A DNA stretch of 61,522 nt, the filler included. It is 7 parts of 7 records of this genome, joined end to end, with 100 filler letters (N's around TTAATTAATTAA, not from the genome) between each part and the next. Parts side by side here need not be neighbours in the genome. Positions count along the whole stretch, not along the records: positions 26,049 to 35,875 come from DRR378314_2337; 6 more parts are not named here. The stretch is one strand, 5' to 3'. The notes under the pieces were generated by a model that saw only the letters and a list, made by a program, of their open reading frames with translations, had not been told where the DNA came from and ran no database searches. Shown piece by piece: positions 1 to 61,522 of this stretch; positions within the stretch are counted from its first letter, which is position 1, and each line of letters opens with the position of its first letter. Position numbers and translations under genes: made by a program.

Positions 1-537
1 CTGGTGCATAATGCCGTTGCCGGGAGGAATCACATCGACGTTCTCAAAAGCCACTTTGGTCCAGTTAATAAAATGGAAGCGGTCATCGTTACGGCGATCT
101 TCCACCTGGCGGTTTTTTTCGAACGCGTCTTTCTCAAACCCTGCGTGCTCAACGGCCAATGAGTGATCAACAATCAGCTGTGTAGGTACCACAGGATTCA
201 CTTTAGCCGGATCACCGCCCTTCTCAGCGATGGCATCCCTTAGGCCAGCAAGGTCGACTAGCGCGGTCTGCCCCAGGATGTCATGGCATACAACGCGTGC
301 CGGGTACCAAGGAAAATCCAAATCTTGCTTGCGCTCGATGAGCTGTTTCAGTGCATCGGTTAACAGCGCTGGATCGCAGCGGCGTACCAACTGCTCAGCC
401 AACACTCTGGACGTGTAGGGCAGCGTCGCGTAGGCGCCGGGCTTGATATCTTCAACGGCTTGATGCGCGTCGAAGTAATCTACCGGAGCACCCTCTGCCG
501 TCACGCCTGGCAGCGGCTTACGATAATTCGTGTTCAT
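1..537 (-). CDS. acnD: Fe/S-dependent 2-methylisocitrate dehydratase (5' part; runs off the window edge)
   Basis: Manual translation from ATG at 537: MNTNYRKPLPG...DYFDAHQAVEDIKPGAYATLPYTSRVLAEQLVRRCDP, the typical AcnD N-terminus; follows prpC. Not in the ORF track. Confidence 0.92.
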   Translation of the reverse strand, partial: MNTNYRKPLPGVTAEGAPVDYFDAHQAVEDIKPGAYATLPYTSRVLAEQLVRRCDPALLTDALKQLIERKQDLDFPWYPARVVCHDILGQTALVDLAGLRDAIAEKGGDPAKVNPVVPTQLIVDHSLAVEHAGFEKDAFEKNRQVEDRRNDDRFHFINWTKVAFENVDVIPPGNGIMHQ

Positions 538-570
538 AATGCCTCTCACTTAATCACGGCCCGTTAAGGG

Positions 571-1698
571 TTAGTCACGCGCTTCGATGGGCACCCACTC
601 GCTCTTCTCAGGACCAGTGTAGTCGGCGCTGGGGCGAATAATGCGGTTATTGGCGCGCTGCTCAAACACATGCGCTGCCCATCCCGTTAAACGGGACATG
701 ACGAAGATTGGCGTGAACAGTTTGGTCGGAATATCCATGAAGTGGTAAGCACTGGCATGGAAGAAGTCCGCATTGCAGAAAAGCTTCTTCTCGCGCCACA
801 TGACTTCTTCGCAGCGCACAGAAACGGGGTAAAGCACGCTGTCGCCAACGTCTTCAGAAAGTTTCTTCGACCACTCTTTGATAATTTCATTACGCGGGTC
901 AGACTCGCGATAAATGGCATGGCCAAAGCCCATGATTTTCTCTTTGCGCTCAAGCATACCAAGCATTTCACGCTCAGCTTCTTCCGGTGACGCCCAGTTC
1001 TCGATCATCGCCATGGCCGCTTCGTTAGCACCGCCATGTAGCGGGCCACGCAACGAACCAATCGCGCCGGTAACACAGGAGTGCATATCGGAAAGCGTCG
1101 AGGCGCAAACCCGCGCCGTGAACGTTGACGCATTGAACTCATGCTCGGCGTATAGAATCAGCGATACGTTCATAACCCGCGCATGCAGCTCAGAAGCGGG
1201 CTCGCCGCGCAGCATATGCAAGAAGTGACCGCCTACCGAGGCATCGTCAGTTTCAGTATCAATGCGAACGCCGTCATGGCTAAAGCGGTACCAGTAGCAA
1301 ATAATCGAGGGCAGTACCGCTAGCAGTCGATCAGAAACATCCTGCTGCTGGTCAAAGCTCTCTTCTGTCTCAAGATTACCCAGCATGGAGGTACCGGTGC
1401 GCATAACATCCATCGGGTGCGCATCTTTGGGAATTTGCTCCAGTACGGTTTTCAAAGCATCGGGTAAGCCACGCAGCCCCTTCAGCTTGGTAATGTAGCT
1501 ATCAAGCTCGGCTTGATTGGGCAGCTTGCCTTTCAGTAATAAATACGCGACTTCTTCAAACTTCGCCTTCTCGGCCAGCTCTTTGATATCAAAACCACGG
1601 TAGGTTAATCCGGAACCCGTTTTACCCACTGTACACAGCGCTGTAGTACCGGCGCTTTGACCACGGAGTCCTGCGCTGTTTTGCGGTTTGTCAGCCAT
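571..1698 (-). CDS. prpC: 2-methylcitrate synthase
   Basis: GLRGQSAG start, HEFNASTF, GPLHGGANE and GFGH citrate-synthase motifs; prp operon context. Confidence 0.95.
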   Translation of the reverse strand: MADKPQNSAGLRGQSAGTTALCTVGKTGSGLTYRGFDIKELAEKAKFEEVAYLLLKGKLPNQAELDSYITKLKGLRGLPDALKTVLEQIPKDAHPMDVMRTGTSMLGNLETEESFDQQQDVSDRLLAVLPSIICYWYRFSHDGVRIDTETDDASVGGHFLHMLRGEPASELHARVMNVSLILYAEHEFNASTFTARVCASTLSDMHSCVTGAIGSLRGPLHGGANEAAMAMIENWASPEEAEREMLGMLERKEKIMGFGHAIYRESDPRNEIIKEWSKKLSEDVGDSVLYPVSVRCEEVMWREKKLFCNADFFHASAYHFMDIPTKLFTPIFVMSRLTGWAAHVFEQRANNRIIRPSADYTGPEKSEWVPIEARD

Positions 1699-1755
1699 GT
1701 CGTGTCTCCTGTTAGCTCTTTTTATATGTTTTAGTATTGATAATGTTAACGGCTA

Positions 1756-2652
1756 TTAAGCGTCTTTCTGCTCAGCAAATAGCGCGTCGAGCTTTTGCTC
1801 GAAATCGTGATAATTTAAAAAGTCGTACAGCTCATCGCGAGTCTGCATGGTATCGACCACCTCTTTTTGATGACCGTTATCTAAAATGCTCTGGTACACC
1901 TTTAATGCGGCAGCATTCATAGCGCGGAAGGCAGACAGCGGATAGAGCACCATGCGACAGCCCACCTCGCCCAGCTCCTGCTGAGAGAACAGCGGAGTTG
2001 CGCCAAACTCAGTGATGTTGGCCAGTATTGGCGCATTCACGCGCGAACAGAACGCACGATAATCATCCAGGGTGTGCACGGCTTCGGCGAAGATTGCATC
2101 CGCACCCGCCTCCACACAGGCATTAGCACGCTCGATAGCGGCGTCTAAGCCCTCTTTCTGGAACGCATCGGTACGCGCAATCAGATAGAAATCGGGATCA
2201 AGCTTGGCATCTGCCGCGGCTTTGATGCGGTCAACCATTTCCTGCTGGGACACAATGGCTTTATTCGGGCGGTGGCCGCAGCGCTTTTGAGCCACTTGGT
2301 CTTCCAGATGAACCGCAGCAACGCCTGCGCGCTGCATCTCTTTAACGGTACGCGAAATATTAAAAGCACCGCCCCAGCCCGTATCGATATCTACCAGCAG
2401 CGGAAGATCGGTAGCGCCGCAGATACGATGTGCATCTTCCACCACGTCGTTCATGCTGGTCATACCCAAGTCCGGCAAGCCAAAAGACGCGTTAGCCACG
2501 CCGCCACCCGACAGATAAATCGCTTGGTGGCCTACTCGCTCGGCCATCATCGCGGTATACGCGTTAATCGTGCCTAGAATCGGTAGAGGGCGGTTCGCGT
2601 CTAGCGCAGCACGAAAGCGAGCACCTGGCGTGAGAGTAGATGAAGTGGACAT
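1756..2652 (-). CDS. prpB: 2-methylisocitrate lyase
   Basis: KRCGHRPNK active-site motif, DIDTGWG; start moved to MSTSST after the AAAGGAG RBS (2658 is an alternative). Confidence 0.95.
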
Positions 2653-2695
2653 TGGCATTGCTCCTTTAAAAGGCTTGGCGGATAGGCGTAACGAA

Positions 2696-3439
2696 CTAAT
2701 CCGCTGATGACGTTGATTGTTGTTCAAGAACAGCAGCGTAACGGTCGGCGACGTTGGCTCGGGAAGCGCTAACGTGGCGGCGCATCAGCAACTCCGCTAG
2801 CTCGGCATCTCCGGCTTCAATGGCATCTACAATACGATGGTGCTCGACAAAGGCGAGCTGGGGCCGCTTACCGCTGGCGCTGAACTGGGTACGGTAAAGA
2901 CGCACTAAGTAGTAGAGATCATCGCAAAGCAGGTTCATCAGCATTTTGTTATGGCTGCCTTGAACAATGCGATAGTGGAAGTCGAGATCGCCTTCGCGCT
3001 GATAGTAAGCTTCGCCACGCTTGAGATCTGCCTGGCCTTCGTGAAGGGCCAACACCTCACGCAGCCCTTTAATCTCCTCGGCAGACATATGCTCAGCAGC
3101 CAAGCGGGCTGCCATGCTCTCAAGCGCTTCGCGCACATCAAACAGCTCAAGCAGCTCTTTCATAGAGAGCTTGACAACGCGAGCGCCAACGTGAGGAACA
3201 CGCTCAATTAAACGGTGCGCTTCTAAACGCCGCATGGCTTCGCGCAGCGGACCGCGAGAGATACCGTACGTTTTAGAAAGCCCCGGCTCGGTAATTTTGC
3301 TGCCCGGCGCCAGCTCTCCACGTACGATAGCGTCTTGAAGCTGGTGAAAGACCCGCTCAGCCAGCGTTCGGACTTCTGGTGAGGTCTGATCACTGGGCGA
3401 ATCAGCTTTAGAACGAGAAAGAGTAGCAAGTGATGTCAT
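2696..3439 (-). CDS. GntR/FCD-family regulator of the prp operon (PrpR-type)
   Basis: GntR wHTH ([11 protein letters not shown]) plus FCD domain (DLDFH, EHHRI); first gene of the operon; start set at MTSLAT. Confidence 0.9.
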
Positions 3440-3442
3440 GGC

Positions 3443-3458
3443 TAATTGTCGACAATTA
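3443..3458. promoter_or_regulatory. GntR/PrpR operator palindrome TAATTGTCGACAATTA (weaker copy AATGTCAACAAT at 3560-3571)
   Basis: Perfect 16-bp palindrome just upstream of the regulator start; matches the ATTGTCGACAAT motif of gammaproteobacterial GntR-type PrpR. Confidence 0.75.
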
Positions 3459-3691
3459 TGAGATAGGAGAACTTTAGCCCGCCACATTTGTGCCGTCAAC
3501 TAGTCAAAATGGTCGATTTTATTCACCTTTCGTGTAACCCAGCCATTTATTCTTGGGTTAATGTCAACAATCATGCTCTTTCCGTTAACCGTGTTTAACC
3601 TACCGTGAGAAAGGCGTCAGTGGTTAACACTGGTGTCATCTATTAACGACCTCTAGAATGCGATGCCCTCCATCGGCCTGGCGTTTGCTCC

Positions 3692-5050
3692 ATGACATCG
3701 GCGTTGACCATTAAAGCCCTGCCCTACTCTCCTACTCCCCTGGAGATCTTTGCTCACCTGCGAAAGCGTCATGGTGCGGTATTACTTGATAGCGGCCGCC
3801 CATCAGCAAACGGGCGCTACGACATTATCAGCAGTGATCCGTTAGCCACGCTAGAAGTCATGCCTGATGGACAAACTAACTTCACTTCAACGCAGCTGGA
3901 CCTTCCCTCGGCACTCGCTGGAGATATGACCGCCCAGCAGCAATGGATGCTTGAACAGCTACCCAGCACAGATTTCCCCAGCGAGCTGCCTTTTTTAGGC
4001 GGCCTGATGGGTTATTGGAGTTATGACCTAGGACGTAATAACCTCGCGATTTCCAGCCGCCACCCCAATGTTACTAATCTGCCATTGGCACGTTTGGGGC
4101 TTTACGACTGGTGCATTACCTTTGATCACGAAAAGCAGGCAACATGGCTCATTGCAACAGCAACTCGCCAACAGCAGGTCATGAAATGGCTAGCTCAGCC
4201 ACCTGCCAGTGTTGCTAAAGACTTTCACTTAACCAGCCCCTTTCATGGCGAGCTAAGCCAAGCGGATTACACCGAACGTTTTAACACTGTTCAGCACTAC
4301 ATTCGCGCAGGCGACTGCTATCAAATTAACCTTGCTCAGCGGTTTACAGCGAGCTATGAAGGCGATGAATGGCAGGCTTATCTACGCCTTCGCAAGGCAA
4401 CGCCAACGCCCTTCTCAGGCTTTATGGCATGGAAAAACCAGGCGGTACTCTCGCTTTCCCCCGAACGCTTTATCCAGTGTAAAGACGGGCGAGTGGAAAC
4501 GCGCCCAATCAAAGGCACGCGACCACGTGGTAAGTCGCCGGAGGAGGATATCACCCTAGCGGAACAGCTATTAAGCAGCACGAAAGACCGCGCGGAAAAT
4601 GTCATGATTGTTGACTTGCTGCGCAATGACTTGGGACGCGTATGCGCTCCTGGGTCTATTCGTGTACCGCAGCTATGTCAGTTAGAGAGCTACCCCAACG
4701 TGCATCACCTGGTAAGCGTGGTTCAAGGTCAGCTCGCCAAACATCGCTCACCGCTATCTCTGCTGGCAGCAGCGTTTCCTGGCGGCTCTATTACTGGCGC
4801 GCCTAAAATACGCGCCATGCAAATTATCGACGAGTTGGAGCCTTGCCAACGCAGTGTCTATTGCGGAAGCCTGGGGTACATCGATAAACGGGGCAGTATG
4901 GACACATCAATTGCGATACGCACCATGGTGGCAGATGCAGGCAAGCTACATGTTTGGGGCGGCGGAGGATTAGTCGCCGACTCTAGAGCAGACGAGGAGT
5001 ACACAGAAACGCTGGATAAAATCCGCCATCTAATCGGTGCTTTGGAATAA
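3692..5050 (+). CDS. pabB: Aminodeoxychorismate synthase component I
   Basis: Chorismate-binding motifs SPERF, PIKGT, AENVMIVDLLRNDLG, FPGGSITGAPK. Confidence 0.92.
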   Translation: MTSALTIKALPYSPTPLEIFAHLRKRHGAVLLDSGRPSANGRYDIISSDPLATLEVMPDGQTNFTSTQLDLPSALAGDMTAQQQWMLEQLPSTDFPSELPFLGGLMGYWSYDLGRNNLAISSRHPNVTNLPLARLGLYDWCITFDHEKQATWLIATATRQQQVMKWLAQPPASVAKDFHLTSPFHGELSQADYTERFNTVQHYIRAGDCYQINLAQRFTASYEGDEWQAYLRLRKATPTPFSGFMAWKNQAVLSLSPERFIQCKDGRVETRPIKGTRPRGKSPEEDITLAEQLLSSTKDRAENVMIVDLLRNDLGRVCAPGSIRVPQLCQLESYPNVHHLVSVVQGQLAKHRSPLSLLAAAFPGGSITGAPKIRAMQIIDELEPCQRSVYCGSLGYIDKRGSMDTSIAIRTMVADAGKLHVWGGGGLVADSRADEEYTETLDKIRHLIGALE

Positions 5051-5150
5051 ATAACAAAATTCTTAAATCAAAAAGGAATATAAAAGCCAAACCAAACGGT
5101 ATTGGGGCTAAGCCCCCTCTCTTTGATAGCCTAGTGTCATACTCGACCTT

Positions 5151-5786
5151 ATGACAGGAGGCAGCATGTCTTCAGCGCTTGACAGCATTAACCTTGATTT
5201 TGCCAATAATCCCCAAGACCTTATCAAGTGGGCGCTTAGCCAAGGCGAGCGTCCTATTTGCACGACCAATTTCCGGCCGTTTGAGGCGGTGATTCTGCAT
5301 ATGGTCACTCAGGCACGTCCAGACATCCCCATCGTATGGATGGATAGTGGCTATAACACTGAGGCCACTTACCAATTCGCCGATGCCTTAATCCAGCGGC
5401 TGAACCTAAACATGGTCAGCTTTATTCCGCAGCGAACCCGTGCTCACCGTGAAGCGCTAGAGGGGGCAATGCCCAGCATTGACGACCCACGTCACGCAGC
5501 CTTCACTCAAGAAGTAAAGATTGAGCCGTTTGAGCGTGCCTTGCGGGAAATGCAGCCGGATGTCTGGTTCACCGCCCTGCGGGCAGAGGACACCCCAGAG
5601 CGGGCTAAAATGCAGCCTGCCAGCCGTAACAGCGATGGCTTATTAAAAATTGCCCCGCTGCTGCAGTGGACTGCAAAAGATATGTACTACTATCTTGAGG
5701 CACACGACCTGCCCAACAACTTTGACTACTTCGACCCCACCAAGGTAGAAGACAAACGTGAGTGTGGCCTGCACTTACAGCACTGA
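5151..5786 (+). CDS. cysH: PAPS/APS reductase family protein
   Basis: C-terminal ECGLH motif, WMDSGY; convergent with cysB. Confidence 0.8.
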   Translation: MTGGSMSSALDSINLDFANNPQDLIKWALSQGERPICTTNFRPFEAVILHMVTQARPDIPIVWMDSGYNTEATYQFADALIQRLNLNMVSFIPQRTRAHREALEGAMPSIDDPRHAAFTQEVKIEPFERALREMQPDVWFTALRAEDTPERAKMQPASRNSDGLLKIAPLLQWTAKDMYYYLEAHDLPNNFDYFDPTKVEDKRECGLHLQH

Positions 5787-5855
5787 TTAGGCAGAGAACG
5801 GTGAATAGCGCCCAGACACCCACGTCAAGCGCTATTCACCCACTACCCGATGCTC

Positions 5856-6839
<984 letters not shown>

Positions 6840-7188
6840 TTATTATCTATGCAGGAAGCACGTTGAAGCGCATCCTCGCGCCGCTGCTAACTTGCACCAC
6901 CCGCGAAGCACTCAAAGGTGCAATACGTGGGGGCGACACGCCTCATACATACAATTTTGAATAAAAAATCATCTTATAATTCACTTATAGTATAAAAAAT
7001 AGCCGTCACGAACACCCCTTAATTTTTCATAATGGCTGTCGAAACGTCATAGGAAATTTGCCAGCACCTTCTGCGCCCGCTAACATCTGCCAACTTGGCG
7101 CGGTGAAAGTGCGCTAGTAAAACGCGTAATGACCGTTGCTCCATTTGAGGCAACGAAACAGCAAGAGCAACGCAAACGGGAGAAACAG

Positions 7189-7512
7189 ATGGCTAACAAT
7201 GTTGATGTCACCAACGCCAATTTTGAGCAAGAAGTCCTCAACGCCGAACAGCCAGTCCTACTGAAGTTTTGGGCCCCCTGGTGCGGTCCCTGTAAAGTAA
7301 TGGCACCTGTGGTTGATGAAGTTGCTGCCGAACGTGGTGATAATCTGAAAGTGGTTAGCGTGAACGTTGACGATGCGCCTGAAATCGCTGCAGAACAAGG
7401 CGTGCGCGGCGTTCCGACAGTGATGCTATTTAAGTCCGGTACGAAAGTGGCGTCGCTGGTAGGTGCACAGTCTAAGTCCCAGCTGACCCAATTTATCGAT
7501 CAAAATGCCTAA
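7189..7512 (+). CDS. trxA: Thioredoxin
   Basis: WCGPC motif; start at MANNV after GGGAG RBS. Confidence 0.9.
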   Translation: MANNVDVTNANFEQEVLNAEQPVLLKFWAPWCGPCKVMAPVVDEVAAERGDNLKVVSVNVDDAPEIAAEQGVRGVPTVMLFKSGTKVASLVGAQSKSQLTQFIDQNA

Positions 7513-7523
7513 CTCGCGCTAAC

Positions 7524-7550
7524 GTTACCGCTGGCACTGCCAGCGGTAAC
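7524..7550. terminator. Hairpin between convergent genes (probable terminator)
   Basis: GTTACCGCTGGCA-C-TGCCAGCGGTAAC inverted repeat. Confidence 0.7.
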
Positions 7551-7581
7551 TTCCTGCACTTCCCATCTCAAACGCTTCCTT

Positions 7582-8679
7582 CTATTCTCGACGCTTCCAA
7601 GGTGGACGGCGTGCATCGCCAAGACGCGTTCGACGCTGCCCTCCCGGCCCCAGTAAATGAGCAATCCAGCGAGTCTGAGGATGGCTATCCAAGGCGATTT
7701 TTAATGTCATCGTCAATACGACCGACAACAACATCCCCGCAGCACCAAAGATCCACCCCCACACAACCAACGAAAGAAACGCCACAAATGTTGATAGCCC
7801 CAAGGCTTGCCCCATCACTCGCGGCTCAACCAAGTTACCCAAAACGAAATTAATCACCAAATAGGCAGATGCGAGTAACAGCGCCTGCAATACTCCGCCA
7901 TCTTGGGATACCAGCAATAGCAGTACGGGAGGAATCGCCGCCAAGGCCGAGCCGATATTAGGAATAAAGTTGAGGGCAAAAGCCAACACCCCCCACAGCA
8001 ACGGAAACTCCACTCCCACTATCAAGCAAGAGAGCCATACCAGTGCCCCGGTGGCCAAGCTAATAACGGTCTTCACTGCCAGGTAGCGCTTCAGCGTTAA
8101 ACTAAACTCGCTAAACCGCTTTAGGCTTGGCGCTGGGTTCTCAAGAGCGCGGGACACTTTATCTCGGAAGTTAAGCGTTTCAAACAGCATGAAAATAACT
8201 AACAGCCCGATAATACTGCCTTGCATAAAGAGATTGCCAAGTTCGCCTAGCAACGTTGTCACCCACGACCCATCGTCTTCCATAGCAAGCATATTGCTGA
8301 GCTGATCAGGATTAATGGCTAGCCCACGGTTAGAGAGCGCGTTCAACAAATCCCAATAATGCTCATACAAACGCGACTCGATATCCGGCAGCACCTGAAC
8401 AAAGGTGCTAAAGCTGTTGACCACCAGCAAGCCAATTAAGGAAATAAAACCCAGCAGCACCATCAATGTTAAAAAAGCAGAGGCTCCCCTGCTGAGGCCA
8501 CAGCGGTGCAGCCACTGCACAGGCGACGTACATACAACAGCAATAAAGACTGACAGTAACAGAGGAACCAGAAGATCCGCCCCAGCCTTCATACCCGCCA
8601 CAATAACAACGAGTGCGGCAAGCGCCAGGGTCGCATTTAAAGGGATACTACGATAATCCTCATCCGATAATTTCGACAT
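7582..8679 (-). CDS. AI-2E family transporter
   Basis: Multi-TM protein with LNFIPNIGS and GNLVEPRVMG motifs. Confidence 0.88.
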   Translation of the reverse strand: MSKLSDEDYRSIPLNATLALAALVVIVAGMKAGADLLVPLLLSVFIAVVCTSPVQWLHRCGLSRGASAFLTLMVLLGFISLIGLLVVNSFSTFVQVLPDIESRLYEHYWDLLNALSNRGLAINPDQLSNMLAMEDDGSWVTTLLGELGNLFMQGSIIGLLVIFMLFETLNFRDKVSRALENPAPSLKRFSEFSLTLKRYLAVKTVISLATGALVWLSCLIVGVEFPLLWGVLAFALNFIPNIGSALAAIPPVLLLLVSQDGGVLQALLLASAYLVINFVLGNLVEPRVMGQALGLSTFVAFLSLVVWGWIFGAAGMLLSVVLTMTLKIALDSHPQTRWIAHLLGPGGQRRTRLGDARRPPWKRRE

Positions 8680-8871
8680 TGCCCTTTCCTTAGCGTGTTA
8701 TCCACATATCATGGCCGCTCGCGCAATATTGCACAAACCATGACAACATTAAGCAATTGCTTTGCATCGACTCTTAGCCAGTGAACTTTATTGCGCTTTG
8801 CCCTTCCAAGCAGCGTCACAGTATAAATTAGTTAACATTAATCATTGGCTCGATCAGTAAGGAAGTGACCT

Positions 8872-9671
8872 ATGAATCCAGCAACACCACATCTAAAACG
8901 CTTGCGCTACGGCGTGCTTGGCAGCGCACTTCTCGCCCTCCTGGCAACGTCTACGGCTCACGCTGCGCCCCCCACCCCGCCCAGCTTACATGTTCAAGCC
9001 CAATCATGGGTGGAAGTAGAGCCCGACAAAGCCACACTGTCTGCACGGCTGTGGGAAAACACCCCAGCGGTTTCCACCCTGGAAGATACCGACAGTGGCG
9101 AGCTGAGCGACGCACGCGCGCGGCTTGAAAATCGTGCCAGTGAGCTAATTAAAGCCATGGAAGAGATCGGCATTGAGCAACGCGCCATCAATGCAGGGTC
9201 ACTCAATGTCTATCCTGAGCACGTCGCAGGGCCGCGCAACGATGATGGTGAACAAGAAACGTTAATGCGCACCCGCTTAGAGCGCCCCTTCAATATTGAG
9301 CTTACCGATATAGATCAATTGGGCGAGGTGTTTGACGCAATGATAAGTGCTGGCGTGAACACGCTGGACGGCGTTCAGTTTGATCTTCAAGACCGCGACG
9401 CCGCTACCGATGAAGCACTTACTAAAGCGCTAGAAAAAGCCCGCCATAAAGCGGACTTAATGGCCAGTACCCTAGGCGTAAGGCTTGGCCAAGTACAGCG
9501 CATTGAAGAAGCCCAAACGCCCATCTTCCAGCCCCGCATGATGGCCATGCGCGCTGAGAGCGATGCCATGGGCAGTGGTTCCGCTAGCGACTATCGCCCC
9601 GGCACCATTCGTATCGATGCCGAGGTCAACGTCGAGTGGGCAATTAGAGGGCAAGACGCTCAAGGCCGCCC
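8872..9671 (+). CDS. SIMPL (DUF541/YggE-like) periplasmic protein, 3' end truncated by linker
   Basis: Signal peptide, VEPDKATL, ARHKADLMASTLGVRLG. Confidence 0.85.
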
Positions 9672-9771
9672 NNNNNNNNNNNNNNNNNNNNNNNNNNNNN
9701 NNNNNNNNNNNNNNNTTAATTAATTAANNNNNNNNNNNNNNNNNNNNNNNNNNNNNNNNNNNNNNNNNNNN
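9672..9771. other. Artificial contig linker
   Basis: N44-TTAATTAATTAA-N44 (stops in all six frames); ORFs truncated on both sides. Confidence 0.99.
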
Positions 9772-10951
9772 CCTGTTCCACATGCAGGAAGAGGCCCCGG
9801 GGCAGATTTTCTGGCATCCCAATGGCTGGACCATTTACACACAGCTTCAGGATTACATGCGCCGCAAACAGCGGGCCGACGGCTATCGTGAGATCAACAC
9901 ACCGCAGGTTGTGGATCGCAAGCTGTGGGAAGCGTCAGGTCACTGGGACAAATACCAAGAGCACATGTTCATCGTCGAAGTCGAAGAAGAACATGCCAAG
10001 GAAAAGGCGATCAATGCACTCAAGCCGATGAACTGTCCCTGCCACGTGCAGGTGTTCAATCAAGGCTTGAAATCTTATCGTGACCTGCCCCTTCGCCTCG
10101 CCGAATTCGGCTCGTGCTCGCGGTATGAACCTTCAGGGGCGCTGCACGGAATCATGCGGGTACGCGGGTTCACGCAGGACGATGCCCATATCTTCTGCAC
10201 CGAGGATCAGATCGAAGCGGAATGCGCAAAGTTCATCAACTTCCTCGCCAGTGTCTACAAAGACCTCGGCTTTGAACAGTTCGAGATCAAGTTCGCCACC
10301 CGTCCGGAAAAACGCGTCGGCAGCGACGAAAGCTGGGATCATGTAGAAGGCGCGCTGGAAGCTGCGATCAAGGCGACCGGACGTGACTTCACGCTGGAAC
10401 CCGGCGATGGTGCGTTTTACGGACCAAAGTTGGATTTCTATTTGACCGACGCAATCGGTCGTGTCTGGCAGTGTGGCACATTCCAGGTCGACCCGAACCT
10501 GCCGGAACGGTTGGGGGCGACGTATATCTCGGCTGATGGCAGCAAGCAGCGCCCCTATATGTTGCACCGGGCCTGCCTTGGTTCGTTCGAACGGTTCGTC
10601 GGAATCATGATCGAAGAACACGCAGGTAAACTGCCCTTTTGGCTGGCCCCGCGTCAGGTCGTCGTCGCCTCGATCACGTCCGAGGCGGACGACTATGTGA
10701 TGGAAGTCGTTGAAACGCTCAAAGCCGCCGGTGTCCGGGCCGAAGCTGATATTCGCAACGAGAAAATCAACTACAAAGTCCGCGAGCATTCGGTTGGCAA
10801 AGTCCCGATCATACTGGCCGTCGGTCACCGCGAAGTTGATGAGCGCACCGTCAGTGTCCGTCGTCTTGGCGAAAAACAGACGCAGGTTCAGCCGCTTGAA
10901 TCTGTAACAAAAGAACTGGGTCAGGCCGCAACACCGCCGGATCTGCTGTAA
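9772..10951 (+). CDS. thrS: Threonyl-tRNA synthetase (5' truncated)
   Basis: [41 protein letters not shown]. Confidence 0.97.
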
Positions 10952-10973
10952 CATTCAGCAGCAAATTGCCCGA

Positions 10974-11001
10974 AATCCGACCCCTTTTCTGGGGTCGGAT
11001 T
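10974..11001 (+). terminator. Probable terminator hairpin after thrS
   Basis: AATCCGACCCC-TTTTCT-GGGGTCGGATT inverted repeat. Confidence 0.65.
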
Positions 11002-11173
11002 GAAACAAATAGCATTTTTCATTTCAAAAACAGTTTGTTAACCTACAAGAGTGCATGACGGTCTTTGACGGGGTTGTGAGACACGGGCTCGTGAATTCAA
11101 CTCTGACCATCAAGCTACTACCTTTGTCATTGTCACAAGCAGACACACTAAGTCAGCAGAAGGAAAATTCGAG

Positions 11174-11476
11174 ATGTCGAACACCGCAAAAACACTGGTT
11201 ATCGCAAGCGCAGTTGCTGCAGCCGTTTCCGGCGCTGCCACAACCGCGACCGCCCAAGCCAAAGAGAAATGCTATGGCGTTTCGCTGGCAGGTCAGAATG
11301 ATTGTGCAGCTGGCCCTGGCACCACGTGTGCAGGCACTTCGACCGTCGATTATCAAGGCAACGCATGGACCTTGGTAGACGCAGGAACCTGTGCCGATAT
11401 CGAACTGCCCAAATCGGCAGACGGTGCAGCGCGCGAAGGTTCGCTTGAGCCGTTGGAGCGTGACCTGCCTGCATAA
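11174..11476 (+). CDS. DUF2282 bufferin-type (BufA1) RiPP precursor with signal peptide
   Basis: Signal peptide then [14 protein letters not shown]...TCAGTS...GNAW...GTC with four Cys; directly upstream of DUF692. Confidence 0.9.
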
Positions 11477-11494
11477 GACTGCCCGAATGAACCG

Positions 11495-11524
11495 GAAAGG
11501 GCGGGCACCATCGCCCGCCCTTTC
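11495..11524 (+). terminator. Intra-operon hairpin after the precursor gene
   Basis: GAAAGGGCGGGC-ACCATC-GCCCGCCCTTTC. Confidence 0.7.
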
Positions 11525-11547
11525 TGTCGTGATCAGGGGATTTGCAC

Positions 11548-12405
11548 ATGTTGGATAATGCTCTCAGATCGAACCGGCTGCCTGCCGCACCGGGCGTCGG
11601 ATATAAGCCGCAGCATTTCTCGCAGATCCTTGAGCATGCAAAGCCCGTGGCCTGGCTGGAGATTCATGCTGAAAACTACATGGGTGATGGCGGCCGCCCT
11701 CTGGCGCAGCTACGCCACCTATCCGAACAGTTTCCCATATCCGTTCACGGTGTCGGGCTTTCCATTGGTGGCGAAACACCGCTGGACCCCGAACATCTGG
11801 CCCGCTTGAAACATCTGGTTAGCTGGCTGAAACCAGCCAGCTTTTCTGAACATCTGGCATGGTCTACTCACGACAGTCATTTTCTTAATGATCTTCTGCC
11901 CCTGCCCTACACCGACGCCACCCTGGCGCGCGTGTGCGAACATATCGATCAGGTGCAAGAAATGGTCGGGCAGCAAATGCTGTTAGAAAATCCCTCCAGC
12001 TATCTGGCGTTCGAGGAAAGCACATGGTCCGAACCTGATTTCCTGCGTGAAATAGCACGCCGTACCGGCTGTGGGCTGCTGTTGGATGTAAACAACGTCT
12101 TTGTCTCTGCCACCAATCTGGATTTCTCACCACAGGGCTACATCGATGCCTACCCGCTGGAGCACGTGGCTGAGGTTCACTTGGGCGGTCATGACGAAGA
12201 CGAGGACGAGCATGGCCATCCCCTGCTGATCGACAGCCACGGGCGCGAGGTGGTTGATCCCGTCTGGGCCTTGCTGGACTACGTTCTGGACAAGTCGGGC
12301 CCCAAGCCGGTGTTGATCGAATGGGATACCGATGTGCCGGACTGGCCGATCTTGCGGGCCGAAGCCGAACGTGCCCAATCCGCATTGGACAAGATCCCCG
12401 CATGA
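11548..12405 (+). CDS. DUF692 multinuclear non-heme iron oxidase (MNIO, BufB-type)
   Basis: EIHAENYM, HGVGLSIG, SEHLAW, LLENPSSY, LLDVNNVFV, EVHLGGH, IDSH, LIEWD motifs. Confidence 0.93.
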   Translation: MLDNALRSNRLPAAPGVGYKPQHFSQILEHAKPVAWLEIHAENYMGDGGRPLAQLRHLSEQFPISVHGVGLSIGGETPLDPEHLARLKHLVSWLKPASFSEHLAWSTHDSHFLNDLLPLPYTDATLARVCEHIDQVQEMVGQQMLLENPSSYLAFEESTWSEPDFLREIARRTGCGLLLDVNNVFVSATNLDFSPQGYIDAYPLEHVAEVHLGGHDEDEDEHGHPLLIDSHGREVVDPVWALLDYVLDKSGPKPVLIEWDTDVPDWPILRAEAERAQSALDKIPA

Positions 12406-13163
12406 GTGTGTCGCAAACCACATTCCATGACGCTTTGCTGGACGCCAGCAGGACAGTTCCGGATGGCTTGCAGGACGCGCAGGCCAACGCTGTGGGGCGC
12501 CGTTTCAGTGTATATCGTAACAATGTCGCCGTCTCGCTGACCGAGGCAATGCATCAAGCCTTCCCGGTGATCACGAAACTGCTGGGGGCGCAGAACATGG
12601 ATGGCCTTGCCGGGATGTTTTTGCGCCAGCACCCTCCGTCCTCGCCGCTGATGATGTTTTACGGTGCAGAATTTCCTGCCTTTCTGGAAGGCATGCAGCA
12701 ACTATCGCATCTGGGGTACCTAGCAGATGTTGCACGCCTGGAACTGGCGCTGCGGCAAGCCTATCACGCTGCTGACAGCCAATCTATCGATGCCGAAGCG
12801 CTGAGTATTCCGCCCGAGGATTTGATGCGGGCCAAGCTGACGCTCGCTCCGGCGATGAGGGTGCTGCGGTCAAACTGGCCTATTCACGCGATCTGGTTGT
12901 TCAATACCGAAGACGACGCCCCCAAGCCAGAAGCGGGTGCTCAGGATGTTCTGATTACACGTCCCGAGTACGATCCTGCCCCGCACCCTTTGCCGTTAGG
13001 AGGGGCAGCCTGGATCACGCGCATTCAGGACGGGGTTACTATCGGCGAAGCATTTGAAGCCACCGTGGCGGAAACGCCCGAATTTGACCTTGGAACCACT
13101 CTGGCACTGCTTTTGCAGGGCGGTGCAATAACTTCTGTGACTATCGAAAGGCTGGACACATGA
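12402..13163 (+). CDS. DUF2063 MNIO partner protein (BufC/HvfC-like)
   Basis: RRFSVYRNNV, YGAEFPAFL, YLADVARLE; ATGA overlap with DUF692. Confidence 0.88.
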   Translation: MSVSQTTFHDALLDASRTVPDGLQDAQANAVGRRFSVYRNNVAVSLTEAMHQAFPVITKLLGAQNMDGLAGMFLRQHPPSSPLMMFYGAEFPAFLEGMQQLSHLGYLADVARLELALRQAYHAADSQSIDAEALSIPPEDLMRAKLTLAPAMRVLRSNWPIHAIWLFNTEDDAPKPEAGAQDVLITRPEYDPAPHPLPLGGAAWITRIQDGVTIGEAFEATVAETPEFDLGTTLALLLQGGAITSVTIERLDT

Positions 13164-13678
13164 CTGCCCTGATCTCTACCTACAACGACACGATGGATAA
13201 AGTGGCCAACACATCCGGCTGGCTTACGCCAACGCTGGCCCGTGTCGTCTTTATCGCTGTCCTGTTCTTCTACTACTGGAATTCGGCTACGCTGAAGATC
13301 GACGGCTCGATCTTTTCACCATCCGCCGGTGCGTTTGGGCAAATCTTCCCCAAAGCCGCCGAGGCAGTGCTGTATGACGTCAGCCAAATGACTTTTTTCC
13401 AGCGGATCGTGATATTCATGGGCACAATCGCCGAATTCGCCCTGCCTACTCTATTGCTGATTGGCCTTTTCACCCGACTTGCCGCACTGGGCATGATCGG
13501 GTTTGTCTGGGTCCAGACTTTGGTGGACGTCACCGGCCATGGCGTAAAACTAGGCAGTTTGTTCAACGCAGCGCCTGACATCCTCGATCAGCGGGTGTTG
13601 TGGACATTCCTGTTGCTGGTGATCGTAATCAATGGTGCAGGTCCACTTTCACTGGATCGGTTGCTGCGACTGAAGTGA
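13160..13678 (+). CDS. DoxX-family membrane protein (BufD-like)
   Basis: GLFTRLAALG, GAGPLSLDR; ATGA overlap with the upstream gene. Confidence 0.88.
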   Translation: MTALISTYNDTMDKVANTSGWLTPTLARVVFIAVLFFYYWNSATLKIDGSIFSPSAGAFGQIFPKAAEAVLYDVSQMTFFQRIVIFMGTIAEFALPTLLLIGLFTRLAALGMIGFVWVQTLVDVTGHGVKLGSLFNAAPDILDQRVLWTFLLLVIVINGAGPLSLDRLLRLK

Positions 13679-13679
13679 A

Positions 13680-14048
13680 TTAGAAATGCGCTTTGGGCTC
13701 GTCCGGTTTTCCCGCTGCGAGCCCAAGCAATCCCGCCACGCCTGCAAAGGCAATCGGGAACATGGTGAAAACACCGAATCCAAAGGCATAATACATCCCT
13801 GCCGCAGAAATCAGCAGTAAAACACCTGCGATCAGCGCCCGGGAATGGGCCATAGCACCCCCAACAATTGCCAACAGCGGTGCCACGATCGAAGCGGTCT
13901 GGATCAAACCAGGGTTATCCACCTGCTCGGCAATCCCGTCGATCTCGCCGAACTGGTCGATCAATTCCACAAAGCCATAGCCGAAAAAACCGACGATCAT
14001 CCCGATCAGTCCGGCAATGACGCCCAGTATCATGGCAGCGTTTCGCAT
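13680..14048 (-). CDS. Small four-TM hypothetical membrane protein
   Basis: Hydrophobic segments; follows the ArsC-family gene on the same strand. Confidence 0.7.
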   Translation of the reverse strand: MRNAAMILGVIAGLIGMIVGFFGYGFVELIDQFGEIDGIAEQVDNPGLIQTASIVAPLLAIVGGAMAHSRALIAGVLLLISAAGMYYAFGFGVFTMFPIAFAGVAGLLGLAAGKPDEPKAHF

Positions 14049-14090
14049 TCACAGCTCTCCGATTGTTGCCCGTGTCACATAGGCAGTCAT

Positions 14091-14408
14091 TCAAGCAACA
14101 CCAAGGGCCTCACGGGTTTCAGGCGTCCAGCCCAGGTACATCTGGCCATCGGCTTCGATCAACGGGCGCTTCATCAAGGTTGGATGATCAATCAACAACT
14201 CAAGCACCGGTCGATTTCGCGTATCTTCATCCAGACCCCGCCAAGTTGTTGACCGTGTATTGAGCAAGGCTTTGCCGAAAGTCTCATAGGCCTCTGACAG
14301 GGTATTTTGGGGAACACCTTGCCCGCGTACGTCGACAAACTCCGCATTCGGAAGAGATTTCAATGCCTTGCGACATGTGTCGCAATTCTTCAATCCGTAA
14401 AGGCGCAT
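14091..14408 (-). CDS. ArsC/Spx/YffB family protein
   Basis: YGLKNCDTCRKA, LNTRSTTWR, PTLMKRPLI. Confidence 0.88.
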   Translation of the reverse strand: MRLYGLKNCDTCRKALKSLPNAEFVDVRGQGVPQNTLSEAYETFGKALLNTRSTTWRGLDEDTRNRPVLELLIDHPTLMKRPLIEADGQMYLGWTPETREALGVA

Positions 14409-14622
14409 AGTTTGATTGATCCTGTCTTCGCTGCAAAATTGGGCAATTCCATTGGCATGGCCCGGTTATTCTTGATTTTTTACTTCACCGTGCAATGTTG
14501 AAAAAGGCGAAACACGCAACCCGGGCTGTATCGTGTGGGCGAACAGTGATGTGTTGCGGTCTTGCCAACCACTACCCCCACCGATTTGTGGGACAACGTG
14601 TAAGTAGAAGGAGACACGGGAA

Positions 14623-14829
14623 ATGCCAACTGGCACCGTGAAATGGTTTAATACAACCAAGGGCTTTGGTTTCATTGCCCCCGATGAAGGCGGCAAAGAT
14701 GTGTTTGTACACATCTCGGCCGTAGAACGATCCGGCCTGACCGGACTCGCTGACAATCAGAAAGTCTCGTACGAGCTTGAAGATGGGCGTGACGGTCGCC
14801 AGATGGCGGCTGATTTGAAGCCGCTGTAA
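14623..14829 (+). CDS. cspA: Cold-shock protein
   Basis: GTVKWFN, KGFGFI, DVFVHISA; long 5' intergenic region; exact paralog name uncertain. Confidence 0.9.
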   Translation: MPTGTVKWFNTTKGFGFIAPDEGGKDVFVHISAVERSGLTGLADNQKVSYELEDGRDGRQMAADLKPL

Positions 14830-14953
14830 GGCAAGGCCTGCCCCGGCGGGAAAGACAAAGAAGGTTGGCGGCCAATTTTCGGCCGTTAACCGTTAGCTAC
14901 CCCCTAAAAACGCGCCCACTTCGGGACGCGCTGTTTTCTTTTTTTCTGGTTGA

Positions 14954-15865
14954 TCAGCTTTCGCGGATCACAGCTTCAAACTCGCGCCATTCCCGCGCTG
15001 TCATGCCCGAGTTTTCCTGGTTGACCGCCTCACCACTCAGCATCCGGCGCAGGCATGTTACCATCTGTGCCGAGAGGTTGACCGCGCCCAGGCGGTAATC
15101 GTCGAACGCGCGATAGGCAAATGGGACCCAGTCGGCGACGATCTTGCACATGGTGTCAGCGTAAATCCGGATTTCGTACTGCGCATGTGGATCGGCGCGC
15201 AGGCGCAGGAAATGGAACAGATTGTGAAGGTCCACCTTCCAATACCATTGCGTGTAGATATTCGCAGGCAGGTTCATCCGCGCCAGTTCACGTGCCAACC
15301 CCTGCTGGCCATCCTGACCGATCATCGCTTCGTAGTTATCATAGCACCGAGCGCTGTCGGCCTTCAGTATCTCCAATACGCGCGCGGCTTCTTCGCCTTG
15401 CAGCGCGTCACCGCGGCCCTGATTGTTGACTTCGGATTGTGCCGCCACATGCTCGGGCGCGGGAATATAGAACTCTCGATCCAAGATCGAGTAACGGGCT
15501 GAATATTCATTCACATTCGCCGTCCGGTGGCGAATCCACTGGCGTGCCACGAACACCGGAAGTTTGACGTGCAGCTTGATCTCGCACATTTCAAACGGGG
15601 TCGAATGCCAGTGGCGCATCAGATAGCGGATCAGACCTTCGTCGTTCTGAACCGATTTGGTGCCTTTGCCATAAGACACGCGCGCCGCCTGACAGATCGC
15701 AGCATCATCACCCATATAGTCGATGACGCGGACAAATCCGTGATCCAGCACCTGATGCGCCGTATACAGATGATCTTCCATACCTTCAGCAACGACGCGG
15801 CGGGTCGGGCTCGATTGTGCGCGTTGCGCATCAATCTCGGCCAATTGGTCGGAAGACAGCGGCAT
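14954..15865 (-). CDS. thyX: FAD-dependent thymidylate synthase
   Basis: [18 protein letters not shown] signature; start set at MPLSSDQ. Confidence 0.95.
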
Positions 15866-16042
15866 GAAATTATCCTTTCCAGCAATGAGTCGCCCACCAC
15901 TATATATCGGCTTATTAGCGACCGGAACCGCGATATGTGCGGCTTGGCGCGCAAATTCGGAAATGTGTCCGACCTGCCCCTCGACATGACATCGTTGCGC
16001 GCTAAGGTGCTGGGCATCACAATCAAAGTAAGGAAAGTCACG

Positions 16043-16471
16043 ATGGGGCTGAAATACCTCCACACCATGGTCCGCGTGCAGGACCTTGAAAAATCCTTGG
16101 CATTTTATCAGCTTCTGGGCCTGAAAGAGACGCGCCGCTATGAAAGCGAAGCAGGACGGTTCACATTGGTGTTCCTCGCACCGCCGGGACAGGAAGATGC
16201 CCCCATCGAGCTGACCTATAACTGGGACGGAGATGATAAACTGCCCAGCGACAGCCGCCATTTCGGTCACCTCGCTTATGGCGTCGACAATATCTATGAA
16301 ACCTGCCAGCACCTTCAGGACAATGGTGTTGTGATTAACCGTCCGCCACGCGACGGGCGTATGGCGTTCGTACGCTCGCCCGACAATATTTCGGTGGAAT
16401 TGTTGCAGAACGGCGAAGCGCTGAACCCGGCAGAGCCTTGGGCAAGTATGGAAAGCGCCGGGCACTGGTGA
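16043..16471 (+). CDS. gloA: VOC family protein / lactoylglutathione lyase
   Basis: [34 protein letters not shown]; start at MGLKY. Confidence 0.8.
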
Positions 16472-17172
16472 TCCGGTGGATGGCACCCTTGGGGCTGTTC
16501 TTTGCGGGCAGCCCCGTTTGGGCCGAGCAGTGTCGCCTTGCTCTGGCCCTTGCGATGGACATCTCAACCTCGGTTGATGCGACCGAGGATGCGTTGCAAC
16601 GCAAGGGATTGGCTGCTGCTCTGATCGCTCCAGAGGTGCAGGAGGCGTTCTTCAAGTCTCCGCTGCCTGTCGCGCTAGCGGTCTACGAATGGTCCGGCAA
16701 CTTTAATCAGAAGCTTCTACTGGATTGGCAGATGATCGAGACTGCCGCCGATCTTGTCACAGCCGCACATGGCATAGGCTTGTCCGAGCGGTCTGCCAAT
16801 GATTCCCCCACAGCGATGGGACACGCTTTGGCATATGGCGCCAAACTTATGCAACGTGCGCCCCGTTGCCTGTTCCAAACAATCGATATTTCGGGCGACG
16901 GCAAGAACAATGATGGTTACGGACCACAAATCGCCTACAAGCACTTTCCGTTCGAGAACACGACTGTGAATGGACTGGTGATCAACGCCGCCGATTTTGA
17001 AGGTGAAATGGACCTGATACCATTCTTTCAGGAAAACGTCCTGCATGGGCCCGGAGCATTCCTTGAGATTGCTGCGGGTTTTGAGGATTTCGAGCGTGCC
17101 ATGCGGCGCAAACTTGAACGGGAACTTAAGGGTTTGGAGCTCAGCGCCTTGCAATCGGGCAAGCTGGACTGA
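16468..17172 (+). CDS. DUF1194 (vWA-like) secreted protein
   Basis: [37 protein letters not shown] start overlapping the gloA stop. Confidence 0.85.
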
Positions 17173-17214
17173 TCCGCCTGAGCATCGGTTTCGTGCGCAC
17201 CAACCTGTCCCGGA

Positions 17215-17712
17215 TCAATAGATGTAACGGATTTGGTCAGTCCAATAACGCTCAACCCGGCGCAGGGAGTTGGTGATCTCATCAATCCCGTCGGCGGCAA
17301 TCACGTCACGGTTTTGCAACCCTTCCGCATGACGCGCAAACAGCTCTGAAACGATATCACGGATCTCGCGCCCGCGCGGGGTCAGGCGCACCCGAACCGA
17401 CCGGCGGTCAATCTCGCACCTCTGATGGTGCATATAACCCATCTCAACCAGTTTCTTGAGGTTATAGCTGACATTGCTGCCCTGATAATAACCACGGCTC
17501 TTCAACTCTCCGGCTGTGACCTCATGATCGCCGATGTTGAACAGCAGCAACGCCTGCACTGCATTGATTTCCAAAACACCGACGCGTTCGAATTCATCTT
17601 TGATGACGTCCAGAAGCAAACGGTGCAGACGTTCGACCAGCGCCAATGCCTCAAGATAACTTGTCATGAACCCTTTGGTCCCCGGCGCGGTGACCTGCAA
17701 TTCCATACTCAT
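17215..17712 (-). CDS. MarR-family regulator (LdtR-like)
   Basis: ERLHRLLLDVIKDEF, RGYYQGSNVSYNLKKL, DRRSVRVRLT. Confidence 0.88.
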   Translation of the reverse strand: MSMELQVTAPGTKGFMTSYLEALALVERLHRLLLDVIKDEFERVGVLEINAVQALLLFNIGDHEVTAGELKSRGYYQGSNVSYNLKKLVEMGYMHHQRCEIDRRSVRVRLTPRGREIRDIVSELFARHAEGLQNRDVIAADGIDEITNSLRRVERYWTDQIRYIY

Positions 17713-17789
17713 TCAATCCTCCGATTCATCGCGCTGTTTCTGAAAACATGACGCGAATTCCCGAAAAATCGGTTAAGCCAGAAAATTGA

Positions 17790-18047
17790 TTATTTTTGAA
17801 AGGTTTGTGCGATATCCGCAATCAGGTCGGCCAGCTGCACCGGAGGGCTGACCTGACCTGTAACCCATTGATACAGGTCCTGATCATTTTCATGCAGCAA
17901 AGCATCGTAAGTATTCAACCCGTCCTCATCCATCAATGGCAGGTTGCGATCGGCATAGGCCGTCAGGATCAGATCCATCTCTTTGATACCGCGCCGCATC
18001 GAACGCATCTTCATGCGCTTGATCCGTGTATCCCGAGGCTCGGTCAT
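17790..18047 (-). CDS. sdhE: Succinate dehydrogenase assembly factor 2
   Basis: RRGIKEMDLIL (RGxxE) motif. Confidence 0.9.
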   Translation of the reverse strand: MTEPRDTRIKRMKMRSMRRGIKEMDLILTAYADRNLPLMDEDGLNTYDALLHENDQDLYQWVTGQVSPPVQLADLIADIAQTFQK

Positions 18048-18436
18048 TGCGCGCGTTCCAGCTTCAGACGCATGGCCTTTTCCACGCGGGCCAATCGCTC
18101 GGAACTGGCGCGCATCTCCCCCCGGATGGAACGAAGCTCGACCACGAGATCGTGCAGTTCGGCATCTACGTTCCCATCCAGCGCGGTGGCGTCCGTGCCG
18201 TCGCCCTCACCGGTCAGCAACCACATGATTGACACGTTCAACATCCCCGCCATCATCGACAGCTTGTTGGCACGGGGCTCGGACAAATCATCCTCCCACG
18301 CGGTGATCGTCGCCTTTTTGACCCCAAGACGGCGGGCCAATTGTGTTTGGGTCATACCCGCCACTTCGCGCGCACCAGCAACGCGATCCCCGAATGTGGC
18401 GGTATCCGGTCCGAACCAGTCAGTTTCGTTATTCAT
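18044..18436 (-). CDS. XRE-family HTH regulator
   Basis: TFGDRVAGARE, AWEDDLSEPRANKL, WLLTGEG. Confidence 0.85.
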   Translation of the reverse strand: MNNETDWFGPDTATFGDRVAGAREVAGMTQTQLARRLGVKKATITAWEDDLSEPRANKLSMMAGMLNVSIMWLLTGEGDGTDATALDGNVDAELHDLVVELRSIRGEMRASSERLARVEKAMRLKLERAQ

Positions 18437-18507
18437 CGGGGTCTCCAATAGGTGGAAATCAATTGGCTTGATCGATATTTCGGCGCACCCTATGACAGTC
18501 GGGCTGA

Positions 18508-19278
<771 letters not shown>

Positions 19279-19378
19279 NNNNNNNNNNNNNNNNNNNNNN
19301 NNNNNNNNNNNNNNNNNNNNNNTTAATTAATTAANNNNNNNNNNNNNNNNNNNNNNNNNNNNNNNNNNNNNNNNNNNN
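19279..19378. other. Artificial contig linker
   Basis: N44-TTAATTAATTAA-N44. Confidence 0.99.
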
Positions 19379-19393
19379 ATCACCAATGCCTCG

Positions 19394-19605
19394 CGCGGCA
19401 GGTTGGGGTGTAAAAGAAGACACTGGAACTCGACGATCTCGATGACCGGGTTTGGCCCTTCCCAGTCATCCGAACCGTTTCAGCTTATGTCTGAAAACAG
19501 CCTCAAAGGAGACATTCGATCCGCCAATGTCTAATATCCGCATTTGGCTCAAAGGAGGCGTCTGATCAGAAAGCAAAAGCCGCCAACCGGCCTGTTCCGG
19601 CGTTC
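19394..19605. repeat. Tandem array of ~30-bp degenerate palindromes, 44-47-bp period
   Basis: Units at ~19394, 19441 (GATGACCGGGTTTGGCCCTTCCCAGTCATC), 19486 (TATGTCTGAAAACAGCCTCAAAGGAGACATT), 19533 (AATATCCGCATTTGGCTCAAAGGAGGCGTC) and ~19577; the outer two are weak. Confidence 0.6.
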
Positions 19606-19635
19606 GATCTCACCCCACGTCCTCAGATTAAATCG

Positions 19636-21879
19636 TCACAGCTTCAGCGTTCGAAGGCGCAATGCATTTCCGATCACAGATACCGACGAAAAGCTCATGG
19701 CTGCGGCGGCGATCATTGGTGACAGTAGCAGACCGAAGACCGGGTAGAGTACGCCTGCCGCAATCGGAACGCCAAGAGTGTTATAGCCGAATGCGAACAT
19801 CAGGTTCTCGCGGATATTACGCATAGTCGCGCGTGACAGTTCACGTGCCCGTGCCACACCCATGAGGTCACCCTGCACCAGCGTCACGCCCGCGCTTTCA
19901 ATTGCCACGTCCGTTCCTGTGCCCATGGCAATGCCTACATCTGCCTGGGCCAGGGCGGGGGCATCATTGATCCCGTCGCCTGCCATGGCAACGATTGCGC
20001 CCTGTGCCTGGAATTCCCTGACAACGGCGTTCTTGTCTTCAGGCGACACATTGGCCCGGACTTCATCGATGCCGACCTTGTCGGCAACCGCCTTGGCCGT
20101 TGCTTCATTGTCTCCCGTCAGCATGACGATCTTCAGGCCATCGAATTTGAGGCGGGCAATTGCCTCCTCTGTCGTGGCCTTGATTGGATCAGCGACGCCG
20201 ATCATCCCGGCGAACAGGCCATCAATCGCGGCCAGCATGACGGTTTGGCCTTCACTTCGATACTGATCAGCTTGATTGGTTAGCTCGCTCTCTTCGATGC
20301 CAAGGGACTTCATAAGTTTGGCGTTTCCGATGGCGATTGTCTTACCATCGACTTTCGCCTGAACGCCTTCCCCCGTAGTCGAAGAAAAATCGGTTGCCCC
20401 GGAAAGAGAAAGCCCTCTGTCCTTTGCGGCCGAGACGATGGCCTGAGCCAGAGGATGCTCGCTGGAGTTCTCTACGCTTGCAACTAGGCGCAAGAAATCG
20501 TTCTCGGATACCTTGCCTGAGGTAACAATGGTCTGCAGTTTCGGCTTTCCTTCCGTCAGTGTACCGGTCTTGTCGACAATTAGCGTATCGACCTTTTCGA
20601 AGGTTTCGAGTGCTTCGGCATTCTTGATCAGGACGCCAGACTGCGCGCCCTTACCTGTGCCGACCATAATGGACATGGGCGTAGCGAGGCCCAGCGCACA
20701 CGGGCACGCTATGATCAGCACTGCAACCGCATTCACGATGGCATATGCCATGGCCGGTTCGGGCCCAATCAGTGCCCAGACGATAAACGTCACGATAGAG
20801 ATCGCAATGACAGCGGGCACAAACCAGGCGGCGACAATATCGACCAACCTCTGGATTGGCGCGCGGCTGCGCTGTGCTTCGGCGACCATGCGGACGATCT
20901 GGGAAAGCACGGTGTCTTCGCCCACACGCAGAGTCTGAATAACTAGCGCACCTGTTCCGTTAATCGTTCCGCCCGTGACCTTGTCTCCGTCCGACTTTTC
21001 AACGGGAATCGGCTCACCCGTGATCATGCTCTCATCAACCGAACTTCTGCCATCCAGAACTTCGCCATCGACCGGCACACGCTCGCCGGGGCGGACACGG
21101 ACTTTCTCGCCTTGCTTCAGGTCATCGATGCTGACTTCTTCCTCGTCGCCATCCTCGCGGATTCGCCAAGCCGTTGGTGGGGTAAGTTCCAGGAGGGCGC
21201 GGATTGCGCCGGAGGTTTGGCTTCGGGCGCGCAACTCCAGAACCTGCCCAAGTAGCACGAGAGTCGTGATAACGGCAGCCGCCTCGAAGTACAGGGCGAC
21301 ACCGCCGCCGTGACCTCTGAAGGCTGGGGGAAACAGGCCGGGCACCAGCAGTGCAACGACGGAATAAAGGAAGGCCACGCTTACGCCCAAGGCGATCAGC
21401 GTGAACATGTTGAGGTTCATGGTCCGAACGGATCGGACGCCGCGAACAAGGAAGGGCCAGCCGCCCCACAGCACGACGGGCGTTGCCAGAATTAGCTGCA
21501 GCCAGCGGCTCCATGTCCCAGAGAGGAGATGCTCCAGTCCGGGAATCATCTCACCCATGGCAATGATGAAGAGCGGAGTAGACAGCGCAGCGCTTACCCA
21601 GAAGCGCCGCGTCATGTCCTTCAGTTCGCTGTCATCCTCTTCCTGCGGCGGGGCACCTTCCGGTTCGAGAGCCATGCCGCAGATCGGACAGCCTGAGTTG
21701 CGCACGTCCCGCACCTGCGGATGCATGGGGCAGGTCCAGACAGTGCCGGTATAGCCTGCAGGCACCTTGTCATAACGGGAGTCCCCGGACACTTCGGATT
21801 TTCCATGCGTGCAGTGGGAGTGCTTCGTATGGGCATGTGATTTGTGGTTATCGTGATTATGATGCTGATGGTCGGCCAT
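19636..21879 (-). CDS. Copper-translocating P1B-type ATPase
   Basis: His-rich N-terminus, TCPMHP/CPICGM metal domain, [33 protein letters not shown]...MxxSS. Confidence 0.95.
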
Positions 21880-21888
21880 GGCCGTCTC

Positions 21889-22701
21889 CTAGTACCAGGC
21901 CCGCAGGCCGACGACCCAGACCGTCTGGTCCCTGTCGCCTCCGGCGGCTTCGATGATGTCGCCCGTTTTGCCGGGCGCGGTATGGTATTCGACGCCCACA
22001 TAGGGGGCGAATTCCCGCTTCAATTCGTATCTGAGCCGCAAGCCAGCTTCGATGTTCGTTACTCCCGAACCAAGCTCACGTTCCGGTATATCCTGCGCTG
22101 ACAGGCTGAGTGCCGCGCGCGGCTGCAGGATAAGACGCTGGCTTAGCAGCAATTCATACTCGGCTTCGAATTCGGCTGTGACGTCGCCTTCCTCGCTGAG
22201 AAAAGCTGTGCCTTCGACCTCGAACCAGTACGGAGCCAGCCCCTGAAAGCCGACTGCCGCATGGGCAAGGCTTTCCGGTTCGAAATCATAACGCATGCCT
22301 GCCAGAAGATCGAAGTACGGAGAAACAGCCCGCGACCAGAGCAGCTGGACTTCGGCTTCTTCAAACTCATCGTCCTCGAAAGAATATTCGCCTTCCGTTT
22401 TCAGGTAGAGCTTGTTGGTGTCACCGCCATACCAGGCATCGGCATCCCAGACGCCCACTTCTTCATCGTCGGAGAACTGAATTTCAGCCCGGTCGACCAT
22501 GATCATGCCGAAGGCCTGATCGCCATTGTGAGCCAGCACGTGTTCGCGTGCCGCCGCCATCTCGGCCGGGTCGAAATACGCGTCCGCCTGGGACCAGGGT
22601 GTCTCGTCGGATTCAGAGGCGGTATGGTTGTGGTCCTGTGCCGCTGCCATCGCCGGTAAAGCGAGTGCGGCCGTCAGGGAAAGGATCAGCGTTTTCATCA
22701 C
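21889..22701 (-). CDS. copB: Copper resistance outer-membrane protein
   Basis: Signal peptide, FQGLAPYWFEVE, GLRLRYE, FAPYVG, C-terminal WY. Confidence 0.92.
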   Translation of the reverse strand: MMKTLILSLTAALALPAMAAAQDHNHTASESDETPWSQADAYFDPAEMAAAREHVLAHNGDQAFGMIMVDRAEIQFSDDEEVGVWDADAWYGGDTNKLYLKTEGEYSFEDDEFEEAEVQLLWSRAVSPYFDLLAGMRYDFEPESLAHAAVGFQGLAPYWFEVEGTAFLSEEGDVTAEFEAEYELLLSQRLILQPRAALSLSAQDIPERELGSGVTNIEAGLRLRYELKREFAPYVGVEYHTAPGKTGDIIEAAGGDRDQTVWVVGLRAWY

Positions 22702-24599
22702 TTCGACTCCTCTGTCATGTCGTGTCCCATGGCGGAGTGATCCATCTTGCTGTGATCCATCCCGTCATGGTCCATCATGTGATGATTCATCGGCTTCCCC
22801 TCTTTGTCCGGAAGGACGGAGACGACCTGCATCATACCGGCATGCATGTGGTAGAGCAGGTGGCAGTGAAACGCCCAGTCGCCGACATGATCGGCGGTTA
22901 CATCAAACGAGAGTTTCTCACCCGGCTTGACAATCACCGTGTGCTTACGCGGTTTGTGGTCGCCGCCGCCGTTGACGAGATCGAAGAACATGCCGTGCAA
23001 ATGGATCGGGTGCGGCATCATCGTATTGTTGATCAGCGTCACCCGCAGGCGCTCACCTTCATGGAAGATGATCGGTTCGGTGACTTCGGAGAATTTTACA
23101 CCGTCGAAGGACCACATGTAACGTTCCATGTTTGAGGTGAGATGGATCTCCATCTCCCGGCCCGGTGGCCGGAGGTCCGGGTTCCGGTCGAGGCTGCGTA
23201 GCTGCGAATAGCTCATCACCCGGTGGCCGACGTCTTCCAGGCCAATCCCCGGCTCATCAAGACGGCTTACGGGCATCATGGCGATATTGGTGACCCCTGG
23301 ACCCCGCTCGATAGCTTTCTTTTCAACGGGCCAGCCCGCATCGGCCATCATCGCCGCGTGGTCCATGCCGCTCATGTCATGATCGCCATGGTTCATCATG
23401 CCGTGTCCGGAGTGATCCATGCCGCCCATTTTTACGCCGGTCACCTCCATGCCGCCGGACAAGTCATGCCCCGTGGCCGCATGGTCCATGCCCATGTCCT
23501 TCATGGTGAGGGTCGGAACTGCGCGGAGGGCAGGTGCATCAGCGCGCATGCCGGGATGCGGGCCGAAGGTGGCCACAGCCTGTCCCGACCTGTCGATACT
23601 TTCGGCGACGAAAGCGATTGCCCGGTCATCTTTGGGCTCGATGATCATGTCATAGGTTTCGGCAACGCCCATCTGGAATTCATCCACTTCCAGCGGTTTC
23701 ACATTGAGGCCGTCGGCCGCCACAATGGTCATCGGAAGGCCGGGCATACGGACGTTGAAATTCGTCATGGCAGAGGCGTTGATGATGCGCAGCCGCACCC
23801 GCTCGCCGGGCGTGAAGATGCCATTCCAGTTATCCGATGTGCTGTGGCCATTGATCAGATAGTGATAGGTCGCCCCGGTCACGTCCGCGATGTCGCGTGG
23901 CGACATGCGCATCTGTCCCCACATGGCGCGGTCAGACCAGGCAGCGCCAAGACCGTTCTCCTTGGCATCCTGAAGGAAGTCACCGATAGTCCGCTGCTGG
24001 AAGTTCATGGTGTGACCCATCTTCTTCAGCTTCGCGAAGATGCGGTCAGCCGATGTGAAGCTCCAGTCGGACAGGACCAGTACATATTCCCGGTCATAGT
24101 GCACAGGATCATGATGCTTCGGATCGATAATGATCGGGCCGTAATGGCCTTCTTGTTCCTGCAGGCCAGAATGGGAATGATACCAGTAAGTGCCGGACTG
24201 CGGCACCGCATATTTGTAGGTGAACGTCTCGCCCGGCCTGATGCCGGGGAAGGTCACGCCCGGCACGCCATCCATCTGGAAGGGCACAAGCAGGCCGTGC
24301 CAGTGAATGCTAGTGTCGGTATCGAGCGTGTTGGTGACGTTGAGCGTGATCTCGTCTCCTTCGCGGAATCGGATCAGCGGGGCGGGCAGCGTTCCATTGA
24401 CGCCGGTAGCTTCGCCAACCCGTCCATCGATCCGCACGGGAAATTTCCCAATACTTAGATCGAATTGCGTTGCGGTTTCCGGGGAAAGCCCGAGATTGCC
24501 GTCGCTGGCACTGCGTGCCCATGCGGGCAGAAGTGATGACACGCCAAGGGAGAGGCCCCCGAAGAGGGATGAATGTAGAAATCGCCTGCGGCTGAACAT
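22698..24599 (-). CDS. copA: Periplasmic multicopper oxidase (CopA/PcoA type)
   Basis: Tat signal SRRRFL, HWHG, WYHSH, HPIHLHG, HCHLLYHM; Met/His-rich MDH repeats. Confidence 0.95.
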   Translation of the reverse strand: MFSRRRFLHSSLFGGLSLGVSSLLPAWARSASDGNLGLSPETATQFDLSIGKFPVRIDGRVGEATGVNGTLPAPLIRFREGDEITLNVTNTLDTDTSIHWHGLLVPFQMDGVPGVTFPGIRPGETFTYKYAVPQSGTYWYHSHSGLQEQEGHYGPIIIDPKHHDPVHYDREYVLVLSDWSFTSADRIFAKLKKMGHTMNFQQRTIGDFLQDAKENGLGAAWSDRAMWGQMRMSPRDIADVTGATYHYLINGHSTSDNWNGIFTPGERVRLRIINASAMTNFNVRMPGLPMTIVAADGLNVKPLEVDEFQMGVAETYDMIIEPKDDRAIAFVAESIDRSGQAVATFGPHPGMRADAPALRAVPTLTMKDMGMDHAATGHDLSGGMEVTGVKMGGMDHSGHGMMNHGDHDMSGMDHAAMMADAGWPVEKKAIERGPGVTNIAMMPVSRLDEPGIGLEDVGHRVMSYSQLRSLDRNPDLRPPGREMEIHLTSNMERYMWSFDGVKFSEVTEPIIFHEGERLRVTLINNTMMPHPIHLHGMFFDLVNGGGDHKPRKHTVIVKPGEKLSFDVTADHVGDWAFHCHLLYHMHAGMMQVVSVLPDKEGKPMNHHMMDHDGMDHSKMDHSAMGHDMTEESK

Positions 24600-24678
24600 G
24601 ATGAGTCTCCAGAATGAATGATGCGGACCGAAAGGGCAGGCACGCCACGCGCGGCGTGATGCCTGCCGTGCGCAAGAC

Positions 24679-25071
24679 TCAATTCAAGAGGCGGATTTTC
24701 AGCTGTACGGGTGTTCGGGGTGGAGACCCTTTGGGCAACAATCGTGGCGGCGCGCGTGGAATCGCAAACTCCACTGACCGGACGGCATTAATGGCAGGCA
24801 GGGGAAGCAATGGCGGGCCAGCGTCAGCGAGTGCCGTTGCAGACACATGCGGGGCTGCCTGAAGGATTGTATAGGACGCCCCTTTACAATGCGCGCAATC
24901 TGCGTGGTCAAGCGCTTGCTGGTCTTCATCGCAATGGTGCGTGCCGTGTGACATGTCCATCGCGGTAGGTGCCGGTACTGCGGCACTGGCCGGTGCGCAG
25001 GCACAGAAGGCCTGCTGCGCGCCGAACAGCACGATCAAAACAGTCGCTATGAGAATTCTTGGCAGACGCAT
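24679..25071 (-). CDS. Small exported Cys/His-rich putative metal-binding protein
   Basis: Signal-like N-terminus, HHC...HADCAHC, Pro-rich C-terminus; first gene of the cop operon. Confidence 0.6.
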   Translation of the reverse strand: MRLPRILIATVLIVLFGAQQAFCACAPASAAVPAPTAMDMSHGTHHCDEDQQALDHADCAHCKGASYTILQAAPHVSATALADAGPPLLPLPAINAVRSVEFAIPRAPPRLLPKGSPPRTPVQLKIRLLN

Positions 25072-25095
25072 TGATTGACCAGCTTTCCAAGCTGC

Positions 25096-25119
25096 ATATA
25101 ATACCCCCCGGAGGTATAT
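25096..25119. promoter_or_regulatory. CsoR-type operator
   Basis: ATATAATACCCCCCGGAGGTATAT: C/G tract flanked by ATAC/GTAT inverted repeats, between the divergent csoR and cop operon. Confidence 0.75.
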
Positions 25120-25123
25120 GTCA

Positions 25124-25387
25124 ATGTCAGAGAAAGTCGTCGCGCGCCTCAAGCGCATTGAAGGCCAGGTGCGTGGACTTGTCAGGATGCTCGAAGAGGA
25201 ACGCTACTGCATCGACGTATTGCACCAGATGCAGGCCGTGAAGTCGGCGCTTGCGCGGGCCGAAAGCCAACTACTGAAGGAACATGCGGCCCATTGTGTG
25301 GCGGACGCCATTGCCTCCGGCAACACAGCGGTTCAGCGTGAAAAGGTCACCGAACTGATCGATCTGTTCGACAAGCTGAAAAGATAA
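25124..25387 (+). CDS. csoR: CsoR/RcnR-family metal-sensing repressor
   Basis: RLKRIEGQVRG, YCIDVL, HAAHCV (C-H-C copper ligands). Confidence 0.88.
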   Translation: MSEKVVARLKRIEGQVRGLVRMLEEERYCIDVLHQMQAVKSALARAESQLLKEHAAHCVADAIASGNTAVQREKVTELIDLFDKLKR

Positions 25388-25671
25388 TTAAGCTTAAACT
25401 AGCGAATCGCGAGTATCGCGCGGCGTGAGCTCGCTCAATCCGGTTTCAGTATCTACGCGCTCACCACAAACGACCGGCCGCTCGCAGATCCTCTATGAAA
25501 TCATCGTCCTCAACTTCTCTGACAGTACTTGGCGTATTATATCCGGAACTCGTCCAATCCGATGACATCGCGATGGGGGAATAGCTCAGCCAGCCGGGCG
25601 AATTGGTCTACCCATCAAGTATCCCTCGTTAGAACCCTGAGATTTCACGCCAGCTGAGCCGACCCCATCGC

Positions 25672-25748
25672 AATTGATCGCCTTCGGCGAATTGCCGCCT
25701 TCCGAGACCCGGCACACCAATGTCCGCTTTCGGGATGAAGTGGTCGAT
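25672..25748. repeat. Two units of the ~30-bp palindromic repeat
   Basis: AATTGATCGCCTTCGGCGAATTGCCGCCTTC (25672) and AATGTCCGCTTTCGGGATGAAGTGGTCGAT (25719), 47-bp period. Confidence 0.5.
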
Positions 25749-25948
25749 GACTATTTACGCCTGACAACACGACCTACCTTCCAACGTACTAGTTCACCGC
25801 CATTCGATCGGGTTCGCGGTACGGGTATTTCAGGCCGGTTCTAGCCGAAGAAATTGGATGCACCCGGGTGGAGGAGGGTGGTGATCCCTAAGACTTCTCT
25901 ACTTTGCTTCGACTGCGTTCTCAGGAGTCCGTAGAGCGCGTTTCACCT

Positions 25949-26048
25949 NNNNNNNNNNNNNNNNNNNNNNNNNNNNNNNNNNNNNNNNNNNNTTAATTAA
26001 TTAANNNNNNNNNNNNNNNNNNNNNNNNNNNNNNNNNNNNNNNNNNNN
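25949..26048. other. Artificial contig linker
   Basis: N44-TTAATTAATTAA-N44. Confidence 0.99.
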
Positions 26049-26186
26049 TGCTGAGTGGGGAGTCCATATCATTCGTTAACTGTATCTAGCCAAGAAGGTA
26101 AAGGTAGTGTATTTACATTAAACCTACCTTATTGCACTTAAATTCAGACATTGAACTTTTGTAGAGTAATAAATAATAAATGACAC

Positions 26187-26303
26187 TACTACTTTAAGTA
26201 GCTTTTGTTCAACTTCTACAACATTTTTACCCATGGCAAATTTAGTGCGATTAGATACTCGATCAATATGAGTATCCACGGCTATGGTAGGGCAGTCAAA
26301 AGA
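26187..26303 (-). pseudogene. nth: Endonuclease III internal fragment (copy 3; putative att scar)
   Basis: Minus strand reads SFDCPTIAVDTHIDRVSNRTKFAMGKNVVEVEQKLLKVV, matching Nth AFGWPTIAVDTHIFRV...GKNVEQVEEKLLKVV; no start codon, truncated at both ends. Confidence 0.9.
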
Positions 26304-26361
26304 TAAGTAGGGTAGATTTGCAAAATCAAACGAGTTTTACACATCAACACTTTAGTTATTA

Positions 26362-27033
26362 TCACTTGAGCGTATTCTTCTTATCGATATTGATGGGGTT
26401 TTTATCGAGTAAAGTGAGTGTTTTTAAATCATGTAACCATAAATTTTTGATGGTAGGTGTTATTGATATAATCAATAAGAGCGCCATGATCATGTTAAAT
26501 CTCTTAATGTATTTACTACTGGTAAAATGCTTTTTTAAAAAAGCCCCAAAAAATACCCAAATACCAACACATATTGGTCCCGCTATCAAAAATGAACAGG
26601 TAAGTAGCAGTATTTGACTAATGTATGAATTGCCAGCTGTGGTATATGCTGACACTGCACTTAGGCATACTATCCATGCTTTTGCATTTACCCATTGAAA
26701 TAGTAAGCCTTTTGAGAAACTTAACGGTTTATCGTATTTGAAATTCTCGTTTCCCTCACCGCTGTTTGCTATGACAAAAGCTAAATAGAGCAAATAAGCG
26801 ATACCGATAACTTTTATGTAAATCGTCAGCTGAGGGAACAAAGAAAAAACTTGTCCAAACCCAAGACCAACGATAAACAGCATAATGGAAAAGCCGATGC
26901 TAATTCCCCATAGCAAAGGCAAACTCTTTCTGGCGCCAAAACTAACAGCAGAAGCCATTGCCATAATAGTATTTGGTCCGGGTGTAACAGATGCAGAAAT
27001 TGAAAAGATAATCACGGAGATTAAATACTCCAT
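26362..27033 (-). CDS. LysE-family exporter
   Basis: TPGPNT, YLLYLAF, FQWVNAKAW. Confidence 0.9.
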   Translation of the reverse strand: MEYLISVIIFSISASVTPGPNTIMAMASAVSFGARKSLPLLWGISIGFSIMLFIVGLGFGQVFSLFPQLTIYIKVIGIAYLLYLAFVIANSGEGNENFKYDKPLSFSKGLLFQWVNAKAWIVCLSAVSAYTTAGNSYISQILLLTCSFLIAGPICVGIWVFFGAFLKKHFTSSKYIKRFNMIMALLLIISITPTIKNLWLHDLKTLTLLDKNPINIDKKNTLK

Positions 27034-27090
27034 AAAAGCTCCTGTACGGCCTATATTATCAATTACAGTTATATTTGACGTTATAAAGGG

Positions 27091-27792
27091 TTAGGTTATT
27101 TTTCCATCACTAAAATAATAAGCGATGAGGCCTAAGGAGTTGATCAACCCATGCGCAATGATCAGTGGGAATAATTTTCGACCGTTATATAAATATACCA
27201 AAGCGAAAATGACAGCTACAACACCCGTGCTAATAATTCCTGGTATACCTTGAGATATATGAAGCATACCAAAAATAGTCGCGTGCAAGACAACGGCTGA
27301 AAAAATGCCTGCTTTCCTTTCTCCAAATAACGACATTAGGCTGTTCAATAAAAAACCACGCATTAATAGCTCTTCACCTATCGCTGCACCAACCCAAATT
27401 ACGACTAGTAAATATATAGCTAAATACAAAGGATTACCTAATAAGAATTCAAACCTATCGGTAGAACTTTTGGGTATGGTGACATCAAGGGCACTTGAAA
27501 TAATTGGAACTACTGCTGCCATAAATGCGAGCACTATCACCACTATTAAAATGGCAATGCCTATAGATTTGAACAAACTTCTCCCATCAGTAGGTAAGTT
27601 AAATCCGCGACTTTTCCATGTGATGTCTTGTTTCTTCATAAAGTATGTTGCGACAAATATTCCACACCACATTGCGATTGAACCCGCACCAATAACACTT
27701 AACCTGTCTGCGATGTCTTTAACGAGTAACATTACGCCCAGGACTACAACAACTTCAAAAATTGTTTGTTGTTTCGAAGTTAACTTTATCAT
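27091..27792 (-). CDS. CPBP/Abi (CAAX-type) intramembrane protease
   Basis: EELLMRGFL, FGMLH, AHGLIN motifs. Confidence 0.9.
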   Translation of the reverse strand: MIKLTSKQQTIFEVVVVLGVMLLVKDIADRLSVIGAGSIAMWCGIFVATYFMKKQDITWKSRGFNLPTDGRSLFKSIGIAILIVVIVLAFMAAVVPIISSALDVTIPKSSTDRFEFLLGNPLYLAIYLLVVIWVGAAIGEELLMRGFLLNSLMSLFGERKAGIFSAVVLHATIFGMLHISQGIPGIISTGVVAVIFALVYLYNGRKLFPLIIAHGLINSLGLIAYYFSDGKIT

Positions 27793-27930
27793 TATCAAAT
27801 TTTTCCTAATATTGCCGAGCTTTAACTTTTCGGTGGTATTGTATTGGCCTATTAAAATAATGGTTTAGTCCTTATTATTTAAATGATAATATTTAATTGA
27901 TTTATTAGTAAAAGAGATAATTGGTTTCTA

Positions 27931-28860
27931 ATGGCATTACATCCAGCAACGTTAACTTGTCTTCAAGTATTTAGCGCAATAGTTGAAGAGGGTGTTTTTA
28001 GTAGGGCATCTGAACGGTTGGGGTTGACGCAAAGCGCGGTAAGCCACCGAATAAAACAATTGGAAGAAATCACAGGTGTAACACTTATTAATAGAACAAC
28101 GAGATATATGAAGGTGACTGATGTTGGCCAACGTTTATATAATCAGTCTCGACTGAATCTTGTTGAACTAGAGCGTACATTATCCAGTTTGAAAAGCATG
28201 TCTGAAGCTCCTTTAAGTTTAACCACTATATCGTCATTAGCGACCAAGTGGTTGCTACCTAAACTCAGTGAGTACAACCAAGAACACCCTAATCAGCCAT
28301 TATCGGTGCTAACTGATGATAAAATTATCGACTTAAATTATGAAGGCATCGATGCCGCAATACGCCTAACCGATATTAACGATCCTGCTCTGCATATGAC
28401 CTTTATTTGTGATGAATGGGTTTTTCCCGTAGCAAGTGGTGCTATAGCTAAAGATGAAAATATTATTGCTCAACCAAACCTGTTATTAGATTTTCCTTGG
28501 CTTATAGATGTTATTGCTGAAAAAGGAAGTGATGAAAGCTCTTGGAAAGGTTGGCTCAGCAACCAAGCACTAGGTTTTCCTGACAATCATAAGAAGCAAA
28601 GCTTTAACCGAACTGACATTGCACTTCAGGCGGCGGCGGCGGGGCAAGGGGTTGCCATCGCTAGGGCAAGTTTAGTTGAAACAGATATGCTGGAAATGAA
28701 ACTTTTTAAACAAGTAGGACGTGCAGTAAAGATGAAATATTCATATTATTTTGTATGTCCTCATGAAAAGGCAGATCACCCTGTGATAGCCAACCTTAGA
28801 GATTGGATATCCAAAGAACTAAAGGCATCAGTGAGCAGAGTTAAGCAGCATATTTGTTAA
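27931..28860 (+). CDS. LysR-family regulator (GcvA-like)
   Basis: LTQSAVSHRIKQLE, WLLPKL, AAAAGQGVAI; divergent from CPBP-lysE. Confidence 0.9.
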   Translation: MALHPATLTCLQVFSAIVEEGVFSRASERLGLTQSAVSHRIKQLEEITGVTLINRTTRYMKVTDVGQRLYNQSRLNLVELERTLSSLKSMSEAPLSLTTISSLATKWLLPKLSEYNQEHPNQPLSVLTDDKIIDLNYEGIDAAIRLTDINDPALHMTFICDEWVFPVASGAIAKDENIIAQPNLLLDFPWLIDVIAEKGSDESSWKGWLSNQALGFPDNHKKQSFNRTDIALQAAAAGQGVAIARASLVETDMLEMKLFKQVGRAVKMKYSYYFVCPHEKADHPVIANLRDWISKELKASVSRVKQHIC

Positions 28861-29015
28861 ATACAATACACGTGAAATAAAGTGTCTAATTAACTAGGGA
28901 TAGATAATTGGCATGTGTGTAAATGCGTTAGCATTTAATAGTCCAATAAGTCGGTTGCATTAAGCATAATTCCAGAATACTCATCTTTCAGCTTGTGTAA
29001 TTAATGTGAACCTAG

Positions 29016-29263
29016 TTATTCACTCTGGTCTTTAAACTCACACAAATCTTCAATAATACAAGCGCCGCACTTGGGTTTACGGGCTACGCAAGTATATCGA
29101 CCCTGAAGAATAAGCCAGTGATGCACATCGACTTTAAATTCTTTCGGTACAACTTTTAGACGTTTCTGTTCAACCTGTACTACGTTTTACCCATCGCAAA
29201 TTTAGTGCGATTGGATACGCGGCCGATGTGGGTGTCTACAGCGATAGTAGGCCAGCCAAAAGA
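29016..29263 (-). pseudogene. nth: Endonuclease III 3' segment (copy 2; putative att scar) with one frameshift
   Basis: FGWPTIAVDTHIGRVSNRTKFAMGK/(1-nt deletion)/[55 protein letters not shown]; includes the CX6CX2CX5C 4Fe-4S motif. Confidence 0.93.
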
Positions 29264-29375
29264 TAATTAAAGTAGGCATTGTGACTGACTCAATTTTTAG
29301 ATCTGCTTTTAGCCAAAAGCTGAGCTTAACTCTTGAGTTACTAAAATCAGTTTAGCAGAGCCTAAAATCGACAAA
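29251..29375. repeat. Palindromic-unit array abutting the nth junction
   Basis: Half unit AAAGTAGGCATT ending at 29280; units TAGATCTGCTTTTAGCCAAAAGCTGAGCTT (29298) and ~29343; homologous to 34589-34710. Confidence 0.65.
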
Positions 29376-29517
29376 ATGCCTTTATGAAATAAACCGCAAC
29401 CTAATCTAAGACCTGGCCTCTGCTAGTTTATGAGGCTAAACCAATCTGTTAGCCGACTATCAGTTTCAAATACGCGAGAAAGTTATATTTAACGAAAAAT
29501 AGCAAAACGCGTTTTAT

Positions 29518-31587
29518 TTAATTACTAGAGAATACATCGAAATTTCGATTCTTCGTATAAGCATATACAAGAGACATTTTTGAAATATCAAATCGGGATG
29601 GTAATTGGTCTGCCAAAATATCAATTTTCTTCGTTTTTTCTGAATACCTTTTTATTGCGTTTTTTTGTCCTAATGCTAACCAGTACCATTGTTCACCATA
29701 CTTCTTAATATTTAAAGAACGATGAGTAATTAAGGAAATATCATCAGTCGGAGTATTTGTATCTATCGTTCCATTTGGTCCTGATTTCACAATATTGTTT
29801 TGGTCTACCCAAATAGTGTTTCCAGAATTACTTGCATGCTGGACATATTTCCAATTGGGCGATTCAATTGATGAAATTTCACTCATTAAGTCATAAATAT
29901 GAACTTGCCATTTACCTTGTTTCTTCATGCTAAAACTAATTTGTTGATCTGTTTTGAACGATACAGCGCGCAGTTCCTGCTCTGGTAAAGGTAATTTGGT
30001 GACTTTAAAATCAGATAAATTAATATAAAATATACTATTGATACCCAGTGCTATTAGCGCTTGGCCATTTGGAGAAAACTTCAAATCGAAGTAGTGATTT
30101 TGGTTATCAAAGTTAGTTAGCTTTAAGCGCTTTTCTGTCACAACATCATAAAGCCATATTTGTTCACTGCCTGTAGCTTCACTTATATAAGCTACTGCTT
30201 TACCGTTTGGAGAAAATGCTGGTAGCCTGTCACTAACACTAGCATTTGCAATAGTTTTGCTGTTCCCATTAATTAGATCTACAAGTTTAATATCTTTGTT
30301 ATGCCTACCTGCAACATATAAATAGTCCGTGCCGTTACTATGTCTGTAGGGTCTTACGATTTGTTCACTGGCAGAAAAAATAATTTCTTTTTCCTTACCT
30401 GATAAATCATAGCTAGCCAATTGATATGATGGGAAACCATCCATAAGGACAATTCTGTCTCCTTGGTGAGACCATATTCCGCAGCAAATATAAGCATTTT
30501 GCTTGAACAGTAAATTAAGTTTTTCACTATCTAAATCAAGAGAGTAAAACCCTACCCACTGCTTTTCATCAGGCGATGAAATGAGAAGCTTGTTTTTTGT
30601 TGGGTGGAGATCAAATTGACTATTTCCTGCCAGATGAACACTCGGCTGATTTAATCGTGTTTTTATTTTGGTTTTAAGATTTAACTCAAATAATTCATAG
30701 GGTGTACCAGCCCCGTTATTTTCTGAAAATACAACTGTATTCTTATCGTGGGTATACGACATCCCCCCATAACTTCCTTTATTACAAGTATAAATTAATT
30801 CTGGCTCTTCTAATTGCAGACCATTAACGGCTCTAGTGTAGTATTGGCAAGTATTGACACTAGTTACCAAGTAAACTATTTCTTTACCGTCTGGGCTCCA
30901 ACTCGCAGGACCAACATCTGCATCATTACTATGTTGCACATATACTTTCTCATGACTTTTTAAACTTTTGATGACAAGGTTAATTTGGTTGTCTGATGTA
31001 ATCGACATATAGCTAATTCTAGTGCCATCAGGAGAAATCGAAGGTTGAACTTCATTACCGGCATCAGTGGTAAGAACAATTGAACCTGAAATTTTAATGT
31101 CTTTATTTATTGTTAGCTCAGAACTAGGTTTTTTTTGAACAAATAGCAACCAAGAACAAAATATAGCAATTAACAGAAAAGTTGCTAGTAACAAAAGTTT
31201 GTGATTACTTTTTCTAATTATTTCGTTGCTTCGATCAGCATGTATTTCGATCAAAGGTTGTTTTTCTTTATAATCAGCTAAAGGTTGAACATTAGCGATA
31301 AACTTGTAACCTTTTTTTGGAAAAGTAGCGATAAAGTTAGGCTTTCTTGCATCATCTAGAAATACTTTCCTGAGCTTTGTGATAATCCTAGTCACAGCAT
31401 TATCGGAAACAATGCGCCCTTGCCATACATATTCAATTAGTCGGTCTTTACTAATGATTTCATTCGGATGCTGACAAAAGTAAACTAAAAGCTCTACCAT
31501 CATAGGTTCTAACTGGCTCGAACCATCCTCAGATATCAAAGTCTGCTTTTCGTCACAAAAAATATAATGATTAATTTGCCAACGCAT
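29518..31587 (-). CDS. CadC/ToxR-like transmembrane one-component regulator (wHTH + TM + TolB/PD40 propellers)
   Basis: LEPMMVELL...VWQGRIVSDNAV...IATFPKKGYKF, a single TM, SPDG/WSPDG/FSPNG repeats; start set at MRWQ. Confidence 0.88.
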   Translation of the reverse strand: MRWQINHYIFCDEKQTLISEDGSSQLEPMMVELLVYFCQHPNEIISKDRLIEYVWQGRIVSDNAVTRIITKLRKVFLDDARKPNFIATFPKKGYKFIANVQPLADYKEKQPLIEIHADRSNEIIRKSNHKLLLLATFLLIAIFCSWLLFVQKKPSSELTINKDIKISGSIVLTTDAGNEVQPSISPDGTRISYMSITSDNQINLVIKSLKSHEKVYVQHSNDADVGPASWSPDGKEIVYLVTSVNTCQYYTRAVNGLQLEEPELIYTCNKGSYGGMSYTHDKNTVVFSENNGAGTPYELFELNLKTKIKTRLNQPSVHLAGNSQFDLHPTKNKLLISSPDEKQWVGFYSLDLDSEKLNLLFKQNAYICCGIWSHQGDRIVLMDGFPSYQLASYDLSGKEKEIIFSASEQIVRPYRHSNGTDYLYVAGRHNKDIKLVDLINGNSKTIANASVSDRLPAFSPNGKAVAYISEATGSEQIWLYDVVTEKRLKLTNFDNQNHYFDLKFSPNGQALIALGINSIFYINLSDFKVTKLPLPEQELRAVSFKTDQQISFSMKKQGKWQVHIYDLMSEISSIESPNWKYVQHASNSGNTIWVDQNNIVKSGPNGTIDTNTPTDDISLITHRSLNIKKYGEQWYWLALGQKNAIKRYSEKTKKIDILADQLPSRFDISKMSLVYAYTKNRNFDVFSSN

Positions 31588-31643
31588 ATAAAATATTTTA
31601 ACAAAGGTAAGTATCTGAAAATTAACATACACCCTCCATTTAG

Positions 31644-31692
31644 TCACATAAAATCATAACAAATCACAAGATTATCACGACTTATTTTCACC
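31644..31692. promoter_or_regulatory. Phased TCA(C/T) direct repeats, probable wHTH binding site
   Basis: TCACA/TCATA/TCACA/TCACG at 31644, 31654, 31664, 31675 in the divergent promoter. Confidence 0.55.
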
Positions 31693-31747
31693 ATTCCCTT
31701 AACTTCTTTTCGCAATCTAAATTTATTGAACTAAAAAGCAGGTACCT

Positions 31748-33262
31748 ATGAATAAAGCGTCTTATCTATTGGCCATTGCAGCTTCTATTTCTCTAACGTC
31801 ATGTTCTGTGAGCGGTACAAAAAGTGAAGCGACATTAAGGGCTGCGAGTGTTTGTTTTTCAACTAACTCAAGTGCAGATATTAAAGCCCAATTTGAAAAC
31901 GGTATCGTGTCGAAAACGATATTCACTAACAAAGAGGAATCTTTATCTAGCATTGAAGAACGGTTAGAAGATCTTAATATTCCTTCCCTTTCATTAGCTG
32001 TAATGAACGGTGGTATTATCGAGTGGTCTGCTATTTATAATTCACCATCAAACAAAGCGCTAATAGATTGTAATACACGTTATCAAGTGGCTTCATTATC
32101 AAAGCCTGTCACTGTCATGGCTGCGATCCGCATGCAATCAAATGGGTATATCGATCTAAATGAAAATATCGAAAACTATTTAAAGAGCTATAAACTGCCA
32201 AAAGGCAAGCAAACGAAGAGTGCGCCTATTACGATTAAAAATACGCTAGATCACTCTTCGGGGATTAATTCTGGAGGTTTTTTAGGGTATCAACAAGGTT
32301 CGCCTATACCATCTGATATTGAAATATTAAAAGGTAATAAGCATTCAAATTCAGCACCTTTATCTGTTGTTAGTAAACCAGGAGTGCAACTTGCTTATTC
32401 AGGAACAGCATATACGTTAGCTCAAGTTGCATTAAAGGATATATTCAAAAAAGATTTTTCCAGCATTATGGATAAATGGATCTTGTCGCCGTTGGGGATG
32501 GAAAACTCCAGTTATCGTTCTCCTGATATATCTTCTAAAAATCAACCAAACTCAAAAATACAGGCAATTTCAATTGCTAAAGGGCATGACTCTGATGGTA
32601 AAGAAATAGAAGGTGGTTGGAGAGTTCATCCTGAACTAGCCGCCGCTGGAATGTGGAGTAACGCCAATGATATGGCTACTTTTATGCTTGAAATATACAA
32701 AGGCTACCAAGGCAAGAGTACTTTGTTTTCTCAATCAGAGATAAAGCAAATGCTTGAAAATGAAAAAGGTGGCCACGTTTATGGGTTTATTTTAAACCAT
32801 GAAGGTGATGACATTACTCTCACCCATTTTGGCGGTAATGTGGGTTACCGAGCTGGCATGACTATTAGCTTAAAAACGGGAGATGGCTTAGTTTATTTAC
32901 TTAATTCTGACAATGGTGCAGCGTTAGGAAACCAATTAATGATGACCGCATCAAAACTGTACGATTGGTCCAGCTTTAAACAAATCATCAAAACCAAACG
33001 TGAAGCCAAGATGGAGATATTGAAGTCTCTAGTAGGTAATTACTTGTGGAACGAGCAACTAGCGTTATCCATTAGTTATGAAGATGAACATCAACAGATT
33101 TCACTGCATTTCCCCAATGGTGATCAATACAAACTCACTCCTATAAAAGGAGTTGGTAAATCCTTTATACATCAGGACACTGCCACACTTGTCTCTTTTA
33201 ACTCATGGGATAAAGAGACTGAATTTACTGTATATGGACAACGAGCTGTAAGAATGAAATAA
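31748..33262 (+). CDS. Serine hydrolase (beta-lactamase class C-like) lipoprotein
   Basis: Lipobox LTSC, ASLSK (SxxK), LAYSG, HFGGNVGY, extra C-terminal domain. Confidence 0.85.
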   Translation: MNKASYLLAIAASISLTSCSVSGTKSEATLRAASVCFSTNSSADIKAQFENGIVSKTIFTNKEESLSSIEERLEDLNIPSLSLAVMNGGIIEWSAIYNSPSNKALIDCNTRYQVASLSKPVTVMAAIRMQSNGYIDLNENIENYLKSYKLPKGKQTKSAPITIKNTLDHSSGINSGGFLGYQQGSPIPSDIEILKGNKHSNSAPLSVVSKPGVQLAYSGTAYTLAQVALKDIFKKDFSSIMDKWILSPLGMENSSYRSPDISSKNQPNSKIQAISIAKGHDSDGKEIEGGWRVHPELAAAGMWSNANDMATFMLEIYKGYQGKSTLFSQSEIKQMLENEKGGHVYGFILNHEGDDITLTHFGGNVGYRAGMTISLKTGDGLVYLLNSDNGAALGNQLMMTASKLYDWSSFKQIIKTKREAKMEILKSLVGNYLWNEQLALSISYEDEHQQISLHFPNGDQYKLTPIKGVGKSFIHQDTATLVSFNSWDKETEFTVYGQRAVRMK

Positions 33263-33330
33263 CGCCAACACGCCTCGTTAACAATGAGCGTGAATGACAC
33301 CCGAAAGCAATTTACTAAAAGGAAAAAAAG

Positions 33331-34083
33331 ATGAAAACACTAACGGCGATAATACTAACATTACTGATACTCACGGCAAATGCGACAGCAGAGCCTAGAA
33401 AAAAAATATTAATAGTTGCCTCTAATATGATTGATATGGGCGATCCTGAAAAACACGACGCAAGAAATAATTTATGGGAATTCGCTCCGCCGTATCATAT
33501 TTTTGTTAGTCATGGATTTGATGTCGACTTTGTATCACCTCAAGGTGGAAAAGTGGATTTTATGATGGATCCATTAGGTATTAGTAGTTACACCATCAAG
33601 TATGAAGGTTTTCTAGAAAAAACGAACAGTTCATTATCGCCTGCTCAAACTGATCCAAATGACTACTGGGGAGTATTCATCGGTGGTGGTTACGGGGTTA
33701 TGTTTGACGTTGCAGATAATAAGGAAATACATTCGATTATAAGCCGGGTATATGAATCAGGTGGTATTGTCGGTGTCGGCGGTCATGGCTCAGCAGGCAT
33801 CGTAAACGTAAAATTACCGAACGGTGAATTTTTGGTGAAAGGAAAAAAAGTGGCCGGTTTTCCTAACTCTACCGAAAAATCTAAATCATGGGCAAAGCAA
33901 GGGACACTTTTGCCTTTTCTTATTGAAAGTCAGTTAAATAAAAATGGCGCTATCGCTCAGAATAAGAAAACACTAAAAGATAAACATGCAGTAGTAGTAG
34001 ACCAACGAATCGTCTCAACAATGTTCTTGCCTCCAGCAGCACTTGTCGCAAAAGAAATGATTTTATTGAAAGAAGCTAAATAA
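33331..34083 (+). CDS. Secreted DJ-1/PfpI (Hsp31-like) protein lacking the nucleophile Cys
   Basis: Signal peptide, WEFAPPY, VSPQGG, GGGYG, GGHG in place of xCHG. Confidence 0.8.
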   Translation: MKTLTAIILTLLILTANATAEPRKKILIVASNMIDMGDPEKHDARNNLWEFAPPYHIFVSHGFDVDFVSPQGGKVDFMMDPLGISSYTIKYEGFLEKTNSSLSPAQTDPNDYWGVFIGGGYGVMFDVADNKEIHSIISRVYESGGIVGVGGHGSAGIVNVKLPNGEFLVKGKKVAGFPNSTEKSKSWAKQGTLLPFLIESQLNKNGAIAQNKKTLKDKHAVVVDQRIVSTMFLPPAALVAKEMILLKEAK

Positions 34084-34367
34084 AGCGCCGATGACGCAAG
34101 TAGCTTATGCTACTTAGCAATGCGCTCGATTTTTATTTGAATTAAGTACAACAAGGAAACTGACTGCATGGTTAACCCACTAAAATATTAAACTTTTATC
34201 GTATCGTAATTACCAGCTTGATGTTGAACAGCGACGCACACGGGCAGGTTGGTGGTAGTGCGGGCTACGATAGCTCTTTACGAGCAATTGAACCTAAAAG
34301 TATACCTTTAATGCCGGACTTGCTGGTTCCTCTTCGCCTCAAATAGGTAGATTAATAGTGGCGAAAA

Positions 34368-34549
34368 GTCACAGGCGCGTAATTTACAGTCTAACGCCAA
34401 ATTAAACATCGTTAATTCTCGCAGTTTATTTGCCAGCTCTAACCGTATTCTAATTAACCATATTTCTTTGAGTTTTAGAGAAAATTTTAACCAGCTAGTT
34501 TGCCTTTATTCCAGCAAGATTTTCGTGAAGTTGATTTGCTCTCGACCGT
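34368..34549 (-). pseudogene. Small tyrosine recombinase/integrase N-terminal remnant
   Basis: GGAG RBS, ACG (probable mutated ATG), then WNKGKLAG*/(frameshift)/LKLKEIWLIRIRLELANKLRELTMFNLALDCKLRACD; matches the WNKGKLVGQK...LFNLAIDSKLRGCD phage-integrase family N-terminus, including the catalytic Arg. Confidence 0.8.
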
Positions 34550-34588
34550 GATAATGCTCCTTTCATGAAGGGACTATAAGTATGACTG

Positions 34589-34802
34589 GGAGCACTGAAT
34601 TTATTAATAGCAGGCATTGTGCGTATGTAAGTGAGAAATGCTTCACTTAGCCAATTTCGGACATTGGTTTTTGAGTTACTAATGGCAGCTCAGAGCCTGA
34701 AGCGGACATCGCTCTTTTGTGATGCCATAATCATGCTAAGGATAATATTAAACCAAGATTTCAACTTATTTGTGACGCGGGTTCAAGCTCATTGCAGCCG
34801 TA
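34589..34802. repeat. Palindromic-unit array upstream of the integrase remnant
   Basis: Units at 34589 (ends ATAGCAGGCATT), 34636 (AAATGCTTCACTTAGCCAATTTCGGACATT), 34681 (AATGGCAGCTCAGAGCCTGAAGCGGACATC), weak unit at 34773. Confidence 0.65.
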
Positions 34803-34882
34803 ACAATTTGCGTTTTTAAAACAAAAAACGACTATTTTAGTAATTTCACTTTCCTTGATTCTAATTTTTAATTACTAGGGGC

Positions 34883-34977
34883 TATGTAAGTAATACCTGT
34901 CTTTATGTCAGTGATACTTGACACCTATTAACTTTAATGTAATGCTTACCTTACATTATGTCATGAGCTGGTGACAT
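34883..34977. promoter_or_regulatory. Four TGT(C/A)A-N8-T(G/T)ACA operators in two tandem pairs
   Basis: Units at 34883, 34904, 34936, 34957 (21-bp spacing within pairs; the first has a degenerate right arm), upstream of the membrane protein/XRE operon. Confidence 0.7.
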
Positions 34978-35024
34978 GATTAGATAGTTGATTAACGATA
35001 GCAAGGTAAAGACCGGAGGTTAAA

Positions 35025-35432
35025 ATGAGTAATGAATTAGATAAAAAGGAAAAGAAGTTTCTAGTCAAATTTATGTTGCATATAGCGATGTTTTTAGCGG
35101 TTTTAGCGATATCAGTAGTAATGAATGAGACCAATAATTTGTCTATATACAGCACTGGATTCCTCGCAATGTCTCCTGTAATTCCTGTGATATTTTTATT
35201 GCGGCTGGTGGTAAATCATTATAGGTCATTAGATGAATACATCCAGAGAGTAATGGGTGAAAGTTTGCTTTGGGCTGTAGGTGTTGTTGGCTGTGTGGCA
35301 ATGGCTTATGGGTTGCTGGCAGAAATGGTTGAGGTGCCAAGCTTTAGCCCCGCCTTTATGTTACCAGCAATAGCGGTCATCTTTGGTGTAGCGCAGTTTA
35401 TTAAACTATCGGGCAATACCCATGAAGAATAG
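35025..35432 (+). CDS. Four-TM membrane protein
   Basis: GGAGG RBS, hydrophobic helices with LDEY motif; overlaps the downstream XRE gene. Confidence 0.8.
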   Translation: MSNELDKKEKKFLVKFMLHIAMFLAVLAISVVMNETNNLSIYSTGFLAMSPVIPVIFLLRLVVNHYRSLDEYIQRVMGESLLWAVGVVGCVAMAYGLLAEMVEVPSFSPAFMLPAIAVIFGVAQFIKLSGNTHEE

Positions 35433-35616
35433 GTTACGGGTACTTCGTGCAGAAAAAGGCTGGTCTCAAGCAGATCTTGCTGAAAAGTTAGGAGTGTCAC
35501 GTCAAGCCGTGAACGCTATAGAAACAGGGAAACATGATCCTTCTTTAACTCTTGCTTTTGCTCTTGCGGATGCTTTTGGACAACGCATTGAAGATTTGTT
35601 TTTGCACAAAGGGTAA
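35422..35616 (+). CDS. XRE-family HTH regulator
   Basis: MKNRLRVLRAEKGWSQADLA...VSRQAVNAIETGKHDPSL. Confidence 0.92.
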   Translation: MKNRLRVLRAEKGWSQADLAEKLGVSRQAVNAIETGKHDPSLTLAFALADAFGQRIEDLFLHKG

Positions 35617-35627
35617 ATCTTAAACAA

Positions 35628-35749
35628 TATACCTTCTTTTGGCGAACTGTCGTCGTTATTCTGTGCGAATAATGCATGTCTGCTTTGTCGGAGAACTTGT
35701 CGTTAGATAAGCCAAGGCTAATGTCAGCTGTCGTATCAAAGTAGACAAA
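35628..35749. repeat. Three palindromic units immediately downstream of the nth stop
   Basis: 35628, 35675 (CATGTCTGCTTTGTCGGAGAACTTGTCGTT), 35720 (AATGTCAGCTGTCGTATCAAAGTAGACAAA); periods 47 and 45. Confidence 0.65.
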
Positions 35750-35751
35750 AG

Positions 35752-35875
35752 TTATTCTGTCTTATCTTTAAACTCGCACAAGTCTTCGATAATGCAGCTG
35801 CCACATTTAGGTTTGCGGGCGGTACACACATAGCGGCCGTGTAGAATCAACCAGTGGTGCACATCAACTTTAAAC
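35752..35875 (-). CDS. nth: Endonuclease III 3' end (copy 1; intact reading frame, runs off the contig)
   Basis: [40 protein letters not shown]; cannot tell whether this is the functional gene or another fragment. Confidence 0.85.
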
Positions 35876-35975
35876 NNNNNNNNNNNNNNNNNNNNNNNNN
35901 NNNNNNNNNNNNNNNNNNNTTAATTAATTAANNNNNNNNNNNNNNNNNNNNNNNNNNNNNNNNNNNNNNNNNNNN
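35876..35975. other. Artificial contig linker
   Basis: N44-TTAATTAATTAA-N44. Confidence 0.99.
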
Positions 35976-36061
35976 ACGACTCTACTAGCTACACTGTAGA
36001 GCTGGTTGGTAGTCTGGACTTCGGTGACTCTCTGGCGCTGGTTGATACCAACATCGCCTAA
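35976..36061 (+). CDS. C-terminus of a probable type I-secreted/S-layer-like protein (5' truncated)
   Basis: ...DSTSYTVELVGSLDFGDSLALVDTNIA*; followed by a strong hairpin and sapC. Confidence 0.45.
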
Positions 36062-36131
36062 GCGACACTGCTCAAATGATGGGTGACTACTAAGTAAGTT
36101 GGTCACCTGTCATAAGCATCTGTTGTACACA

Positions 36132-36163
36132 TAAGCCCCACTTAGCTTGCTAAGTGGGGCTTA
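36132..36163 (+). terminator. Probable terminator hairpin
   Basis: TAAGCCCCACTTAG-CTTG-CTAAGTGGGGCTTA. Confidence 0.75.
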
Positions 36164-36194
36164 CTAATTTGTCTAAATATAAATAGGTAAGCAT

Positions 36195-36983
36195 ATGTCA
36201 CGATATGTACCACTAGATGCTAATCAGCATGCTCAGGGTGGTTGGTTGCCTTATACGGATTATCTTTTTGCCGCTGATCAAACGTTAGTCGCTGTATCAT
36301 TGGAGGAAGTGCCCCATATTCTGAAGTCGGTTCCCCTTGCATTTCGTGAGGTGGGCGCGGGTCGTTATCAGTTGGTGGCTGTTCAATCATTGACTCAAAA
36401 CGTTAATCTTTGTGTGGCGCCAAACGGTCGCTGGCTAACGGGATATATTCCGGCGCTGTATCGTGCTTATCCCTTCCGGTTACAACCTAACGAAAACCAA
36501 CGCCAGTGGTCGCTTTGTGTTGATATGGATAGTGGTCTCTGGCTAGCAAATGCCGGTGAGCAGGGTAAGTGCTGTTTCAATGACAGTGGCGAGGATTCTG
36601 AGACGTTAAAGCAGCTGCGTAGCTTTTTAAACAAAGTGATGCAGGGGCAAGCATTGGCTGCTCGTGCAGTTAATGCGTTGGCAAATGAGCAGCTAATTCA
36701 GCCGTGGCCGCTGAAAACACAAGGCGATAATGAACAAGTTCAGCAAGTCGAAGGGCTATATCGCATTGATGAAAAACGGCTTAATGCCCTAGCGCCCGAA
36801 GCGTTATCAACGTTGCGTGATGCGGGCGGGCTTAGTCTTGCCTATGCGCAATTGCTATCTCAGCATCGTCTAAACAACCTAGCTGAACTTTATCGCCTAC
36901 ACCACACGGCTGCGCCGAATGTTGAAAGCTTAGATGAGTGGTTTGAGGAGAGTGATGACCTGCAACTGAGTTTTGATGATTAA
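36195..36983 (+). CDS. SapC family protein
   Basis: W..GYIPALYRAYPFRL, GLYRIDEKRLNAL, LAYAQLLS. Confidence 0.88.
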   Translation: MSRYVPLDANQHAQGGWLPYTDYLFAADQTLVAVSLEEVPHILKSVPLAFREVGAGRYQLVAVQSLTQNVNLCVAPNGRWLTGYIPALYRAYPFRLQPNENQRQWSLCVDMDSGLWLANAGEQGKCCFNDSGEDSETLKQLRSFLNKVMQGQALAARAVNALANEQLIQPWPLKTQGDNEQVQQVEGLYRIDEKRLNALAPEALSTLRDAGGLSLAYAQLLSQHRLNNLAELYRLHHTAAPNVESLDEWFEESDDLQLSFDD

Positions 36984-37185
36984 TGTTGATTGATTAATTT
37001 CTTGCTTTCTGAATTAACGGTTCGATGGGGAGCAGTATCTCGCTCATGACGACGTTTTGCCTTTTTTACTGAATAAATTTAGCTTTATAGGGTTACTGCT
37101 TGGCTTTGAAAAAAGATTTTTTACCAAGCGAGGTGAATTCAGTAGAATATGGCGCTTATTTTAAAGGCGACGAGATTGGAGCCTA

Positions 37186-37746
37186 ATGTCTAAAATGCCC
37201 AAAAGCGTCGTGCTGGAAGGACGTCGATACCCTACGTGGGTACTGAGTTCGCGCGCGCGTGCTCAGTTGGTGAACCTTCAGCAGGTAGACGCGCATATTG
37301 CAGAGCTGCGTGAGCGATTGGCGCATTACTCAATGGCTCGAACGCTTTGCCAGCAGCGTCTGCTAAGTGCGCTACCTAAGCCTCTCGGTATACCTGCGGG
37401 CCGATGTTATTGGCATACGGTGCCAAGAGAGTGGGTTGAGCTGTCTGAGGTGTCATGCCCTTTACACGCTGTACCAGGCGGGCATAGCTATCAGGAAGGT
37501 GATACGCTGGTCGTATATATTAAAGGGCTTGGTGTTGTTGGTTGGGGAGAGGTAACGATTGATAGCTCTTCAGCCTGTCACTTCACGTGGCGTTGTAGAG
37601 TGGCGTCAATGGCAAGTGCTATACAGGCTAAAACGCTAAGCCAATTTGCGCTTCGCCATCCCACCAGGCCATCACAACGTCTGCCTAGTGACGCTAGCAT
37701 TGGTCGTTTATTTGAAATGCTGAATTCTCGATCACTTTCCAAGTGA
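37186..37746 (+). CDS. Hypothetical protein with a DUF6447-like N-terminus and an extra C-terminal domain
   Basis: N-terminal ~64 aa align with the 37846-38058 product; C-terminal GDTLVVYIKGLGVVGWGEV. Confidence 0.65.
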   Translation: MSKMPKSVVLEGRRYPTWVLSSRARAQLVNLQQVDAHIAELRERLAHYSMARTLCQQRLLSALPKPLGIPAGRCYWHTVPREWVELSEVSCPLHAVPGGHSYQEGDTLVVYIKGLGVVGWGEVTIDSSSACHFTWRCRVASMASAIQAKTLSQFALRHPTRPSQRLPSDASIGRLFEMLNSRSLSK

Positions 37747-37845
37747 TCGGTGATTTTATATATCGTTTTTATGATCGATAAGTAATAGAAAAGATATGGC
37801 GATATTGTCGCATTAAATTTTATTTTGATTTATTAAGGAGCTTTT

Positions 37846-38058
37846 ATGGAAAAGCAAGAAGCCAAGACAGTCACTATTGATGGTCAGGAATATAACCTTT
37901 CCGATCTCTCTGAAAATGCACGTAATCAACTGACAAATCTTCGTCTTACAGACCAAGAGATTCAGCGCCTTAACCAACAGCTTGCCATTGCTCAAACAGC
38001 TCGCGCTGCCTACGCAAATGCACTCAAAAAAGAGCTGCCAGAGCAGAGAAAGCACTAA
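37846..38058 (+). CDS. DUF6447-like small coiled-coil protein
   Basis: VTIDGQEYNLSDLSENARNQL...LAIAQTARAAY; AAGGAG RBS. Confidence 0.75.
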   Translation: MEKQEAKTVTIDGQEYNLSDLSENARNQLTNLRLTDQEIQRLNQQLAIAQTARAAYANALKKELPEQRKH

Positions 38059-38362
38059 AGCAACGTTTCTGTGGTGTGCGCACAGCACCTAGGCGGGCGC
38101 TGTGTACTGATCCTGGAACTTCAAACTGTTATATGTGGAACTTTATGTACGCTAGTGTGGGAGGGTGCCGGGGGAAACTCGGGCCCCTGCCTTACTTGCC
38201 TTGCTACTTTACGTGTCCCCTACCATGACTTATTGCTCCCGATTGCTCGCTATCTAACGCTACCAGAGTCATGTCTATTATGTTGATCATGGCTGGCATC
38301 TTCAGGTAGGTGGTTATGCTACTATTCGTGGTTTCCATATAACCGCTGGGTCGCCTACCTTT

Positions 38363-39607
38363 ATGTTTAGTCGTCTTTTTTTTCCTTCTGAGTCTCTAAG
38401 AAGTGTTACTGGGATTGCGGTGTTTCTAATGGGAGCCTTGGCCCTCATTGTTCCATCGGGTTATTCCATTGGCCCTCTGTTGTTATTACTTGTCAGCATT
38501 TCCCTATTGTTTTTGCAATCGCCTTATTCACTCTCTTCGAAAGACCGCTGGATAATTTTGACGTTAGTGGTCTACGGAGTGGTTGTGGGGGGGCTGTCCA
38601 TTATAGATCTAGGCGCTAAGGGCTTTGATCGCCCATTACGCTTTTTGCTAGCCATTCCAGTATTGCTACTCATTTTACGCTTTCCGCCACGCCAGACATG
38701 GTTATGGAGCGGGTTGTCGCTGGGTGCCATAGGAGCAGGTAGCTGGGGGTTATGGCAACGGTTTGGCAATGGAATAGAGCGTGTTGGTGGCTATTTACAT
38801 CCCATCCAGTTTGGCAATCTAAGCATGTTAATGGGCGTGTTATGTCTAGCAGGTTTAGGTTGGGCGGTGCTTCAGCGTCGACGTGCCATTTGGGTGGTTT
38901 TACTGCTACTAGGGGCTTTGCTGGGAATGCTAGGGTCGCTAATGTCTGGTAGCCGTGGTGGATGGGTGGGTCTGCCTGTCATTGGTTATGTTCTTTATCG
39001 TGGTTTTGGGCGTCAGTTGCCGTTGGTGCTAAAAGTGAGTGTGGCTGGGCTGGTTGTGACACTGGCCACGTTGGTATTTGTACTGCCTCAGACGGGGGTT
39101 CAGCAGCGCGTTAATTCGGCGATTAGCGATATCAGCCTCTATGTTTCAGGCGAGGAGAGCAATACCTCTCTTGGGCTACGTTTTGAAATGTGGCGTGGGG
39201 CATCGCAATTAATTATTCAGCGTCCGCTGCTAGGCTGGGGAGAGTCGGGGTATGAAGCGGCGATGCTTAACTTGGGGCAGCAACACAGTATCTCTCCAGT
39301 GGCGGCTCAATTTGGCCATGCGCACAATGAATTTATCGATGCGCTGGCTAAGAGAGGGGTAGTGGGGTTGGCTGTGCTTGTAATGCTCTACATGGTGCCG
39401 CTTAAAATGTTTGCCTCTGGAGTGGTGCACGAGAACCTGCAAATACGAACATTAGCGGTGGCGGGCACGCTGCTTCCGGTTGCGTTCATTGACTTTGGGC
39501 TATCCCAAACCTTTTTAGCCCATAATAGCGGCGCTATGTTTTATGCGTTTTGGTTAGCTGTTATATGGGGATGTTACAGTGCTTACAGTAGAGCATTTCA
39601 AGGCTAG
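38363..39607 (+). CDS. O-antigen ligase (WaaL-like) family protein
   Basis: SGSRGGW, TSLGLRFEMW, PLLGWG, HAHNEF. Confidence 0.88.
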   Translation: MFSRLFFPSESLRSVTGIAVFLMGALALIVPSGYSIGPLLLLLVSISLLFLQSPYSLSSKDRWIILTLVVYGVVVGGLSIIDLGAKGFDRPLRFLLAIPVLLLILRFPPRQTWLWSGLSLGAIGAGSWGLWQRFGNGIERVGGYLHPIQFGNLSMLMGVLCLAGLGWAVLQRRRAIWVVLLLLGALLGMLGSLMSGSRGGWVGLPVIGYVLYRGFGRQLPLVLKVSVAGLVVTLATLVFVLPQTGVQQRVNSAISDISLYVSGEESNTSLGLRFEMWRGASQLIIQRPLLGWGESGYEAAMLNLGQQHSISPVAAQFGHAHNEFIDALAKRGVVGLAVLVMLYMVPLKMFASGVVHENLQIRTLAVAGTLLPVAFIDFGLSQTFLAHNSGAMFYAFWLAVIWGCYSAYSRAFQG

Positions 39608-39685
39608 AAAAATGCTATAAAGCTGAATCGTCTAAACGTCGGTTTATTACCAGCTGTGGCTGGATATAGGCCGACGTTTATTAAC

Positions 39686-40537
39686 TTATGAGTCGTTTTT
39701 ATGCGGCGAAGTTGTGGATTGCTCTACGGTTTCAGAAGCGACAATTGCAACTTCTTTCTGCTCCCTGGTCCATTTGCCCGCTTTTTTATCAATATACTGG
39801 AAGTGCTCGTTAGTAAAATTGCCTTGGTTGCAGGCGTGACGGTATGACACTGTGGGGACGGTGCGTTGATCTAATAGCTGAATGAATACGCCAGGACCAG
39901 TGAGCTCAAACACGTTGGTGAGAGTGTTCTCTTCAATGTTTTGCTGCACTTGATCAATCAATCTGCGTAGGTTGGGATTACCTGGTTTGCTGGCGATGAA
40001 GTAATTGCTCAGCTCACCTTTACGGGTGGTGACGTAGAGTTCGTCAATATCACCAGGGACAACACGGGAAAGCGGCCAGATGGCATGTGCGTCAATATCA
40101 AGGTAAACGCCGCCGTATTTGTAAAGCACCATGAGGCGCCAAAAATCAGCCTGCGCCGCACCAATTTGTAACTTTGAATAGCTGGTGAATAGGGCGTCGT
40201 CGAAATTTTCTTTAATGAAGTCACTCCGCGCGTCGGTAATCATGAAACGATATTCGAAACGAGGGGCCATGAGACGATTAAACAAGTAGTTCAGGTAAAC
40301 CGGAAGAGTCACTCTATTAGTGAAGTTGGTCTGCCAAATAATACGAGGAATAGTCGACTTGTTTTTAGGTTTCAGCCAGGGCGCGGCATAGGCTGGCAGC
40401 GTGAAGCGCTTGTTCGGCAGCACGGCATGAAAAATATAGCTAAGCAGCTTGGTAATGTTTGCGCATAGCTTTATCAAGCGACTAGTGGCCACGATAAGTG
40501 GTTTGCTTGTGCGGGTGGGCATGTTCATCCTTTTCAT
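39686..40537 (-). CDS. GT32 (DXD, OCH1-like) glycosyltransferase
   Basis: IPRIIWQT, ADFWR, YGGVYLDID, TGPG. Confidence 0.88.
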   Translation of the reverse strand: MKRMNMPTRTSKPLIVATSRLIKLCANITKLLSYIFHAVLPNKRFTLPAYAAPWLKPKNKSTIPRIIWQTNFTNRVTLPVYLNYLFNRLMAPRFEYRFMITDARSDFIKENFDDALFTSYSKLQIGAAQADFWRLMVLYKYGGVYLDIDAHAIWPLSRVVPGDIDELYVTTRKGELSNYFIASKPGNPNLRRLIDQVQQNIEENTLTNVFELTGPGVFIQLLDQRTVPTVSYRHACNQGNFTNEHFQYIDKKAGKWTREQKEVAIVASETVEQSTTSPHKNDS

Positions 40538-40563
40538 TCGTATCGCGGCAAGAGGTGAATCGG

Positions 40564-41157
40564 CTACCAGCCGCCTTGGCCTTCCAATAAGCTTCGGGTG
40601 TTATTATCCAGCGGCAGCTTAAAGTCGGCGCTGCCAAGCACCATCGCATCACCAGCGCGAACGACTCGTGCACTCACATAGAGATAGTCCTGGCCTTGTG
40701 CATAAGTACCCATCAGTATCGAGCGTGCATTGTGCTGGGCGCTAAGACGTTGGACTTGGCGGGATAAAATTAATTCACCAACGGTTTCTTCAATAAACAT
40801 GCTGTCACGCATCTTGACTTCGCGCACCTGCATGCCTTGCCTTGCGAGAGCAGACGCCATAATTTCTGAGCTAATACGGCCAAATGTCGACGATTGGCTT
40901 AAGTTATCAATACTTACAAAAGTAGCCGCAATCATCGGGCTATAGCGTGTAAGGTCCGGGTTGCTGGCGACCATTTGCGCGGCAGCCTCATGAGCTAGTT
41001 CGGAGAGATCTGGCTGAGGCTCGTCATTTCGCACGCTATTGTTATTGCCAAGTGCAGTGCAACCAGCCAAAAACAGCATAAGCAACGCAGCGATAAGCAG
41101 GCGAGCGCCAACTGCTAAGCCGCGCAGTGGAGACAGAGAGGAAGAGAGTGAAAGCAT
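40564..41157 (-). CDS. FlgO-family outer-membrane lipoprotein
   Basis: Lipobox LAGC, ATFVSIDNL..SSTFGR, GELILSR, GTY. Confidence 0.8.
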   Translation of the reverse strand: MLSLSSSLSPLRGLAVGARLLIAALLMLFLAGCTALGNNNSVRNDEPQPDLSELAHEAAAQMVASNPDLTRYSPMIAATFVSIDNLSQSSTFGRISSEIMASALARQGMQVREVKMRDSMFIEETVGELILSRQVQRLSAQHNARSILMGTYAQGQDYLYVSARVVRAGDAMVLGSADFKLPLDNNTRSLLEGQGGW

Positions 41158-41161
41158 GTAA

Positions 41162-41929
41162 TTACCAAGTATCGGTGATAGAAACAGTAGGGGTTACAGG
41201 CGCTTGAGGAACACGTTGTGGTGCATAGTGACGTCGATCACCAGCATTTATGTAATAAATATTAGAAGAGGAGTAGAGAATGCGGTCATTATCAACGATC
41301 TGGGTAGTGATGATAACCTCCTCTTTGCCCTCATAAGTCCAACTGCCGCTGGTCGTATCTGCCACCATCGCCGCGGGAATTAATGCAAGTGCAGGTTCGC
41401 TCCAGTTTCCTAGTGCCATGCTAGCCACGGTCACGCCACCGGCAAGGGCGGTGTAAGCACCAAACGGTGGGCGTATATAGCCGCGATCACGATGCTCAAC
41501 AACTTCAACGTCTACTTGGACGGTGGCGCCGCCAGTGCTGGGGTGTGTCATCACGCTTCCACCACGCGACACCAGTTCGCTTGTTAATAGCGTACGAAAG
41601 CCACGTTCAAATTCGCCACCATAGTAGGCGCTAACTGACGTATGCTCTTGCGCTGGAATATGGAGGTCTCTAAAGCGAACCCGTTCACTGCGAAGAATGC
41701 CTGCCGCTTCGTGTTGGGCTAGCACTTCCCAGTGCTGAGCCGCTTGCATGCGCTGCTGCTCACTATAAGGATAGGTAGTCGCAATGGGGGCCTGCGATGT
41801 GTTGGCATAAAAGCAGCCGCTTAGCATCAGGCTCGCCAGTCCAATACAGGCAGGGCGCAATAGTTGAACCATGGATGGTGACATTGTCGATAATGAAGCA
41901 GTTCTTGATGACATAGGTCGGGTGCGCAC
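41162..41929 (-). CDS. Hypothetical lipoprotein
   Basis: Lipobox LSGC, QQRMQAAQHWEVLA; start uncertain. Confidence 0.7.
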   Translation of the reverse strand: MRTRPMSSRTASLSTMSPSMVQLLRPACIGLASLMLSGCFYANTSQAPIATTYPYSEQQRMQAAQHWEVLAQHEAAGILRSERVRFRDLHIPAQEHTSVSAYYGGEFERGFRTLLTSELVSRGGSVMTHPSTGGATVQVDVEVVEHRDRGYIRPPFGAYTALAGGVTVASMALGNWSEPALALIPAAMVADTTSGSWTYEGKEEVIITTQIVDNDRILYSSSNIYYINAGDRRHYAPQRVPQAPVTPTVSITDTW

Positions 41930-42020
41930 CTGATTGTTCCTTCTCGCTACGAAACGGCTTTTGATAGACTAGTTTGCCACGCTTACCCTATATCGGCCAC
42001 GAGGTTAAAAACTTGAATGA

Positions 42021-42681
42021 GTGAAAACCCCCATGCTTGAAGACCACCGCGCTGGTCCGCGTCATGATTCATTGCTGACCGCCTATCCAGAAGATGAAAG
42101 TAATAGCGGTTGGATGATTAGCTATATTGACATCATGACGCTACTGGTAGCCCTGTTCGTCATTATTATTGCTGCGGCAAATGTGACAAGCCCATCATTG
42201 TTTCAGCAAGAAACAGCCGATGAGTACGGCTATGAGTCATCGCCTGCTAGAGAAATACCCTTGCCGGATGCGCTTGCTGAAGTCCGCCAGCAGCGCACGG
42301 TACTCGGTGTATCACCTAGTAGTGATACGCTCAGCCCGTTTGCGATTAGCGCTGCGTTGGGTGTGGCAGGGTTGCCTAAAGCTCGAACTGCTGTTGTGGA
42401 GGCGCCTCCTTTATTGGCGCGGATTGAAGAGGACTCGATAGATACGCAGACATCGGCTGTCACTAGTAGTCTTCCGCAGTTGCTGCTGCCTACCGATGAG
42501 CGTCAGGCTGTTTCACCGTTGGCGGATTACATGGTAGTGCTCACCGACCGTCCACCTATTAATGTACAAAAAGTGTCTGATGTGGCGATGAATAGCGCAT
42601 TAGCACTTGATGAGAGATTGGCTGAGCGTGTGGAGGCCTCGACGTATCTACCTAATTTGGAAGGCGTTGAAGTTTCCCGGG
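42021..42681 (+). CDS. MotB/OmpA-like protein (3' truncated)
   Basis: WMISYIDIMTLLVALFV MotB TM motif with the conserved Asp; long linker. Confidence 0.75.
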
Positions 42682-42781
42682 NNNNNNNNNNNNNNNNNNN
42701 NNNNNNNNNNNNNNNNNNNNNNNNNTTAATTAATTAANNNNNNNNNNNNNNNNNNNNNNNNNNNNNNNNNNNNNNNNNNNN
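42682..42781. other. Artificial contig linker
   Basis: N44-TTAATTAATTAA-N44. Confidence 0.99.
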
Positions 42782-42970
42782 TTGGCACAAGCAACCCATT
42801 ACCGAGAAGATCGACTCTAAAAAGCCTTCTTGGATTTGTGTGCGGGCAGCGTTTAAGCGGCGGCTAATGCGTCGCCCTAGCCACCAGCCCAACCCACCGC
42901 CTACCAGCAGGCCAATGGGGCCGCCGACAGCAAGGCCAATCAGGCCAAACAAAATAATCAAAAATAGCAT
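42782..42970 (-). CDS. DjlA/TerB-like protein N-terminus (3' truncated)
   Basis: GLAVGGPIGLLVG TM segment, then F..MG.L. Confidence 0.65.
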
Positions 42971-42999
42971 GGTGTTCTCAACCGTTGAAAAGTTAAAAG

Positions 43000-44925
43000 T
43001 TACGGGAGACGAGCACGAATAGCGCGCTCGATACCGTCGGCATCCAGGCCGCAGTCGCGTAGCAACTCTGCGGGGGTGCCGTGTTCAACAAAGGTGTCAG
43101 GCAGGCCTAAATTAAGCACTTCGATTTGTACCCCTTCCGCGTGCAGCAGCTCGTTCACTGCGCTGCCGGCGCCACCGGCGATCACATTCTCTTCCAGAGT
43201 GACCAGCAGCTCATGTTCATCGGCGGCATGCAGCACGGTGTCTCGGTCCAGTGGCTTGATAGAGCGCATATTGATATGCGTTGCGTCGAGCTTTTCGGCA
43301 ACCTCAGCGGCGGCGCTGTTGACGCTACCAAATGCCAGCAATGCAATGCGCACACCCTCATTCCCAGCGTCGCGGCGTAGCTGTGCTTGGCCAATGGGCA
43401 GCGGCTCTAAGTGTTCAGGAATGGCTGCGCCCGGGCCTGTGCCACGTGGGTAGCGAACCGCTGCTGGGCCTGGGTGATGGTAAGCGGCGCTAAGCATGGC
43501 GCGGCACTCTGCTTCATCAGCAGGGGCTAAAATCACCATGCCTGGAATGCAACGTAAAAAAGACAAATCCATGCTGCCGTGGTGCGTTGGCCCGTCTTCA
43601 CCCACAAGGCCTGCGCGGTCAATCGCAAAGGTTACGTCTAGATTCTGGACGGCAACATCGTGAATAAGTTGGTCGTAGCCGCGCTGTAAGAACGTGGAAT
43701 AGATCGCCACAACAGGCTTCATGCCCTCGCAGGCCATGCCCGCAGCGAGCGTTACGGCATGCTGCTCGGCGATCGCGACATCAAAATAGCGCTCAGGATA
43801 CTGCTGGGAGAAACGAATTAAATCCGAGCCTTCGCCCATGGCGGGGGTAATTCCCATCAGCCGTGAATCGGTGGCTGCCATATCGCACAGCCAGTCGCCG
43901 AACACGTTGCAGTACTTTTTCTTAGCCGGGGCCTTGGGCGCTGCCGCTGGCTTCACCAGTGGCGCATTGGCAGTGGCGCTGGGCTTTTCTAGCTTAGTGA
44001 TGGCGTGGTAGCCAATCTGGTCAGCTTCGGCGGGCAGAAAACCTTTACCCTTAACTGTTTTGATATGCAGAAATTGGGGGCCGTCCTGGTCGCGCAGGTT
44101 GCGCAATGTTTCGGTGAGCGCCTCCAGGTCGTGGCCATCGATCGGGCCGATGTAGTGAAAGCCCATTTCTTCAAATAGCGTGGCAGGGCTCACCATGCCT
44201 TTCATGTGCTCTTCGGTGCGCTTGGCAAGCTCGAGTGCGCCCGGCAGATGGGAGAGCACTTTTTTGCCTTCTTCACGCATCTTAAGGAAGGGCTTACTAG
44301 ACAGTACACGGGCTAGATAGGTCGCGATGCCGCCAACATTTTCCGAGATCGACATCTCATTGTCGTTCAGCACCACTAGCATATTTGCGTTAACGTGGCC
44401 CGCATGGGCCAGCGCTTCAAACGCCATGCCCGCAGTGAGTGCGCCATCGCCAATAATGGCGCACACACGACGCGGGTCGTTTTGTGCCTGGGCGGCTAAC
44501 GCCATCCCCAGGGCGGCTGAAATTGACGTGCTGGAGTGGCCAACACCGAAGGTGTCGTAATCAGATTCTGCGCGGCGGGGAAACGCTGCTAGGCCGCCAT
44601 GCTGGCGAATACTGAGCATCGCTTCGCGTCGCCCAGTTAAAATTTTATGCGGGTACGCTTGATGGCCTACGTCCCACACCAAACGGTCTTTGGGCGTATG
44701 AAATGCGTGGTGCAGCGCTACGGTCAGTTCCACAACGCCCAGGCCTGCACCGAAGTGGCCGCCTGTCACACCCACGCTGTATAGCAAGTAGGCACGTAGT
44801 TCGTCAGCCAACTGGGCAAGCTGCCTAGCATTCATGGCCCGCAGCGCAGCGGGATGATCAAAAGAGTCGAGCAGCGGCGTTGCCGGGCGCTCGCGGGGAA
44901 TCTCGTCGAACAGCTTCATAGGCAT
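43000..44925 (-). CDS. dxs: 1-deoxy-D-xylulose-5-phosphate synthase
   Basis: [35 protein letters not shown]. Confidence 0.97.
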
Positions 44926-44954
44926 GTTTTCATGGACAGGGTCATGGACATCGT

Positions 44955-45851
44955 TTAGTGGTCGCGCTCGATCATATAGTGGGCAAGATCGGCCAGCGGT
45001 GCGCCTTGCTCGCCAAGCGGGGCGAGGGCGGCAATGGCCTCTTCGATAAGCATATTTGCTTTGCGTTGTGCGCCGGAAAGTCCCAGTAAGCTAGGGTAAG
45101 TCGGCTTGGCACGTGCAGCATCAGCGCCAGAGATTTTACCCAGTGTGACGGTATCGCCCGTCACATCAAGGACATCGTCATGAATCTGGAAGGCTAGACC
45201 AATGGCGCGGGCGTAGCGAATCAGAGCGGCAAGCCGAGGATCGTTTTCATCCACTGCGACTAAGCCGCCTAAGCGCACTGCGGCCACAATCAGCGCGCCA
45301 GTTTTGTGGGCATGCATATGAGCCAAGGCATCCACGTCCGGATGGCCACCTACGGCGGCTAAGTCGAGTGCCTGGCCTGCGACCATTCCTGCCCGGCCAG
45401 AGGCAACGGCCAGCGTGGTGACCATGCTGCCAAGCCGTGGATGAGGCTGGCTGGCAAGTACCTCGAAGGCCAGTGCTTGCAGTGCGTCTCCCGCTAAAAT
45501 TGCGGTAGCTTCATCGAACGCTTTATGCACAGTGGGTTGGCCGCGACGCAGGTCGTCATCGTCCATGGCAGGCAAATCGTCATGAATCAATGAGTACGCA
45601 TGAATCAGCTCAATGGCTGCTGCAGGTGCATCCAGCTCGTCGTCCCGCGCCCCTAGCGCGTTACCTGCGAGATATACCAGCAGTGGCCGCAAGCGCTTAC
45701 CACCTACCAATAGGCCGTGACGCATAGCGGCTTCCAGGCGCGGCGCGATGGCTGGTTGGGAGTCAAACAAGGCTGAAAGTGTGGCATCTACCCGCGCGTT
45801 ACTCGCGTGGCGCAGCGTCGCCAGTTGAGAAGCATTAGCCGTCGTTACCAT
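44955..45851 (-). CDS. ispA: Farnesyl diphosphate synthase
   Basis: [27 protein letters not shown]. Confidence 0.95.
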
Positions 45852-46141
45852 GGCGGCGTTTCCTCGCTGTCGTTGCCGTGATGAGTGGCATTGTCCGTTT
45901 CTGGAACCGCCGCGAAAGAGGTAACATCAAGCTTACCATCGCGGTCTTCACTTAATGCGCGAACTTTTAGTTCGGCGTTGTCGAGCCGCTGCTGGGCTTC
46001 ACGCGTGAGTCGCACGCCTTGTTCAAACGCGGTCAGAGCGTTCTCCAATGAGAGTTCGCCGGACTCAAGGCGTTCCACAATGGTTTCAAGCTGTGAAACC
46101 GTTGCGGCGAAATCTTGCGCTGGTGGAGTGTTATCGCTCAT
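45845..46141 (-). CDS. xseB: Exodeoxyribonuclease VII small subunit
   Basis: LETIVERLESGELSLE...FEQGV; conserved xseB-ispA-dxs order. Confidence 0.93.
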   Translation of the reverse strand: MSDNTPPAQDFAATVSQLETIVERLESGELSLENALTAFEQGVRLTREAQQRLDNAELKVRALSEDRDGKLDVTSFAAVPETDNATHHGNDSEETPPW

Positions 46142-46424
46142 TGGGTAAGGCCTACTATTTTGCTGGCGCCCTGACGCTGATTACGGGCGGCGAATGTGAC
46201 TATAGCCGTGTTATCAAAAAATAAACGCCCAGTATACACCGAGCTAAGGGGGTGGCGTCTGCCCTCATCCTGGGTCAATTCTGCTACTTGCGTCTGGTTC
46301 ATCTTGTAAACGCACACTTTTCATCATCTCAAGACGCCGAGAGCGGCAGTGATTGTGCTACCATATGCGCCTTCCGTGAACCGATACACGGCGCATGCCG
46401 CCGACCATAGAGGTTGATTCAGCC

Positions 46425-47669
46425 ATGGCCAAAACGTCCCTGGACAAGAGCAAGATCAAGATCCTGCTGCTCGAGGGCGTCCACCAAAGCGCGGTGGACA
46501 ATTTTCACAACGCAGGTTATGAGAACATCGAGCACCTGCCGACATCGCTAGATGAAGCGTCGCTGATCGAAAAGATTCGTGATGTGCACTTCATCGGCAT
46601 TCGCTCGCGTACGCAGCTCAATGAGCGCGTATTTGACGCGGCAGAAAAGCTGGTGGGCGTTGGCTGTTTCTGTATCGGAACGAACCAGGTTGACTTGACG
46701 GCAGCCCTTAAGCGCGGCATCGCGGTGTTTAACGCGCCGTACTCCAATACCCGTTCGGTCGCAGAGTTAGTGCTGGCGGAAGCCATCATGCTGCTACGTG
46801 GTATCCCCGAGAAGAATGCTCGCGCCCACCAAGGCGGCTGGCTGAAATCGGCGAAAAACTCCCACGAAGCGCGGGGCAAAACCCTGGGTATCGTTGGTTA
46901 CGGTAGCATCGGTGCGCAGCTTTCAGTATTGGCTGAATCGCTTGGCTTCAATGTTATCTATTACGATGTGATCACCAAGCTAGGCATGGGCAATGCGAAT
47001 CAGGTAGCGAGCCTGGAGCAGCTGTTAGAACGCTCTGACGTGGTTAGCCTGCACGTTCCTGACTTGCCTGCTACGCGCTGGATGATTGGCGAGAAAGAGA
47101 TCGCGGCCATGAAACAGGGCGCCATCCTGATTAACGCAGCCCGTGGTAGCGTTGTAGAGATTGAGCCACTGGCAGAGGCGATTAAAGCTGGCAAGCTGAA
47201 CGGTGCCGCTATTGATGTCTTCCCGGTAGAGCCGAAAGGCAACGATGAAGAGTTCCAAAGCCCGCTACGCGGCCTGGATAACGTGATTTTAACGCCCCAT
47301 ATCGGTGGTTCTACCCTGGAAGCTCAGGAGAATATCGGTATTGAGGTGGCTGAAAAGCTGATTACTTATTCGGATAATGGCACCACGGTTACCTCTGTTA
47401 ACTTCCCAGAAGTGGCGCTGCCTGCTCACCCGGATAAGCACCGTCTGTTGCACATTCATGACAACGTGCCTGGCGTGTTATCGCAAATTAACCGCGTACT
47501 GTCTGAAAACGGCATCAACATTTCAGGTCAGTACCTGCAAACCAATGACAAAGTGGGCTACGTGGTCATTGATGTCGATAAAGCCTATGGCCCACAGGCC
47601 CTAGAAGCGTTGAAGAAAGTTGAGCACACGCTGAAAATTCGCGCGCTGTACTCGTCGCATAATAGTTAA
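46425..47669 (+). CDS. serA: D-3-phosphoglycerate dehydrogenase
   Basis: MAKTSLDKSKIKILLLEG, GYGSIG, PHIGGST, ACT domain. Confidence 0.96.
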   Translation: MAKTSLDKSKIKILLLEGVHQSAVDNFHNAGYENIEHLPTSLDEASLIEKIRDVHFIGIRSRTQLNERVFDAAEKLVGVGCFCIGTNQVDLTAALKRGIAVFNAPYSNTRSVAELVLAEAIMLLRGIPEKNARAHQGGWLKSAKNSHEARGKTLGIVGYGSIGAQLSVLAESLGFNVIYYDVITKLGMGNANQVASLEQLLERSDVVSLHVPDLPATRWMIGEKEIAAMKQGAILINAARGSVVEIEPLAEAIKAGKLNGAAIDVFPVEPKGNDEEFQSPLRGLDNVILTPHIGGSTLEAQENIGIEVAEKLITYSDNGTTVTSVNFPEVALPAHPDKHRLLHIHDNVPGVLSQINRVLSENGINISGQYLQTNDKVGYVVIDVDKAYGPQALEALKKVEHTLKIRALYSSHNS

Positions 47670-47693
47670 ACGCTGTTGTCAGCGTGATCATCT

Positions 47694-47721
47694 AAAACGG
47701 CCTCACTTTCGAGGCCGTTTT
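47694..47721. terminator. Bidirectional terminator
   Basis: AAAACGGCCTC-ACTTTC-GAGGCCGTTTT between convergent genes. Confidence 0.8.
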
Positions 47722-47743
47722 TCGTTTCAGGGCTGAGGTTGCG

Positions 47744-48433
47744 CTAGGCTAGATCAAACAGCAGCACTTCGGCTGCTTGTCCGCCGGTTACGCTAAACGT
47801 CTCACCCGGTTGAAAGACGGCGGCATCTCCAGAGCCAAGGGTTTCGCCGTTAACGTCAATCGTTCCTTTTACCACATGCAGCCAGGCATAGCGTGATGGT
47901 GGGGCCGCCGCCTGCTCGCCAGCGTCGAACAAGCCAGCGTAAAGGTTAACGTCTTGGTTAACGCTCACCGAGCCTTCGCGACCATCTTGAGAAGCGACTA
48001 AGCGCCACTGTCCCTGGCGTTCAGCGGTTGGAAAGGCTTTCTGCTCATAACTAGGGGCAATGCCGCGTTTGGCCGGCTCGATCCAAATCTGCAGGAAATG
48101 CAGCCCGTTCTCTTTTGAATGATTAAACTCGCTGTGCAATACGCCAGTACCTGCGGACATACGCTGTACATCGCCCGGGCGCATGACTTCACCGTTACCC
48201 ATATTATCGCGATGCTCCATTTCCCCTTCCAGCACATAGGAGATGATCTCCATATCCTGGTGAGGGTGGGCGCCAAAGCCATTGCCAGGGGTTACCCTAT
48301 CTTCGTTAATTACCCGCAGCGCTCGGAATCCCATATGGTTAGGATCCACATAGTTGGCGAACGAAAAGGTGTGGAAAGAGCGCAGCCAGCCGTGGTCGGC
48401 ATAGCCCCGCTCGTTAGAACGACGGATGTGCAT
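47744..48433 (-). CDS. Pirin family protein (YhhW-like)
   Basis: RGYADHGWL, HPHQDMEI, HSE, LQIWI. Confidence 0.92.
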   Translation of the reverse strand: MHIRRSNERGYADHGWLRSFHTFSFANYVDPNHMGFRALRVINEDRVTPGNGFGAHPHQDMEIISYVLEGEMEHRDNMGNGEVMRPGDVQRMSAGTGVLHSEFNHSKENGLHFLQIWIEPAKRGIAPSYEQKAFPTAERQGQWRLVASQDGREGSVSVNQDVNLYAGLFDAGEQAAAPPSRYAWLHVVKGTIDVNGETLGSGDAAVFQPGETFSVTGGQAAEVLLFDLA

Positions 48434-48654
48434 GGTGTTCTCCGAAAACGTCGTAGGAATAACACCAATATACGCCCGCTCGACGGGCGCGTGGGGTGAA
48501 GCTTTTTAGATGGTCAGATCGAATAAATCGACGATTGATCAGCGCCCCCTAGTCATTGTCAGGCAGAGCAGCACTTTGCCTGAATTGTTTGCTAAACTAT
48601 GCGCGTTTATTTACCCGGTCCGCCCTTTGCGAGGGCGACTACCAGGAGTATTCC

Positions 48655-49614
48655 ATGACGGAAACCACCCAAATGCCGCCCATTGTGGTCGCGGCACTGT
48701 ATAAGTTTGTCACTCTGAACGACTTTGAAGCCCTGCGTGAGCCACTGCGTCAGACAATGGTCGATAACAACGTTAAAGGCACGCTGCTGTTGGCTAAAGA
48801 AGGCATTAACGGCACCGTGGCGGGGACTCGCGAAGGCATTGATGCCCTGCTGGCCTGGCTGACCGCCGACCCTCGCTTAAGCGATATCGACCACAAAGAG
48901 TCCTATTGTGACGAAACGCCGTTTTACCGTACTAAGGTGAAACTGAAAAAAGAGATCGTCACCCTGGGCGTGCCGGATATTGATCCTAACGACACCGTTG
49001 GCACCTACGTGGAGCCGGAAAATTGGAATGACGTGATCTCCGACCCGGACGTGCTGGTGATTGATACCCGCAATGATTACGAAGTGGCGATTGGTAGCTT
49101 TGAGCGGGCGATTGACCCGAAAACGACCACCTTCCGTGAGTTTCCTGAGTACGTGCGTGAGCACTACAACCCAGAAAAGCACAAGAAAGTCGCGATGTTT
49201 TGCACCGGTGGTATCCGCTGTGAAAAGGCCTCCAGCTTTATGCTGAAAGAGGGCTTTGAAGAGGTCTATCACCTTAAAGGCGGTGTGCTGAACTACCTCG
49301 AAAAGGTCCCGGAAGAGCAGTCTTTATGGCGTGGTGAGTGTTTCGTGTTTGATAACCGCGTCACCGTGCGCCACGACCTTAGCGAAGGTGAGCATGAGCA
49401 GTGCCACGCTTGCCGTATGCCTATTTCGCTTGATGATATGCAGTCGTCGGCCTATGAGCCGGGCATCAGCTGCCCTCACTGCATCGACTCACTCCCCGAA
49501 AAAACCCGCGCTGCCGCCCGAGAGCGTCAACGCCAAATCGAACTGGCTAAGGCCCGTGGTGAACCCCATCCTCTAGGCTATAACCAGCGCAAGGGCAACC
49601 GCGCAAACACGTAA
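48655..49614 (+). CDS. trhO: tRNA uridine(34) hydroxylase (rhodanese domain)
   Basis: [34 protein letters not shown]. Confidence 0.9.
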
Positions 49615-49619
49615 CTCAC

Positions 49620-49646
49620 GAGGCCTCCTGCTCTTCAGGAGGCCTC
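49620..49646 (+). terminator. Probable terminator
   Basis: GAGGCCTCCTG-CTCTT-CAGGAGGCCTC followed by TTT. Confidence 0.75.
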
Positions 49647-49720
49647 TTTGGTCGTATCTCGCCAACATTAGCCTTTGTACGCGCTAGACTGAGCATCTCT
49701 CGACTGTCTAGGAGCTTTCT

Positions 49721-50527
49721 ATGCCTGCCTCTTTAGATGCGCCACTGGTGTCTTCAGATCTGCTGCAACGCACTGATTATCAAGGGGTAACGACCCTTAC
49801 GTTAAACCAGCCTGAACGCTTTAATGCATTGTCTGAGGCTATGTTGACGGCGCTGCAACGCGCGCTTGATGACATTGCCCAGGATGAGCATGTGCGCTGC
49901 GTGGTGTTGGCCGCGAACGGCAAGGCATTTTGCGCAGGGCATGATTTAAAGCAGATGCGTGCGAACCCTGATAAAGCCTACTACCAGGCGCTGTTTGCTC
50001 GCTGCGGCGCGGTGATGCAGAGCATCGTTAACTTACCTGTCCCTGTGATTGCTAAAGTTCAGGGCATTGCGACAGCCGCTGGCTGCCAGCTCGTCGCTAG
50101 CTGTGATTTGGCTGTGGCGGCTAGCAATGCTCGATTTGCTGTGTCAGGAATCAATGTGGGGCTGTTCTGTTCGACACCTGCAGTAGCACTGTCGCGTAAT
50201 GTGTCGCGAAAGCGGGCGATGGAAATGCTGCTGACCGGAGAGTTCATCAGTGCCACTCAGGCCGCGGACTGGGGGCTTATCAACCGGGTTGCCGAAGAGA
50301 GCGAACTCGATAGTGCCGTGGGCGAACTCACTGCGAGCATCTGCGCCAAGAGCGCAGTGGCGGTGCGCACTGGCAAAGCCATGTTCGCACGGCAGCTAGC
50401 GATGCCGTTACAGGAAGCCTATGCGTTTGCTGGCGAAACCATGGCATGCAACATGTTGGCAGACGATGCAGCTGAGGGTATTGATGCCTTCATCGCCAAG
50501 CGCCCACCTCAGTGGCGCCATCGCTAG
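49721..50527 (+). CDS. Enoyl-CoA hydratase family (ECHDC3-like)
   Basis: FCAGHDLK, ATAAGCQLVASCDL, GLFCSTP. Confidence 0.9.
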   Translation: MPASLDAPLVSSDLLQRTDYQGVTTLTLNQPERFNALSEAMLTALQRALDDIAQDEHVRCVVLAANGKAFCAGHDLKQMRANPDKAYYQALFARCGAVMQSIVNLPVPVIAKVQGIATAAGCQLVASCDLAVAASNARFAVSGINVGLFCSTPAVALSRNVSRKRAMEMLLTGEFISATQAADWGLINRVAEESELDSAVGELTASICAKSAVAVRTGKAMFARQLAMPLQEAYAFAGETMACNMLADDAAEGIDAFIAKRPPQWRHR

Positions 50528-50548
50528 CAACGCTTGAGATATCATTGG

Positions 50549-50563
50549 TGGAATTTGTTTCCG
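50549..50563. promoter_or_regulatory. IclR/AllR-type operator
   Basis: TGGAATTTGTTTCCG resembles the TGGAAATNATTTCCA IclR box; upstream of the IclR-family gene. Confidence 0.55.
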
Positions 50564-50608
50564 TAAACGCGACAGCGGCCCCGCTGGCGCGTTATCCTCC
50601 CTCACTTT

Positions 50609-51466
50609 ATGCCTTCAGGAGAGGCGCTTTCAGGAGAAAGTAAGGTGAGTGACGTAAAGCGTAGGTCAGTCGGACGTCCGGCGGGGGCCACCAAGGCGAG
50701 CGGTGGGCACAGCCAATCATTAGTACGTGGCCTCACGCTGTTAGAGCATTTGTCGGCAAGCCCATTAGGGTTAGCTTTATCGGAGTTGGCGGAAATGGCT
50801 GATCTCGCGCCATCCACCACTCACCGATTGTTACAAGCGCTACAAAGCCAGGGGTTCGTGACGCAAGAGAGTGAGCAGGGACTTTGGCGCATTGATGTTA
50901 AAACCTTCCGCATTGGTAATAGCTTTTTAGAAGCACGTGATGTCGTCGCCCAAAGCCGACCCTTTTTACGCCGTTTAACCGCAGAAACGGGGGAAACGGC
51001 GAATCTGGGGATTCGGGATGGTGCGACGGCGGTCTTTCTTGCCCAGCATGAGTCGCCGCAGATGATGCGAATGATTACTCGTCTAGGCTCGCGGGCGCCG
51101 CTACATGCTTCTGGGGTGGGCAAAGCCCTACTGGCTTGGATGAGTGAAGACGAGCGTACCGCGCTGCTTAAAGGTTACGACCTTGCCCGAGTGACTGAAA
51201 ATACCCTGCATCAATCCGATGAGCTGTTGATCGAAATGGCGACTATTCGTGCTCAGGGATTTGCCTGCGACCGCGAGGAGCATGCGGTGGGTTTACACTG
51301 CGTGGCCGCCTGTATTCACGATGAGCATGGCACACCGCTGGCGGCTATTTCAGTCTCTGGACCCATGGCGCGTATTCCTGAAGAGCGCCTATTGGCACTA
51401 GGTGCGTTAGTGCGCACCATCGCCGACGAAATCACCCTTCAGTTGGGTGGCCAACTGCCCCGATAA
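50609..51466 (+). CDS. IclR-family regulator (AllR/IclR-like)
   Basis: SQSLVRGL, PSTTHRLL, GETANL, PLHASGVGKA; start may be the GTG near 50645. Confidence 0.9.
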   Translation: MPSGEALSGESKVSDVKRRSVGRPAGATKASGGHSQSLVRGLTLLEHLSASPLGLALSELAEMADLAPSTTHRLLQALQSQGFVTQESEQGLWRIDVKTFRIGNSFLEARDVVAQSRPFLRRLTAETGETANLGIRDGATAVFLAQHESPQMMRMITRLGSRAPLHASGVGKALLAWMSEDERTALLKGYDLARVTENTLHQSDELLIEMATIRAQGFACDREEHAVGLHCVAACIHDEHGTPLAAISVSGPMARIPEERLLALGALVRTIADEITLQLGGQLPR

Positions 51467-51512
51467 GCGGCGCTTTGCGCACCTGCAGTGACTGACGAAG
51501 ACGGCACTCATT

Positions 51513-51944
51513 ATGTTTAGCCTATTCTGGGTGGCGTTGGCTAGCGCCACCTTACTACCTGGCGGCTCAGAGGTGTGGCTGGCACGGTTGTGGTGCTTAG
51601 GCGAGCCCGCGTTGGGGCTTTGGCTCGTCGCCACCGCTGGCAACACCCTGGGCAGTATGATCAATGTGGCGTTGGGACGTTATGCTCGCCAGTTTCAACA
51701 TCGCCGCTGGTTCCCCGCGTCACCGGCTGGATTAGCGCGCGCTGAGCGTTGGTATAAACGTTTTGGTGAAGTCAGCTTGCTGCTTTCGTGGGCACCCGTT
51801 CTTGGTGATCCCCTCACTGTACTCGCAGGTATCTTCAGACTGCCCTGGTGGCGTGCGCTGCTTTGGATTGTGGTGGCCAAAGGGATGCGCTATGCACTGC
51901 TGTTGGCGCTAGCTCACCAATGGCTGGCGCCGCTGTGCGGATAA
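51513..51944 (+). CDS. YqaA/DedA-like membrane protein
   Basis: SATLLPGGSE, GNTLGS, LLSWAPVLGDPLT. Confidence 0.88.
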   Translation: MFSLFWVALASATLLPGGSEVWLARLWCLGEPALGLWLVATAGNTLGSMINVALGRYARQFQHRRWFPASPAGLARAERWYKRFGEVSLLLSWAPVLGDPLTVLAGIFRLPWWRALLWIVVAKGMRYALLLALAHQWLAPLCG

Positions 51945-52171
51945 ATCGACAGATGATGCCAACTTAACTCGCGTTGATGTCACAAATATTGACGCGGCGA
52001 GTGGCGAGCCACGCTCTTTTTCTCATGTTACCCTGTTTATCAATTATACAAATCTTGCACTCGCCGAGAGTGCAATATGAATAGCGTGCACTATGATGTG
52101 CATGAAACGATGCGCATAAACGAGTTAGCAATGACATTGAGTGAAAGATTCATCCAAAGGGAGGTTTAGGT

Positions 52172-54553
52172 GTGACGCCATTACGTTTATTCCCCTGGCT
52201 AGGCGTCTGGTTATTGATGCTATTCGCCTTTCTGACAACGCCTGCACTCGCTCAAACGACGTTGAGTGCGGGAAGCGAAGCCACCGCTAACGCAGAGGAG
52301 CAGCCCTCTTATTCGGCACTTGCCGATCTGCTGGAAGATGAGCAGGCGCGCCAAGAACTGATTGAGCTGCTGCGAAATCAAGCGTCAGTGTTACCCAATG
52401 AACTGACTAGTGAGTTATCACCGGAAGCAGCCGCCCAGGGGAGTGACCTTGCCCCTGAGGATGTATCACTGCCCCGTCAGCTTGCAGAGCTAACCAGTCG
52501 TGTGGTTGGCGATGTTGGCGGACAGATAGAGCAGGCAGTGGCCGTAGTGGGCGACCTATTTACCGGCCAAGGCGCTAGCTCGTTCGACATGGCCGCGTTT
52601 GTTAGTGCGGCAATTAATTTGGGTATCGTGATTGTTGCGACGTTCGCGATATTTTTGCTTTGCCGCCGTTTGGCTAAACCGTTATTTACTAAAATCAGCG
52701 GCTGGTCTCAGCAGGGCAGTGGTTTAACGCCCGTGCTGCGTTTGGTGTTATGTGTCGCTATTGCTGCCGTCGTAGATGTGTTGTTGGTTGCTTTTGCTTA
52801 TGTTGGCGGTAACTTGGTGGCGGCGTTTGCGGTGGGGGAAACAGGCGAACTCTCTACCCGCGCTTCACTATTTCTAAACGCCTTCTTGGTGATTGAACTG
52901 CTGAAAGCCGGTATGCGTATGCTGTTCTCTTCACGCTATGAAGGGCTGCGCTTGTTACCTATTTCAGCAAAAGAAGCTTCCTACTGGAATCGCTGGTTAG
53001 CGCGTTTAATTGGCATGGTCGGCTATGGCTTGATGGTGGTCGTGCCGCTGGTTAATTTCTATATCGCGGCAACCCTAGGCCAAGCCGTCGGCACCTTTAT
53101 TATGTTGCTGGCCTTCATCTACGCGGTTGGCGTCGTGCTTAAAAACCGTGTACGCCTGCGTGACAATCTTAACCAGATGGCAGCGCGAGCGACGATGACC
53201 GCTAGTCGCGTGTCGCTGCGCTTGTTTGCTCGAACCTGGCACTTATTTGCGTTGCTCTACTTCCTGATGGTGTTTGTGCTTACCTTGTTACGCCCTGGGG
53301 ATGCATTGCCGTTCGTGCTGTTTGCCACCTTGAAAACATTAGCCGCCGTGGTCATCGGGCTGTTGAGCTCGGCGTTCCTTACGCAAACTATTGGCCGGCG
53401 TATTCGGCTATCCGATGATCTGCGTCGCAAACTGCCGATGCTGGAAGTGCGCTTAAATAGCTATGTGCCCAATGCCCTGCGTGTGCTGCGTACCGTGCTA
53501 TTAATAGCGGTCGTTATGGTCGTCTTGGATGCCTGGGGAGTGTTTAACCTAGCGGCATGGTACGCCTCCGAACGTGGCGCGAACCTCGTCGGGAAACTTA
53601 CCAGCGTCGCCATCATCTTGATCGTTGCGTTCGGTGTGTGGCTGGGGCTAGCAAGCGTGATTGAGCATAAGCTCAACCCAGAAACGGGGCATGGCGAACC
53701 TTCTGCGCGTGCTAAAACGCTGCTGAGCCTGTTCCGTAATGCCTTAGTGATTGCCATGGTGACGATTACCGGCATGATCGTGTTGTCGGAAATAGGCATT
53801 AATATCGGGCCGCTCATTGCTGGTGCCGGTGTGCTGGGTTTGGCGATTGGTTTTGGTGCTCAAAAACTGGTTCAGGATGTTATTACCGGCATCTTTATTC
53901 AGGTAGAGAATGCCATGAACACCGGTGATGTGGTGACGGTAGGCGGTGTCACCGGTACCGCTGAGCGATTAAGTATTCGTTCGGTAGGCATACGTGATTT
54001 GTCTGGCACTTATCATATTGTGCCGTTCTCCAGCGTTGATACTGTGTCGAACTATATGCGTGAGTACGGTAACCACGTCGGTGAATACGGTATCGGCTAT
54101 AACGAGAGCATCGATGAAGCAATTGAGCAGCTGCAGTTGGCGTTCGAAGACCTGAAGGAGAGCGAAGAGCACAGCCATAAACTGCTGGCTGACCTGACAG
54201 TGGCAGGCGTTACTGCGTTGGCTGACAGCTCTGTCAATATTCGTGTGGTGATCAAAACGACGCCGGGCGATCAGTGGGGTGTTGGGCGTGCCTATAACCG
54301 TTTAGTGAAGTTGCGCTTTGATGCAGCAGGTATCGAGATCCCATTCCCGCATACCACGCTCTATTTTGGTGAAACGAAAGGGGGCAAAACACCACCCGCC
54401 AACGTGCGCGTGTTGGGCTCCACCGCTGAACGTAAAAAGGTAGAAACATCGCCAATCCATCAGGAAAGCGAACAGCTATCCAATCAGTCAGTTCAGGACA
54501 CCAATGAGTCTGATCATCTAAAACCTGATCATGGTGATGTAGACGGTGTGTAA
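52172..54553 (+). CDS. MscS-family mechanosensitive channel (YbiO-like)
   Basis: Large N-terminal TM region plus GAGVLGLAIGFGAQ, GDVV, IEIPFP. Confidence 0.9.
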   Translation: MTPLRLFPWLGVWLLMLFAFLTTPALAQTTLSAGSEATANAEEQPSYSALADLLEDEQARQELIELLRNQASVLPNELTSELSPEAAAQGSDLAPEDVSLPRQLAELTSRVVGDVGGQIEQAVAVVGDLFTGQGASSFDMAAFVSAAINLGIVIVATFAIFLLCRRLAKPLFTKISGWSQQGSGLTPVLRLVLCVAIAAVVDVLLVAFAYVGGNLVAAFAVGETGELSTRASLFLNAFLVIELLKAGMRMLFSSRYEGLRLLPISAKEASYWNRWLARLIGMVGYGLMVVVPLVNFYIAATLGQAVGTFIMLLAFIYAVGVVLKNRVRLRDNLNQMAARATMTASRVSLRLFARTWHLFALLYFLMVFVLTLLRPGDALPFVLFATLKTLAAVVIGLLSSAFLTQTIGRRIRLSDDLRRKLPMLEVRLNSYVPNALRVLRTVLLIAVVMVVLDAWGVFNLAAWYASERGANLVGKLTSVAIILIVAFGVWLGLASVIEHKLNPETGHGEPSARAKTLLSLFRNALVIAMVTITGMIVLSEIGINIGPLIAGAGVLGLAIGFGAQKLVQDVITGIFIQVENAMNTGDVVTVGGVTGTAERLSIRSVGIRDLSGTYHIVPFSSVDTVSNYMREYGNHVGEYGIGYNESIDEAIEQLQLAFEDLKESEEHSHKLLADLTVAGVTALADSSVNIRVVIKTTPGDQWGVGRAYNRLVKLRFDAAGIEIPFPHTTLYFGETKGGKTPPANVRVLGSTAERKKVETSPIHQESEQLSNQSVQDTNESDHLKPDHGDVDGV

Positions 54554-54583
54554 TAGAATGCCGGTTATTGACACGGCTAACTA

Positions 54584-54619
54584 AACAACAGTGCCGCCCA
54601 AAAGGGCGGCACTGTTGTT
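54584..54619 (+). terminator. Probable terminator
   Basis: AACAACAGTGCCGCCC-AAAA-GGGCGGCACTGTTGTT. Confidence 0.8.
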
Positions 54620-55025
54620 AGTGTGTGTCAAGCGCAGTTGATACTGTGCTAGTTGAGTCGTTATCAGTAGCTAGCTAAGCATGCATATAGAATAATTATT
54701 CTTTTAAGCATTGTCGTTAGCAGTAGAAGTTTGTTTAGAGTTACTTGCAAGTGTATTTAGGTAATGTACTTAGAAGTGAAGTATAGGGTGGATGAGTCGA
54801 TGGTTAACAATTGATACATGGGTTTCTTGGGTGATTTTTACAATTTAAGATTAATTAGTAATCGACTTGATGCGCTGATTAGCTGCCAATTTGGATGCTT
54901 TGCGAGCGGTCTATCGCTTCAGTTTGGCTTATTGTCAGCTCGGCTAAGAGGTTTGCAGTCTTCTTGAGTTTAGACTCCACCAGTGGTTGGTTATTTAAAA
55001 GAACTGATAAGACATGGAGGTTAGT

Positions 55026-55216
55026 ATGATTAATCGTGATTTTCAGAACCACCTAAAGGCGGCTCGTCAGCGCGGTCAGTATATCTTATTGTGGCGCTGA
55101 TCGCGTTGTCAGCCATTGCGGCTTTCACTTACTTTGGTGACACCATTCGTGGGCAAGTGGCGCAGATGGCATCCCCACTGCAGACGGCGAACAGATTGCC
55201 CACTCTGCCCCTGTGA
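55026..55216 (+). pseudogene. Flp/type IVb pilin, frameshifted
   Basis: GGAGG RBS; MINRDF...RQRGQ YI/(frameshift)/IVALIALSAIAAFTYFGDTIRGQVAQMA; the xxxE residues of the prepilin motif are missing. Confidence 0.65.
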
Positions 55217-55471
55217 TATGTCGCCATATGAAAGGCACGGGATATACGGGTTATTTCCTTTCAACCCACCGGCCCAGCCGGGGCCAGAGCGGCCATGGGA
55301 GCTGGAAGACAGTGCCGCCACCCTACACAATGAAGCCTTTATGGAACATCTCGAATTATGGGGCGACAAATGACGTTATTAAAAGCAGGCATACTGATGA
55401 TGGCGCTCTCGATAACCATGGGCTGTTCGGCGCTGAAGGCAAACAGTTTAACTAGCGCTGTTGAGAGCGGG

Positions 55472-55571
55472 NNNNNNNNNNNNNNNNNNNNNNNNNNNNN
55501 NNNNNNNNNNNNNNNTTAATTAATTAANNNNNNNNNNNNNNNNNNNNNNNNNNNNNNNNNNNNNNNNNNNN
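55472..55571. other. Artificial contig linker
   Basis: N44-TTAATTAATTAA-N44. Confidence 0.99.
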
Positions 55572-55908
55572 ATGGTGGTCATGTGTTGTAAGCGGATGTT
55601 GCGGGAAACGATGCTGGAAGGAGTTGCGGGCGAGAGTGGCGCGCCGTGTAGCGCTCGCGCCTTGTGCTCCCGCGCGGTCTCGTGTTGTGAAGTACGATGT
55701 TCAGGATGAATGCGCATACTCGTTATTCCAGTCAACCCCTCCCCCCTCTCGCGTATTCAGAGTGAGCGCGCGATGATACGAACGCGGCGGATCGGTGTGC
55801 AAAGCGCGACCCTTCTCGCTACCGTGTGCACACGGTGCCTTGTCGCCCTCGGAGCCCTGCGCCTCCGCCCCGGTTCCCCCCGCTCTGCGCCCGCGCCCGC
55901 GCCCGTAC

Positions 55909-58900
55909 CTTGGCAAGCACGTAGCGGTGCAGCAGCGCCAGGTTCCTGAGGAGTGTCGGTGGAGCGGAGATCCCGGCGGCGCGTAGGTCCATACACGTGC
56001 GCACGAGGATCGCGTGCGCATCGCGGTACCGGCCGGCGCTCTGCTCGTCCTGCCCGACCTCGCCGGCGATGTTCGCCGCGGCGCCGTAGTCCTCGATCGC
56101 GACGAAGAACCGGAAACGGTGCCGCGCCGCCTTGCACTTCCCATCGGTCTCGCCCGCGAGGTACTGGTGCAGTGATGCGGTAAGTACCTCGGATCGTGCG
56201 TCGAGCATCGTGTCGATGGCCTCGTGCACGCGCGCGTCCTCGTCCTCGTTGCCGCCGCCGTCGAGGAGCAGTCGCAGCGCGTGCTGGAAGCGGCGCGCGC
56301 GGCGGTAGAAGCGCGCGCCGCGCACGCGATCGCCCGAGTCCTCGAAGTACTCCGCCATGCGCAGGTTCACGCTGTCGGGGACATCGCCCTCGAGGCACGA
56401 TGCGAGCTTCTCCAGCTTCCCGTTGGCAAGCGCAACCTGGAACGCGCGCTCGTGTTCGCGCGCCTGCACGAAAAACTCGACCGCCGTGTCGAAGTCGCTG
56501 ATCTTGACGCTGTGCGCCGCCACGAGCAGCGACACCTCGGCGGAGCGCGTTGTGCGCGCGAGGGCAAAGGCGCGCGCGGGGTCGCGCAGATCGCCCAGGC
56601 ACAACCGGACCACCGACGGGACATCACCGGCGAGCTCGTACGAAGCCGCAGCATCGTGCAGTGCGCCTTCCTTCTCACATAGTTCAGCGAAGACGGCGTG
56701 CACGCGCGGACTGCGTGTACGGTGCATGAGAGCGCGTGCGCGTTTGCGCTGCTGCGCGGCGACGAAGAGCGACGCGGCGTCGTCGATGTAGCCGGCTCGC
56801 TCGTACTCGGCCGCCGCTTCCAGGAGGTGGTTCCCCTCGTGCAAGATACGCGCTGCATCGAGGTGCACATCTCTCGCATCGATCTCCTGTACGAGCTGTA
56901 GACCGCGTGCGACATCGCCGGTGCGGAGGCACGTTCGCGCGAGTCCGCGTTGCGCTTCGGCGCGGTGCGAAGCGGAGAGGCCCTCGGCGTGCGCGAGCGC
57001 GGCCTCCACCATGGCGAGCGACTGCTTGAAATCGCCGCGGAACTCCAGGTACTTGCTGTAGAGGAGCGCAATCTCGGGAACGCGGGATTTCTCCAGGGTC
57101 CCTGCGAGTTGTAGTGCCTCTTCGAAATTGAGCAGATCGATGTGCATGTCCATCGCTCGCTGCGGCGCGGGACTCATCATGAAGCACTCTTGCGCAGCGA
57201 CCACATTTCCGCGCAGCGCCTCCACGTGCGCGCGCAGCAAGTTGCGGTGCTCCACGGATTCCAATTCTTCCAAGTGCAGCACGAGCGCGGGTTCCTTCGC
57301 TGCGCGGTAGGCAGCGATCGCCGTCTTGACATCGAGCGCATCGAGAGCGAGTTCGCCGAGGCGACGCCAGAGCGCGGGCTGGTTTGCGCGCGCGGCAATC
57401 CGCAGCGCCTCGCCGGTTCGCCCCGCGCTCATGCGCTCCTCGGCGAGGCGCGTTGCGGTCGCAGCGCCGGCGAGCGATGGCCCAGGTGCGGTATTGAGGG
57501 TGTCTGTGTCGTCCTCGGTACCGCCCACGGCGGGGATGCGGTGGATTTCCGCGGCTTCGTCGATCGCGAGCACGTGCCCAGCGTAGAGGCCAAACGCGGT
57601 CAGCCCCGCAGCCAGCTGTCGTGCTGCCGCTGAGAGCACCGACACCTCACCTGCACGCTGCTGAATCGCGTGCAGCACCACGGACTGTTCGTTGGAAAGT
57701 GCAAACGACCGAAAGTCAGCAGTATCCCAGAACAGGGTGTTGGTGGCGGAGCGCGGGTTTGCGGCGAGTCGCTGTGCGCTGCCTTGCACGGGGCGCAGGG
57801 CAAACGCCTCGCCCTGCGCGTCGCTGAAGCACAGGCACGTGCCGAGCCGGTTGGATCGTATCGAGATCACCATCGCCGTGTGTGCAAACTCAAACACTGT
57901 GGTGCCGTCTTCGTGGTTGATGAAGAGAATCTTTCCCGATGCGCATCCGACCAGGAACAGGCGGCTCGTGAGCGCGATGCTGGAGGCGCTGTCTCCCGCG
58001 CTCGCCCCGTTGGCGGGGACCGCGACGCCCGTGCCGAGTGAGCGACCGCTGGCCGATCGCTTTCCAATGGAATGAACCGACGCCGTCCCGGACAGCAAAA
58101 CTCCAACGTAGTTTTTTGAAATACAGATGTCGTGTACGGTCTCCATGAACGAGTACTGTAAAGGTGGATGCGAGGTGGCAGCATGCTCCCTGCGCTTCCC
58201 CGCGCTCGTTCCCTCCGCAGAAGCAGCGCCGAGGTCCACATCCAGGATCGCAATACTGTTGTTCCGCGCGACCGCGAGCATGCTGGCGCACACAGCGATC
58301 TTCTTTGGCTGAAATGGGACAGGTAGAGACACTTTCGCGTCTTTCTTCGTTAGGCTCTGCACTTCCACTTCACGCAAGGATACAAGGCGCGCCATTACAG
58401 ACGTGCCCGCCGCGGCGAGGATCGGCGGCCGCATGAGGTACCCGCGCACCGCGCCCGAGGACGTGAGCACGCCGAGCACCGCTCCGTCGGGGGACCACCG
58501 CACATCCTCCGCAACGCACTGTTCCTCCACAAGATCAATGCGCTGCGACATGTGCGAGGTGCGCGCCAAGTCGATGAAGCGGAGGCTCTGCCCGCATCCA
58601 ACCGCTGCAGTGCCCGAGGAGAGGCAGATGTCCGCGGTATGGATGTCACTGGAGAACGCGGTGATCTTGGCGAGGTCCGCTCCGACTGTTTTCTTACTGG
58701 TGGAAATCACGCGCACGGTGCCAGAGCGGAAAAAGATGCACAGGTTTCCATTTCGTATCACGTCAAAGTTCATGATCCGTCCTTGACTGGAGGAGAACTC
58801 GAGTTCGTACGGATTGGTTGTATTGTCGAGCCTCAGGATGAATATGTCGACGTTTCCCGACTGAACCAGCAGCGCCTCCTCGCCGAGGATGCTATCCGGA

Positions 58901-61275
58901 GCACCAGCGCCAGCTGTGGTGTATTTCATGGCTTGGATCGAATGCTTTACCGCAGAAGTATGGAGTGTCTCTCCATTCACATTGCTGAAGGAGATGGTCT
59001 TGTCAGCTGCGCACAGCGCCAGAATGTTGCTTGTTCCAACGGCGCTAAAGGTGATACCGCGGGAATGCTTCCCCATGATGAACTGCCGTCGCATCGTCGT
59101 GCGGTTGAACAGTATGAGGTTTCCCTTTGTTGTTCCCACGACGAGCTGCACCGGAAAGTCAAATTGGTGCACAGAATAACGACGCATTTGCGCGTAAGCG
59201 ACGTGAGAGAGCAGTAAGGACTGATGCAGCTGGTGGCAAAGTGGAGCGGTGTGGCGCCGCGCCGTAGCTGCGGACGAAGCGCACTGTACTTCCCAGCGGT
59301 GCGGTCGTGCTTACCGTAGCAACTCACCACTTCTCCGTGTAGCGACCATGACACGCACGCGAGATCGCTAGCATTGCTTGTGACAGCTACAGATTTCCCT
59401 GTTGATAGCTCCCAGATATGCGCGCTTGTTCCCTCCGAGGTAAAGTACGCAATACATTCGCCTTTCGGGTCCCAAAGAATCTCGGCAATTGTCCTGCAGC
59501 AGAGTGCGCGCGGGATGCACGGAACTAATGATCATCAGCTGTGGGCGAGAGACAAGTACATTCTTCCGTTAAGTTATGATCACAGGTATAATAGTGCGCA
59601 TTCTGCAAACATCATGGCGTGACGAGGTGACGGGACAGTCTCTTGGGCGAATGCAGGTGCGCAATGGGTATTGCTGCACGTGACTGCGGGGTGCGACGGC
59701 AGCGCGACGGCGCGCTAGTTCACGTATGGATGCGCGCCACCGCGCCGCGTCTACGCTTACAGTGCCCATGTAGACCATAGAAACGACAGAATACACATTA
59801 GGTATATGTGAGGCGCGGGAGAAGCAGACACGTAGCGCGGCATCTGCGCGCTTCACTGGGCGAGTGAGGCGTCGCCGCGGTGCCACACGGAGTGAGAAGA
59901 CGATCAGGGCATCCAAGGCGCCACCAAGTGAACGAGGATGCGCCCTCGCCACTCTGCGAGAGGTGCAGAGATAACGAAGACGGTGAACATATGCATGCTG
60001 ATGAAATAGTGTTTTCGTTCGCTGGCAAGGGAGAGCTTGGGAAGGAGCAGCATTGGAAGTGCTTGGAATTGGGTCTCGGCAACGCTCACAACAAGGGCGA
60101 GGAGCGAGCCTGCGGCAAACGGCTGTGCAGTACAAGGCCGAAGTATTCCTTGCCATAGGCACTACGGTATCCACTACTGAAAAAGACAGTACGTTACTCT
60201 TTCCTGCTTGCTTGTAATTCCTTTCTGTCGACGTTGTTCACGTGGCAAAGCTCTGTCATTGTGTCGTGGTCGAGTGCCGGATGGACGAGCACCGCGCGGG
60301 CGCACGTCGAAAGCTCTGTCGCCCCGAGCGCTCTCCCAGGGCGTGTCCGAGCGCGGGCTCGCGCACAATGCCTGGCTCCCTTACCCTCCATCTTCGATTG
60401 CCCTTTCGTAATTTACGTTCCCATATAGATCCACTACGCGTATATTGCGATTGGCTCCGCACGTCGCAATGCACGTCCCTCGCGGGTGCCACGCGAATAT
60501 TCCTTGGCTCCGGTGCGCAAAGAACTTGGATGACAAGCTCACTTCCTCGATCGCGTCCGTCACAATGTCCGTCGGCGCTTCAGAGCCATTCCTGACCTCG
60601 AAAAGGACGGGCTGGAGTGAAAATTTCGTTGCAATATTGGAACAGTGTGTCAAGATACAGAAGGTTGCCGGAGTGATCTGCGCCAGCGTTTCATTTGTCT
60701 GCGTGGGTTTGCGTGTTCCTGCGGCCAGAGCGCGCGCCTTGCGGTCCTGTCCCATGGCATGAACCCAGATTTCTCCCTTGCCCAAGAAAGAGTAGCTCTC
60801 TTCCGCAAAGCAGTACGATGGTACCTCATTCTTTATGCTTATGCTTACAAAAATACTGCATGAAAAATAGTACGGCATATTCGCATTTTGAGACACAATC
60901 CCTTTTCGTGTGTGTTTCTGGGGCGGTTTTTACGAGAATGTATGCTGGGTCGGATATCATCGACCGTGCTTTTCCGACCGCGTGGCAACTCTCACGCGCG
61001 TGCGCCAAGCGACTCGTATTGGCCAGCGCTGGGGCTTACATTCCCGCGAAAGATAAGCAGTCTATCATAATATCACCAACGCGATCCATTCTACTCGTGG
61101 GCTACATCCCTTTTCCACCGAGGGTGCAGCACATCGGGCGGTGCACGTGGCGCGGACCTCGTGGTTCTTGCTTCTTCGCGCGTCCGCAGCTGGCGGGCCG
61201 TGTCCCGCCCAAAGCACCGTGCTCCGCAGAAGAGCACTGACTCCTGACGCGATATGGGCTTCTGGAACGTACCAT
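55909..61275 (-). CDS. IFT144: Eukaryotic intraflagellar transport protein 144 (WDR19), spliced, 3' part off-contig. Exons: 61275-61273 (ATG, tentative), 60611-60385, 59493-59328, 59145-55909
   Basis: Spliced product ...FAWHPRG...ILWDPKGE...WS...LVVGTTKGNL...GKH...GETDG...LALLHRYVLAK is collinear with WDR19; all junctions are GT-AG and phase-compatible. Confidence 0.85.
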
Positions 61276-61522
61276 TTGTACAGCGCCTTGAAGGAGCAGA
61301 GCGCTCTGATGAAAAGGTACCGGGAAAAGAGAGAGAGAGAGATGTGTCCCTGTGATTCGCACGCGCGTACGAAAGCGCCGCGCGCTCGCGTTCTCGCGCG
61401 CGGGCGGCGCGCCAGCCGGCGAGGGGCCGACTCGCGCGCGCCTCCTCCGCGCTGGGGCGAGACACCGAGCCACCCGTGCAAACGCGGACGCGCTGCCTGC
61501 GAACTTCGCTGCCTTTCTGCTC

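Follow-up and report, generated by a model that had tools for sequence, protein, structure and literature searches.

Tandem accretion of cargo modules downstream of the endonuclease III gene nth and its probable link to a clade of large serine recombinases

What causes the 3' end of the endonuclease III gene, nth, to recur along a single contig with cargo genes between its copies? The window, that is, the whole 61,522-nt stretch of DNA analysed here, consists of seven contigs joined by N44-TTAATTAATTAA-N44 linkers, with GC contents ranging from 0.37 to 0.61, and all the features studied lie on one 9.8-kb contig (window 26049-35875). With Thalassotalea Nth as the tblastn query, three nth 3' copies were found on the minus strand of this contig, delimiting two cargo modules, and an nhmmer profile returned exactly these three and no more, which confirms the three same-strand segments of the first-pass annotation. 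Copy 1 (35752..35875; tblastn 35875..35755, aa 171-210, E 1e-21) stops exactly at the contig edge and is thus the tail of nth rather than a separate segment, as had been claimed. It comprises aa 171-210 and the stop codon of a functional, attB-type gene cut by the contig end, and position 35875 continues into the nth 5' part on another contig (record 4 of run X1, the likely source run) at canonical length. The other two copies are indeed fragments. Copy 2 (29016..29263; tblastn 29263..29016, aa 129-210, E 1e-28) is a displaced 3' fragment that retains the stop codon but is a pseudogene, damaged by a 1-nt deletion that shifts the frame and by an H-to-Q change. Copy 3 (26187..26303; tblastn 26303..26187, aa 129-167, E 3e-12) is truncated on its 3' side, and nth similarity stops after it. 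As was first noticed, one codon marks the start of both copy 2 and copy 3, and the flank CTAC..TTATCTTTTG, which is not nth sequence, is common to the two. At these two junctions we place the predicted attR cores by sequence comparison: at 29250..29277 (minus strand), a 20-nt non-nth motif, the P arm (CTACTTTAATTATCTTTT), is joined to nth GGCTGGCC, and at 26290..26317 (minus strand), a diverged P arm (CTACCCTACTTATCTTTT) is joined to GACTGCCC. The contig ends in an AT-rich tail without assignment (26049..26186), whose last 30 nt are common to two other run X1 contigs and thus mark a repeat at the assembly break.

Because the window concatenates contigs of very unlike GC and the contig ends fall in repeats, the repeats or their order could in principle be chimeric joins in a mixed assembly. 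We regard such an artefact as extremely improbable. The first reading had raised a chimera at the nth copies as a danger, but the contig is not chimeric at copy 2, since an independent metagenome contig (L123) bridges copy 2 and both of its flanks at 97% identity; another (L130) covers the CadC-like and hydrolase genes of cargo A at 98% identity, the Logan assembly of run X1 yields the identical 9827-nt piece, and the same architecture is present in dozens of finished and draft genomes.

The cargo next to the nth tail begins with a small cassette part (35025..35616), composed of a membrane protein without a Pfam family (35025-35432, plus strand) and an XRE helix-turn-helix regulator (35422-35616, plus strand), which shares 90.3% identity with module 1 of Catenovulum sediminis L022 across 677 nt. 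Cargo A contains a DJ-1/PfpI-family protein (33331..34083, plus strand; PF01965, 6e-06, at the cut-off), a beta-lactamase-family serine hydrolase (31748..33262, plus strand; PF00144, 2e-33) and a CadC-like regulator with a Trans_reg_C winged helix and a PD40 beta-propeller (29518..31647, minus strand). Cargo B contains a LysR-family regulator (27931..28860, plus strand), an Rce1-like/CPBP membrane protease (27091..27798, minus strand) and a LysE-type exporter (26362..27033, minus strand). These earlier assignments hold in the Pfam scan, except for the supposed integrase remnant. The latter lies in a non-coding or decayed stretch without a detected family (34084..35024) and could not be confirmed: at about 34100-34900, there was no Pfam or PHROGs match and no tblastn match to any locus. 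Across 26377-26972, in the LysE region, runs X2, X4 and X9 gave scant or zero cover, and in run X9, from a close relative, the distal end of the locus differs.

The arrangement is not peculiar to this contig. Extra same-strand nth fragments, one to four each and all downstream of nth, occur at 24 of 80 related nth loci, and one genome carries nth and six fragments within 20 kb. Two expectations of the first-pass annotation were borne out in relatives: the fragments begin at a nearly constant point (Nth aa 123-135 in 42 of 54), and the cargo is not fixed and syntenic across the group, the arrays, which have nth on one side and either gloA or a decarboxylase gene on the other, holding different cargo in each genome. 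The P arm stands in register before 33 of the 42 fixed-start fragments and is shifted by 1 nt in two more. Of 401 genomes sampled from the order, 24 contain it, versus 3 of 401 for the reversed control. Among five array genomes, four have it at the nth locus only, and a search of the fifth at up to 3 mismatches did not detect it. The left arm is different in some fragments (G245 f1 and f2, G147 and G185). The 54 modules have a median size of 2.2 kb (range 0.7-8.5 kb), a gap of 15-250 nt separates the ends of their cargo ORFs from the P arm, and their genes face both ways and often include a regulator of their own. About 30 nt past the P arm are common to cassettes of unlike cargo and resemble the LSR-proximal sequence of G595, where LSR denotes a large serine recombinase. 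These comparisons support the view, first suggested on sequence alone, that nth is a hotspot where site-specific integration recurs and modules accrete in tandem. With its fixed hotspot, variable cassettes and partial target repeats, the locus has the features of an additive flexible genomic island.

According to the main text of PMC4898812, six of the eight hotspots of the Alteromonas additive flexible genomic islands lie at tRNA/tmRNA genes. The nth system resembles those islands in its hotspot cassettes, the partial target repeat downstream and the near-identical cassettes across species or genera (PMC4898812, main text). The words 'nth', 'endonuclease' and 'serine recombinase' are absent from that main text, which defines neither an att site nor a recombinase for the nth locus. 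No description of nth cassette arrays was found in the literature searched.

Which enzyme acts at this site? In all five LSRs of at least 51% identity (L119, G399, G519, G667 and G595), the P arm and an nth fragment are found 60-100 nt from the start of the LSR gene, in divergent orientation; they are not found beside the 45% LSR homologue or the distant homologues checked (L133-L151 and five more), and beyond the clade, even the closest relatives do not exceed 35% identity. The L119 LSR (554 aa) matches Resolvase (2e-15), Zn_ribbon_recom (7e-5) and, weakly, Recombinase (0.033), with coiled-coil-like matches at 380-470. The homologues in G399, G595 and G519 have a similar architecture, and the Zn ribbon scores 3e-5 to 7e-5 across the LSRs. 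The LSRs examined come from related loci and not from the window. Adjoining the LSR gene is the predicted attP, an imperfect palindrome of ~48 bp, ATCTACCTTNATTATCTTTTGGC-TG-GCTAAAAGATAATNAAGGTAGAT, in which the P and P' arms are inverted around GGC-TG-GC and the central TG may be the crossover. The functional nth of G399, G245, G595 and G519 contains P', the inverted repeat of the P arm. In G399, G595 and G519, a putative attL/attR pair is formed by a P'-type nth on the left and the P arm with a canonical fragment on the right, and in G667 both att parts are present on two different contigs. The attL-type pattern was found in 6 of 401 genomes (control 0), and six genomes with divergent nth 5' parts have the same P'-type nth end. 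Within the Nth motif AFGW-PT-IAVDTH, integration takes place at the GW codons; translation then runs in frame through the P' arm and gives GW-LKDNEGRYF-IAVDTH, with seven residues added to Nth. An element-borne replacement end of ~250 nt, as the first-pass annotation had proposed, thus exists in relatives, but it is P'-type with these extra residues, and all nth copies of the window are canonical and without the P' insertion. To keep half of a phage-style attP palindrome in frame next to the catalytic Asp of endonuclease III would be an unusual way to integrate in an essential-type gene. The predicted attB/attP pair and the clade of roughly 50 LSR clusters are candidate genome-engineering tools, and they would provide a concrete and testable recombinase and att-site pair for one marine gammaproteobacterial "additive island" hotspot whose mechanism has hitherto been vague.

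The earlier analogy with elements at icd, prfC and dusA, which implies a tyrosine integrase, does not hold for the site-linked recombinase, since the enzyme beside the P arm is an LSR, and this linkage suggests that the site's recombinase belongs to that class. Insertion by a tyrosine integrase or by host XerCD is, in our judgement, very unlikely. By eye, a single tyrosine-integrase-like motif could be made out in the window, and XerCD-type proteins are the sole tyrosine recombinases common to array genomes (4 of 5). On the other hand, Phage_integrase has no match in the 107 + 46 + 48 + 33 ORFs scanned around arrays, the genome with six cassettes has only four tyrosine recombinase genes and none near nth, the window's 'remnant' is without any match, and the P arm pairs palindromically with P' beside the LSR gene. 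The site lies in nth and not at dif, the 28-bp site at which Xer-dependent IMEX are integrated by XerCD, and its likeness to dif is, we presume, weak. Tyrosine-integrase islands at dusA, icd, prfC and yicC restore a protein-coding target; as in the nth system, the element supplies the end that repairs the split target, and the island ends at the displaced piece. The nth system is different in that it has another recombinase class and a palindromic attP with a short central overlap, independent of a long identity block, and no tyrosine integrase gene is found at an island end.

The LSR-bearing islands are 11-65 kb in length and mobilizable, with a relaxase and defence-type cargo. Those of G595 and G519 (12.6 and 11.3 kb) carry the LSR, Mob_Pre (PF01076) and defence-like genes, with no mating-pair genes among their ORFs. 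By their gene content, an integration module and a relaxase without the full conjugation apparatus, these two and the island of G399 are integrative mobilizable elements, a class to which the window's modules do not belong. The 65-kb island of G399 has a TraI-like helicase, a truncated TrwC and a type I R-M system, and its LSR is located at the right end.

Based on these comparisons, the contig is probably part of an additive island whose anchor is nth, and its fragments and 20-nt motif are probably attR scars of the LSR clade. As the related loci show, an LSR island enters nth at the GW codons and mends the gene with its own 3' end, the P' arm being translated in frame. The old nth end stays behind the P arm, such that a predicted attR scar consists of P arm, core and displaced nth 3' end. 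The two modules of the window, like most arrays, may be recombinase-less passengers or remnants, locked in after nth had regained its canonical attB form, either because the island left precisely or because the displaced copy served as donor in gene conversion. Once back in the attB form, nth would be free for the next insertion, and thus modules would pile up. Their later spread and reshuffling could depend on a visiting island acting in trans, or on homologous recombination through the conserved blocks at the inner edges of the nth repeats.

Several observations count against this explanation. On the window contig, there is no Resolvase, Phage_integrase, relaxase or recombinase match, and tblastn of the LSR against the window was blank; likewise, neither an LSR, a relaxase nor any recombinase was found among the scanned ORFs of 24 arrays or of the five large arrays. 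No homologue of this LSR was found anywhere in four of the five array genomes searched, where any present-day action would be hypothetical. Simple LSR integration does not predict an attB-type nth, yet this is the form found with the small-cassette arrays; the cargo lies closer to the P arm than would be expected if large islands had decayed at random; and the unlike left arms also speak against it.

An array of comparable composition is formed by the SCC elements of staphylococci, in which Ccr large serine recombinases act at the 3' end of rlmH/orfX and composite as well as ccr-less pseudo-SCC arrays occur. In both systems an LSR enters the 3' part of a housekeeping gene whose function is kept, units are stacked in tandem between att repeats, and many units have no recombinase. 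Unlike SCC, the nth system has its own host group, target and LSR clade, a ~250-nt end with an in-frame P' arm of seven residues, and passengers of one to three genes. Tycheposons and cargo-only satellites of Prochlorococcus reportedly rely on tyrosine recombinases and tRNA targets; they are similar in that partial repeats of the target delimit tandem cargo modules, most of which have no recombinase of their own.

The recombinase-less arrays raise the question of how cargo crosses bacterial families at 97% identity without flanks. Thalassotalea castellviae and Pseudoalteromonas ostreae have in common a 4.63-kb module with 96.7% identity from one edge to the other, against about 70% for core genes (72.7% for nth and 68.7% for the upstream genes). 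Neither flanking nth fragment moved along with this cargo. The idea that each module brought its own ~250-bp replacement end is thus not supported for the window, and an extra step, presumably conversion or homologous exchange, is needed. The edges of the 96.7% block coincide with the two most conserved stretches of the repeat, one formed by the ~30 nt that close nth, the other by the P arm with the nth start, and nth fragments mostly best-match another copy in their own genome, as expected of concerted copies. After the first LSR events, modules may have been exchanged purely by homologous recombination, with nth fragments, nth and gloA as portable homology and most gains made without a site-specific step. 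The position of the block ends, the homogenised fragments and the cassette swapping across genera reported for Alteromonas islands (PMC4898812, main text) are consistent with such exchange, which we nevertheless consider rather unlikely as the principal route: insertion, unlike replacement, duplicates a repeat, which double crossover alone does not; a single Campbell-type crossover predicts one donor-type flank, which is not seen for L008 and L052; and from one family to another, identity in the arms is only 70-80%.

A further, tentative alternative is that the small modules are not decayed islands but trans-mobilised cassettes of an integron-like pool, each moving as a circle of cargo and one att site by the LSR of a visiting island. 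The compact size of the modules, the short distance of their ORFs to the P arm, the shared ~30 nt resembling G595 and the occurrence of one module in two families, bounded by a stop codon and the P arm, would fit. However, all sites in the arrays are of attR type, attL being absent, and a unit with such boundaries is not open to excision by an LSR; nth would be disrupted if a circle inserted that had no P' nth end; and no circle or empty site was seen in the run contigs compared, although contigs cannot reveal rare forms. The likeness to integrons lies in compact, promoter-proximal arrays of modules of one to three genes, each ending in a recombination-site scar, and in cassettes that cross taxa. 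Unlike integrons, the nth arrays have no IntI, attI or attC, their LSR-type sites are inside a housekeeping gene and their genes face both ways; there is no Phage_integrase match in or beside any array, and the repeats are nth fragments and the P arm. In its broadest and speculative form, for which we hold little confidence, nth in Alteromonadales-type bacteria would host integron-like gene capture by a serine recombinase in trans, with rare LSR-bearing mobilizable islands inserting, leaving, regenerating a canonical attB and delivering or taking up recombinase-less cassettes of one to three genes that end in a P arm. If so, the array would be a library of cassettes shared between families, and the reading frame of a DNA-repair enzyme would contain its recombination site.

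Essentially the whole finding lies on a single contig of the window (26049-35875; 9827 nt, GC 0.37), where three 3' copies of nth, the endonuclease III gene, are found, all on the minus strand. Copy 1 (35875..35752) begins at the contig edge and reads to KDKTE-stop; copy 2 (29263..29016) opens at the AFGWP codons and continues to the stop, with a 1-nt deletion and an H-to-Q change; and copy 3 (26303..26187) begins at the same codon position as copy 2, its similarity to nth ending after KLLKVV. A nhmmer profile search revealed no copy beyond these three on the contig and no extra decayed cassette boundary within module A. The two internal copies, 2 and 3, are directly preceded by a common sequence that is not nth. 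The cargo is as the first-pass annotation described it, except for an "integrase remnant" at 34100-34900, which found no support from Pfam, PHROGs or tblastn. It should be mentioned that three unrelated fragments are truncated at nearly one Nth residue (166-169): one at 26187-26200 of the window, abutting an AT-rich repeat at the contig end, and two at 14297 of locus L066 and about 14700 of locus L157, one at the start of an IS-like ORF and one at the start of gloA.

The arrangement recurs in independent data. The metagenome contig L123 spans copy 2 and both flanks at 97%, cargo A (CadC-like regulator, Beta-lactamase-family hydrolase and DJ-1) is covered by another, independent metagenome contig at 98% over its regulator and hydrolase genes, and the identical 9827-nt piece is present in the Logan assembly of the likely source run, X1. 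A further contig of this run extends from 35875 into the 5' part of nth, at canonical length; therefore, copy 1 is the end of an intact gene. Record 5 of run X1 also carries at least one more nth tail, 44 nt of which are identical to 35832-35875 before the sequences diverge, and this tail leads into 2.6 kb of other DNA. Thus, the array in the likely source genome is longer than the window shows. Module 1 of Catenovulum sediminis matches the XRE and membrane-protein pair of the window at 90% identity. In an isolate from a separate study, cargo A, copy 2 and cargo B (LysR, CPBP and LysE) are as in the window and the distal end differs; close relatives are thus polymorphic at this locus. Cover over 26377-26972 is low in runs X2, X4 and X9, which no more than hints at variability of LysE and copy 3. 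No excised circle or empty site was seen in the contigs compared with the window; their joints are explained by paralogous nth copies mapping onto each other, and such contigs are blind to rare forms.

Scanning the copy-2 peptide against species-representative genomes yielded 80 nth loci with 10-kb flanks, and at 24 of them at least one extra nth 3' fragment is present, in every case downstream of nth and on its strand, which bears out the earlier proposal that nth is an integration hotspot. The taxa concerned are Colwelliaceae, Thalassotalea, Alteromonas, Paraglaciecola, Pseudoalteromonas, Catenovulum, Shewanella, Neiella, Rheinheimera, Psychrosphaera and others. Together with further arrays fetched by motif, the census reaches 54 each of fragments and inter-copy modules, the modules having a median length of 2.2 kb (range 0.7-8.5 kb); one genome has six cassettes. 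Accretion at nth, as first proposed, is upheld. The common start point holds as well, since 42 of the 54 fragments begin within Nth residues 123-135. The motif CTACNTTNNTTATCTTTT lies in register directly before GGCTGG in 33 of these 42 and is shifted by one base in 2 more. Among 401 sampled genomes of the order, 24 have the motif together with its core and 3 of 401 have the reversed control; the motif was found in four of five array genomes, in those four at the nth locus only. The far boundary of the arrays is gloA or, for Pseudoalteromonas, the ancestral neighbour, an Orn/Lys/Arg decarboxylase gene.

A motif scan of metagenomes returned 14 contigs, and one of them, L119, encodes a 554-aa resolvase-domain protein, a large serine recombinase (LSR), whose start is some 60 nt away from the motif and which is oriented away from the nth fragment. 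Two genome samples were searched for its homologues, and all five proteins of at least 51% identity (L119 and genomes G399, G519, G667 and G595) show the same divergent layout, with the motif and an nth fragment (aa 125/130-210) 60-100 nt from the LSR start codon. The recombinase class implied by the first-pass annotation was wrong. This layout is absent from the 45% homologue in genome G446 and from the more distant homologues checked. The proteins have the architecture of large serine recombinases, with a resolvase domain, a weak recombinase domain, a zinc ribbon and a coiled-coil region. The LSR clade, drawn at 45% identity or more, numbers about 54 clusters from Alteromonadales-type genera plus one Vibrio record; relatives outside the clade reach at most 35% identity, its records carry only the name "recombinase family protein", and no PDB relative was found by sequence at E <= 0.001. 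At G446:C1:4381382-4419371, nth is cut after aa 134 and directly followed by a complete, divergent nth-like gene (41% identity, 233-aa frame); the 45%-identical LSR lies 23 kb beyond that gene and is followed by canonical nth fragments. This has the look of a variant island, one that supplies an entire spare endonuclease III and not a replacement end.

The att sites can be read from the LSR-bearing genomes. The functional nth of G399, G595 and G519 measures 657 nt vs the normal 630 nt and lies upstream of the LSR and its fragment by 65, 12.6 and 11.3 kb, respectively; that of G667 is likewise 657 nt, with the LSR and fragment on another contig. The 3' part of the 657-nt genes is a distinct lineage. 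After GW they read LKDNEGRYF-IAVDTHIQRVANRTGYAKGK..., vs PT-IAVDTHIFRVSNRTK... in canonical Nth, a 7-residue insertion ahead of the catalytic Asp. The inserted DNA AAAAGATAATGAAGGTAGAT repeats, exactly and in inverted orientation, the motif that precedes the fragments. Consequently, the motif is taken as the P arm and the insertion as the P' arm, attP as a palindrome of roughly 48 bp around GGC-TG-GC, attL as the mended nth, and attR as the P arm plus the displaced end; judging from this symmetry, crossover would take place at the central TG. The P'-type end is common to six genomes whose nth 5' parts diverge, and its pattern turns up in 6 of the 401 genomes sampled, vs 0 for the control. Genomes G245, G147 and G185 keep a P'-type nth and have no such LSR. 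Their displaced fragments (f1 and f2 of L083 in G245, L157 in G147 and L158 in G185) begin a few codons earlier (aa 119-127), with a left arm ..CAACTGCGATAAT.C.T.TTTGG replacing the P arm, and f1 of G245 is itself P'-type. This different left arm may represent a second att subtype or a second recombinase. By eye, neither a likeness of the P arm to dif nor an inverted-repeat pairing of that arm with the stop region of nth was convincing, and both ideas were dropped.

The islands that carry the LSR are integrative mobilizable islands. Those of G595 and G519 contain the LSR, a Mob_Pre relaxase, an AAA_25 or VapE-like protein and defence-like genes (C5 methylase, SMC_N/AAA_21 ATPase, PIN-TPR-GreABC with HetE-N). 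The 65-kb island of G399 contains an Xre antitoxin, TraI/TrwC pieces, IS, a type I R-M system and RhuM, with the LSR at its right end.

To see what the modules contain, Pfam scans were run on 107 ORFs from the 24 arrays, 46 ORFs beside nth at fragment-free loci, 48 ORFs from five large arrays and 33 ORFs from metagenome contigs, and neither a tyrosine nor a serine recombinase appeared among the first three sets. The cargo consists of units of 1-3 genes in which a regulator (AraC, LysR, AsnC, MarR, TetR or CadC-like) is paired with a hydrolase, a transporter or a two-component system; the hydrolase group includes the Beta-lactamase family, esterases, S9/S15/S41 peptidases, DJ-1, GST and GNAT. 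At 10278-14072 of L066, Pseudoalteromonas neustonica has a cassette made up of one defence-type gene, which encodes a 1264-aa SIR2 + NB-ARC/STAND protein. A tyrosine recombinase common to five array genomes was considered and rejected, the only ones that they share being Xer-like, and the six-cassette genome has only four tyrosine recombinase genes, none near nth. Viral contigs gave no match to the P arm or to the nth fragment and thus no sign of a phage carrier.

How such modules spread may be approached from the best-traced cassette, a 4.63-kb unit of an S15 peptidase and a CadC-like regulator. Its versions in Thalassotalea castellviae and Pseudoalteromonas ostreae share 96.7% identity, vs 72.7% for nth and 68.7% for the upstream genes of the same two species, and the identity block reaches from within about 15 nt past the preceding fragment's stop codon into the P arm. 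The flanking fragments are 70-80% alike between the genomes vs 96% and 90% within each; nth fragments in general match best a copy of their own genome. Some lineages have a functional nth with a mosaic 3' part, as in Pseudoalteromonas L052 vs L033 (5' part 91% identical, 3' part 78.5%); over all pairs, the 5'/3' comparison gives a mean difference of -5.8 (sd 4.2). In the window and most arrays, nth is canonical (attB-type) and the only sites seen are attR scars. The idea of one replacement end per module is not borne out for the window. We infer that nth returns to its canonical form after insertion: an island would insert, its precise exit or a conversion templated by the displaced copy would restore nth, and attB would then be free for the next event, with the copies homogenised. 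As rivals to this reading, the small modules may be cassettes mobilised in trans, or modules may be exchanged by homologous recombination via the conserved inner edges of the repeats.

The closest working analogue of the nth arrays is SCC at rlmH, where an LSR acts at a housekeeping gene's 3' end and units that lack a recombinase stand in tandem. The array at nth is real, recurrent and informative on mechanism. Full-text searches, which covered main texts, found no description of nth as an integration target; the TIGER/Islander database and LSR target lists may name it. The general array pattern is already in print for the additive islands of Alteromonas, described as hotspots with cassettes and partial target repeats, the cassettes being common to different genera (PMC4898812); the main text of that paper mentions neither nth nor a serine recombinase.

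Some minor observations may be added. Several cassettes of differing cargo have in common a hairpin-like GCTTTTGGCTAAAAGC about 25-45 nt before the P arm (window 29290-29330, minus strand; right cassette ends in L073, L083, L121, L123 and L127), which resembles the attP centre minus 4 nt; downstream of some nth stop codons there is a related GCTGACATTAGCC motif. Six N44-TTAATTAATTAA-N44 linkers (9672-9771, 19279-19378, 25949-26048, 35876-35975, 42682-42781 and 55472-55571) split the 61.5-kb window into seven contigs, whose GC ranges between 0.37 and 0.61. More than one organism is probably mixed in the source assembly, so contigs adjoining across linkers are not neighbours in the genome. On the neighbouring contig (GC 0.58), the stretch 19636-24599 has a 747-aa heavy-metal P-type ATPase-like ORF, a 270-aa ORF and a 633-aa ORF with many His/Met motifs; by eye, the translations look like a copper-resistance cluster, unrelated to the nth contig.

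Follow-up and report, generated by a model that had tools for sequence, protein, structure and literature searches.

Repeat arrays in a composite nth locus as candidate recombination sites accompanying a small tyrosine recombinase

The stretch of DNA analysed here (the window; 61,522 bases, 61.5 kb) consists of seven unrelated contigs with N linkers between them, and the whole finding is confined to a single 9.8-kb contig (26049-35875, GC content 35-38%), the limits of which are set by linkers of the form N..TTAATTAATTAA..N at 25949-26048 and 35876-35975. The contig is Colwellia-like. At its right end, a first copy of nth (copy 1, 35752..35875, minus strand, by sequence reading) is visible over its final 40 codons and stop codon; since the contig is bounded by the linkers, this copy runs off its end. 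Two further nth fragments lie on the same strand: copy 2 (29016..29270; six-frame translation, alignment A4) is a 3′ fragment (~83 codons and the stop) that is frameshifted by one base past ..FAMGK, and copy 3 (26200..26315; repeat D2, alignment A4) has the same nth start point, ends after ..LLKVV and carries a homologous junction string at 26302-26316. The resemblance between the junctions of copies 2 and 3 proposed in the first-pass annotation is real, with a 91-nt repeat (26225-26315 and 29185-29275, 80% identity) spanning both junction strings. The equal offset claimed for a TCAGCT motif behind two nth stops holds to within one base (22 and 23 nt), but the 6-mer was picked post hoc, and the decayed units suspected after the stop of copy 2 were not confirmed, the best post-stop local alignment being matched or beaten by 151 of 500 shuffles.

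The nth copies and three repeat arrays delimit several groups of genes, annotated here with Pfam. Between nth copies 2 and 3 lies an older module (26316..29015) encoding a LysE translocator (26362-27033, minus strand), an Rce1/CPBP-like protease (27091-27798, minus) and a LysR regulator (27931-28860, plus); the model search gave no array at either of its ends. Cargo between arrays 1 and 2 (29378..34190) comprises an OmpR-type winged-helix and PD40 beta-propeller regulator (29518-31647, minus), a PF00144 serine-hydrolase-family protein (31748-33262, plus) and a DJ-1/PfpI-like protein (33331-34083, plus). A further module (34713..35675, plus; Pfam and NCBIfam), between inverted elements E and X, encodes a 135-aa membrane protein (35025-35432) that matches no family, together with a 64-aa XRE-type helix-turn-helix protein (35422-35616), and its E..X order is that of the related loci L002 (8285..9851) and L003 (7392..9893).

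All three arrays, at the places where they had first been noticed, were recovered with nhmmer models seeded from Colwellia, Cognaticolwellia and Paraglaciecola loci, the window sequence being excluded from the seeds. Array 1 (29290..29377, minus; element X, units A 29343-29375 and B 29298-29327) matches model X at 29292-29355(-) with E=2.6e-10 and is 84.6% identical to L002 12688-12726. Array 2 (34628..34712, minus; element X, units A 34681-34710 and B 34637-34665; alignment A3), immediately upstream of a recombinase remnant, matches model X at 34629-34709(-) with E=1.3e-12 and shares 84% identity with L002 9830-10186. Array 3 (35676..35750, plus; units 35675-35704 and 35720-35749; alignment A2) is an element E, that is, an element X in inverted orientation; it ends 2 nt short of the stop codon of nth copy 1, is matched by model E, with six loci as its only seed, at 35682-35744(-) (E=4.7e-17) and by model X at 35676-35730(+) (E=0.018), and has blastn counterparts (79-87%) at L001/L003 10656-10726, L002 8292-8343, L003 7398-7449, L007 4938-4989 and L006 7290-7337. 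Beyond the three arrays, models X and E gave nothing with E<2.7 across the window. A third unit, C (34590..34619, minus; alignment A3), lies within the conserved leader of the recombinase module, where a leader model built from four loci matches 34575-34634 (E=3.3e-13), and the TATAAAT/TATTAAT-like stretch under it may act as a promoter. Units claimed at 28941, 34773 and 35628 were detected by no model, and the three arrays were absent from the output of Tandem Repeats Finder (3 rows) and from a repeat-finding run (11 direct families, 24 inverted pairs).

The period of 45-47 bp initially assigned to the arrays is close to the measured arm spacing of 45-48 bp, with conserved-arm starts at 29375/29328/29280 in array 1 (47 and 48 bp), 34710/34665/34619 in array 2 (45 and 46 bp) and 35676/35721 in array 3 (45 bp); units in L002 are spaced by 44 and 47 bp. 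Their description as imperfect palindromes could not be sustained. When 12+12 arms are compared, 9 of 11 units score at background (5-7/12; mean 6.25 over 1398 sampled positions, 0.2% of which score at least 10), and unit B of array 1 (29299) is the sole one to reach 10/12. Likewise, the 30-nt consensus drawn from these units is weak alone, the claimed units matching 10-18 of the 22 bases it specifies, against 14-16 reached in coding DNA from this contig; six positions score at least 16, four of them within arrays. Conservation concerns a single arm, present as a direct repeat, and the centre of the middle unit. The unit thought to be split by the nth junction is a true hybrid (29251..29283, minus; alignments A3 and A4) that fuses the unit C left arm to nth sequence: on the reverse strand it keeps register with the third of the units upstream of the recombinase gene and matches it at 12 of the 13 leading positions (A3), and beyond the junction the recombinase-side sequence is replaced by nth. 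Native Colwelliaceae Nth reads ..NTAFGWPT.. and the window fragments read LSFGWPT and LSFDCPT, so that nth homology begins at the Phe codon, where TTATC meets TTTTGG (A4).

The recombinase remnant (34191..34573, minus; stop-to-stop pieces, alignment A1) derives from a family of 207-aa tyrosine recombinases. Its pieces lie in three frames and include WNKGK and the LRACD arginine motif; the catalytic C-terminal half is missing, and the gene is a truncated pseudogene. A 65-aa piece matched 65 of 81 candidate proteins at E<=1e-3, mostly of 207 aa with PF00589 and some named Colwellia, and alignment A1 shows little or no variation at the catalytic residues R58, K86, H155, R158, H181 and Y190. The intact protein contains PF00589 alone (residues 41-192 of 207), with no arm-binding or core-binding domain, and its PDB matches are catalytic domains only. 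The enzyme failed the membership tests for integron integrases (24 and 17 bits, with cut-offs at 265 and 435), XerC/XerD (59 and 42 bits, with cut-offs at 335 and 330) and FimB/FimE-type enzymes (27 and 22 bits, with cut-offs at 221 and 222).

The intact gene was followed in 79 related loci (10 of the Colwellia group and 69 others), where it forms a module of ~780 bp whose ends are fixed. In L001, L002, L003 and L005, for example, shared sequence is confined to 9884-10662 (92-96% identity), and the four diverge to its left and right. Once the recombinase cluster itself (87 ORFs from 79 loci) and ORFs antisense to the recombinase gene had been set aside, neighbour clustering revealed no conserved neighbour, the largest clusters being of 10 ORFs, in 8 loci (IS transposase) and 7 loci (SDR-like). 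All 79 loci were fetched for encoding the recombinase, so that co-occurrence in them is not comparable with a recombinase-free genome background, and the sole internal control is a distance test (p=0.02, n=7): in the Colwellia group, 7 of 7 strong non-adjacent X/E matches point the same way with respect to the recombinase and are no more than 5 kb from it, and none falls in the 51,765 bp at greater distance (p under uniformity).

In these relatives, elements of the X and E types lie directly up- and downstream of the intact recombinase gene, and the inverted sites bracketing it have the arm AATGTCnGC in common. At Pseudomonas-type loci, inverted sites occupy about -90..-61 and +32..+57 around the gene, the inner arm and centre being invariant and the outer arm variable. 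An E. coli plasmid encodes a recombinase homologue of 60% identity flanked by the same arm; site sequence varies by recombinase lineage (Colwellia, Pseudomonas, E. coli plasmid) and the position at gene ends is kept. A site model scanned over the non-Colwellia loci gave 106 matches of at least 14 bits in 1,183,597 bp, as against 0.4 per first-order Markov shuffle. Of these matches, 83 adjoin a recombinase gene, with at least one adjacent site in 49 of 69 loci and at least two in 29; the 20 loci without a gene-adjacent match include some cut by contig ends and some with diverged sites. The 83 adjacent matches are circular, since they overlap with the 45 training sites, and independent support from the model comes only from the 23 matches elsewhere and the shuffle control. 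The outer arm G-C-GCT, which had no part in choosing the training sites, carries 1.2-1.5 bits per position. On these comparisons, the arrays are members of a conserved site family that accompanies the small tyrosine recombinase in many Proteobacteria.

The role of the arrays as module boundaries, also proposed at the outset, gains support from homology between genomes, which breaks at the site centre. The left flank and recombinase of L021 and L022 are 99.9% alike and divergence sets in right after GCCGGCCA, whereas L019 equals L022 plus 1.43 kb, encoding a 295-aa LysR-type ORF, between two directly repeated sites, past which the flank resumes at 97.5%; comparison documents one cassette gain. 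Direct second sites lie 1.39 kb (L020), 1.67 kb (L016) and 3.67 kb (L034) behind the recombinase, and within L010 the same left and right elements occur both with the recombinase module between them and without it. These with/without pairs come from other loci, none involving the window's own modules. Cassettes in Burkholderiales and Pseudomonas loci lie behind the recombinase with sites in direct repeat; in the Colwellia group, individual genes have E and X at their borders, site orientation alternates (E .. X-rec-E .. X), and the E-type centre CGTATC differs from that of type X. Given these different orientation rules and centres, a single mechanism is not established. By the alternating pattern, the window should contain an E element past the recombinase, which was presumably lost with the 3′ half of the gene in a deletion.

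We consider it reasonably probable that the arrays are recombination sites belonging to a system for exchanging cassettes or modules, decayed in the window and lodged in nth; their status as candidate sites tied to the WNKGK recombinase rests on comparative evidence. The dedicated 207-aa, catalytic-domain-only enzyme would act on arrays made up of a crossover unit and one or two accessory binding units, a role we infer for units A and C, each unit presenting a single conserved arm AATGTCnGC. In the proposed crossover unit, the arm is followed by a short invariant centre, TGGCT (Colwellia-type) or TGGCCGG (Pseudomonas/Burkholderiales-type), and then by a second arm varying module by module. Cleavage and strand exchange within the centre would join the sequences on both sides, so that genes between two sites, including the ~780-bp recombinase module itself, would behave as exchangeable modules. 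The window may then contain a composite of modules that carried its own nth 3′ end and was inserted in nth, an event that would have occurred on two occasions and displaced two 3′ fragments of nth; the nth junction would be a hybrid site in which GCTTTTGGCTGG, the half contributed by nth (codons Ala-Phe-Gly-Trp), imitates the site centre. At this junction, the conserved arm is ~10 nt further from TGGC than in the B unit, and the junction could therefore reflect one illegitimate event followed by homologous recombination via the ~250-bp nth segment. With the recombinase since decayed, the arrays of the window would be relics.

The same inverted sites might instead be the ends of a selfish minimal element, a ~780-bp "transposon" consisting of the recombinase alone, with the other arrays as solo ends or MITE-like relics at positions of its former presence, and with neighbouring genes not moved as cassettes. 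This reading, which we regard as unlikely, accounts for the inverted repeats bracketing a gene without conserved neighbour, the two full recombinase copies in L053, L061 and L063 and the partial second copy in L027, the filled and empty versions of one composite in L010 and the many loci with sites only at the gene. It does not sit well with the LysR cassette of L019, which lies between two sites without a recombinase, with the 23 sites away from any recombinase, whose second arms are module-specific, or with the single genes bounded by E and X. Furthermore, in the standard tyrosine-recombinase mechanism two inverted sites yield inversion, not excision.

Distinctly less plausible is a conventional integrative island lodged in the 3′ portion of nth, with the arrays as arm-type accessory sites of attL and attR and the tandem nth fragments produced by serial integration. 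Three nth 3′ copies with one start point, the distal two displaced and decayed, and two junctions each abutted by an array would fit such an island, but the recombinase lacks the arm-binding and core-binding domains, the older module has no detectable array, and all 10 Colwellia-group loci carry elements with no nth within 10 kb. Among all 79 loci, nth lies near the recombinase in one (L050), where it is intact and 660 bp off. That the arrays are extragenic repeats of the REP/BIME kind, serving structure or transcript stability, unconnected with recombination and merely co-located with a mobile recombinase gene, is very improbable: the elements all occupy intergenic DNA, in many cases past the end of a gene, and form short arrays of partial dyad symmetry, but the single-strand folds of five X/E elements do not surpass those of shuffles (z = -0.9 to -2.2), Rfam has no match to them, their sequence follows the recombinase lineage at a constant position, and homology breaks at their centres.

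For the exchange system favoured here, the literature searched yielded no description of such sites with such a recombinase, and its separateness from integrons and Xer/pdif modules, suggested from the first, is upheld by the enzyme scores and the folding results. As in integrons, a tyrosine recombinase lies beside a primary site with single-gene cassettes behind it, each with its own site (L019, L016, L020, L034), and the cargo is diverse. However, the enzyme is without the extra segment or N-terminal domain of IntI, the sites are conserved in sequence whereas attC sites are defined by structure, and sites lie on both sides of the recombinase gene itself. TnpI of Tn4430 and Tn5401, which resolves cointegrates within a Tn3-family transposon, is likewise encoded by a gene preceded by a core site and directly repeated accessory binding motifs, but in the present case there is no transposase, sites also occur downstream and at a distance, and modules differ between sites. 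The FimB/FimE invertases resemble the recombinase in size (~200 aa, little beyond the catalytic domain) and in their short inverted repeats; they merely flip a promoter, whereas the variable flanks here indicate that the unit moves. REP/BIME units also form extragenic arrays, but REP repeats are associated with RAYT and not with a tyrosine recombinase. Also comparable are the pdif modules of Acinetobacter plasmids (XerC/XerD), the properties of which are taken in part from PMC9771954: they too have short two-arm sites of alternating orientation bounding modules of one to few genes, which are common to several replicons with breakpoints at the sites. The system described here differs from them in having its own small recombinase instead of host XerC/XerD, multi-unit arrays of ~85 bp instead of a single 28-bp site, and a distribution over chromosomes as well as plasmids.

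The repeat arrays are confined to a single contig (26049-35875), whose G+C content of 35-38% differs from that of the neighbouring contigs (50-67%). The seven contigs are joined by six linkers (N..TTAATTAATTAA..N; 9672-9771, 19279-19378, 25949-26048, 35876-35975, 42682-42781, and 55472-55571), and because their G+C content ranges from 35% to 67%, contigs lying side by side need not be genome neighbours or even derive from one organism. The array-bearing contig contains three 3′ parts of nth, all on the minus strand: copy 3, a fragment (26200-26315); copy 2, which is frameshifted (29016-29270); and copy 1, consisting of the last 40 codons and running into the contig end (35752-35875). Between copies 3 and 2 are genes for a LysE translocator, a Rce1/CPBP-like protease, and a LysR regulator, whereas copy 2 is followed by genes for an OmpR-type plus PD40 regulator, a PF00144 serine-hydrolase-family protein, and a DJ-1-like protein. 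The PF00144 match is a 504-aa protein (31748-33262), and the “beta-lactamase” name of this serine hydrolase family does not imply beta-lactam hydrolysis. Further along lie the shattered remnant of a tyrosine recombinase gene (34191-34573, minus strand) and, between the remnant and nth copy 1, genes for a 135-aa membrane protein and a 64-aa XRE regulator. Upstream of the latter pair there is a 27-nt direct repeat (34884-34910 and 34937-34963; 74% identity at a distance of 53 bp), possibly serving the XRE regulator as an operator.

The longest intact translated piece of the recombinase remnant served to find its family: 65 of 81 candidates had E ≤ 1e-3, most of them 207 aa long and some named Colwellia. 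At least 600 stretches encoding the family were confirmed in species-representative genomes, from which 79 loci were fetched. The first-pass annotation had described arrays of imperfect palindromes of about 30 bp with a regular period, an observation that is partly confirmed. Profile models built exclusively from other genomes recovered the three arrays (29290-29377 and 34628-34712 on the minus strand, 35676-35750 on the plus strand) at 29292-29355 (E = 2.6e-10), 34629-34709 (E = 1.3e-12), and 35682-35744 (E = 4.7e-17), with no further match anywhere in the 61.5-kb window. Likewise, in a blastn comparison of the contig with the 79 loci, the matches beyond the recombinase itself were exactly the three array regions. 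The periodicity also holds: successive arms (AATGTCnGC) are 45-48 bp apart in the window and, in a related locus (L002), 44-47 bp apart. Other parts of the description fared less well. The units proposed at 28941, 34773, and 35628 were matched by no model, and the degraded units thought to follow the stop codon of nth copy 2 found no support, 151 of 500 shuffles being at least as similar as the two post-stop regions. Only the unit at 29299 is strongly palindromic (10/12), the others scoring 5-7/12 against a mean of 6.25. As for the 30-nt consensus, the proposed units do match it at 10-18 of 22 specified bases, but coding DNA reaches 14-16, and it was rejected as a scanner because its scores overlap the coding background. 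Neither Tandem Repeats Finder nor a direct and inverted repeat search on the contig reported any of the arrays, the count of the 7-mer arm in the contig (9 observed versus 4.2 expected) was too weak for use, and Rfam yielded no match to a known RNA family at E ≤ 1.

The recombinase is a member of the PF00589 tyrosine recombinase superfamily, with the domain spanning residues 41-192 of 207 (69-76 bits versus a cut-off of 27.1) and the catalytic Arg, Lys, His-x-x-Arg, His, and Tyr columns conserved in an alignment of 15 family members; the window copy retains only the first arginine motif. It reached no family cut-off in NCBIfam, scoring 71 bits against 220 for XerA, 58.8 against 335 for XerC, and 42.2 against 330 for XerD, as well as 27 and 22 bits against 221 and 222 for the invertase models. 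Sequence matches in the PDB cover only residues 36-195 and involve the catalytic domains of XerH, XerD, and XerA (E ~ 1e-7). An AlphaFold2 model from the 15-sequence alignment was too poor for use (mean pLDDT 55.6, pTM 0.40), and in the ESM Atlas the recombinase found only its own kind, generic PF00589 clusters. The family is a large one, with 660 cluster representatives at E ≤ 1e-30 in a set of 1.84 billion. Copies with ≥60% identity are present in approximately 215 plasmid records, including those of a Pseudomonas aeruginosa megaplasmid and an Escherichia coli IncFIB plasmid. Strains in which the gene is intact include Colwellia hornerae ACAM 607, Paraglaciecola sp. MB-3u-78, and Pseudomonas nitroreducens TX1. 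A conserved partner gene was considered and rejected, with no neighbour being conserved in the 79 loci: apart from the recombinase cluster itself (87 ORFs in 79 loci) and ORFs antisense to the gene, the largest clusters contain 10 ORFs each, from 8 and 7 loci. In 8 of the 79 loci, an IS1182-family transposase gene adjoins the recombinase. Three loci carry two recombinase copies within a few kilobases (L053, 6257-6862 and 10001-10606; L061, 3234-3839 and 10001-10606; L063, 10001-10612 and 12657-13262), and in L027 a second copy (8326-8766) is partial and inverted.

Comparison of Colwellia-type loci revealed two kinds of array element. Element X, of about 85 bp, comprises, in the orientation of the recombinase, unit A, a conserved spacer, and unit B, the latter consisting of the arm AATGTCAGC, three variable bases, and the centre TGGCTA, beyond which the sequence of each copy differs. 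Element E, of about 52 bp, corresponds to the outer portion of X, inverted and with another centre, as judged from an alignment of E copies and our own comparison. A third unit, C, lies within the conserved leader upstream of the recombinase, as seen in an alignment of upstream units. The DNA common to L001, L002, L003, and L005 is limited to 9884-10662, starting in unit B and ending 40 bp past the stop codon; the recombinase gene thus constitutes a module of about 780 bp with fixed ends. Relative to the recombinase, the orientation of strong X and E copies is constant, and the copies alternate as E .. X-rec-E .. X, an arrangement seen in L002, L003, L005, L006, L007, and the window, with one or two genes between successive copies in the Colwellia group. 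The window has the order nth copy 1, E, XRE module, X, recombinase remnant with cargo, X, and nth copy 2, the same as in the Colwellia-group loci; one E is missing, plausibly lost with the 3′ half of the recombinase gene.

Comparable sites accompany the family in distant bacteria. Recombinases of Pseudomonas, Stutzerimonas, Achromobacter, Caballeronia, and others have an identity of 62-68%, and those in Pseudomonas-type loci lie between inverted sites at about −90 to −61 and +32 to +57. These sites have an invariant inner arm and an invariant centre, TGGCCGG, but differ in the outer arm (GTCCGCT, GACCGCT, or GTCTGCT) and in three bases next to it; the outer arm, though not used in choosing the 45 training sites, is informative. 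A weight matrix, of the kind the first-pass annotation had proposed to set against shuffled controls, gave 106 matches in 1,183,597 bp compared with 0.4 per Markov shuffle; 83 of these are at recombinase genes and partly overlap the training set, and the 23 elsewhere are independent. At least one adjacent match was found in 49 of 69 loci and at least two in 29. Furthermore, the arm AATGTCyGC is present on both sides of a 60%-identical homolog (6004-6606) on the E. coli IncFIB plasmid pCFSAN061766 (L080), which lies about 1.3 kb from a region with IS26, aph(6)-Id, aph(3″)-Ib, and sul2. On the P. aeruginosa plasmid pPUV-1 (L081, 4410-6000), the left site has lost its outer arm and part of its centre to other sequence directly downstream of an IS1182-family gene, and it looks as if the IS had inserted there. 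In L049 (10500-10570), and likewise in other Pseudomonas-type loci, the recombinase stop codon is followed directly by a strong hairpin (−17.3 kcal/mol, z = −4.8). The 3′ arm of this hairpin coincides in part with the inner arm of the right-hand site, and the hairpin might act as a terminator, as a second binding site, or as both.

The first-pass reading of the units as recombinase sites that delimit exchangeable gene modules is supported by comparisons between loci. The left flank and the recombinase are common to L021 and L022 (99.9%), which part directly after GCCGGCCA. L019 equals L022 plus 1.43 kb with an ORF for a 295-aa LysR-type protein (8187-9074), inserted between the right site of the recombinase and a second site in direct repeat; beyond this second site, the flank continues at 97.5%. 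Comparable second direct sites follow the recombinase at distances of 1.39, 1.67, and 3.67 kb in L020, L016, and L034, respectively. In a Paraglaciecola contig (L010), the same left and right elements occur twice in opposite orientation (60-1010 versus 7630-7850), with the recombinase module inside one pair and just about 45 bp inside the other. Finally, the seven strong non-adjacent sites of the Colwellia group are all found no more than 5 kb from the recombinase; the 51,765 bp of more distant sequence has none (p = 0.02). A selfish element consisting of the recombinase alone, of which the other arrays would be relic ends, appears unlikely: the inverted sites around the recombinase gene and the nearly empty element pair of L010 could be accommodated by it, less readily the LysR-type insertion and the second direct sites. 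Under exchange of modules, the likeliest reading, site-specific exchange in the centre would be expected to leave the pattern seen, in which the arm is conserved, the short centre is invariant, and the far arm is specific to the module. Tyrosine recombinases need identity of the overlap region, for which the invariant centre would be the expected candidate. Units A and C, in which the arm recurs as a direct repeat about every 46 bp, may be accessory or regulatory binding sites; such accessory repeats occur in attI and the TnpI resolution site.

The junctions with nth bear on how the window contig arose. The claim that one unit is split by nth is borne out: the reverse strand of 29251-29283 aligns in register with the third unit preceding intact recombinase genes, 12 of the first 13 bases being identical by our own count, and then runs on as nth in place of the recombinase leader. 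The model of unit C gave no match at the nth junction, and the evidence for a hybrid unit is this alignment. Native Colwelliaceae Nth reads ..NTAFGWPTIAVDTH.., compared with LSFGWPT and LSFDCPT in the fragments; because the sequences differ before Phe, the junction is placed at the Phe codon (TTATC|TTTTGG). The likeness of the copy-3 junction to that of copy 2 also held, the homologous string being present. Copy 2 carries a one-base frameshift directly after ..FAMGK (29183-29190). In copy 3, the nth homology ends after ..LLKVV (26200), followed by AT-rich DNA beside the C-terminus of a putative histidine kinase gene (26049-26140, plus strand), a label assigned by eye from the C-terminal peptide in a six-frame translation. 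nth as a general target was rejected: it is nearby in only 1 of the 79 loci, where it is intact. An ordinary nth island with arm sites, which would account for the repeated nth ends of the contig, is improbable, and the 207-aa, PF00589-only recombinase is unlike the heterobivalent integrase with an arm-binding domain found in lambda-type integrative islands. The nth codons for Ala-Phe-Gly-Trp (GCTTTTGGCTGG) resemble the site centre and the preceding bases (compare unit B of L005), and a single joint of a unit with nth, whether recombinase-mediated or illegitimate, could plausibly have produced a circle-borne hybrid site carrying the nth 3′ end. Such a circle might re-enter nth by site-specific or homologous recombination, each entry displacing the resident 3′ end. 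Exchange of this kind would explain the triplicated nth 3′ ends and the unrelated accessory genes between them.

Collectively, these results make it possible, though somewhat short of probable, that the arrays belong to a widespread, undescribed gene-module exchange system of Proteobacteria. A catalytic-domain-only tyrosine recombinase of 207 aa, with an N-terminal tail of 35 aa and itself packaged as a cassette, would insert, swap, and stack modules of one to a few genes at multi-unit sites on chromosomes and plasmids, and could capture pieces of housekeeping genes that mimic the site centre, as with nth; the system would be the third beside integrons and pdif modules. If so, the latter two are not the sole site-specific gene-shuffling platforms of Gram-negative bacteria, a defined site model would permit annotation of module boundaries in genomic islands, and the compact pair of recombinase and site could be tested as a tool. 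No account of such a system was found in the full-text literature searched, which comprised main texts with few subscription journals among them. In a classification of tyrosine recombinases, simple recombinases comprise a core-binding and a catalytic domain, and the accessible part of that source mentions no catalytic-domain-only group like this one (PMC8138268).

Among known repeats, REP-like sequences are a very remote explanation of the arrays: short intergenic arrays with partial dyad symmetry would suit them, but folds and palindrome scores indicate no stable hairpin-forming palindromic unit of the REP/BIME kind, repeats of which a genome has tens to hundreds in its extragenic DNA. In single-strand DNA folds of the three window arrays and two locus elements, z ranged from −0.9 to −2.2, with 4-36 of 200 shuffles folding at least as well, and single-strand hairpins are unlikely. 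MITE and IS elements are characterised by terminal inverted repeats, duplication of the target site, and a partner transposase of the DDE, HUH, or serine type; in the present loci, inverted sites flank the recombinase gene, and element X has no terminal inverted repeats of its own. The distinction from integrons and Xer/pdif modules drawn in the first-pass annotation stands, the integrase and site hairpins of the former and the recombinase of the latter having been tested for and found absent. In integrons, cassettes end in attC sites, which in single-stranded form fold into stable hairpins with imperfect pairing; here, the sites lack a stable single-strand hairpin and there is no IntI-type integrase at the family cut-off (TIGR02249, 24.4 bits versus 265; NF011946, 17.4 versus 435). 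A dif-like site is 28 bp long (11-6-11), a layout to which, to our knowledge, the present sites bear no obvious likeness, and the XerC/XerD-type recombinase with core-binding and catalytic domains is likewise missing. On the other hand, cassettes lie beside a primary site next to the recombinase gene (L019 versus L022, and the second direct sites of L016, L020, and L034) as in integrons, which shows a resemblance in working mode rather than membership, and neighbouring sites alternate in orientation around modules as in pdif modules. Judged from these arrangements, the function would resemble that of integrons in keeping cassettes behind the enzyme and that of pdif modules in its alternating sites.
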